A stretch of DNA of 63,251 nt, the filler included, from Olpidium bornovanus S191 (taxonomy: Eukaryota; Fungi; Olpidiomycota), in the NCBI GenBank assembly GCA_017911155.1. It is 29 parts of 29 records of this genome, joined end to end, with 100 filler letters (N's around TTAATTAATTAA, not from the genome) between each part and the next. Parts side by side here need not be neighbours in the genome. Positions count along the whole stretch, not along the records: positions 38,475 to 42,291 come from JAEFCI010000920.1; 28 more parts are not named here. One strand, written 5' to 3'. Shown piece after piece: positions 1 through 63,251 of the stretch (position 1 is the first letter of the stretch; every line of letters starts with the position of its first letter). The notes below the pieces were generated by a model that searched no databases, was not told the DNA's origin, and worked only from the letters and a program-made list of their open reading frames with translations. Position numbers and translations under genes: made by a program.

Positions 1-405
1 AAAAAAAGGAGGGGGAAGGGGGGGGGGGGGGGGGCGCCCCCCCCCCCCCCCCCCCCCCGAGGAAAGCGCGCGAGACAAAAACCCGGGAAGTTGCGGGAGC
101 GGGCCCCGAGGAGCAGCGAAGAGGAACACACCGCGTTTGTGCCCCCGCACGGGCGTTCCGGGCGTCCGGGCCGGCGGAACAAGAACGAGGCGCGGCGCGG
201 GTGCAGAAGCTACGTGAAGTGGGGCGGCTGGCCCGCGCGCGGCACATCCCTCCTTCGGCAGGAGCGCCGCTGCCGGAGCTGACTGCGCAAACAGCATGCT
301 GCCAGACCCCTCCGCCCCCCCTCCCCTACCCCCCCGCCGCCCGCTCTGCACCGAGGCCGTTTTTTTGAAACACCTTGCTGTCTTCTGCTGTCCCGCTTCC
401 TCCAG

Positions 406-1427
406 GCCGAGCAGAGCGAGCTTGAGAACCAGTTCCACAAGGAGGTCTTCGCACTAGAGAAGAAGTATGCCGAAGCCTTCCGGCCGCTCTACGACAGGGT
501 AAGGAAGCGGCCGCCCTTTGCCCGCCCGTCGGTGTGCGCGCAAAGAGCCTTCGCGCGCGTTTTGCTGGCAGCCGGGCCACCGCTGAGTTACCCCTTTCTC
601 GCGCCGTCGCCCGCTCGAAATTCTCGGGCTGCTGCAGCGGTCGGAGCTGGTGTCCGGCGCCGGCGAACCGCCCACTGAGGAGGAGGTGAGGTTGGGCAAG
701 GAAGCCGAGCACAGCCTTGGCCTTGCTGTTGAGGGGGATGAGGAGGAGGCGGAGGCGCCCGGCGAGGAGCAGGAGGACGGGGTCGCCGAGCCGAACGGTG
801 TTCCGGACTTCTGGTTGCGGGTGCTCAAGACCCACCCCCGCTTCGCCGACCTGATCGCCGAGCCGGACGAGGGCCCGCTGCGCGCGCTGAGCGACGTCCG
901 CATGTCGTACCTGCCAGATGAGACGCCCGGTTTCCGGCTGAGCTTCCACTTCGCGGAGAACGAGCACTTCTCGAACGAGGTTCTCGTCAAGACCTACTAT
1001 TACCAGGCTGGGGCCGTGGGGGGCGAGCTGCTCTACGACCGCGCCGACGGCACGGAGGTCGACTGGAAGCCCGGCAAGGACCTCACCGTCAGGGTCGAGG
1101 TCAAGCGGCAGCGCCACAAGGGCACTGGCAAGACCCGCGAGGTCAGGAAGACGGTCCCGGCCGAGTCGTTTTTCAACTTCTTCACCCCGCCGCGCCTCCC
1201 CGAGGACGGCGATGACGATGACGAAGGCGAGCGGAGCGCGGAACTCGAAGATCGCCTGGAGTTCGATTATGAGCTGGGCGAGGAGTTGAAGGAGAGAGTG
1301 ATCCCGCATGCTGGTTAGTATTTCGGGCCAGGGGAACGTTCGCCTTTCGGCCTTTCTGTCTGCCTGGCTGCGTGCAAAGCTAACCTGCGAGCATCGTATC
1401 CGCTTCAAGTCGACTGGTACACCGGGA
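406..1427 (+). CDS. NAP1: Nucleosome assembly protein 1, internal fragment (exons 406-498, 638-1313, 1410-1427)
   Basis: Spliced product reads AEQSELENQFHKEVFALEKKY...LYDR|RSELVSG...GVPDFWLRVLK...FSNEVLVKTYY...GTEVDWKPGKDLT...ESFFNFFTPP...DYELGEELKERVIPHA|VDWYTG. GT-AG junctions are in phase and the motifs are hallmark NAP family. Confidence 0.95.
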
Positions 1428-1527
1428 NNNNNNNNNNNNNNNNNNNNNNNNNNNNNNNNNNNNNNNNNNNNTTAATTAATTAANNNNNNNNNNNNNNNNN
1501 NNNNNNNNNNNNNNNNNNNNNNNNNNN
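1428..1527. other. Artificial contig-joining linker (first of 28 identical N44-TTAATTAATTAA-N44 spacers)
   Basis: The same 100-nt N/six-frame-stop cassette recurs throughout, e.g. 2690-2789, 4792-4891, 6668-6767 and on to 62084-62183. Confidence 0.99.
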
Positions 1528-2845
1528 CATGGACTGCGCGCAACGGTATCATTCACGGCTCGGCTCCCCATTTTACTCCCTTTCTTCTCTACACCCCGCC
1601 TCACCTGACGTGACGTTTTCGCAAGAACGAGGTCCAAATTGTGCTATAAGATGTTTTGGCTAATACTGACTATTTCAAATTGTGAAACGTGACCGCCTAT
1701 TAAAAACAAAAATTTGAGTTACACTGCCGACCGTTTGACATGTCTGATGCAGAGAAGCAACGTGTCTTTCTTCGACGGTCGACCTGGAGCACGAACGAGT
1801 CCGTGGTGCCGTTCACACCATTTCTGTCTGGCGCAAATCTAAGGAGACACTGCGAGCGGAGTTCAGCCTGGACTGCACCGACCGGATGACCATAACGAAG
1901 TTCACAGAATGGATTTTCCGGCCAAGGACAGGAGATCCTCAAGGGATTCTGCGAGAATTTGTGCGGAACGTTGAGATCTCGACCCGAGGAACCACGTCAT
2001 TTTTGACGATAAACCGCCGGCGAATCTGGAGGCGCTTCCTCCAAACTGGAAAGAACACATTATGTACGAAAAAAACGTATGTCGCGAAGGACGACTGACG
2101 AAGGACTGGGAGCTGGGTCGTTCGGGCCGCTCGCCAGGAAGGCGGCGTGTACAGAGAGAAAGCCACGGGTGCTCGGTCTCCGCGTGCAGCAGCTAACAAT
2201 CGCGCAACCAATTTTGAGCAATCTTTGGCGTATGCTCGCCAAGGAGCGGTCCGTGCTGATCTCGGGAGATCACCAGGCGCCGCTGCGGTGAGGATAAGGT
2301 GAGGATACATCGAAGCCCACCGGCAATAAATTTCGCCGGCCGGGGGCAAATCTGAAGGAGGGTTGTCGTGGAGGGACGCTGTGGAGGAAGCCAGCGGAAA
2401 AGGGGGGCCGACGGATCTGGCGCCCGCACAGGTGGCAAAAGGCCGAAAGGGAGAATGCCCCCTTTCACCCCCTCCTTCCCCTTCCCCCGCCAGTGCCCTT
2501 GTCGCCGTCACCGGACGCGTCGACCGTCAAGTCGCCACCAGAGTCGCTGCCGCCACCGTGGGTCCCGTCGGTGACAAACGAAACGTAAGTAAGGAAAATT
2601 GCGGAGGGGGTTGATTTCACCATTCCCGGACCGGTCACGTTCGGTCCTGCATATTCCCAATGGTCTCATCGAATACACAGGCAAACATGNNNNNNNNNNN
2701 NNNNNNNNNNNNNNNNNNNNNNNNNNNNNNNNNTTAATTAATTAANNNNNNNNNNNNNNNNNNNNNNNNNNNNNNNNNNNNNNNNNNNNCATGACTTTGT
2801 TCTGTTCGTGCTTCTTACGCGTTGTAAACACAAAACCGAATCAAA

Positions 2846-3504
2846 ATGACGCCTGGTGATGGTCGTCCAAAATCAGTTATATGGGATTATTTCAAAGATC
2901 CCGGGGAAAAAGATGGCAGAATGTAATTTTTTTTTGCAGCACGAAGCGGAAAAAAAAATGTCCGGGTGCGTCCAGTGTTATCTTGACAGATCACATTTTA
3001 CAGCGCGACTGCACGCACGCCCCACCCCTTCCTCCCCCCTCTGCTACGCGGACCCCTCCCCGGGTCAACTTGCTCGACTCACCGCTAATTGGCACGTCCC
3101 CCGAGTCTCCATCACGTGCCCCAAGACCAGAACACGACGGCACGAGGTGAAACAAGGTGGAAAAGGCACGCGTCATCGAGACAAATCACGTTTTGCAGAA
3201 GTGCAGTGGCCCTTACGCGCAGTGGCCCTTTAAAAGAGAACTGCCCCCCCGCTCGCCCTGGCATAATCTCCCGCGACACGTAAAAAAAACCGCCTTAAAA
3301 GCAAAAAATCCCACTTTCACCGAAGTGGGAATAGCAAACATAGACCTAGAAGGGGCAAAAGACAACGTGTTCGCCAGGTTAAAAGCAATTGAAAGGAAAG
3401 TCAACTACGAATCAAAGACCTTGTGCCATTCTGGTGGCAATGGTTGGCGATCCCGTATACTAGCGCACTTTAGGACCAGCACCCTCAGCAATGACGGCGA
3501 GTAA
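2846..3504 (+). pseudogene. Decayed hAT-like transposase N-terminus (BED zinc finger), frameshifted
   Basis: Joining frames across homopolymer slips gives MTPGDGRPKSVIWDYFKDPGEK-MAECNFC-STKRKKKCPGASSVILTDHILQRDC, a W..F / CxxC / H..C BED pattern. It is followed by weak RPGIISRDT and NGW motifs resembling hAT transposases. Stops and frameshifts are present. Confidence 0.45.
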
Positions 3505-4910
3505 TGACGTGATGGCAACAACGAGAGGAACGACGACGTGTGATGCTAAGTGGCAGCGAGGCACTGGAAAGGTTTTTGGTTGTGTCAGGTAACACCAAAA
3601 TTTAAAAAAGAACTTACCAGGCCAGGAAACTTCAGGCCAGGCCAGGAAACTTCTGCGCAGAGGCAGTGGGTTGCTGTCGCGCGTCCCTGATGCATTTTCG
3701 GAAACCACCGAGCACTTGCCCGCCGCGGTTGCGCGCGGGTTGTTACTCGTCCCGGATTTTGCTGGGCGACGCCCCGTTCGCACCAACTCTCTACCGCGCG
3801 TAACGGCCCCCCCAGAGCCATCCGTGCGAAGTGCGTTACAGGTAGGCGGGAATCCGGAAGTGCGCGAAACCCGCCACGGACGCAAACAAATCCGGAATTC
3901 CTTTTTTTTTTTGTGGTGTTATCACATGGGTAAACGATTTCGGTTTTGCGTCATGTCATGTGGACGTAATACCGCAAAGAATAGAAAACCCAGGCGTTGC
4001 TAGAGAAGAAGCTCCGACCCGCTTTTCTGCTTTTACGCGTGGCCGCCCAAACCGCGTCGTGGTTGCTCTTCCCTGGAAAACCTTCGCCCCCAACACTGTT
4101 TTCGCAGAATCCCCACGGCCTCGCGAACTTCCGTCCCTCCCCCCTTCCGTCACGGACGGATTTCACTGGCGAACGAAGGAAATCAGCAAAAAACAAAGAA
4201 GATAGAGGGTGCACAATGGTAATAAGAGACCGCGATTGAAACCTCTCCCATCGCGACAATCACCCTGGCAGGCGTTCGGCTAAGCACCGGCCAACTCCCA
4301 TCACATTTGCCGCCACTCATGCCAGGGAGGAGGCGTCAACAAAGCAAATGTCTGCCAAGTTGCAGGTACCATATACGCGGCAAGCGTCTGACAGGACGGC
4401 GCCGGTAATCGTCGCTTCGATGGAGACCCCGCCATCCCAGGCGGAAGATTATCGCCGAGGATGGCAATGGTCGGTCGCCTTAAGAATAGACGTATAGCTA
4501 GGCTCCGTATACCACTTATTCAATAAAGTCTGACTTCACATGCCTTGCTGATGTTGGTTTTAGTTTGCGTTTTATTCTGGTTGTGTGTGCGAGCTCGTAA
4601 GACCTACTCGCAGTTACTCAAATACGTACAGAAAGGGAGGTTCGTCCACTGTTACAGTACGGCTTTTAACCGCCTTGGTGTCCAGCTCGAAGGCTTCGTC
4701 CCGAACTTCTCCTGCAGGCCTACCTCAACGGCCTTGCGAAACAAGTCCACGTCGCCATTCTCAGTAATCCCAATCATTTGTCATCCATGGANNNNNNNNN
4801 NNNNNNNNNNNNNNNNNNNNNNNNNNNNNNNNNNNTTAATTAATTAANNNNNNNNNNNNNNNNNNNNNNNNNNNNNNNNNNNNNNNNNNNNAAAAAAAAA
4901 AAAAAAAAAA

Positions 4911-4967
<57 letters not shown>

Positions 4968-5519
4968 GTTGGCTGGATATATATATTATACGAGGGCGGC
5001 CTCCGCTCGACCAGTTCGGCGAACTTTTGCCGTTCCGGGGGCAACCCTTCGCCCGCTCGAAATTGTGCTTCCAGCCGCGGGAGAGACCGGCACGAGAGCG
5101 GAAGCAGGAAAAAAAAAATGGGAAAAAAATAAATGCTTTCGGGGATTCTCCCTTTTGCCGGCGAATGAATATGTCTGCAAAGTGGACGGAAAACCAAAAA
5201 AAAAAAAAAAAAAAAAACAAAAAAAGGAAAAAAATTCCCCGGCGAAGAGCTTGGATGCGACCTTGACGTCGACGACGAAACGGAAGACGGTAAAAAAAAG
5301 GAGGGGAGGGGGGGAAACGACGCGATCACGAACGGGCCGCCGGCAGAAAAAAGAAAAAAACTTTGGGATATCGGAGTAAAGTCATCCCAAGCTCGTGCGC
5401 GGCAGACGGAACGACCGGGCGGACAGAAGCGGGACCAACGAGCAGGACGGGAAAAAAAAGAAAGAAAAAAAAGAAAATGGCTCGGCGTTCGCGACCGATT
5501 CCAACGTCGGACTGTCAAT

Positions 5520-6582
5520 CCCCGTACAAGTCCCGCCGCAGATCCTGGAACACCGACCTCCGGCTCACGCACGGAATTCCCCGGCAGCCGGAGGTGTCAA
5601 AGTGGGTCAGCGATGGGCACCCCGCGACGATCTGCTTTACGCCAGCCTCTGCAGGAAAAACAGAAACCCGGCGGCAACGCGGCAGCAGGCCCTTAGCCGC
5701 CCGTTAGAAATCCTCGACCCAGCGGCACCTTCCAACCGCAAAATAAAGAAAAAGGCAGAATCAAGTGGACCGGAAGTCGCGTGCTCACCGGTGATGCGCG
5801 TCTTCGAACAGTTGAGGATGCGGAGGTGACGGAACCGCGCGATGAAGGGGGCAGACTGCGCGCGCGAGACGGGCGGGGGGGGGGGTTTGAATCCCGCGCT
5901 CCCCGGAAACGCGCCGGCGCCTCGCCCGGCAGGCGACCCGCGAGGACCACTCACCTCGTCGCCGAGGTGCGTGTTGGACACGTCCAGCTGTTCTAGGGCA
6001 GGCACGTCCGCCCCTTGCCCGTCCGCCCAATCCGGAATTTCCGGTCCTGCGAGGTCCTCGAGGTCATCGGCGGCCGCGTGCGTTCCGGACAGGTCGAGGA
6101 TCCGCAGGTTGGCTCTGGCGCTGGTGAGTATCCTGCCGATCCCGAACCCGGCCCGGTTGGAGATGTCCAGCCGGGAGAGTCGCGAGAACACCACGTCGGG
6201 CGAGAGGTCGTCGATGCCGAAAGCCAGGTGTCCCAGCAGCAGAACGCGCAGCGGCGCTCGCGCCGTCGCCGAAGATTCGGCCAGAGCGTCCAGGAGCGGC
6301 CGTATCGACGGAGCCTTGAGTTGCAGGCCGCGCAGATCCAGCTTCCGGAGGCCTTCCCGGGCGGAGCGCCTCGGCGCCCCCGGGGCCCGCCGGAACCTGC
6401 CGACCGCGTCGTCGTCGGCTGCGACGCTCGGGGCGGCTAGGTCGTCATCCCTTGCGGAATGGAGAACGTCGATCAGCGACCGAAGAGATTTCACCTGCGT
6501 GAAGCTGATGTCCAGCGTGCGCAGCGTCTTCCCGCACTTGGAGAGGATGCTGGGTGCGGGCGAGCCGAAAGTGTTTCGGTAG
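5520..6582 (-). CDS. RNI-like leucine-rich-repeat protein, C-terminal part (exons about 6582-5955, 5855-5789, 5648 to about 5520)
   Basis: Repeated LxxLDL/LxxLDIS units (LRTLDISFTQ, LRKLDLRG, LSRLDISN, LRILDLSGT, LEQLDVSNT, LRILNCSKT, LTHFDTSGCRGI). Two GT-AG introns are phase-compatible. Confidence 0.75.
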
Positions 6583-6852
6583 CATACCGGGCCGCGGGAC
6601 GGCCCGGTTGCAGAACGCGGCGTAAGCCGGACAGGGGAAACAAAGAAATAAATTTTGCATAAGCATGNNNNNNNNNNNNNNNNNNNNNNNNNNNNNNNNN
6701 NNNNNNNNNNNTTAATTAATTAANNNNNNNNNNNNNNNNNNNNNNNNNNNNNNNNNNNNNNNNNNNNCATGACCGTGATAACTGCGGCTTGTTAACTTTT
6801 TCCCGTTCTGCGCTTCTCACTGAAATTTTGCCCCCTATGCCGAACTGAAAAG

Positions 6853-7300
6853 CCGCAGCAAAGAGGAGAGCGCCCAGCTCCTCTGTCACGTGGTAGCCCT
6901 ATCCAAAGGCCTCGTGAAGCCGCACATCGAGCCAATTCTGAACGCGCTGCTTCCGCTGTCGCGGGATCCGAACCCGAGGGTGGCATCTAGCATCCTCAAC
7001 TCCCTGGCGGAGCTCGCGCAGGTCGGCGGCGAGGATCTCAAGTCGCACCTGGGCGAGCTAATGCCGGTAATTATCGATTCGCTGCAGGACCAGAGCTCGT
7101 CCTCCAAGCGCGTTGCGGCGCTGCGGGCCCTCGGACAAGTGTCCAGCTACGCCGGCTTCGTCATCGAGCCGTACACGCGTTATCCGTACCTGCTGGACGT
7201 CCTCATCGGTATACTCAAGAGCGAGCAGTCCCCGGCCATACGAAAGGAGACCATGAGGGTCATGGGCATCATCGGCGCGATAGACCCCTACAGGCTTCAG
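6853..7300 (+). CDS. TOR: TOR kinase, single exon from the N-terminal HEAT region
   Basis: KEESAQLL...LVKPHIEPILNALL...DPNPRVAS...ELAQVGGED...LQDQSSSSKRVAALRALGQ...VIEPY...LLDVLIGILKSEQ...IRKETMRVMGIIGAIDPY matches the conserved TOR HEAT block. GTAAGA donor at 7301. Confidence 0.93.
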
Positions 7301-8030
7301 GTAAGATTTCGCGCGGAAGAGGATTGAAACATACGCGATTCGGGACGGCCGCGGTGTCCACGCGGACGTTAGGGGTTGGGGGGATTGAGGCTTAGTCTTT
7401 CTCCTCGAAGTAGCCTGCAGACAACCGTTCATGGGCCTGACGACGGTGCGATTCCTGAGGCGAAAAGCGTTCATTGCCGGCCGAGCGCTGCCGTTGCCAA
7501 CCAGCTTTTGTCAAAAAGAATTCAGCGCTACCTAACAAATGCGTGGCCCCTTCTGTATTGCGGAGGCGAGCACACTCCCATTTCGACAATTGGAGTGTTG
7601 CGAATGATGAGTAACGGCTCCGCCCACTTCGAATTTTGCACGCGTGCCAAGCGGTTGACTGTGGCGGGCAGCCGGCGGAAGGGGACGACGGTGGCCTCGT
7701 CAGGGTGTGGTGATGGCGGCAGACCGTATGGGGAAAAAAGAAATAATAAGGAAAAAAAAAAAGTGTGGAGGGCGAGCGGAACTGCCTGCAGGAAATGACG
7801 CCCAACCCTCACCCGCCTCCCAACCCGTTCTGCCCGGAAAAGTCGGGCTCGACCTCAGCCGCGCCTCGGCCGACGGACCTGTCCAATCACCACACTGACG
7901 CAGCCGCAGGTTTCAAAGCGCGGACGAACGGGCCGGGCGGCCCCAACTGCCCCGCGAGGACCCGACTTGGGGAGGAGGGGCGGTGCCGGTGTGGTAATCG
8001 GTAGAAAGAACTGGCTCCCCTGGAGTCATT

Positions 8031-10330
8031 ATGCCCGTGTCGGTCCACGCCGAGGCGGGCGGTGCTGAGGGGGCTGCTGCGGAGGACAGGCCCCGTGGCG
8101 ATGGCGGCGGCGGCCTCGCGGAAAGCTGCGAAGGCGAGAGCGGGACGGACCAGGGCGAACGGCGAGCCGAGCTCGCAGCCAGCAGGAATGGCGGAGAAGG
8201 TCGGGCCGCCAGCGGGGCGGGGGAGGCGGTGGACAAGGAGAGGGTGGAGGAGAAAGCCCAAACGCCGCAGCTGCAATACCGGCAGCCGCTGCCGCTCGAC
8301 GCTGCCCATCGGCAACTGGGGATTGGTCGACAGCACTCGTCCCCCGTGCCGCCCCCGCCGCGCAGAGGGGGCGGCCGCGTGTTCGGCTCTGCAGCCGCCG
8401 TCACCCTGCCCATGCGGTCGCCGTCCTCCTCGTCGTTTAGGAACCTCTCGACAGAACGGCAAGTTGCAGCCCCGTCAACGGCGCGACGCCCTTCGCTGGC
8501 AGATGCGCAGCCGCCGCCGCCGCTTCCGGGCACGGCCCTGTTTGAGGACTCTCCGCTCCCCTGTCCGATCTGCAACGTGACGTGCTTGTCGTTGCTGGAC
8601 CTAAATGTCCATCTCGACGAGACGCACTCGCAAGCCGCCCGACCAGTCGCCAACCCCAAGTCGCAGCAGCACGCCAGAGACGCGTTCGACGAGTTCGAGG
8701 AGGATCCCGCGGCGGCGGTACTCAGCTGGTTCAGATCGGCAAAGGAGATGGTCGTGCCCACGATCAGCCGTGCGGGAAGCCGTATCAATAGTTTGCCGCA
8801 GCTGGCTGCTGCGGCTCGCGGCGTCGCCGACCTCAACGACCCAGGGGAAGAAGGCGTCACCAGGACCCACTGGCAGAAAGACGCTCAGGGAATCGGTGTC
8901 GAGACCATGTGTTCGGTGCACGGTTGCGGCAAGGTTCTCGGCATAATTACCGGAAAGGTTAACTGCAGGAAGTACGTCGCTTGGCCGGGTATATCTTTTG
9001 AACGATTATGTTTGCATGGCTCCCGATGCCTGTCCCCGAGTTTCAAAAGAGAATCGAGGTTTGGTTGTCCGTCGCGTCGGAAACCCCCAAAAAGCAAAGT
9101 TTAGAGGCGGCGTTGGGTTCTGAACTATCACGTTGGAAATACCGCGGGCCGACGTTTGATGCGGCATTTTGGACGGCGCGGCTATGTCGGAAATCGCGAT
9201 TACCAAGCCTTAAGGGGGCGTTGTGCTTGAATTGTAACGTCGAAAATCCCGAGGGGCAAGGCGTAAGACGGGGTTGGGATTTAAAGTGTGTCACCTCGGA
9301 AGCCGCGGAGGGCAAAAGCATAGGGCGGCGTTAGGACGGGAAGGGACCCGAACAATTGAGATCTGAGGATGACGCGAACGGCACCGGGAACGTTGTCGGC
9401 CGGCCTCTGGCGACTTTCACGCTTACATTTCTCGCACTTTGTGTCTGGTTCATTTTATTTTCCATAATTGCAGATGCGGCCGCCTCTATTGTGACGCCCA
9501 TTGTCAGATGCAGATGCGCCTGGCCAAGGACGCGTCCCATGACCCAGTCAATGGCGTCTGGTGCCGTGTATGCGAGTCCTGTTACACCCGCAGAGACACG
9601 TACCTTGAGGAAAAGAAGCATCAGGGTGCGAATTCTACCATGTGTCCGGCGAATTTTGCCGCAATCAGCCTTCCTCGGAGGTTCTAAAGGCTTGCTGCCT
9701 GTGCGTCCCAGCGTCTGACGCTTACCCCCACTTCCCTCTGTGTTTTTCTTTATTCCTCATGTGCCCTGTCCAGGAGCGTGTAGGGATCGGACGGAGGTTA
9801 TTGCCCGTATCCGACGCAAGACTCTGGACAAGAACCTGCTGGAGAGTAATCGCCTAGGGAAGCGGCTCGAGAAGGTAAGGGACAAGAGGATGCTCCGTCA
9901 TGTCTACCTCCGATGTTGTCGCCAGCTCCGTCGTTCGGAGGCGTTTTTCGTCGGACGTTTCTTGCGGCGTCAAGAGTGAATCAGATTTTTTTTTGCGTTT
10001 GCGACATGGGCTGCGACTCGGCCCACTCGACCGCTTTTGGAAGCGAAGTCCGTTGCTCCATCTTTGGATGAAAAGCTCTGCTGCCCGCCTGTTCCATTTC
10101 TCATGCGTTATTTTGACCGACCCGAACAGTCGCGTTACCCGACCCGTTCTTCCGCCTTCGTCCTTCCGTGCCCACCGACGTACACGACAGCTCGCCCAGC
10201 TCCACCACACCGCTGCCGCTTCCGCCAGCGTCTCTGGTTTTTCCTCCTCGTCGAAGAGGTGGAGCGGTCCTGTCCGGCGATCCAGCGCCGGCTTGTCCTC
10301 GTCGTTCGCTTCGCCCCTGAGCAGTCCGAC
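8031..10330 (+). CDS. PEP7: Rabenosyn-5 / Pep7(Vac1)-like C2H2 + FYVE protein, partial (exons 8031-8971, 9474-9625, 9774-9874, 10191 to about 10330)
   Basis: C2H2 finger CPICNVTCLSLLDLNVHLDETH. FYVE HWQKD...CSVHGC...NCRK|CGRLYCDAHC...WCRVCESC. Then RDRTEVIARIRR...LESNRLGKRLEK|L. All intron phases agree. Confidence 0.88.
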
Positions 10331-10592
10331 CGTGAGCGGAGGCACGTACCTTGGCTTTGCTGGAGGAATCAGAGGTGAGCGGACGCCGGGGCGGAGGGGA
10401 CTGCGGACAGACTGCGTTGGCGCTCCCGTCGAAATGTAGTCAGGATTGATTTGCCGATCGTCGGGGCGCACCGCTGAACTTCACAAACATGCNNNNNNNN
10501 NNNNNNNNNNNNNNNNNNNNNNNNNNNNNNNNNNNNTTAATTAATTAANNNNNNNNNNNNNNNNNNNNNNNNNNNNNNNNNNNNNNNNNNNN

Positions 10593-10930
10593 CTGCTGGC
10601 GTCGGTCCTGCGGCGGGGCGGCGAGACGGGCGAGCGCGACCGCGGCCTGCTGGCGTCGGTCCTGCGGCGGGGCGGCGAGACGGGCGAGCGCGACCGCGGC
10701 CTGCTGGCGTCGGCCCTGCGGCGGGGCGGCGAGGCAGGCGAGCGCGACCGCGCCCTGTTGGCGTCGGTCCGGCGGCGGGGCGGCGTGAAAGGCGAACGCG
10801 ACCGCGGCCTGCTGGCGTCTGCCCTGCGGCGGGGCGGCGAGTCAGACGAGCGCGACCGCATCCTGCTTGCGTCGGTCTTCCGGCGAGGCGGCGAGACAGG
10901 CGAGCGCGACCGCGACCTGTCGGCGTCGGT
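10593..10930 (-). repeat. 54-bp coding tandem repeat (6 units plus a partial) encoding DASRPRSRSPVSPPRRRT; RS/SP domain of an unidentified splicing-type protein
   Basis: Units start at 10593, 10647, 10701, 10755, 10809 and 10863 on the + strand. The array runs into the contig end. The minus frame is open and RS/SP-rich. Confidence 0.85.
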
Positions 10931-21320: not shown

Positions 21321-23497
21321 CTCCCCGCCTCGGTCCGAGCGGTGCGTGCGGATGGTGAATCCCCGCCTTTCGACGGGGATGGGGACGGGGATGGGGACGG
21401 CCTTTCCGTATATCGATTTCAACCGTCCCTTCTGCCTTGACTGGTTCGTTTGCTTTTGAGGCTGTCCAAACGCGCCTGTTTGTTGGCTTGGATGATGAGA
21501 ACCAACGGGCATTGGGAATCATGTGTCTCGTTGCCCCGCTGTCCAGGATTATTCTGTTTGGTTTGTCACCAGCTCGTGCTGCGCCGTCAACTGGATTGTC
21601 TTCCTCGATGACGCCAGTTGCGCAGACTAAGTTGAATCCCGATTCGGCTTTTTTAACCTGCTGCGTTTTTGGCGTCATTGTCGCGGCCGTGTCTGGCTTC
21701 CTGGTCTCGTCCCTTCTGTTCTTTCCCTTGCGCGGGGCTCTGCATTCTTTTGCAATGTGCCCTATCTTGTCGCAGTTCAAGCATTTTATGCTTTTTTTCT
21801 TTGCCTCTCCGGCAGCACCAGCGCCGTTGACGGGTGTGTTGGGTGCCCTTTTGGGAGGTCAGCCGTGTAGTGGACACTTTATTATTCCCTTATTCCTCTG
21901 CTCAACGCATCGCCTTCCATCGATGTACCGTTCGACCTCGATGCTTTCCGTTCAATTTCGATCCCTCTCGCTCGACTTCGAAGCCCTTCGCTCGATCCCG
22001 ATGCTCTTCGGCCGACTTCGATACCCACCGCTCGAGCTCGATGTACCGCCCGCTTCTCCTTATTGTTCGGGCCCCCAATCGAGAGGGGCCCAAGTACGTA
22101 AAACCCCTGGTGTCCCCTCTTCTAATGAAGACAAGAAACTTTCGCCGGACACACCACCCACAACAGCCGCCCACTCGGGAGTCGCGTCTCGCTGCTTCTT
22201 GGACTTCCGCAAGGTTACTTAACGCGGGTACCATGAGCATGCCGTTGCATCTTGCTTCCGCTGGCAGGCCCATATGGAACTTAATAGTCCACGTTCGTTC
22301 GTCTTATGGCACGGGTAGCTCCATGTATAGCGCGTTCAACGTCTCAATATGCTTTTTGAGGTTATTGCCGCAGCTTTGTTGGGTAACCTCCATAAGTTTT
22401 ACTGTTGCCGCTTGCAAATGTTCTCTGGGGTAGTATGCGGCGACGAGCGCTCCCTTAAGGTCTTCCCATCGTCTCCACCGTGACGGGCTGCCCTGCGGGT
22501 TTGCCCGGCAGTGGCTTTGCCATATTACGGCGGCTTGTCCCATGAGGCGGGTGACCCCCAGGTCCAGTGTCTCTTCGTCGTTGAAGCCGGCACGGTTGGC
22601 TGCCATCTCGAGCTTATTAACGAACCCGTTCAGTGCCGGCACGTCCCCAGTCCCATTATACGTTGGGACTGCTCCAAGGAGCGTTCTTGCCAGTAGCGTG
22701 TTTAACGTGACCGTTCGTCCTCGTCGCATTCGCTGTACTTCCATGTGTTCTGATTTTCCCGGAGGTACTTCTCGACGCGCTCCTTTCGCACCACCTCTTC
22801 GTCGGGGTCGTAGTCGACGTCGTCATCGTGCTTCTCGAGCTTGACGGGCTCCTCCCTTTCTTCCCGAGCTTGTAAGGCAGCCTCCAGTACCCTGAAGTGT
22901 TCCTCAGCTCTTGCCAGGCGCAGACGTAGGTCTTCCAGCTCCCGTTCCCTATGCCTTTTCTCGTCTTCCTTCTGGTGGCGCTCCTGGAGTGCCCGAAGGG
23001 AGTCCGCCACGGACATGCGCAAGATGCGGGAGGCCGTTGACGCCACGCTGCAGTTTTCGTCTTGGCTCGTGGGCAACGCTCCCGGCATGCTGCGCGTTTC
23101 GTCACGCAGCCGCAGCTGGCTACTGCGTCGCGGGAGCATGCGACCGTCTTCCATGGTTGTGTCTTTGACCGGGAGTTGGTCGCGGGTTGGGCTCATAACC
23201 TGAAGAACGTAGACGGTTTTTTCGGGGGTACGGAGGAGCTCTGCTCTGCCGGGGCTGTATTTTCGCCGCCTTTGTTTACTCTCTATATGTGTACGGAAAA
23301 GGGGACTACGGTCCAGGGGCGGAGAGTGCGCAGTGCCCCCTTTACTATGCCTCCCCCTTTTCCAACAGGGCGGCCAGGCCGGGAGGGAGGGGAGGAGGGG
23401 CGCTGGGGGCTGTGCTCTCTGCCGGGGGGGGGGGCCTCTGCCCAGGCACTGCTGGGCCTGGGTGCGGTCCGCGTGCCCAGAGAGGGAGGGGGGGTCG

Positions 23498-23541
<44 letters not shown>

Positions 23542-23546
23542 AAAAA

Positions 23547-23589
<43 letters not shown>

Positions 23590-23650
23590 TTCCCCCCCTC
23601 CCCCCTTCCCCACCTTCCCTCCCGCCCGCGTTCGGCGGTGTTTTGCCACA
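21321..23650 (-). mobile_element. 5' part of an LTR retrotransposon: LTR end, PBS, gag (capsid, CCHC) and Copia-type protease; degenerate
   Basis: LTR ...TTCA| then PBS at 23200-23189. Gag AVPTYNGTGD...WEDLKGALVAAYYP...FHMGLP with an in-frame TAA and frameshifts. CLNCDKIGHIAKEC at 21783-21742. IILDSGATRHM protease at about 21550. The LTR 5' limit near 23650 is tentative. Confidence 0.9.
23187..23200 (-). promoter_or_regulatory. Primer-binding site GGTTATGAGCCCAA, complementary to the anticodon arm of initiator tRNA-Met (half-tRNA priming type)
   Basis: The + strand reads ttgggctcataacc, matching the tRNA-iMet GGGCUCAUAACC segment. It lies immediately after the LTR-terminal CA. An identical site is at 50265-50278. 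Confidence 0.85.
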
Positions 23651-24215
23651 TTTTTTTTTTTCGGTCTCATTTTTCTGCGGGCGTGGGGGGTGTCTCCCCC
23701 CCATCGGTTAAGGGTTTTTTTCTGCATCCTATATACCCTTTTTTGTTGCGGAGGGGGAAAAGAGCTGGGAACGGGTGACAGGGACGAGGCGGGGCGGGGG
23801 GGGTTTTTTTTGTGCGGGCGGGCAGAAGCGAGACCGGGCGGGGGGGGGGGGGGGGGGCCCCCCCCCCCCCCCCCCGCCCGCCCCCCCCCCCCCGCCCCCC
23901 GCCCCCCCGCCCGCCCCCCCCCCCCTTCCCCCNNNNNNNNNNNNNNNNNNNNNNNNNNNNNNNNNNNNNNNNNNNNTTAATTAATTAANNNNNNNNNNNN
24001 NNNNNNNNNNNNNNNNNNNNNNNNNNNNNNNNCATGGAAACGTGGGAGGGAGGAGTGTTGTGGGGGCCGGGGCACGTTCCGGAGGTGAAGGAGTGGGGGA
24101 GGGGAGACGAGGCGGGCGTATTTTTGACCTTTTCCCGCTGGCGGGTGCGGGACGGGGATGGCCCCCCCCCTTCTTCGCTTTCCCTTTTTTTGAATTATTT
24201 TTCCTTTGCAAACAG

Positions 24216-24844
24216 GTGACCGACAAGCAGTCGCAGCAGGACGCGCTGCGCGCGAAAAGGGCCCAGGAGGCCTACGATCGGGAGTGGCGGAAGAAAGAGA
24301 AGGACCTCGCCGAGAAGACGGCGGCGCAGGAGGCCGCGCTGCGCGAAGAGCGCGCCCGCCAGCAGCTCGACAGGGAGCGGGCGGTCGCGGAGGAGGCCAG
24401 GCAGATGAAGAAGGAGTTCTACGAGAACATCAGCAGGCAGAAGAATGAGGAAGAGCGGCTCCGGCTCGAAGAGGCGCAGAAGTACGAGAAGAACAAGGCT
24501 TATTCTCTGGAGGTGCAGGTAAGAAAAAAAAAATAATCAATTTAACCGACCCGGCCGGGAGAAGAGCGCCGCGGAATTTTCTAATTTTTCTTTTTTTTTT
24601 TTTTTTTTTTCCCCAGAGGCAGATCAAGGAGAAAGAGGAGGTGCGCCGCAAAGAGCGGACGGATTTTTTTATGGAAGGGGTAAAGCTCGCGACGGAGCGG
24701 GTGGAGCAGAAGAAGCGGCTGGAGGCGATCAAGGACCGGAAGCTCGCCGAGCTTCGCAGCGCCGGGGTGCCCGAAAAGTACTGCAGAGAGGTCGCCAGGA
24801 AGACGGCGTCCGAGCGGGAGACGGCGGCCAAACTGAAAGTCTAG
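24216..24844 (+). CDS. CFAP45: Cilia/flagella-associated protein 45 (CCDC19), C-terminal two exons (24216-24518, 24617-24844)
   Basis: QDALRAKRAQEAYDREWRKKEK...KLAELRSAGVPEKYC is diagnostic. GTAAGA/CAG intron, stop at 24842-24844. Confidence 0.93.
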
Positions 24845-27800
24845 AAAGAGAAAAAAAAAGGGAAAGAGAGAGAGCGAGAGGGAGAGAAGAAGTTGGCGGC
24901 CAAACTAAATGTCTAGAACGTGAAAAGAAAAGGAGAGCGAGAGGGAGATTGAGCCTGAAACACAAAGAAAAAAACTGCGGGGCGGGAGAAAAAGGCGGGA
25001 CGTGATGATGGCGGCGGTAGCAACTTCATATCGTAGGCGAGGACCAAAGTTGTCATCGGGGGCTGGAAAACAAAGACGCGCCGTGCGCGTCACCCCGTGC
25101 AAATTATAATCCCCATCTCTCGCTTCGGGCTAAACGGGCCGAAGTTCTTTCCAACCTTTCCCCCCCCCCCCCCCCCCACCCCCCCGGTGGGGCGGAGCGC
25201 TTTTTCGCAAGTTATCTTACCCCCCCACTCCCCGCGTTGCACATACGAGCACAGAACTTTCGACCGCACAGTACCCGCAGATATCCGTCCCGCCCCCCCT
25301 TCTAGGCCACGCCTTCCCCCCCCAACTACCCCAGCACCCCCCCTCTCCCACCCCGGCGCTCCCGACACACACACACACACGCACCTTCTTTGCCATTGTC
25401 TTCATTGTGGGTAGATGCTGGACCTTGCCGACGGTGTTCCCGGACCCTAGCTACTTCCAGGGTCTGCAGGCTTCTGCTCTAAGGCCCAATTTCAGCTCCA
25501 CGCCGATATCCAGCTCCGACAGCTGGTGGGTGATGTCCGCGGCGACCTCGGCCCGCGAGGTGAACGCGGATACGCCCGGCCGGCGCCGCGTCCGACGCGC
25601 TCTTCTGGGGGCAGCGACAGCCCCGTAAATTTTCGCTTCTTCCGGATGGAGGGGGTAGCCCCCGGCGACGCTGCGGACGGCGTGGCGAGCTTCGGCTCGC
25701 AGCAGGCAGGCAGTTGTTCACTCGGCCGCTGTCTCCCCTTCCGGAAGCCGGTTTACTCTGTCTCTCAGGGTGTCTCTTTCTCGCTCTTTCTCGCTCTCGC
25801 TTTCTCTCTCGTTACGGTTCAGGCTGGCGGTGCGCTGCTCGCGGACGACACGCGTACGCGCGTGGGTGCATGATAAAGCTGCATCTAACCCAAGGGCTCT
25901 CTTATGACGCTTTTGGTGTCGCTAACGCTCTCAAACTTCCCATATCGAAGTTTGCCGCATATGACAGACACAAAGTCCGGTACCAAAAGNNNNNNNNNNN
26001 NNNNNNNNNNNNNNNNNNNNNNNNNNNNNNNNNTTAATTAATTAANNNNNNNNNNNNNNNNNNNNNNNNNNNNNNNNNNNNNNNNNNNNCATGAGGATGA
26101 AGGGTGTCAACATCCAGAGAGACGCCGTGATAGGCGACAGGGTGTTGTCCGGCTTCAACATCGAAGACCTGCAGTCCTTCTACACAAACAGCAAGCGGCG
26201 AATCTGTGTGGACGAACTACCGACGTCTAGCACGCGGAGCGAAGGTGAGATTTCTGTGCTGGCAAGTACAACGCGACATCCGAGGACAGCAGAATGCTCT
26301 GGAGATGAGAACGTCATTCAGCGAGAAGGTGGTGAGCATGGACGGCGGGTGTTTTGGTCAATACATGTGAGAAGTTATAAAAATCAAACAAGGAACACTA
26401 CCGCCCGAGCGGGGAGCCGGCCGGCGATCTGGTCCCCACTAGTCGGTGTATATATATACAAACCCTCGCTCGAGGGGTGGCAGGGCGGCTGGATGGCTAG
26501 GCCCTTGCTGCGAAGGGCCGGGCGCGGGCGGTACACGGGACGTTTTCCCCTCTTCCGGGCAACACACGGCGTTCGCTAGCACCTGTACTTCACTAGGCCT
26601 TTCAACGGACTCTTTCGAAGGACGGGTCGAAGTGCTTCCCCTTCTCTCTCTTCCTTGTCTCCACCGTCGACACCTCCGCCTCGTCCCAAGGAGCGCGCCG
26701 ACGCCGTCCGCAGGCGCCGCGGTCGCAAGCCATTCGAAGGCCTTGGGTTCTTTCCTTTGTCTATATTCTTGCATAACTGCGGAGACAGAAAAATGAGCGA
26801 GCGGAGAGCTCGTGCAAAGCTTTGGTGGGGCATAGCTACGCAAGGTCCGAGTCACGTGACCCGGCCGAGGGGGGGGGGGGGGGAGCATGACTCCCCTCCG
26901 ACACCGGGTGCCCGGTGCGAGCCGACTGGCAACCCGCTCCCTGCCGGCGGCAAATTGGCTCGGGGCGCGCGGGCGGTCGAGGGAGGCGAGACGCTATGGA
27001 GATGAGAACAATGTTCATCAGGTATGAGCACCGACCGTTGTTATTGTTGATGTTGTTTCAGCGATGGCCATGGCGCATGGCCAGGTTGGCCATGCGCGAT
27101 GGCCAACGCGCATAAATCCACTGGGTCCGCATTGGTACCAAGGCTAAACCGCGAGCTCACGTCGACGCGAGTCGTGCCGAGACAGTATAGGACTGGGTGA
27201 GTTAGCAGACACGTCGAAAAGCTGAGGGCAGGAGCTGGCTTGGAAAGTACTTACAAAGCCTCTCGATAACCCCCAGCTCATTACACTCCTCTCCGGCCAC
27301 ACGGTAGAAGTCGCCAGTTCCTTGCAGGCGGATATGTGTGAACGCAGCGCGTCGACGTGGCCCTTTGCGGCCCCGGGATCCAAACACGGTGAGGCGTTTC
27401 GTCATCGTAGTGAGCGTTGTTTCGAGCAGTACGCCGAGGGCGACAGCGACAGCCTTCCCCATTGTCTGGTCGTGCTTTGGGGAAGCGTGGTGGGAAGCGC
27501 GGCGGGGCGTCCGGAAGGCCGAAGACGGCGGTTTTTGGGAAGCGCGGCGGGGCGCTCATAGAAGGCCAAAGACGGCGGGGTGTTTTGCACGGGTTCCGCG
27601 GCTTTCCGCTTATTGCGTGACTGCGCATTTTAACCCCGCTGGGAGAGGAGGTGCGACGGACAGCGGCACGGGCCACGTGGTTGGGAGACAACGGGACCTG
27701 CGCTTTCTCCCCAGCCCGGCAAACTCGGCGTGTACCCGCTTTCCTCCAGGGGAAGTGCAGGACCGGAACGCAGGTTCTTTCCGAAGCGCACGTCCTTTCC

Positions 27801-29847
27801 TTTGTCGCGGCAACCTCACGCGTCTATCCTTTCCATAGCCCAACGGGGAGTCTCGGCCGGTGCGCTCCTCCAAACTTTCTGAACACCCTTGAACCGTAGC
27901 AACTACTGGCCGAATGCTAACACGCGAGCATCCAGGCAGACACGCACCCTCGCGCGCCTGACGCCTTCGCGCAGGACAGCTCCGCTTCCACCGCACCGCG
28001 CAAGTCTTACGCGAAAGTTGAACCCCGGGTAGTCTCGTAACCGCTGTGTGTGCCCACCCGGACCAACACCATCCGGCCAACACTGTCCGCCCTCCGTGCA
28101 CATCCGGGTTGGCAAATCTACGACGTGTCACGCGAGCGTTCAGACAGCCACACTCCTTTTACGCTCCAGAAGAGTCCCGCCTACACGCAGGGCAACCCCA
28201 TTTCTTCAGGCGAACATTGGTTGCGCGTGGTCTTCGACTTGCCAACTCACAATGTATGCTTCTTTATTTACCCCTCTGGCGTGATTTTGCCCATTGCGAC
28301 GTCAGGCTTCCAAGCCAGCAGCAGCACCGTTGACCATCTCCACACCATTGAATCGCCAAAAAAGCTAAGTATAAAATGCGTTTTTGATTGGGGCACACTT
28401 CACTGGGCGGCCGCTCACGCTTCGGGGTGCAGAGAATGCTGTGGATGTTGCGGGGTGCGGCGCTGGTTGTGGTTGGGGCATGCTTCGTTTCTGTCCTGGG
28501 GCTGTGATTGGTGTCGTGCGTTTGGCACGCCGGTGGGATATTCGGCGTGTGGCTTGCTTTAAGTCGTATGCACAATTGGTGGCAATCCAACCCTCTGGTT
28601 CCGCTCGTCGAACTATGCTTAGCCATTGGCAGTACTGCGTCGGGGATGTTGGTCCAGGAGAGTTCGCCCTACAGAACATTTGTGATGAAGCGTGTGGTAT
28701 ACTGGCACTGCTGACCTGCCCTCTCCGGTTCATTTGTCCTTCTACTGCGGCATGTTGAATAACCAGTAGTTAAGTTGGACGCTTCATGACCTGGTTGCTG
28801 TCGAGGTGGCACGATTACATTTGCTTCATTTCAGCGGCAGGTGGAGTTTTTTTCCCTCATTGAGGGCTTTTTTTCCTCCAGAAAAAAAGGGAAGCTTGTC
28901 AAACACCTCCACGTGGTGCTTCCTGGGCAACGGCTTCTGTCACAGCAGAACCGGCTAAGATTTGACTTTCACGTCGCACATATCCAACTTCTGTTTTTCA
29001 GAAGCAATGAGATATGCGAGGAAATCTGGCGCGGCAAAGCTTTCCCTGACACTTAATCACCCGCCGCCTTCCGATACTCAGCAAGGTAATTGACGCGCTC
29101 AGCAAAGCTCCCAATGTTAAGCATATTGAGTTTGACAATGCTCGCCAACCGCTGCCGTCTTGTGGCTCAGGCCCTTTCACGGGAAACTCGAAAACATGGT
29201 CGTTCCACTCTGGACTAACCCGGTTTCTGACAACAAGGGCAGGTGCGTGCTGTTCACCGAGTATCAAACACGTGTATGTGTAAGCGAATTCGTTGGATGT
29301 GTCTCTGGAGCTGCCGGGTTAGTTTCCACATTTGCAAAGGCTCATTTCTTTTATACATCGATAAGAATATATTTTTCGTTAAACGCCTTTTAAGGAAAAG
29401 GTACATTTGGTACATTGACATTTTCAAATATGCATCAAAAATGTGTCATTTTGAGTAGTTTCAGTGCGGTTTTCGTTCATTTCAGTGTGATTTCTGGAAA
29501 AGTACATCTGGTACATTTGGTACATTTGTTTTTCAAATTGTATTGTTTTTATTTTAGTGTTTACTACCAATTACATATTCACCAATAATTCTGAGCCGAG
29601 CTCAGAGGACAGTGGGGTCTTGTTCGGTTTGTTTTTTACTTTTGTATTGTGTGTGTGGTGCAGCTATGAGAAAACATAGAGAGGACAATCTCTATGTCTT
29701 ATGTATGAGCCATGTTCACTCTCGATAGTAAAGGCCTGTCAGGGAGCACGCTCCGGTGGCGTCAAACCCCTCTCGACCTACGTCAAGTCCTTATCGAGGA
29801 TAGCCCGTCAAGCACCAAAATCACGTGACCTAGAAATCGCCGAGTTC

Positions 29848-29871
29848 ACTAGACACACCGGTGTGTCTAGT
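29848..29871. repeat. Perfect 24-bp palindrome ACTAGACACACCGGTGTGTCTAGT flanked by two TCACGTGACC motifs
   Basis: Self-complementary on inspection. Flanking motifs at 29821 and 29880. Confidence 0.95.
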
Positions 29872-29977
29872 CGCGACGTCACGTGACCTCTAGACCAAGA
29901 CTTAGACGGTGTGTATAGTGAGCACCAGCGCTGTGGTGAGCCATAGCATTGGCGAATTACCACCACGCTGTGGCAGC

Positions 29978-30135
29978 GGAGAATAATTCCAAGGCCTGGC
30001 GCCAATACCGACGCCACAATAATGGCCTGTGGAATATTTTCGAGCCCGCTGCCAGTACCGGCGCCGTAATAAGAGATATTGCGGAATATCTCTGAGCCCA
30101 ACGCCAGTCCCGGAGCCGCAATACTGGATATTGCG
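29978..30135. repeat. Three degenerate 52-53-bp tandem repeats
   Basis: GGA(G)AAT(A)...GCCA(A/G)T(A/C)CCG...AATA units start at about 29978, 30031 and 30083. Internal hairpin AGAGATATT-gcgg-AATATCTCT. Confidence 0.6.
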
Positions 30136-30497
30136 CACCGGTATGGCAGGGCGCACCGGTACGTGGCACCGCGTACCGGCGGTACGTGCAACACTATCAA
30201 GATCCAACACCGTACGGCGTAACGGCGCAGGCATTAGGCCGCGCCTATATAAAGCGCCACNNNNNNNNNNNNNNNNNNNNNNNNNNNNNNNNNNNNNNNN
30301 NNNNTTAATTAATTAANNNNNNNNNNNNNNNNNNNNNNNNNNNNNNNNNNNNNNNNNNNNAGGCCGTCTTATGCAAAAAATGAGAATGACCGGTGAAACA
30401 TCGAGGCTACGGGGAACGAAGAAGAAGGGGGCGGGGGGATGAGAGGGAACAGGAGCGAATGGACCGTTGTTTATGGTCATGCCACACGGCCTTACCT

Positions 30498-30780
30498 CGG
30501 CCTCTTCACAATGATTTCATATCCAAATATGCGGCCGAAAAACACGAGATCGCCGATTTCGGATTGGTTGCCAACCTCCCAGGCTTCCGGGCCATCCCGG
30601 CGGCACAGCTGGACATCCCGGAGGAGCAGGCGTGCCGCCGCGTTCACCGTCACCGACAACAGAGCCACGCCTGCGGCCGTCCAGAACCCGGCCGGCAAAA
30701 GTCCCCAGGCGGCGCTTTCGCCGTCGGTTCCCGCCGCCCGCGCGGCTGCGCCGGCCGGATGCGCCGCGGCCGCGGGACCG
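30498..30780 (-). CDS. Exon of an unidentified protein with a hydrophobic segment
   Basis: GC3-rich open frame ...AWGLLPAGFWTAAGVALLSVTVNAAARLLLRD...GDLVFFGRIFGYEIIVKRP ending at a GTAAGG donor. No family recognised. Confidence 0.4.
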
Positions 30781-31662
30781 CGTTGGACGACGCGTTGCCG
30801 GAGCTTACCGGTCGACGGCGACCGCCGGACACGCGGTTTCTGCGTTGGATACGGCGAAAAGACGAAATGGTGCGCGGTTCACGTTACGACGTTGGGGACA
30901 GACGTCAAACCCTGTCCGCCGCGGGTTAACGGAATGAGGGGAGACGGGGGAGGGTGGGGAAAGGGGGGCGACATTTCGTGGGAAACTTTGGGCCGAGGAT
31001 TTACTCACGGCCGGAAGGTCGGATTTGTGCCTTCGCGCCCGGAGCGCTGGCTCCGCAGGAAGCGGGGCGTCCGCAGCCGGGCTGTCCGCAAGTACCCTCG
31101 TCGGAGATTGCGACCTGTTCAACGACCTCAGCGAAGCCATGCTGGACGGTACCAAACGAAAACAGGCGTTCATTTCGAGACTCTGGCGACCCCACAGCGG
31201 AAACAATAGACGGCCCCCGAAATTGGAAACGGGAGGGGCCGCCTGGTAAAGTGAAAGCGAGGATTCCGAACTTACCTTCCGCTGCGGGGCCTCGGAGAAA
31301 TCAGGCTGCCGTCCGAAATCCTCCCCCATTCAACCTTTCCAGGCCGAACTTCCACGGGGGACCCGTTCACGGTGATTGTAAACATCGCGCCGTCCCCTTC
31401 TGCGCCGCCAACGACGCCGAGTTGGAGGTCGGAATCCTGGTCTTCGCCGTCTGCCGGAGAAAGCCCGACCAGCCACTCCCTGGCACCGGAACCTCCCTGC
31501 TCCGCGTCACGCACAGACGATTGTCCGTCTTCCGATTCGAAACTTTGTTGACACTCCGCATGNNNNNNNNNNNNNNNNNNNNNNNNNNNNNNNNNNNNNN
31601 NNNNNNTTAATTAATTAANNNNNNNNNNNNNNNNNNNNNNNNNNNNNNNNNNNNNNNNNNNN

Positions 31663-32334
31663 CGTAGTTTGCTCGGGATCTTGCGGAAAAGTTGCAACGG
31701 TCGTCTGCAGGACTGGGCTAGGAAATTACCTTTAGCTTTGTGGGCAGACCGAACAACGGTGTCCCGATCGACCGGGTACATGCCAGCGGAGCTACTAACT
31801 GGAGCGCGCCCGTCTTTCCCGGTGGACATGCACATGTTAAGTTGGGCAGGCTTACCATGGAAGGATGGCTGTACAACAGATGAGCTTATTGCGTTGCGGC
31901 TCAGGCAGCTAGAAAGACGGGAAGTCGACCTTGAACGGGCTAAGGAGCGACTGGAGAACGAACGGTAAAAGGCAAAGGAGACGGTGGACTCAGCCCGAAC
32001 GACACGAGAACAAACCATTGAACCCGGAGAATGGGTCTTAGTGCGGAATGATCGAATATTCAACGAGTTTCGTACAGAGCGAATACTCTTGCCTCGGTGG
32101 TTTGGGCCCTTTGTTTTGGATGAAGTAAACCGAGACGCTCGAACTTACGTCCTTCGTGAGCTGGATGAAACCCCGTTAAAGACTCGATATTCGGGAACTC
32201 GGATCCGGCTGTTCCACCGTCGAACTGGTGAGATGCGAACGGAACCAAAGCAACTGGAGGCGGAGCTCAGCGAAGAAGACGAGTTGGGACGTGACGAAGA
32301 AGAAACAGACCTGCGCTCAAGAATGCACGATTAA
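31663..32334 (+). mobile_element. Ty3/Gypsy integrase C-terminal part (one in-frame stop)
   Basis: WARKLPLALWADRTTVSRSTGYMPAELLTGARPSFPVD...IEPGEWVLVRN...PRWFGPFV...TYVLRELD. TAA at 31966-31968. Confidence 0.9.
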
Positions 32335-33755
32335 TACGTAACAAGCGTATTTGAACTACGACGCCCTGATTCCTCGTCGAGGATACGTAGGCAGTCTCTG
32401 ATCGTTGGATACCCATCGAGAGACGCGGGACAAATAAAAAAATTGTGCAGCGTGGGACACGGAAGATTGCCGGAGGACGCATTCGGGACTGGACCATACT
32501 CGCTCGTCGACCACGTTTGCTGACAGTGCTATCTGCGGCGTTATGAACGGTTAGGTCGATGAGAGGGAATGTGACGCCTCGAGGCTCCAAACGTCAGGTT
32601 GAAAGCGAAAAAGGGATGAGGGGGATCTCGAATGGAGGAGGCAGGGCGACTGAGTTTCAACGACCAAATTCCAAAACTTGATCTCGAAATTCCACCATAC
32701 TCCCGGTTTTTTTTTAATTTATTTTCCTCTGAAGGACAGGGGAAAGGGGAGTGGCGTTGCGACTACGGAGCGGGCGGCGTGTCAGCTGCCGCCGAGCCGG
32801 GAGCCGACACGTTGCCGTTGGAGGAAGACCCGCCGGGAGCAACGGTCGCCGAGGAAGACCCACTGGCAAATGGCGGCGCGGGCGCGGTCGCCGAGGAAGG
32901 CTTGCTGGTAGCAAGGGGCACGGGGACCGAAAAGGTGGAGGTCGACGACGGAAGGGCGACGACGGCTGTTGTCCGTGACCGTGTGCTACGATGACTGCTG
33001 GGGGCGGTGGCGGTCGCGATCCTGCGACTTGTTGTGGAGGCGGAGGTGGAGCCGGATGTTGCCGGGGCAGGCGCGTGTCTGGTTGTCGACGCGGAGGCGT
33101 GGCTGGCGCGAGCTTGCGACCGTGTGATGCGATCCGAAGGGGGAGGAGCACCCTCGTCCCTGCCGCCTCCCTCAGGATTGTTGTCGTCGTTGCGCGGAAC
33201 GTCCCGCGAAATGTCTGAGAAGAGAAAATTTTGTGAGCGTGTTTGGCCCTGGTCGACCTGGGACACGTTAATGGGAGGATCCTCTCGTGCGACCGCGAGC
33301 CGGCGGAGAAAATTATAGGATTCGGCGCTTTGATGGAGCTCCAGGAACCAAGAGTTCCGGGCGTCAGGAGAAATGGCTGCCGGGGCATTGTCTGCAAGCT
33401 CGGCGTCTGGCTGCGACGGAGAGACCGGGTGCATGGCCCTCCACTGCAAAATTGTGTGGAATCTCCCAGTAGTTTGAGATCCAAAACAAAATTCCCAACT
33501 GCTGTGGTGTCATTGACGGCTTTCACATCACAATGGAGCATTCCGGGAACNNNNNNNNNNNNNNNNNNNNNNNNNNNNNNNNNNNNNNNNNNNNTTAATT
33601 AATTAANNNNNNNNNNNNNNNNNNNNNNNNNNNNNNNNNNNNNNNNNNNNCCGTCGTCCCCGCTTGGATCTCACCCTCCAAAAAAAAAAAAAAAAAAAAA
33701 AAAAAAACCCCCCTTCCCCCCCCCCCCCCCACCCCCCCCCCCCCCCTTTTTCCCC

Positions 33756-33800
<45 letters not shown>

Positions 33801-35583
33801 ATGTAACCTAAACAGAGAGAGAAAAAGAGGGAAAAGGAAAAGAAAAAAAAAGGAACCGAAATATGCCCCGCACGCGCCGCGGCCTTGTCGGGGACGCTGG
33901 ACGAGAACAAAAGCCAAAAGTGACATCATAAAGGCCTTCGTCTTCCCGAAACGCAGACCGAGCCACGCACCGGGCGCTGAAAAACGCGCTGCCTCCACTG
34001 CTGGCGTGTTTTTGTCGCATCGCATCACTCATCCCGACGGCGCTATCGATTACCTTTATCACAAAGGCTGGAGACCTCTTTTGGCCAGAAGAAGCCGGGT
34101 TTTTTCTAAAGAAAGGCGCGCGCAGAGTATAACACGCAGACGCTTTGCGCGCCCGGGAGTGGTGCGCGTTGTCAGCCAATCGCACGACGGCAACTGCAGC
34201 CCGCGAAATGGCTAGACAGCTTGTCCGCCGTCCAACAAGCTTGATGCGAACCTCTGCCTGGTTGACGATGTATGCCCCAGCTCTACGCTGGCTCCCTTGA
34301 GTTGGCCAGCGTTAAATCGCCAAGACCCTCGGGCAGGACGACCCACGATTAGTTACCGCTCGACCCATCCACAGTGCACCAAGATGCGTTGGCCACCGGG
34401 CGGTGTCCCCGGGAAAGTGATATAATGTATGCGATTGGCCGATGTGCCGCGTGTGACTCGGAGGTGAAAGCTGTAAGCGTCTTCAATGCGGCTCAGTTTG
34501 GCGAAAGGACTAGCAATCGTTTTTTACGCCAGTTACACACCTCCCTAGCCGATGCGTGAAACGAAAGTGGACGTGGGAAGTTATCTCTGTTTTTATACCC
34601 GACGAATGTTGGAAATTTCACTACCCCTTGTCTGATGATACCTTCGGAGAACACAAACTATTTCAAGCTCTATTATCCGGCTCTTCGAAATGGCGCCAAG
34701 CTTTACCGTCTCTTAGGGGCATCCGCTTAATGAGGCCGACAGTCTGCCTTGCATATGGACAGGGCAGGCCAGACCTACGCCTGTTCCCAAACATTCTACT
34801 GCGCTCTGCCAGCGGAGTTGGCGACGTTTTGGTTAAGCTGGTGGGTACCCAGTCACGTGACCTGGTGTGTGTGAACGGATAACCGCCGCCCAGCGGGGTT
34901 CCTCTCCGCGCACGAAACAAACCACTTTCTTCGTTTGACGGCCGCATTTCGCGCGCGGCTTCAGACGTGACGCAGCCGCCGTCGGCGTACAGCACAGCAC
35001 CGACAGACAAGATGGCTGCCGAAGGTGAGGCTGTCAACGTCCGTGGACGCCTTCCAGCATGAGAACGAGCGCGCGCGTCGCGATCTCTTATCGAGAAGAA
35101 CGCCGTGATCCTACTTTCTAAGAGTATAATGCGACGGTTGAACCAGCTTGATGCCCAACTTACCCACCGGGCGGCTTGCCTGAGGCGACATGGTCAATTT
35201 TGCGCATGCTTGGGCGACGGCTCGCGCCTTGGTGCGCGACCAGATCGGAAAATCAAATTAAAAATTGCCTTCACCGGTTTGGCGTTGGTGATGCGACGAT
35301 CACATGCCATGATGGTCAAGGTTTGAATTTTTTTGCCGTCGAACGTGAAGCGATCGCAGCATCATGGTTTCTGTGGTTTGCGGGCACGATTGCCAAGGAC
35401 GTGGTGAGGTTTCGTGCTCGGTGAGGACCCTCTGCTGCGTGGCAGTAATCAGTTCATACACCCCAGGTCACGTAGCTACGTGCNNNNNNNNNNNNNNNNN
35501 NNNNNNNNNNNNNNNNNNNNNNNNNNNTTAATTAATTAANNNNNNNNNNNNNNNNNNNNNNNNNNNNNNNNNNNNNNNNNNNN

Positions 35584-36212
35584 CATGCCGGCGGGTGAAA
35601 AGCTTCTGGATCAGGGTTCTGCGAATTTTGCACGAACACGATGATGTACTGGATCAAGAGTGGGGATAATGTCTGGCATAAATCCGAGACGATTTTGATC
35701 GCGGCTGCAAAGGCAAATTTCCTCCCGAATGTTGCCCAAAGCGCGCGGAGAAGAGGTCGCGGTTTAGCCTGGAAAATTTCCGCGGTTTGCGTTCGTCGCA
35801 GAGAATCGAAATGGCGTCAGCCCCGGGATAAGCAAAGCCAGCCCTTCCAAGGCACGCACGCGCGCCCAACACCCGCAGGACAAGCCAGACCCACCTTTTC
35901 TTTCTCCCAGTTCTTGTTGAACTTTTCCGACAGATACTTGGAAGTCAGCGGCTCGTGGAGCTCGTAAAGGTCCTCTTTCTCCAAAAACCGTTTAGCTCCG
36001 GTTCGCAGGAGACCGTCCAGCCAGAAGTAGTAGAGTCTGCTTAACGGGCTTGCGCGTACAAGCGGAATGATGCCGGCGCTTTTTGGCAAATTTGCCGTGC
36101 CGATATCCGTGCCTCTGGACGACGACCTCCCAGAATCCCGCCCGGTTGCGGGGACAGAAGCGCGTCGGGCGTTTAACTCAGTCTTTGAGGAATCATCCGC
36201 CTCTGTCGCCAT
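35584..36212 (-). CDS. ABCC/MRP (YOR1-like) ABC transporter, N-terminal exons (36212-35895, 35768-35584)
   Basis: ASPLSRLYYFWLDGLLRTGAKRFLEKEDLYEL...FNKNWEKE|AKPRPLLRALWATFGRKF...KIVSDLCQTLSPLLIQYII. Phase-0 intron. Confidence 0.9.
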
Positions 36213-36991
36213 GACGAAGCAAGAGGGCTGCCAAGCGCCAGGGGTCGGCCAACCAGCGGCAAGACACCCTCCTCGCGCGAGGTGACCTGAAAAGGGGATT
36301 CAACACCGACTAGGCGCGCCGTATTTGGCTTGGCGGAGTCTCCAGACGGCCAGGGGTAACGAGCGGGACGGCGATCTGCGCTTAGGTGGGAGCGAGAGCG
36401 AGACGTTCCGTGCTCTATCGTCAGCCGGAACCCCCGTGGGTTCGGAACGGGAACGGGTTCCTTCTTTTTCCTCGCGGGCGCGCGACGCAGTGCGCAGGTT
36501 CCCTCGGTGTGCGGGCGCAACAGGGGACCTTCGTGCTTCCAGGACGGGGCCCGATCTTTTCCCGGGTCTCGCGCTTGTTCCCGGTGCGGTGTAGGGTGCG
36601 GACCTCACGCGGCCGAAGTTTGCGTCTTCTTTTCACGTTGCTCGCCTTTTGCTGTCCTTGTCACCGTGCCTTTTATTGGGTGGCGTTGATGGGGGGGGGG
36701 GGGGGACTGAACAGAAGGGGGGCCAAATTTGCCGTTCAGCTCCATTGCAGAGGCCAACGCACTCACCCATCGCTGAAAAAAACATCTCTGGGATCACACC
36801 ACCGTGCGCCTCAGTCAAGGGGTGCCGTGTTTGAATAGGGCATTCTCCGCACAAGTGGAAAAAGACTTCAGCAGGAAATAAGGCATCCACGCGAGTTCCC
36901 AACGATGAACCGGTTATGCCAACTGCTGTGACAGACCCCAGCTGCAATTGGCCTCACTCTGCTCACGCGACTGCAAGCCAGTCATGGCGGC

Positions 36992-37207
36992 CGGCGCCAG
37001 TCGATGCAACATCTGTATTTTTATCTATCGCGTGGCGCGCTTGACCAGGGAGGGAAGCGCGGCCAGTGCATATTGACGGAAAGAAGGATATAATGCGGTA
37101 GCGGCGCCAGTGGATGCAACATCTGTATATTTTTCTAGTGCATGGCGCGCTCGACCGGGGGAACGCGGCCAATGCGCATTAACAGAGAGGGAGATAGGAT
37201 GCGGTAG
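36992..37207. repeat. Two diverged 110-bp tandem copies
   Basis: CGGCGCCAGT(C/G)GATGCAACATCTGTAT...ATGCGGTAG starting at 36992 and 37102. Confidence 0.85.
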
Positions 37208-37339
37208 CCATGCAACGGCAACGTAAAGAAACGAATAAGCATATAGTTCATAATTTAAAGAAAAGACCTGAACAAACGGGATCGGAAATTGTTATGGGAT
37301 GGGATTCATTGCACGCTCATTTGCACAGATCATACCAGT

Positions 37340-38374
37340 TCATTTCGTTTCGAACGGACCCAGCCCGGGATCATAAGAGAACAACGTGCGTTCGGACGGG
37401 GAAACATCCCAGGCACCTCGACCGTTGACACCTCCTGCGGGCAGTTCACGGGTGCGGATAGGTGTGGGCAACGCAGCAGGGGAGAGCGGAGATGATTCGG
37501 GTGCCACGCGGAGGTTCGAAGCCGATAACCGCAACGGGGGCAAAACGGGCGCCGATGTCCAGGCCGGGGCACCGGCAAGCGTGGATGAGCTTGACAGGGT
37601 GAAGGTCGGGAAATCCGGCGACTGCTGGCCACTCCAGGATGGCAGCAGCACGGCGTTAGACGGCCGAGCGAGCTGGATGCCCTGCAGGAACGGTACTAGG
37701 AGCCCTCTGCTCGTGTGGCCGCCGCTCGCGAAGGGGCCGGGACCCAGCGAGCGGCGCTGTCCCGCCCGGATTCTCGTGAGAAAACCCTTGAGCTTCCCAT
37801 CCGACTTCGGGCGCTCGCACTGTGCGCTCCACGACGCGGTGCAGTCTTTCACAATTTCTCCTAGCGTCCGCAAGTCCACCGTCGGCGAATCGCACCCCTC
37901 AGCCGATAGCTTGAAGTAAGGGTCCAGTTGCGTGTGGTCGTCAAATGTCGCCGCCGACGCCTCGGTGTGCCAGACGTGGTAATCCCTCGCGGAATAGGTA
38001 AAAGTGGAGTAATACAATATTGCAAACGTGGCAATTCCTGCGAACAGGCAAGTTGTGAAGACCGTAGGCGAAGTGGCTGTGAGCACGAAGAATCGTATTG
38101 AAACGGACCTTGTCAAAAACAACCAACCTGTGACGAAGGCGAGAGCGACATTCACTACAAGGAAGCTGAACATCGGAATCTTAACAAAGAAATTCACTAC
38201 CAGCGGGAAGTGCTGGCCATGCGAAGGCGCCCTCAGCAAGTGCAACAAATGACCATGTATCAATGGCGTTTCAAACAAACGGCGAAGATGCCTACAAACC
38301 TCGACTGCGAAAGTTAGAATTATTGCTGTTAGCGTCACCACGTAGCGCTTGATAGACCTTTCGCGGAGAACCCG
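37340..38374 (-). CDS. C-terminal part of an unidentified multi-pass membrane protein
   Basis: 333-aa open frame with several hydrophobic stretches (YVVTLTAIILTFAV; MFSFLVVNVALAFVTGWLFL; VFTTCLFAGIATFAILYY) and a polar tail. Confidence 0.55.
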   Translation of the reverse strand, partial: RVLRERSIKRYVVTLTAIILTFAVEVCRHLRRLFETPLIHGHLLHLLRAPSHGQHFPLVVNFFVKIPMFSFLVVNVALAFVTGWLFLTRSVSIRFFVLTATSPTVFTTCLFAGIATFAILYYSTFTYSARDYHVWHTEASAATFDDHTQLDPYFKLSAEGCDSPTVDLRTLGEIVKDCTASWSAQCERPKSDGKLKGFLTRIRAGQRRSLGPGPFASGGHTSRGLLVPFLQGIQLARPSNAVLLPSWSGQQSPDFPTFTLSSSSTLAGAPAWTSAPVLPPLRLSASNLRVAPESSPLSPAALPTPIRTRELPAGGVNGRGAWDVSPSERTLFSYDPGLGPFETK

Positions 38375-38762
38375 NNNNNNNNNNNNNNNNNNNNNNNNNN
38401 NNNNNNNNNNNNNNNNNNTTAATTAATTAANNNNNNNNNNNNNNNNNNNNNNNNNNNNNNNNNNNNNNNNNNNNGAGATGATGTGGGGTGGCGGGTTACG
38501 CGGCGGCAAAAGATAAACAAACGAAAAAAAACCAACAAAAAAATGTCGTGACGCCCTCCCCCCCCCTCCCCCCCCTTTTTTTTCCTTCCACGCGTCTCTC
38601 CGCTAAACGTTTTTGTGTGTTTTGCGGGGGGCGGAATCAAAAGGGCGGAAAGGGTTCCCGGGCGCTCAACCGCCCCCGCCCCAAACACAGTCGACACACA
38701 CACACACCCATCCCCACACACCAACCCAGCACACCCACGCATTCTCCGTCTCTTCCTGGCCA

Positions 38763-38793
<31 letters not shown>

Positions 38794-38863
38794 CCCCCCC
38801 CCCTCCTCCCCCCGCCTTTGCTCTCTCTCTCTCTGGCATCATCTGCCTTCCCCCGCCCTTTCG

Positions 38864-40819
38864 ATGCGCCGCCGGCCGCACCGGCTCCTGCTTCTCCCCA
38901 CGCCGCTGCGGGCCGCCGCCCTCCTGGCGTTCCGGCCGCCGCCCGCCTCCTCCTCCGCCTCGGACGAGGCGGATCCCGCGCGCGCTCCGCAGGGCGGGAG
39001 CGCACCGTCCGCCCGCGCCGGCGGGGAGTGCGCCGCGCTCCTGCCGTGCCGCTCTTACCGGGTGACGGCCGCCAGGTTCTACGGGCCGGACGACTTCGAC
39101 GACGGGTCCGTGGTCTTTCCGGACGAGCGCCCGTTCTCCTTCGCCGTGCCCGCCCGGCTGCCGGTGACGGCCGGGAACTCGGGGAACGCCGCGGACGGCG
39201 CCGCCGCCCTTTTCGTCCTGGGCGCCGGCGCGCCGGCGGCGGCGGCGTCGGCGACGACGTGCTACTACAGGGGAACGTTCCCCGGCAGCGGGAACCCGTT
39301 CTACCCGGAGGAGATCGCCCAGGCCCAGACGTACGCTTTCGACCGGTGCGACGGCGGCGCGCGCGCCGGGAGCGTCGTCACCGCCTCGCAGGTCCGCCTT
39401 CGGGTCATCAGCGGCGGCAACGCGGGCGACGGCCAGCACACGTCGGTCGCCGTGAGCCTGGCCGAGGACCCCGCCACGTGCCGGCAGAGCGACGCGCCGC
39501 CGTCGACGACGTGCGCTCCCGAACAGACCGGCGGGGGAGGGAACGTGCGCGCGCGCGAGAGAATCTCATTTCTTTTTTTGTTTGTTCGGCGCCCACCTCG
39601 CCCGTCGGGGAAAGAACAAAAAAAAAAAACACCCCCGGCGGCCCGGCCGACGTCCCGCGCGGGTTGCGAGTTGCCGTCGTCAAAACAGAATTCTCCCCCC
39701 CCCCCCACATTCTTCCGCGCGCGCCCGCAGTCCCGACAGGTGCGTGGAGGATGCCGTTGCTGCAGACGAACGCCGCGGGGACGGCGGGCGTCTTCGCGGC
39801 GATTCTCCTGGCCGCGGCCGCCGGGACAGTCGCCTTCTGCTTCGGGCGGCGCAGGCGGCGGTGGAAGCGGCTCGCCGGAAAGCCCCGCGGAGGCCCGGAT
39901 CCCTCCCCGGGGACGTCCGGATCGGCCGCGGACGTCCTCGGGTCCGCGGGGCTGGAGAAGGGGGAAGAAAAATGGGGCCCGGCGGCGGCGGCGTCCGACC
40001 CGGCGGCGGGGGCGGCGGCGGGGGACCCGGCGGGCGGCTGCGACGGGCGGGCGGGCTCGGAAGCCACCCTGCAGCAGACGCTGATCCGGCCGCCCGGCGC
40101 GCAGGACGGCGGCGGCGGCGGCGGCGGCGGCCCGTGCCTGCCGGCGTCGATGGTGGTCGCCCCGATCCGCCGCGTCTCCATATCCCACCAGCACCCTTCC
40201 GCCGACCGGCAGCCGGACGGGCGGGCGGCGGCGGCGGCGGCGGCGGCGCGTGCGCGGGCGGCCGTCGGGCAATGCCGTTCCGCGCCCTGCGCGCCGGCGA
40301 CGCCCGCCGGCGGCCCTCCCGCGCGGGAAGGGGCGTACCACCGCGCGCTCTCCCCGGCGCCGCCCGGCGGGCCGGCCGAGGAGCCGGCCGCCGCCGCGGG
40401 AGACGCGCGGGCCGGGTGCGCCGAGCCGCGCGGCGGGGCCCCCTCGCCCGCGGCCGCCGCCGCTCCGGCGCTGCTCAACACCTTCGGTTCCAGCCGCGCG
40501 GCTTTTCGCCCGGCCGCCGCCGCCGCCGCCGCCGCGAACGACGAAAGCGCCGGTTCCGCCGGCGACGCGTCGGACGCCGGAGCTGCCGTCGCCGCGCCGC
40601 GTAAGAGAAATCGAGCGGTCGGGTCCCTTCCCCTCCACCCGCGGAGGCGCCGCCCCCCCGCGGGCTTGGGCTGACGCACCCCTCTTTCTCGTATTCCCCC
40701 GGCCCCCCGCGCCTCCCTCCGCGAAGCAGCGAGAGCGGCGACTTCGTCGGCAACCGTTGTGCGCGAAGACGCGACCCTCATGTACACGCGACAATGTGGG
40801 GCTTCAGATCATTTTCGCC

Positions 40820-40864
<45 letters not shown>

Positions 40865-41928
40865 TCTCTACATTTCTGCTCGGACTCCCCTCCGGCGCCG
40901 GTTGAGGGGGGAAAACCTCTGCGCGGCCACGTTTCTTCTCTATCCTTCTATTTTTTTTTTTTCCGGTTTCCGGAACCGCTCTGACGAAACGCCCTTCCGT
41001 TCCCCTTTTTTCGCCGGGCGGAAAAAAAAAAAAAAAAAAAAAAAAAAATATTCCAGCCCCCCTCATGCTCCCGTCGTTCTTGAAAATGAGCTACCAGGCG
41101 GATTTCACCATAGCGGGCATCATCGCGGAGGGCGGCGCCGGCGTCATCCACGCCGCCAGCCTCCGGCAGGACTACCACAAGGCCAAGCACGGGCACGCCC
41201 CGGTTGCGGTCAAGGTGATCAAAAGTACGGCGGCCGCTTTCCTCGCCCAAAAGTCCTCCCGGCCCGCCCCGCCCCCCAGCCCACGGCCGCGCGGTTTTGC
41301 GCGACGCGGAGGTTTTGTGTGAGCATTGTCGGTGACGTCGATCCCCCCGCCCCGCCCCGCCCCGCCACAGAAACCGACGGGTTCACCAAATCGTTCCTCG
41401 AACAGTACTTCTGCCAGGAAGTTTCCGTCCTGTGGTCCCTCTCGTTCTTGCCCAACGTCGTCAAGCGTAAGCGCGGCTTTTCCCCCCGGCCGCCCTGCCC
41501 TGCTGCTTTTTGCGCCGATGTTTATTACCGCCTCCTACGGGTGGCGGCGGCTACGAGCTTACCTGCAAAGCGGCAACCCCCCCGCTCCCCCTCCCGAACC
41601 CCGTCTGATACCCGACCCCCCTCAAGTAATCGGGTACTGCGAAGGTACAAGACAAAAAAAAAACCCCCCCGCGCGCGCAAGAAGAGCGGACGGCATTCAA
41701 GAAGACGAAACGCGCCTTTGTTTCAAGCTTCCGTTCGGACTCTTCGAGATCCTTGACCGAATCTCCCCCCCCCCCCCCCCCCTTCCCTTCAACTCGCAGA
41801 ACCGCTCGCGATCGTCACCAAACTGTACGACGGATCGCTGTTCCACCTGTTCGTGGCGAACAAAACCCTGCCGCTGCCGCCCGAGCTCGTTTTGAAGTTC
41901 GCGCACGGCATCGCATCGGCAATGGCAG
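38864..41928 (+). CDS. Single-pass receptor-like protein kinase (TKL-type), 3'-incomplete (exons 38864-39544, 39766-40600, 40730-40795, 41057-41224, 41371-41466, 41627-41644, 41800 to about 41928)
   Basis: Possible signal sequence, Cys-containing ectodomain, TM TAGVFAAILLAAAAGTVAFCFG followed by RRRRRWKR, an Ala/Pro-rich linker, then kinase IAEGGAGVIH..VAVKVIK..FCQEVSVL..PNVVK|LIGYCE|EPLAIVTKLYDGSL..KFAHGIASAM. All six introns are GT-AG and phase-compatible. Confidence 0.75.
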
Positions 41929-42108
41929 GGGATTTTCCGGCGAGCGCTTCCCGCCCCTCCCCCCCCCCCCCCTCGCCCCCCCCCCCCCCCCCCCAACCCC
42001 CCCCCACGCCACAGCCGCCGCTTCCCTCCGGGAGACAGCAGAGAAGGTGGGGGCGAGAGAGCGACGGAGCGCAGAAAACACCGGCAGGCAGGCAGGGTCT
42101 CTCTCTCC

Positions 42109-42156
<48 letters not shown>

Positions 42157-44052
42157 CCTCTCTCGGGCGCCGCCGGTAAGTGCGACGCATCTCCGCTGTC
42201 TCTCTTTCTCTCTCTTCCCCTCTCCGGACACCCCCCCCCCCCCCCCCCCCCCCCCCCTGGGGCCAAGCCCCCCTTCGCCGTCGCCAGCCGCNNNNNNNNN
42301 NNNNNNNNNNNNNNNNNNNNNNNNNNNNNNNNNNNTTAATTAATTAANNNNNNNNNNNNNNNNNNNNNNNNNNNNNNNNNNNNNNNNNNNNCCGACGTGA
42401 AGTTGGACAAACAATGGTGGAGATTACTACATCCACACGATCGATCGGGATCCGCTCGCCGCGTTCCACGCTTCTCTGCTCAAGTGAAAGAGGGAGAGGT
42501 GCGGAAGGAGGGTTGGTTGTGGGGGGACAAAAGTTTTCTCATGCGGCAAAAGTTCATTGAAATGACGGTCAGAACGCAACAATTATTCGAAGGCGCCGGA
42601 AAAAAACGCAAGAATTATTCGAAGACGCAGGAAAAAGTCCACGTTGCAAGTTTTGCACACTGCAACCTCAGCAATCGCGCCTTTTTGATTTTTTTATATT
42701 TGGTTTTCTGCCCTATCTTGAATGTCGTTTCCGACCGTTTTTGTTTCTGTCTAGTTCTATGCGCACAACTAGAAATCCCTTTCTCGCAGCAATGCCCGCC
42801 ACCACGTCCAGCTCTCCACGTGTTTTGATCTCGGAAAGCAATTGCTCCGGGCCAGCATTGGCCAGATTTGGCGCTCGCTTTCCCGGTCCACCTGGGAAAG
42901 CGTGCCCCCGATGGATGGGGATAAGGGGCGGGGGCGCGGGCCGGGGGAGGGGAAGGGGGCCAAAGTCGGGGGGAGTTTTGCAACTGGGCAGGGGATCATC
43001 ACTTTACGAATGACGGCAAATCGTGCAAACGCTCTTCCCTCCGAAAGGTTGCCAGAGATAGGTTGAGGTTGTTCTGGCTGAGTTGCGCTCCGGTTCGCAA
43101 GCGGACGGTGCCAAACGATGGTGACCCGCCGAGGCGAGCTGCGTGCGGTGTTTTTTTTTTCCTTGCAGGATTGAACGCGTAGCCCCGCCTGCACCGTTCG
43201 AAAGGATGCGAAATTCACCGTTTCCTAGTGTGAATCGTCCTGGCTCTCCGTCAGGAGGCCACAGATTGGCGAACGGATGGCACCAAACGAAAGAAGGCCG
43301 GCGGGGCTTTTTTTTTGACATGCGTTTCGGGAAATTCAGACGTAAGGCCGAGAAGCTACGGCATTCTCGAATGCAGGTAAGCGTTCCGCGCAGCACGGGT
43401 TCCTTACCGTTGCTATGGTTCCAGGAGACATGTAATGGAAATCACGAATAGAAGGGCCGAACGGTCCGTCGCGTATTCTAACTATTATTGAACTTCCTAA
43501 CGAAATCCCAGGGGGGTATAGAGGAAAGAGCCTGTGCCGCACGCTGCTCTTGAAAAGGGCGCCTTTTCCCTTTTTTCTTCTACAGGAGGCCGGGGGGCCA
43601 AAAGTGACCAAGGCTCATAACTTTTTTTTTCATGTTCGAAGCCACCTTGAACAATTATCGACGGGGTGTCGTTGCCAGGGAGTGCGACGGTTATGTTCTT
43701 CGTCAGCATATCAACGTTATCCGGTATGCGACTTGTTGCCGGTGGTGCCATTCCTCACGTCAGATTGTCATCAAACTTCGGGCAGTTCTGGCCTAAGNNN
43801 NNNNNNNNNNNNNNNNNNNNNNNNNNNNNNNNNNNNNNNNNTTAATTAATTAANNNNNNNNNNNNNNNNNNNNNNNNNNNNNNNNNNNNNNNNNNNNCAT
43901 GCCTGTGACCAAATAGTAGTAAATTCTCAATCTATCAATATCGTGGAGATTAAAAATACGCTAAAAGTACGCCGCCAGGTCGCGGTACATCCAGTTTGCC
44001 ACCCATCCGTTCCTTCCTGTGGTGAGCCGCACAGCTGAAGCCGCTCCCGCAT

Positions 44053-44504
44053 TTACCACACGCCGTACCCCTTCCCCTTGTAACCAGGGAAGCCGAAATT
44101 GTTGTAGTGCGCCTTCTTCTTGTTGTTCTTGACGGCCGCGTGGTCGAAGTCCTTCTTCTGCGCGTTGGCCTTGGCGTGCGTGTTCTTCTTGACCTGGTTG
44201 TATGCGAAGCTGAAAAAAAAAGCGAAGTGCCGCCCGGTTCAGCCGTAACGTACGAACGACGACCGCCGCCAGCTTCGGCTGTTTCCGTGCACGATCCCGC
44301 CGTCCAAACGCACCCCTGGTTCACTTTCGCGTGTTTGTCATATTTGTTGCTCTTGACGGCCGCGTTCGCGTTTTTCTTGACGGCGGCGTTGTTGTGGTTG
44401 TTGTTTTTAGAGTTTTTGGCGTATCCCGGCTCGGGGTCGGCAGCGGCGGACACGGCGGCGGCAATCACGGCGACGGCGACAGCGGCGGAAAACCCGAGCT
44501 TCAT
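44053..44504 (-). CDS. Complete 115-aa small secreted Lys/Asn-rich protein (exons 44504-44314, 44209-44053)
   Basis: MKLGFSAAVAVAVIAAAVSAAA|DPEPGYAKNSK...VNQG|FAYNQVKK...GYKGKGYGVW*. Phase-2 GTGCGT...TTTCAG intron, 348 nt total. Confidence 0.85.
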
Positions 44505-45376
44505 TTTTTTTTGGTTTTGCCTGCGGTTGTTAAAATCTGGAAGGGTTCCTGGAAGTCCGGCTTTTGCTGGATGATGCCTGAACGGAAGCCGGGAACCACC
44601 GGCGGATTTTATGTGCGGCCCCGACCCCGGCCCGTCCCTAAGAACAGCTCCCAACGCCGTGCCCTCGCAAGCCCGCGAAACGGCTCGGCATTCTTTTTTT
44701 TTTCCGGAGTACAAGCTGACCTCACATTACGCGACGCTTGATGTCAGCGAAAAGGAGGCCGCAAAGATGCCGCCGGCCTTTTCTTTGCGCCGTGCTAGGG
44801 AGAAAAAGCCGGTGAAGGGCGGGGGCGACGGCGGTGCCGCCGCGACCGTCCGCAGTTCACATTTCCGGGGCTTGACGTCATGTTGGAAGTTCCAAAGCAC
44901 GCTGGCTGGACCCGAAATGATCTCGATCGCCCGCGGTTTCTTCGCCGCTCGGCCCGCGGGACCGAAACCTGGGGCCGTTCGAACGGCCCCCCCCCCCCCG
45001 GTCCTCCGCCGTCGGAAATGGCGGGGGACGGCACGGTTCACCCCCTTCGTTTTTTTTTTTCGGTGTTTCTTTTTTCTTTCCTGCTGAAAATCCGTCGCAA
45101 AAAGACCAGCGCGGCCCGCCTCGTTTTTAACGTGGCGTGAAACGAAAACTGGGCGCATGAACGCCCGAACGGCGCAAAGAATAAGGGGAAAAAAAGAAAG
45201 ACTTAGTGGATTTTTTTTTCCGTTCCCGCCCACACCCACTACCTCGGACTCCCCGCGGAATTTCGCGCGGCGACCCNNNNNNNNNNNNNNNNNNNNNNNN
45301 NNNNNNNNNNNNNNNNNNNNTTAATTAATTAANNNNNNNNNNNNNNNNNNNNNNNNNNNNNNNNNNNNNNNNNNNN

Positions 45377-45422
<46 letters not shown>

Positions 45423-45465
45423 GCGGAGCGGAACCCTGCAGCGGAAGACGGGGTAAAGGAATTTT

Positions 45466-46982
45466 TCATCCGTGGCTTGGCTTGGCCTGGTTAAGGCGGG
45501 CCGCGCCGGCAGAAGCCGACAGCCCGGGCCTCTCTCGAAGATGCACGGACCGCATGTGCGCGTTGTATCGGTCGATGCGATTCCATGTCATGCGGCACTC
45601 CTGGCAGGCAAACCTTCCGGAGACGTGCATGTGCGTCGACTTTATGTGCCTGAATGAACGCGGTCGTCGGCTTTACAATGTCGCACCCACCACGGTGCGC
45701 TGGGGTAGAACGGTCTCCGCCATACCTGCTCATGTCGCAGTTCCGCTTAAAGGTGGACTTGCAGTGCGGGCATTGGAACGGCCTGGCATCTACCGTCGCG
45801 AAGGCGTTTGCCCAGCTGTAAGTGGGCAGATCAACGCGGGCATTCGTTTGACAAACCACTCCGCGCTCGTCCAGTACCGGAATGCCATATCAGATGGTTT
45901 CGCAGCAGGTACAGCATTTTGAAGGGCTTTCCGCAGCCGGAGTGGCTGCAGGGGTACATTCGCTTTGAGGGGGTGACATTTTCCTTATTCTTGGATCGCT
46001 TTTGGGCGTTCCCCGGCGGAGCAGCCGGCCGCTCGGGACCGTGCGCTTGCAAGGCGCGACGCCCGAACAAGTGTGTGCAAGGAGGCGAGCGGTGAGAGAT
46101 GTTCGGGGTGGCGTAAGACTGCTCGGAAAAACTGGCGTGGCCGGGCGACTGCGATACGAAAACGAAACTTTGGGGCGCCGGGCACGGCGGGCTCGGAAAC
46201 GTTCCGACTTGGCTCTGCGGAGAGCTGCAGCAGGCGTAGGGCGAGGCGGAGGCCGAGGCAGATACCGTCAGGTAGCCGCCGGTCCCGGGCGCGAAAACGC
46301 TCGAGAACGAAGATGATTTCGGGACGCTTCCGTCGCCGGCGGTCCCGCCGTAGGAACCGGAACCGGAACCGGAACCGGAACCGGTTCGCGGCTGGGGGGC
46401 CTGAGAGATGCACGGGCTCGGGAGCGGAGAGGGGTACGACCGCGATGCCGGCACGACGACGCGGTGCGGGCCGGTAAGCGACGGATGCCCGCCGCTCGAA
46501 CTCGCGGGGGCGTAGGGGGAGCGCGCGCGGGCGAAAGACGCCCGGAAACTCGAGATGCCGTAGGTCCCGGGAGACGGCGGGTAAGCGAAAACGCGCGTCT
46601 CGCACGGCGGGTAGTCGCTCGGCGTCCGGGCCGGGAACGCGGGCGCGCGCCGGTCGTCGCGTGCCGAAGCCGGCGGCAGGCTCTGGCGCGGAGGCGCGGG
46701 CGACGACGCGCGGCTGCCGTCACGGGCGGAACCGCCTCCGCCGGCGCCGCGCGGACCGGCGGCGATCTCGTCGAAGTTGTAACCGAAAGCGGCGTCGCGA
46801 CGGCGGGCGACGCAGGCGGGGCTGGGCGGCGCGCGGCGCGACGCGTGCGGGACCCGTTCGGCGCGGACGCCGGCGAGCAGACCGGGGGAAAGCGCGAGGC
46901 CGGAGGAAGAGGAGGAGGAGGACGGGGCGGGCGGCGCGTTCCCGCGGGGGCGCCGGCGCGGCGGGAGCGGCGCGCGGGGCAT
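45466..46982 (-). CDS. C2H2 zinc-finger transcription factor (three C-terminal fingers, Ser/Pro-rich N-terminal region), 5'-incomplete
   Basis: YPCSHSGCGKPFKMLYLLRNHLIWHS|DARPFQCPHCKSTFKRNCDMSR|HIKSTH...FACQECRMTWNRIDRYNAHMRSVH after removing two introns. Stop at 45468-45466. Confidence 0.88.
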
Positions 46983-47012
46983 CGGCGGGCCGACGGGGAG
47001 GGGGGGGGGCGG

Positions 47013-47092
<80 letters not shown>

Positions 47093-47869
47093 NNNNNNNN
47101 NNNNNNNNNNNNNNNNNNNNNNNNNNNNNNNNNNNNTTAATTAATTAANNNNNNNNNNNNNNNNNNNNNNNNNNNNNNNNNNNNNNNNNNNNCATGGACT
47201 TGAACCTCTGGGAGCTTCGGCAGAAAGCGATGCAGTTAGATGCCGCGCCGGACTGGCAGAACGAAACCAGAATCTTGCTCGACAAGGTACGCGCTGCTGC
47301 GCCGCCGAAAAAAAAATTCTCTAAAACGTTTACATCGCGGCTGCTAAAATACCCGTCCGGAATCGCAGATTGTCGGCGACTCGAGAAGGTCGTCGTGATA
47401 TAACGGGGTCCCCGTGCCTTCGATTGTGTCCGGAAGACCAGCTTGGCCGAGCACGCCGCCCGCCACGCGAAGTAGACATTGTACAGAACAGTAATGAGCA
47501 TTTTTCCCACCCCTCTTTCCCGTGCATCTGCACCAAAAAAAACCCCCACCCCGTCCCCCGTGACGACAGGGTTCTGATTTTCGCTTGCCGTGCTGGTTCA
47601 AATTGCGGTGGGTGGCGCTCAGAGAGAGAGATGTATTTTGTTTTTTTTTTCCCTTTCCGCTTCGGGGCGCATTTTTGTGCCAGTCTTGCCTTGCTCCGCT
47701 CTTCTGGGCGGAGTTCTTTCTGTTTCGGCTTTTTTTTTTTTTTTTTTTTTTTTTTCGGTCGGAGTTTTTCGCGCCCAGTCTCGCGCGGCCCCTGCTGGCA
47801 GCGGGAAGGGAGGAAGCGGCCGAAACCGCCCAAATCCCGCACCAACGGTTGCCCGGGGCGTGTGTCATC

Positions 47870-49279
47870 ATGCCGGGGCCAGAGGACTGCAGCCGCAAGG
47901 GAGCCGCCGCCCGGCAGCGCTCCGGTGAGCTTTCGCCGGGCGCGCAGCATCAGGCGGGCCCGCCGAACGCCGCCGACCCTGACTTCGGCAGGGCGCTCGC
48001 CCGGAACTCCTGCGCGGCCGGCGCCGCGGAAGCTTGTGGCTCCGCAACCAAGCTTGCCCTTCCTTCTTCTTCTTCTTCTTCTTCTTCTGCTTCTTCTTCT
48101 GGCTCCAAGAAAGCCCGGAAAGAGGCGGCGCGGCGGGAGGCGGTGCTGCAGGCCTTCTCGGCCCACTACGCCGCCCAGTACGGGAAGCGGCGGTGGGAGG
48201 GCTCCCTGCTCCCGGCGCTGCGCGGACCGCAGAGGTATTGCTGTCTGGTCAACACGTTCGCAGAGAGGGCCGACGTGGCGCGGGCGCTGGCGCCGGTGCT
48301 GGAACGGATGGAGCTCTGCTCCTACTTCCGGAACCCGCGCGACCCGGCCATGTCGCTGGTCTGCTACCAGGAGAAGGAACGGCGGCCGGCGGAGGAGGAC
48401 GGAGAGGGGCCTGACCGGCCAGCCCCGGGCGCCGAGGCGGGCTTCCTACCTTTCCCGCGGCCGAGCCGCGACGCGAGGAACCTCGCGACTCATTACCTGC
48501 TAGACCTGTCGTCGCTCTTGGCGACGCAGGCCCTGGACGTCGCGCCGCACCACCGCGTGCTCGACACCTGCAGCGCCCCGGGCGGCAAGGCGCTCGCGCT
48601 TGCGATGCGGCTGGGCCCGTCCGGCCGCCTCCACGTGAACGAGCCCAACGGGGAGCGCCGCAAGCACCTCCGCAGGGTGCTGGACGAGTACCTGCCGGCC
48701 GGCATGGTCGGCAGCGGCGGCGACGTCGACGCCGTGGTCAGCGTGGGGGGCGTCGACGTCTCGCGGCACCGGGCGGGCGACCGCTTCCCGTGCGGGGCGG
48801 GCGGCTATGACCGCGTGCTCGTCGACGCGCCGTGCTCCGGCGAGAGGCACCTGCTGCGCTCGCCAGCCGACCTCGCCCGGTGGACGCCCGCGCGAGCGGC
48901 CGCCCTGGCGAAAAAGCAGCGCCTTATCCTCGCCGAGGCGCTGCGCGCCTGCGCCCCCGGCGGCAGGGTCGTCTACGCCACCTGCTCGCTCTCCGCCGCC
49001 GAGAACGACGCGGTCGTCGAGTGGGCCGCCGCGAGCCGCCGCGCCGGCGGCGGCGCCGTCATCGACTGCGAGCGGCCGCCGCCGCGTGCGTGGCCGGTCG
49101 GCGAGACCACCCGCCTCGGCTGGGCGGTCCTCCCGGACACCGCTGGCAGGTGGGGCCCGCTGTACTTCGCGGTGCTTCTCAAGAGGAAAGACGGCGCCCG
49201 GCGGACCGCCGGGAGCAGAACGAGCGCCAGCGACGGCGAGGAGGAGGAGGAGGAGGACGTCAATTGTTCTGACGAGTGA
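47870..49279 (+). CDS. NOL1/NOP2/Sun (RsmB/F) RNA m5C methyltransferase, NSUN3/NSUN4-like; intronless
   Basis: HYLLDLSSLLATQAL...RVLDTCSAPGGK...NEPNGERR...YDRVLVDAPCSGERH...GGRVVYATCSLSAAENDAVV. Both catalytic Cys motifs (PCS, TCS) are present. Confidence 0.9.
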   Translation: MPGPEDCSRKGAAARQRSGELSPGAQHQAGPPNAADPDFGRALARNSCAAGAAEACGSATKLALPSSSSSSSSASSSGSKKARKEAARREAVLQAFSAHYAAQYGKRRWEGSLLPALRGPQRYCCLVNTFAERADVARALAPVLERMELCSYFRNPRDPAMSLVCYQEKERRPAEEDGEGPDRPAPGAEAGFLPFPRPSRDARNLATHYLLDLSSLLATQALDVAPHHRVLDTCSAPGGKALALAMRLGPSGRLHVNEPNGERRKHLRRVLDEYLPAGMVGSGGDVDAVVSVGGVDVSRHRAGDRFPCGAGGYDRVLVDAPCSGERHLLRSPADLARWTPARAAALAKKQRLILAEALRACAPGGRVVYATCSLSAAENDAVVEWAAASRRAGGGAVIDCERPPPRAWPVGETTRLGWAVLPDTAGRWGPLYFAVLLKRKDGARRTAGSRTSASDGEEEEEEDVNCSDE

Positions 49280-49953
49280 TGGATTCGAAGGAGGTGCCCC
49301 GGCGAAACGCTTTTTTGCTGGCGACGGTCGGCTTCGGCTGGGCACTTCTGCGGAGTAACAAACAGCGCCTTCGCGTATCTGTTTTACACAAGCAACTCCC
49401 CCTCCCCCTCTCCACCCCGCCCCGTATTGCCGCCGCCGCCGCGCGTTCGGGAGGTCGTAGAGTGTTCGCACGGGTCACCTGGGGTTGGGAACCGTTTCGC
49501 CAAACTTTTTGCGGCGCGATATGACGGATCTCGGAACCGTCGCGGGGCAAGGCAGAAAGTCCCACCAAGACCACGACGAGGAACCAAAAAGTTTTCGGCC
49601 GTTAAACGTGCGCGGGCAAGCGCGGATCCCCTTCCTTCCCCCACCCCCACCCCCACCCTTCCTCCCCTTCCCGCGGGCGGGTCGCTTTTGAACGTAAAAA
49701 GAATTAAAGTGAAAAGCTGAAGGGCGACCCCTACCGACGCAGGTCGAAAACTCCATATTGGGGGGGATCGGGCCCGTAAGGTGGTTTTGACGGTCGGATC
49801 GAGGTTTTATCGGGATTGTGCGAGGTGCTAAACGGATCGATTAACTCCTCTCCNNNNNNNNNNNNNNNNNNNNNNNNNNNNNNNNNNNNNNNNNNNNTTA
49901 ATTAATTAANNNNNNNNNNNNNNNNNNNNNNNNNNNNNNNNNNNNNNNNNNNN

Positions 49954-50389
49954 CATGCGGCAGCCCGCCTCCTCGAAGAGCTGGGAAGTTAGCGGAGTGG
50001 CACTTACTTGGCCCTCCGCAGCACCCCTGTGGCCCCCCGCAGCACCTCTGTTGCCCTCGGCAGCACCGCTGCTCATTGTTAACGGCGCTCTGCGTTCCGC
50101 CGCGTCACGGACAACCGCGTCAGCGGCTGTAGCGCTTTCGAACGGCGCTCTGCGTTCCGCCGCGTGACGTGCAACCGCGTCGGCGGCTGTAGCGCCCTCG
50201 TTGGGCTGTCTCAGTGCGGAACGTTCGCGGCGGTCCATGGAGATTTGGGGGCTGCGTGCAACCTTTGGGCTCATAACCTGAGGAAGATGGATGCTCCGGA
50301 GGCTTCTCGTTTAGTTCTCCCTGTTGTTTGTTTTGGTTATGGTTATGGTGGGTGCCGGGCGGAGTCTATAACGGCGGCATATTTGCCAC
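49954..50389 (-). mobile_element. 5' end of a second Copia-type element: LTR end, PBS (50278-50265) and gag start with internal 60-bp and 21-bp repeats
   Basis: ...TTCCTCA|GGTTATGAGCCCAA, then MDRRERSALRQPNEGATAADAVARHAAERRAPFESATAADAVVRDAAERRAP...GAAEGNRGAAGGHRGAAEGQ. LTR extent is uncertain. Confidence 0.75.
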
Positions 50390-51263
50390 AGGGGGAGGGT
50401 GGGGGGGGGAGAGGGGGGCGGACGCGTCGGAGGGGGGGGGGGGAAGACGCGTCGAGGGGAGCCTAGGGGGGGGGGGATAAGGCGCGGTGGGCGGACAAAA
50501 TCAGCCTGCGGAAGCCGCCGAAAGGTGGCCGGGGCGAGATCAGGGTTTCACGGCCCTCTTCGTGTGAAACGCCCTGGCGCGATCTTTTCGAAGCTCCGCT
50601 TGCTGTCTTGCTGCGACGAGCGCCCTTGCCCCCCGTTTGTGGTCGTCTTCAGCCCACTCAGGTGAAGGACGTTCGCTCCCCCGCCCCCGTCCCCCCTCCC
50701 CCACCTGCCCGGTCTTACGGCAATTGGCGCCTTTGTTAATAATTCGCGTGTTTGACGCGGCGCGGCCTTCTTCCCGTGAACGGCGCTATCTTTGAATTGC
50801 TCTCTCGCGCGGCACAACGCTCCGCTCCCTGTCCTGCTGCGGCGGCGCCTTTGCCCCACCCCCCTCGCGGTCGTCTGCGGCCGCCCCCCTTTCCCCCCCT
50901 TCACCTCTGGTCCCTAGTGCCGCCGTCTCGTTTACTCGCCTGCTTCTCTTACCCGGCGTCTGCCGCTTGTTAGCCCCGTCCTCACATGCCCTGCTGTTTT
51001 GTCCGCCCTTCTCGCTGCCTTGTTGCCTTGTTTACCCTCGCCGCCTTCGCTCGTGCGCTCCCCTTGCTGCCAGGTTTTTTTCTTTTCTTTTGGTCGCCCG
51101 CGGCCCGCCCGCCGAGTTTGAGTCGCCCGTTGGCTAGCAAACCTAGACCGCCGGGAAGGGGAATTGGGGGCAGGGAAGCGGTCGTCGTCGATTTTATTAT
51201 TATTCAGGGCGGAGGGGCAGTAAACATCGACGAGATGCAATTAAAAAAAAAGTGCTACTGACA

Positions 51264-51373
51264 GTGGGAATATAATCTAGTAGATATAATCGTGGATATA
51301 ATAGTGGATATAATAGTGGAATATAATCTAGTGGATAATCTAGTGGATAATATAATCTAATCGCTATAATCTA
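51264..51373. repeat. AT-rich minisatellite of about eight 12-17-bp units (GTGGA-TATAAT-CTA)
   Basis: gtgggaatataatcta / gtagatataatc / gtggatataata x2 / gtggaatataatcta / gtggataatcta / gtggataatataatcta / atcgctataatcta. Confidence 0.85.
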
Positions 51374-51604
51374 GCTGTAGCAATCGCAGTGTTTACGTTT
51401 CATTTTATCTTTTATATTTTACACCAATGAATAACCCAAGAGGGCGGCGGAGGCGGCGTGAGTGCTTTGCGGTTAGTAAAGTTCTTTCCAGGCGTAGCGC
51501 GACATGATTGTCCGTTTGTTGGTCCGGGGGGTCGGTGACTTGGCATCTGCAAGCAAAAAAAAAAAAACCAAAATTTTTGCTTCGGGGCATCAAGTAGCCG
51601 GGGA

Positions 51605-51731
51605 CCGTCGCCAAATCCTACGAGAGATAATCGTTTTCAAAATCCGTCGCCGAATCCCACAAGGGTGATCATCTGCAATCTCCGTCGACGAATTTTACAA
51701 GGGCGACCATTTGCGACATCCGTCGCCGATG
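51605..51731. repeat. Four CCGTCG(C/A)C(A/G)A(A)T motifs at 38-39-bp period
   Basis: Starts at 51605, 51644, 51682 and 51720, with partly related intervening sequence. Confidence 0.75.
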
Positions 51732-52020
51732 ATTGAACCACCGGGTGCCCGCGTTCCCAACGAATTTCGACGACGATCGCGAAGGGGTCGGCTCTGTAGC
51801 GATCGGCATAAAAAAGGGAATCTACAGAGGAGTTGGCGCCGGATCGAGTGAAAATGAAGAAGTTCGGAATCTGATGCTGGAGCTGTCGCTCTTCCGAGAA
51901 ACGTTGGATTGCGCCCCTTCCGGCGCACTGCGATCAGCATTGCTGTTGGTGTTGGTTCTCGGCGCTGGTTGCGGGCACGGATGCGATGTTTGTCAGCACG
52001 GTGGATACGGTTTGATATGA

Positions 52021-52701
52021 ACCTACGTTCTTACGGGAAGAGTTTCGGTTGCCTACGTACCCGGTTTCCGGAATCAAAGGTGACGTAGTTCTCATATAGG
52101 GAGAAGGAGGGGAAAGGAAGGAGAAAAAGGAAAGAATTGAAAACGCGCAGTTTCCTTCGCACCTACGGTCCTCAATTGGAGGGGTTTCGGCTGGTTACGT
52201 ACCCGGTTGCCCGGGATCAGAGGGAACGTAGTTCCAAACGGGAGAAGGGGAAAAAGGAAGGAGGGAAAGGAAAGAATTGAAAAGCGCGCATTTTTCCTCG
52301 CACCTATGCTCCCCAATTGGAGGTGTTTCCGCTGCCTACATACCCGGTTTCCGGGATCAGAGGATACGTAGTTCTACTACAAAGGGAAAGGAAAGAGGGA
52401 GAGGAGGGGGCGGGGGCCTCGCACCTACGATCCTTTTGGAGTTTCGGCTGCCTACGTACCCGGTTGCCCGGGATCAGAGGTGACGTAGTTCTACTACGGG
52501 GGAGAAGGAGCTAAAGTAAGGGAGCTATAAAGTAAGAGAGCTATAAAGTAAGGGAGCTATAAAGCAAGGGAGCTATGGTAAGGGAGTTATAAAGTAAGGG
52601 AGCTAAAGGTGAGGGCTAAGGGCCTCGAGCCTACGCTTCCACTGGAGGGGTTTTGGCCGCCTACGTACCCGGTTGCCCGGGATCAGAGGTAACGTAGTTC
52701 T
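52021..52701. repeat. Array of five conserved hairpin-forming cores separated by variable purine-rich spacers; the last spacer holds about seven 14-16-bp GAGCTATAAAGTAAG repeats
   Basis: Core GCCTACGTACCCGGTT(GC/T)CCGGGATCAGAGG(TG)ACGTAGTTC at 52051, 52194, 52334, 52450 and 52659. Each is preceded by (A/G)CCTACG...G(G)AG..TTTCGGCT. Confidence 0.9.
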
Positions 52702-52990
52702 TAGCGTTGAGGGAAAAGGGGGGGGGATTTTTTGACGGGGAGCGGTCGCCTTTTATACCCGCGGGGGGGACCCGGTCGGGGAGCGAGCGGGGGGACGGAC
52801 GGACGGCGGCGGGGTCTGATTACGCACGTTCTGCGTGCGGGCAAAGAGGCGGGTGGGGGGAAGAGGTCCGCGGGAGCGCGGGAGTTGATGGTGTGATGGC
52901 CGGGCGTGTGCCTTCCCCGTTGGTCCCCAGCGCCCAATTTAACCCGCCAACAGCAGCCCGGCTGACTAACCCCCCAAACCACCCGCCACC

Positions 52991-53041
<51 letters not shown>

Positions 53042-53398
53042 ACCCCCCCCCCCCCCCCCCCCCCCCCCCCNNNNNNNNNNNNNNNNNNNNNNNNNNNNNN
53101 NNNNNNNNNNNNNNTTAATTAATTAANNNNNNNNNNNNNNNNNNNNNNNNNNNNNNNNNNNNNNNNNNNNAAAAAAAGAGCGAAAGGCGGAAAAAAAAAG
53201 AAAAGAAAAGGGAAAGAAAAATAAAAGCAACGAAAGATAAAGGAAAAGAAAGAAGAAAACATAAAGAAAAAGAAAGGAAAATTAAAACAACAAAAAAAGA
53301 AGAAAAAAAAAACAACAAAAAGAATGCCCCGCGAAATCCGGAACCGAAACCATTTTTTCTTTCTTTTTTTCTTCCGGCTTGCCCGGACGGGAACTCAC

Positions 53399-53912
53399 TC
53401 CCGGCGTCGATGGAGGTGGACAGGAAGGGGAACGAAAACGTGAAGCCGAGCACGGCGTCCTCGGTCATGCCGGCGGTGGTGCGGCGCCTGCGGAGGAAGA
53501 CGCCAACGCACTCGGCAACGAAGTCGAACAGGTCGTCGGCGCGCGGGGCGGTGGCGGCGCGGGGCGGGACGGCGAACTTCTGCTGCTGGAGTGCCACGGT
53601 GCCGTCGCCGTTCAGCTTCACCTCGCACACGCGGAGGTTGGTGCCGCCCAGGTCGAGGGCGTAGTAGGTCCCGGTCTCGCGGCCGGTCACGCGGCCGGTG
53701 ACGTACGAGGGGAGCATGGCGACGGTGCTGCCGGAGCGGCAGGCGCCCTTGGCCATCTCGACGGCGAGCTGCTCGGCGATCGCGTGCAGCTGCCCGGTCG
53801 AGATCGCGAGCTGGCGGCGCAGCTCGGCCTGCGTGGCGGTCCGCGCCGCGTCGGCGTCCTTGGCGAACTGCACGGCGGGGTTTGACGACCGGTGACTGAA
53901 CCACTGCTTCAT
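53399..53912 (-). CDS. HXK: Hexokinase/glucokinase, first exon
   Basis: MLPSYVTGRVTGRETGTYYALDLGGTNLRVCEVKL...LFDFVAECV...LGFTFSFP. GTGAGT donor at 53398. Confidence 0.93.
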
Positions 53913-54278
53913 TACGTTTGAAGTGCCTTTGGTCTCAGGGAAAAAGAAACAAGAAGAAAAAGAAATTAAAAAAGGGAAAAAGGCTTCTGGAGGTCTTGGG
54001 TTTGCGACGGGCTTTCTCTTTTTCTTCTCCCGAGAGAAGTTGGAACGACGAACGGGCAGAGAGAGAGAGGCGGAGGAAACTAGAGTGCCACGTGGTGGCA
54101 CTCGAGGGGAGCCGGATCATTATTGGGGGGGGGGACGGGGGGGTTAAAAGGGGCGGGCGAAGGGGAAAGGGGGCTCGGGGGGCGGGGGAAGTTAGGGGAA
54201 AGCGAGGAGAAACCCGACAAAAAATTCACAACCAAACATCCGGCTCTCGCGGCGCCGCCACGTGATTTTGTCGGGGGG

Positions 54279-54393
<115 letters not shown>

Positions 54394-54858
54394 NNNNNNN
54401 NNNNNNNNNNNNNNNNNNNNNNNNNNNNNNNNNNNNNTTAATTAATTAANNNNNNNNNNNNNNNNNNNNNNNNNNNNNNNNNNNNNNNNNNNNCCGAAGA
54501 GGTGGTGTTCGCGGAGACGCCAAAGGAACGGCTAGGCGCGGTGCTTTTCGGGAAGGGCAGCACGAGGGCGTTGTGATCCGGCACGGTCGCGGTCCTTGGG
54601 GAACATTACCGAGGCAGCTTCGGCAATTCATGTGGTGGTGGAGGCATGCCGCGTGCCGCCAAAAGTGCTCCCATCCGGGCATCGCGGCGGGTGGTGCGGG
54701 CCTCAGCAATTCGGGGTCCCAGTCGGGAAAAAAAAAAAAAAACGACTCGCCAGAAAGCGCGCGCAGTTTAGTTACATCCGTTTCGAAGCCCCTCTCCCCC
54801 CCCCCCGCTGCTCACAAAAAAAAAAAAAAAAAGCGCGGCAGAAAAACGCCCCCGCACC

Positions 54859-55918
<1,060 letters not shown>

Positions 55919-56019
55919 GNNNNNNNNNNNNNNNNNNNNNNNNNNNNNNNNNNNNNNNNNNNNTTAATTAATTAANNNNNNNNNNNNNNNNNNNNNNNNN
56001 NNNNNNNNNNNNNNNNNNN

Positions 56020-57556
56020 CATGTCCTCGCAGCAGCCGACGAAGTACCTGAACATCACGCTGGAAATTCCCAGCGTTGGGCAGAAAATTAGGCCGAGGTT
56101 CGAGCAGTTCATTTTGTTGATATCGCTATAATAATCAACTCGTGCGAGGTGGCACATCAGCCAAGCCAGCAGCTCATAGTTTTCGTCAGGCAGATGAGTC
56201 GCAACCGCCGCCAGCCGTCGCGAGATTAGACGTTCGTATTCTGGATCCGTTGCGCTGAGCTCGTGGTCGTAGTCGCTGAGGCAGCCGTTAAACACTGGGT
56301 CAAGGTGCTTCGTGAGCACCGGCTCTGGTACTATTTCCCAAGGAGAGAAAACGACGAGCGGGTGAGCGGACGTTCGTAGGACAGAACACGGAGGGAGAGG
56401 CTACCACTCACGGTCTCTAAGGAACATTTTCAGCAAAGTGGCGACAGCATTAGGATCCTCGTATGTCTTCTCAAAATTAATGTCTGACCCTATATGCAAA
56501 TGCCAGTTCAACAAAGAGTCAACGGCTTCATTCGTCATCTTTCCGGCTGCTTAGCAATTCAGGTACAGGGAGCACCTGAATCAAATGCCGCCCGAAGTTT
56601 GCTGACAGTAGTGGTGCTTCCCGGTATTCTATAAATGCCAACTTCATTAAGACTACCGATGCAAGCAATGACGTCAGCTGGAGTACGCTTTCCTCGCGAC
56701 ATATTGGCCAGCCTGACTGTATCTTACCCCTTTGCGTCCAAGTATTCTATGCACCTGACCACAACTCGTGGTAGCGACGTGACATTATCAATCCTGGATG
56801 CTTCAACCGCAAGCTTCAGCGGCACTCCGAACACTGTGGTCGGAGCTCCGGAATATTCTGGTTCTGAAGAATATACACGAGGATTACAGAAGATCAGTCA
56901 CCCGCGGCGACGTTCCTGCAAGCTAACGGTCGATACTTGAATGAATTTTTTTTTTTGGTCGAAAGATAATGAAGGCGCGGCAAAGGGCACCGAAAGGGCA
57001 GAACAAACGGCTGATGCCGCCCGGAGATCAAACGTGCAGCAAGCCCAACGGTCAAACCCGACAGCTTACCTCTCCGGCCCCCGAGCTTCCGCTTGTCACC
57101 ACTGCCGGCGGGAGTAGGGTTTGATGTGACGGCGGAGTCGTAGCTTTTTACGGAGCCCCCGCTCCGTTCGTGGTCCTTTTCCCGTCGGCCCTTCCCGCCC
57201 TTCCAGATGTGGTGGCTCAACTCCGACCCTTGTATCGCCTTCGCCCTGGCCTTCCAGTTCGCCCCCTTCTCCTTTGCCAACTCGGAGAGGATGGCGCTGT
57301 TTTCCCGCAGCTTGCTCGTCTTCTCCAGGGCGAGCGCCTTCGCCCTCGCGAACGCGGACGAGAAGTGCTGCTGCTGCGCCTGCTGGCTGTGGTCCTGCCC
57401 GTCCGAATCCTGCAGGAGGCCGCCGCCGGTCGTCCCCGCGGCTGGGATCGACGACGAGAGCGACCGGATGAACGGATAAGCGTCCGCCGCCAGCCGCGCC
57501 TGGCTGCTCGAGAGCTCCTGCAGCGACGGATTGGTGGACCCTCTCGGCCGCGGCAT
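56020..57556 (-). CDS. RhoGAP-domain protein, multi-exon, 3'-incomplete
   Basis: VFGVPLKLAV...LPRVVVRCIEYLDAKG|LNEVGIYRIPGS...|DPNAVATLLKMFLRD|...LPDENYELLAWLMCHLARV...NKMNCSNLGLIFCPTL. Confidence 0.92.

Positions 57557-63251: not shown

Follow-up and report, generated by a model that had tools for sequence, protein, structure and literature searches.

The window consists of joined parts of the Olpidium bornovanus S191 genome, 63,251 nucleotides with filler included. Between its positions 38864 and 41928 lie the first two-thirds, from the 5' end, of an expressed gene whose product is very probably a receptor-like kinase of type I, single-pass topology from the aphelid-type family (Table 1). 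The gene is real, transcribed and spliced, and is a cell-surface receptor kinase by prediction. Translation of the spliced model from the ATG at 38864, the first in-frame ATG of the exon 1 open frame, gives a product of 674 aa, the 674 codons being free of stops. In the frame that an earlier note had proposed, GC3 was 0.92-0.96 in exon 1 and 0.84-0.98 in exon 2, and it dropped to ~0.6 in the proposed introns. An antisense ORF at 39408-40787, whose third-codon positions are common with those of exon 2, was rejected as a real gene because GC1 exceeds GC2 in favour of the plus strand, the transmembrane (TM) segment and stop-transfer sequence lie in the plus frame, and the GT-AG joints belong to the plus strand.

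Table 1. Coordinates of the receptor kinase gene and its conserved extracellular domain, counted along the window.
Feature	Position	Strand	Content and evidence
Exon 1	38864-39536	+	Start codon, signal-like segment (residues 1-23), ectodomain; RNA contig matches 38873-39536 with 0 differences
Conserved extracellular domain	39029-39514	+	Residues 56-217, six Cys, GNSGN motif; homologues and AF2 model
Intron 1 (RNA version)	39537-39728	+	192 nt skipped, X1 and X2 contigs agreeing on the joint; aligned ends not GT-AG
Exon 2	39729-40600	+	Stalk, TM, stop-transfer, cytoplasmic linker; contigs over 39729-40097 and 40546-40600, patchy depth between
Intron 2	40601-40729	+	GT..AG, 129 nt; joint 40600/40730 in contigs of X1 and X2
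Exon 3	40730-40795	+	66 nt; EDATLMYTRQ, start of juxtamembrane motif; RNA contig; aligns with P0096 and P0103
Intron 3	40796-41056	+	GT..AG, 261 nt; contains (CT)n and a poly-A run; adjacent contig pieces
Exon 4	41057-41224	+	LPSFLKMSYQAD motif; glycine loop AEGGAG 41125-41145; VAVK lysine 41203-41223; RNA contig
Exon 5	41371-41466	+	Alpha-C region, FCQEVSVLWSL to NVVK; RNA joints 41224/41371 and 41466/micro-exon
Micro-exon	41627-41644	+	18 nt, gives LIGYCE; AG and GT flanks; X1 and X2 contigs
Exon 7	41800-41928	+	Hinge, subdomains V-VIa, EPLAIVTKLY ... HGIASAMA; RNA contig aligned up to 41928

The RNA evidence consisted of contigs assembled from two runs, X1 and X2. The earlier note had described six introns, all of them GT-AG; four were reproduced exactly by the RNA and intron 3 nearly so, but intron 1 differs. 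The 40600/40730 junction was found as predicted, with GT..AG ends, and the joint 41224/41371 was likewise GT..AG in contigs of both runs. The proposed 18-nt micro-exon was matched on both sides (41466 / 41627-41644 / 41800), the 16 letters between the joint sides together with 2 shared letters making up the genomic 18-mer. For the predicted 40795/41057 junction, the contigs showed 40795 followed by 41057/8 with one unaligned letter at the acceptor; this joint is absent from the joints table and is seen only in the table of contig pieces, where 40730-40795 and 41058-41224 are adjacent within the same contig record. No single contig bridged 40098-40545, a GC-rich region of low complexity, and continuity across it was accepted because the frame is open, GC3 is at least 0.9 and contig depth, if patchy, is present. 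Downstream, the genome has no GT after the end of exon 7 at 41928, and a scan of 41929-42291 in all frames revealed no kinase motif. The transcript contig extends ~677 nt past 41928, and the remaining kinase is therefore present in RNA and outside this piece of the genome, as had been proposed for its HRD/DFG region. Two raw poly-A/cDNA runs with the same organism label (X17 and X11) yielded no exonic reads in ~10 million reads each, their matches being poly-C artefacts only, and in a search for a further copy or the 3' exons the exact exon 4 30-mer had no match in metagenome contigs.

Intron 1 is irregular. In place of the 39544/39766 junction originally proposed, contigs of both runs join 39536, through an extra A, to 39729. 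The intron ends as aligned are GA..GC, and the frame into the TM segment is held only with the extra A or with different splice sites. SNPs at 41173 and 41181 between RNA and genome indicate that the RNA derives from another strain or allele, so an indel difference at intron 1 is possible. The intron also carries a terminal inverted repeat (39539-39564 and 39709-39734; 26 nt, 77% complementary), and its minimum free energy fold pairs the intron ends with an ordinary fold energy (z = -1.28). A euglenid origin, as suggested by a non-canonical intron with paired ends, was without support, homologues from such organisms being absent.

We then consider the encoded protein from its N-terminus. It begins with MRRRPHR followed by LLLLPTPLRAAALLAF, in which the hydrophobic core (LLLLPTPL) is weak and broken by Pro and Arg; the signal peptides of the homologues are clear. 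The ectodomain was modelled by AF2 as an all-beta sandwich of ~150-160 aa (pLDDT 86.5, pTM 0.79). A phmmer search retrieved 95 ectodomain homologues at E<=1e-3; about 85 of the relatives look bacterial, and the eukaryotic copies form one clade, within which the window ectodomain groups with aphelid receptors (SH-aLRT 95). The domain matches a GN[SA]GN / C..Y.G beta-sandwich family, with a BLASTP E value of ~8e-15 to P0096 (pairwise BLASTP E values were scaled to a 1e9-letter database, -dbsize 1e9), and alignment A1 of the ectodomain contains an invariant P, G and two Cys. Searching 58 members of this family against Pfam and NCBIfam gave no match, and a Foldseek search of the ectodomain against PDB and AlphaFold clusters returned nothing with TM>0.5. 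Galactose-binding-domain-like jelly rolls (CBM32, F5/8 type C or discoidin, IFT25) were among the nearest systems compared; no significant structural or sequence match was obtained that would place the domain in CBM32 / F5/8 type C. An ESM-Atlas feature search yielded weak leads (0.75) to the small secreted fungal proteins Hce2 and Kp4, which were set aside.

The TM segment occupies residues 242-264 (39778-39846), with a Kyte-Doolittle maximum of 2.24 at residues 245-264, and the RRRRRWKR stop-transfer described earlier follows it directly at 39847-39870. All relatives have one TM segment at the same relative place. The positive-inside rule, with RRRRRWKR placed after the TM segment, and the six Cys of the ectodomain, of which two never vary across the family, fit the predicted outside-in topology, in which the N-terminal part is extracellular and the kinase cytoplasmic. 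The cytoplasmic linker comprises 243 aa (30% Ala, 16% Gly, 12% Pro) and leads to a juxtamembrane motif, EDATLMYTRQSPLMLPSFLKMSYQAD, which is joined from exons 3 and 4 and corresponds to the family motif D.TLMNTK...LPGFLK.DY before the glycine loop.

The piece contains the kinase N-lobe up to subdomain VIa, with the G-loop AEGGAG, VAVK, the alpha-C Glu and LIGYCE. Since neither individual exons (33-55 aa) nor exon 1 yielded anything useful when their sequences were searched against Pfam and PDB, the identity of the kinase was established through its homologues; a first word-indexed protein search with the exon 2 frame, swamped by Ala-rich low complexity, had also found no match. The kinase matched P0096 with E ~1e-26 (BLASTP), P0097, P0102, P0103 and P0104 matched both ectodomain and kinase similarly, and exon 4 was 38-41% identical to aphelid-type kinases. 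The invariant columns of alignment A2 are kept (three G-loop Gly, the VAVK Lys and the alpha-C Glu of QEVS), and there are two departures from the family, the fourth Gly of the GGGG loop being Ala and the invariant Met of SIMWSL being Leu. In the kinase tree the window sequence fell inside the LP.FLK subfamily (80/97), without a firm place within it and with a branch length of 2.25, very long beside the median of 0.47. A gap in E values, from 1e-43 to 5e-18, separates the clade from all other kinases; a plant CrRLK1L-like protein is a distant match at 25% identity.

Assignment to a kinase class depended on these homologues, all of which have HRD, DFG and APE; in the window, those exons lie outside the piece. 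Against solved structures the family profile scored best with an EGFR entry (1e-38), followed by CTR1 (1e-37), B-Raf (4e-31), IRAK4 (3e-30) and RIPK2 (~2e-29), CTR1 outscoring IRAK4 by 7 orders of magnitude in this ranking, and its best 60 PDB matches were mostly CTR1, B-Raf, IRAK4 and RIPK2, with tyrosine kinases close. A single sequence used instead of the profile ranked ULK1 first. Pfam PK_Tyr_Ser-Thr reached ~1e-31 on the homologues, at or above Pkinase. The catalytic loop of the homologues is HRD[LI]K..N, of Ser/Thr type, accompanied by DFG; its consensus, HRDIK.AN, has an invariant K and N and does not correspond to the receptor tyrosine kinase loop HRDLAARN or HRDLRAAN. The TKL label of the earlier note is thus reasonable by profile ranking and by the Ser/Thr loop of the homologues, although the EGFR entry heads the list and further tyrosine kinases score nearly as high. 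A putative TKL-like Ser/Thr kinase is a reasonable description.

Comparison with complete proteins placed these parts in a common order. Full-length receptor kinases from Paraphelidium tribonemae, Amoeboaphelidium protococcarum, A. occidentale and environmental eukaryotes align colinearly with the 674-aa product over its ectodomain, TM segment, juxtamembrane motif and kinase N-lobe. Signal peptide, TM segment and kinase have the same order in the homologues, all of which have the fused architecture, and two further environmental eukaryotic contigs carry the ectodomain and then kinase exons on the same strand. Most members of the family are unnamed environmental sequences; in the ectodomain clade and in the kinase clade alike, the named members are aphelids only, in databases that included public proteomes of other protists. 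Aphelids are zoosporic, live as parasitoids of algae and belong at the base of the fungal tree. Their phylum, Aphelidiomycota, stands under Fungi at NCBI, which suits the suggestion that the gene belongs to a sensing system of zoosporic fungi. The premise that receptor kinases are lacking in fungi agrees with a survey of 72 genomes that found no such architectures there (PMC6733946). The implied lack of precedent did not hold, however, as annotated orthologues are in GenBank and aphelids have already been reported to possess many receptor-like kinases, in distinctive sets (Mikhailov et al. 2022, according to the passage of PMC10608142 that cites it). Receptor-like kinases of aphelid type are already known but little studied, and the gene in the window is an additional member.

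Three other explanations of the locus were weighed against a single, catalytically competent receptor kinase of this family. The region could hold two separate genes, one for a TM protein that terminates with the stop codon 40672-40674 and one for a small soluble kinase that begins with the ATG at 41065, with 40675-41064 intergenic. The exon 2 frame is open to 40674, the ATG at 41065 is in frame, GC drops to ~0.5 at 40800-41050, and (CT)n and poly-A occur in 40675-41064. However, one contig in each run (1249 nt in X1, 1223 nt in X2) extends from 40546 in exon 2 through every kinase exon, joining 40546-40600, 40730-40795, 41058-41224 and onward; exon 3 encodes the D.TLM.T motif, which all homologues have ahead of the kinase, and the homologues are without exception fused. 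The two-gene arrangement, which we regard as extremely improbable, is already largely refuted, and the claim that the TM protein and kinase are one gene is upheld by this contig and by the order of parts in full-length homologues. It is also unlikely that the product is a degenerate or non-catalytic receptor, whether a pseudokinase, a truncated decoy or a pseudogene. Such a product would accord with a C-lobe (HRD, DFG, APE) outside the piece, with the very long branch, with the Gly to Ala and Met to Leu changes and with an RNA joint at intron 1 that breaks the frame of the genome sequence unless the extra A is supplied. Against this, the gene is transcribed and precisely spliced, even at the 18-nt micro-exon, its 674 open codons show strong GC3 periodicity, the Lys, Glu and three G-loop Gly are kept, and the ~677 nt of further transcript leave room for a full C-lobe. 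With its N-lobe residues intact, a catalytically competent kinase is the putative product.

The origin of the gene is a separate matter. It is possible, though we think it rather doubtful, that the gene is not fungal in any sense and comes from an unrelated GC-rich protist or an assembly contaminant that shares the family with aphelids. Codon use and gene structure are very unlike those of sequenced aphelids (50-82% GC and at least seven introns against 42% GC and genes that are intronless or nearly so), intron 1 departs from the canonical form and ends in an inverted repeat, the kinase lacks a firm place inside the LP.FLK subfamily, the family consists mostly of unnamed environmental sequences, and the organism label spans heterogeneous runs that include WGS, Hi-C, ATAC and 'metagenomic' libraries. 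Yet the named members of the ectodomain and kinase clades are all aphelid despite the public protist proteomes searched. As a tentative alternative that we hold to be no more probable, the source may be a GC-rich, intron-rich, uncultured lineage, either zoosporic-fungal or sister to such fungi, outside the known aphelid genera; an undescribed sensor domain, also present in bacterial surface proteins and RHS/SpvB-type toxins, would then have been recruited once, possibly from bacteria, for a receptor kinase of host or prey recognition. If so, receptor-kinase signalling would reach further into the fungal stem than documented, and the ectodomain would be a new binding module.

The probable architecture starts with a signal-like N-terminus and continues through the beta-sandwich ectodomain (~160 aa, disulfide-bearing), a single TM helix whose stop-transfer is poly-Arg, an extended linker of low complexity, the conserved juxtamembrane motif D.TLM.T...LP.FLK..Y and a TKL-like Ser/Thr kinase. 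The ectodomain may bind a ligand outside the cell, perhaps a glycan on the surface of a host or prey, and by analogy with other single-pass receptor kinases, ligand-driven clustering would activate the cytoplasmic kinase. Host or surface recognition, as the earlier note proposed, is a plausible putative role. The gene does not overturn current views. It places the aphelid receptor-kinase family, defined by its ectodomain, juxtamembrane motif and TKL-like kinase, in a very different genome as well, one that is GC-rich and intron-rich, where the gene has a micro-exon and is transcribed. The analysis also delimits an unannotated ectodomain family of ~150 aa with many bacterial relatives, a candidate for the part that recognises algal hosts or other surfaces. 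This offers a testable handle on target sensing in those fungal relatives that are phagotrophic or parasitoid, and on the losses that came with the rise of osmotrophic fungi.

The closest known systems are the aphelid proteins P. tribonemae DN27840 (P0096, 818 aa), A. protococcarum MIR68_009483 (P0102, 821 aa) and A. occidentale KAI3657107.1 (P0128, 802 aa), each with a colinear ectodomain, one TM segment and kinase. They have a signal peptide, a basic stop-transfer, D.TLMNTK..LPGFLK.DY, AEGGGG, VAVK, QEVSIMWSL and KLIGY, and the window protein is grouped with them by the ectodomain tree and by the kinase tree. Its identity to them is 24-34% over the ectodomain and 36-41% over the kinase. Its Ala/Gly/Pro-rich linker between TM segment and kinase is ~180 aa longer than theirs, and its gene has exons of 50-82% GC and at least seven introns, including those around the micro-exon, whereas their genes have 41-43% GC and none or one intron. 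The homologues resemble Raf/CTR1, IRAK/Pelle and RIPK kinases in the HRD[LI]K..N loop and the DVY.F..WE of subdomain IX. Unlike the cytosolic Raf and CTR1, however, aphelid-type kinases are single-pass receptors, and unlike TKL kinases the family has a long insert between subdomains VIII and IX. The window shares with plant RLKs the LIGYC motif, which is familiar from those proteins; no tree puts the clade inside IRAK/Pelle-RLK, the ranking against IRAK/Pelle being by profile only. Tyrosine kinases (ALK-like, Src, EphA2) score nearly as well as TKL kinases, and the EGFR entry scores better. Like the receptor tyrosine kinases found in animals and in unicellular organisms related to animals, these are type I single-pass proteins in which the sensor is N-terminal and the kinase C-terminal, and the clade likewise diversifies by lineage and exchanges its ectodomains (P0107, P0110 and P0112 have fn3 and furin-like ones). 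They differ from receptor tyrosine kinases in that the family loop is HRD[LI]K..N instead of HRDLAARN or HRDLRAAN and the ectodomain is unrelated.

RNA contigs assembled from runs X1 and X2 were aligned over positions 38700-41990, where the earlier note had proposed a seven-exon receptor-like kinase (38864-41928). A 5' contig covers 38873-39536 and then 39729-40097, and a second contig (1249 nt in X1, 1223 nt in X2) follows the kinase side in five pieces. Between 41466 and 41798/41800, 16 contig letters and two shared ones match the genomic 18-mer 41627-41644 in both runs, confirming the proposed 18-nt micro-exon. Of the six GT-AG introns that had been modeled, four are reproduced by the RNA to the base and a fifth (40796-41056) nearly so, but the joint of intron 1 differs. 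The suggested check at 40600/40730 found the joint in contigs of both runs; at 40795/41057 the contig pieces are adjacent, but one letter is left unaligned at the acceptor. The end of exon 2 and the kinase exons lie on one RNA. In X1 and X2 alike, the contigs carry C for the assembly's T at 41173 (Tyr to His in RQDYHKAK) and A for its G at 41181 (silent), so the transcripts derive from a different strain or allele at about 0.5% divergence. Among the raw reads of two further runs labeled as this organism, none is exonic. In X17, a raw RNA run, reads pile up at 41890-41990 and 41765-41783 (depth about 43) with joints that go back and loose ends of poly-C; the pile-ups reflect matching to poly-C tracts, not expression of the gene.

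Location and content of the transcript pieces, introns and protein segments, with full-length relatives
Feature	Position or length	Strand	Detail
Kinase-side contig pieces	40546-40600, 40730-40795, 41058-41224, 41371-41466, 41798/41800-41928	+	RNA contigs X1, X2
Intron	40601-40729	+	GT..AG; RNA joint exact to base
Intron	40796-41056	+	neighboring pieces in one contig; one contig letter unaligned at acceptor
Intron	41225-41370	+	GT..AG; RNA joint exact to base
Intron	41467-41626	+	GT..AG; RNA joint exact to base
Intron	41645-41799	+	GT..AG; RNA joint exact to base
N-terminus	residues 1-23		MRRRPHR, then weak hydrophobic stretch
Six-Cys domain (ectodomain)	residues 56-217		
TM	residues 242-264		sole strong hydrophobic segment
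Stop-transfer	residues 265-272		RRRRRWKR
Linker	residues 273-515		243 aa; 30% Ala, 16% Gly, 12% Pro
Juxtamembrane motif	residues 528-553		EDATLMYTRQSPLMLPSFLKMSYQAD
Kinase motifs, in order	after residue 553		AEGGAG, VAVK, FCQEVSVLWSL, LIGYCE, EPLAIVTKLY...HGIASAMA
Full-length receptor kinase	818 aa		Paraphelidium tribonemae P0096
Full-length receptor kinase	821 aa		Amoeboaphelidium protococcarum P0102
Full-length receptor kinase	802 aa		A. occidentale P0128
Full-length receptor kinases			environmental sequences P0097, P0103-P0106

At intron 1, both runs join 39536 to 39729 through one extra A, so that as aligned 192 nt (39537-39728) are skipped, starting with GA and ending with GC. The GT-AG intron 39545-39765, expected from the earlier 39544/39766 junction, would keep the frame on the assembly, yet the contigs do not show it. 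With the extra A the frame continues from the ectodomain to ...EVPTGAWRMPLLQTNAAG and the TM helix; without it the assembly is out of frame at this joint. A 26-nt inverted repeat (39539-39564 / 39709-39734, 77% complementary) occupies the two ends of the intron, which are paired in the minimum-energy fold; the total energy of that fold is ordinary (z = -1.28). Intron 1 could be truly non-canonical, or a strain indel could lie in the G-run 39533-39537. Beyond exon 7 the genome continues with GGGATT, so that the RNA-supported end lacks a GT or GC donor, and poly-C and (CT)n runs fill 41929-42291 to the end of the piece; either a second non-canonical donor or a break of the assembly in low-complexity sequence would explain this. 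From exon 7 to that end every frame is free of kinase motifs, and the RNA runs about 677 nt past 41928 into sequence not on the piece, in agreement with the claim that the HRD/DFG exons lie beyond it.

Several frames of the piece 38475-42291 carry long ORFs because stop codons are few at its 70% G+C. The true coding frame is singled out by codon-position composition: GC3 is 0.92-0.96 in the frame of ATG 38864 (to about 39530) and 0.84-0.98 in that of the TM segment (about 39750 to 40570), and in both frames it drops to about 0.6 within the proposed introns. An antisense ORF (39408-40787) that has its third positions in common with exon 2 was ruled out, as GC1>GC2 favors the + strand; the hydrophobic helix followed by RRRRRWKR in the + frame also argues against it. 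Within exon 2, no assembled contig of X1 or X2 bridges 40098-40545, a stretch of extreme Ala/Gly/Pro-coding low complexity whose repeats were skipped when the RNA was aligned; continuity there is based on the open frame, GC3 of at least 0.9 and patchy depth. The RNA-supported model has 674 codons, and one spliced mRNA encodes ectodomain, TM and kinase in that order.

An exhaustive phmmer search returned 95 representative ectodomain relatives at E<=1e-3. Most are bacterial-looking, with lipoprotein-type signal peptides on long contigs or MAGs, and co-occur with MopE-type motifs, thrombospondin type 3 repeats or SpvB/FG-GAP/RHS toxin architectures; a few are eukaryotic, two of these with a kinase, and tracing these led to the full-length proteins tabulated above. 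Both halves of the spliced model are colinear with full-length relatives, with the exon 3 and LP.FLK juxtamembrane motifs included (against P0096, ectodomain E 8e-15 and kinase E 1e-26 in a database of 1e9 letters). All of these homologues carry HRD[LI]K..N, DFG and, upstream of the kinase, a single TM helix, and two further environmental eukaryotic contigs carry ectodomain exons and then kinase exons on the same strand. The ectodomain tree places the window copy with all eukaryotic copies (SH-aLRT 95), separate from 48 bacterial-looking ones. In the kinase tree it is part of the LP.FLK subfamily (80/97), with a very long branch whose place inside the subfamily the tree does not fix. The gene has the conserved catalytic N-lobe residues and belongs to the aphelid-type family; no homologue search returned a named organism other than aphelids, zoosporic parasitoids of algae at the base of fungi. 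In the wider kinase clade, about 16 close relatives score E<=1e-43, and the match after them reaches only 5e-18; further A. protococcarum paralogues belong to this clade, as do receptors whose ectodomains are fn3 or furin-like. In environmental eukaryotes (P0107, P0110, P0112 and P0114) kinases of this clade are fused to different ectodomains, namely fn3, purple-acid-phosphatase N, or repeats of the furin-like or VSP Cys-rich type; in one case the partner is SH3 domains. The pattern suggests that the receptor family is diversifying, with swapped sensors. In the DNA of an environmental relative (L001 6380-7130), one intron lies between ...NIIKLIG and EEPYCIVTK, close to the site of the window LIGYCE micro-exon, and a second follows the VA.K..K exon, matching the window gene. 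Some intron positions may be common to the two; Amoeboaphelidium orthologues are intronless or nearly so.

The ectodomain family (P0001-P0095, alignment A1) spans about 150 aa, is widespread in bacterial-looking secreted or lipoproteins, and has the consensus ...P..F..P..LPVT.GNAGN...VTC.Y.GG...HP...Y.F..C..G..AG...LHV..GD... It stands at the N-terminus of the toxin-like SpvB/FG-GAP/RHS proteins P0029, P0047 and P0064 and adjoins MopE-type and thrombospondin type 3 repeats. The family is not in Pfam-A or NCBIfam, and no model of Pfam or NCBIfam covers the ectodomain in any of 58 members. An AlphaFold model from an alignment of these 58 sequences is confident (pLDDT 86.5, pTM 0.79) and gives an all-beta fold of about ten strands.

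Pfam PK_Tyr_Ser-Thr and Pkinase match the kinase homologues (both ~1e-27 to 1e-31), and a single-sequence query reached ULK1, CTR1 and PYK2 at only ~1e-13. A profile of 16 clade members matched an EGFR entry (1e-38), CTR1 (1e-37), B-Raf (4e-31), IRAK4 (3e-30) and RIPK2; several tyrosine kinases scored nearly as well. The HRD.K..N loop, of Ser/Thr type, is invariant in the clade. The label "TKL-like" is therefore fair for the family, which by its catalytic loop is not one of tyrosine-kinase receptors. What is known of single-pass receptor kinases in general, together with the positive-inside rule, suggests a working scheme in which the N-terminal domain would face outward and bind a ligand, and clustering would activate the cytoplasmic Ser/Thr kinase. 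Speculatively, the ligand might be a surface glycan of the host alga or prey.

The abstract of Mikhailov et al. reportedly describes a conspicuous expansion of receptor-like kinases in aphelids, uncharacteristic of fungi. Annotated aphelid orthologues are present in GenBank, and aphelids are placed under Fungi at NCBI. PMC10608142 cites Mikhailov et al. 2022 on the distinctive receptor-like kinase sets found in aphelids. The background statement that receptor kinases are essentially absent from (Dikarya) fungi agrees with Kiss et al. 2019, who found receptor-kinase architectures in none of 72 fungal genomes (PMC6733946). The window gene is a real receptor-like kinase of an already known, recently recognized kind; its ectodomain family, so far undescribed, and its single irregular intron are side observations. 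Compared with its aphelid orthologues, it is strongly diverged in sequence, its exons are richer in GC (50-82% versus 41-43%), it has at least seven introns where they have none or one, and its linker is about 180 aa longer.
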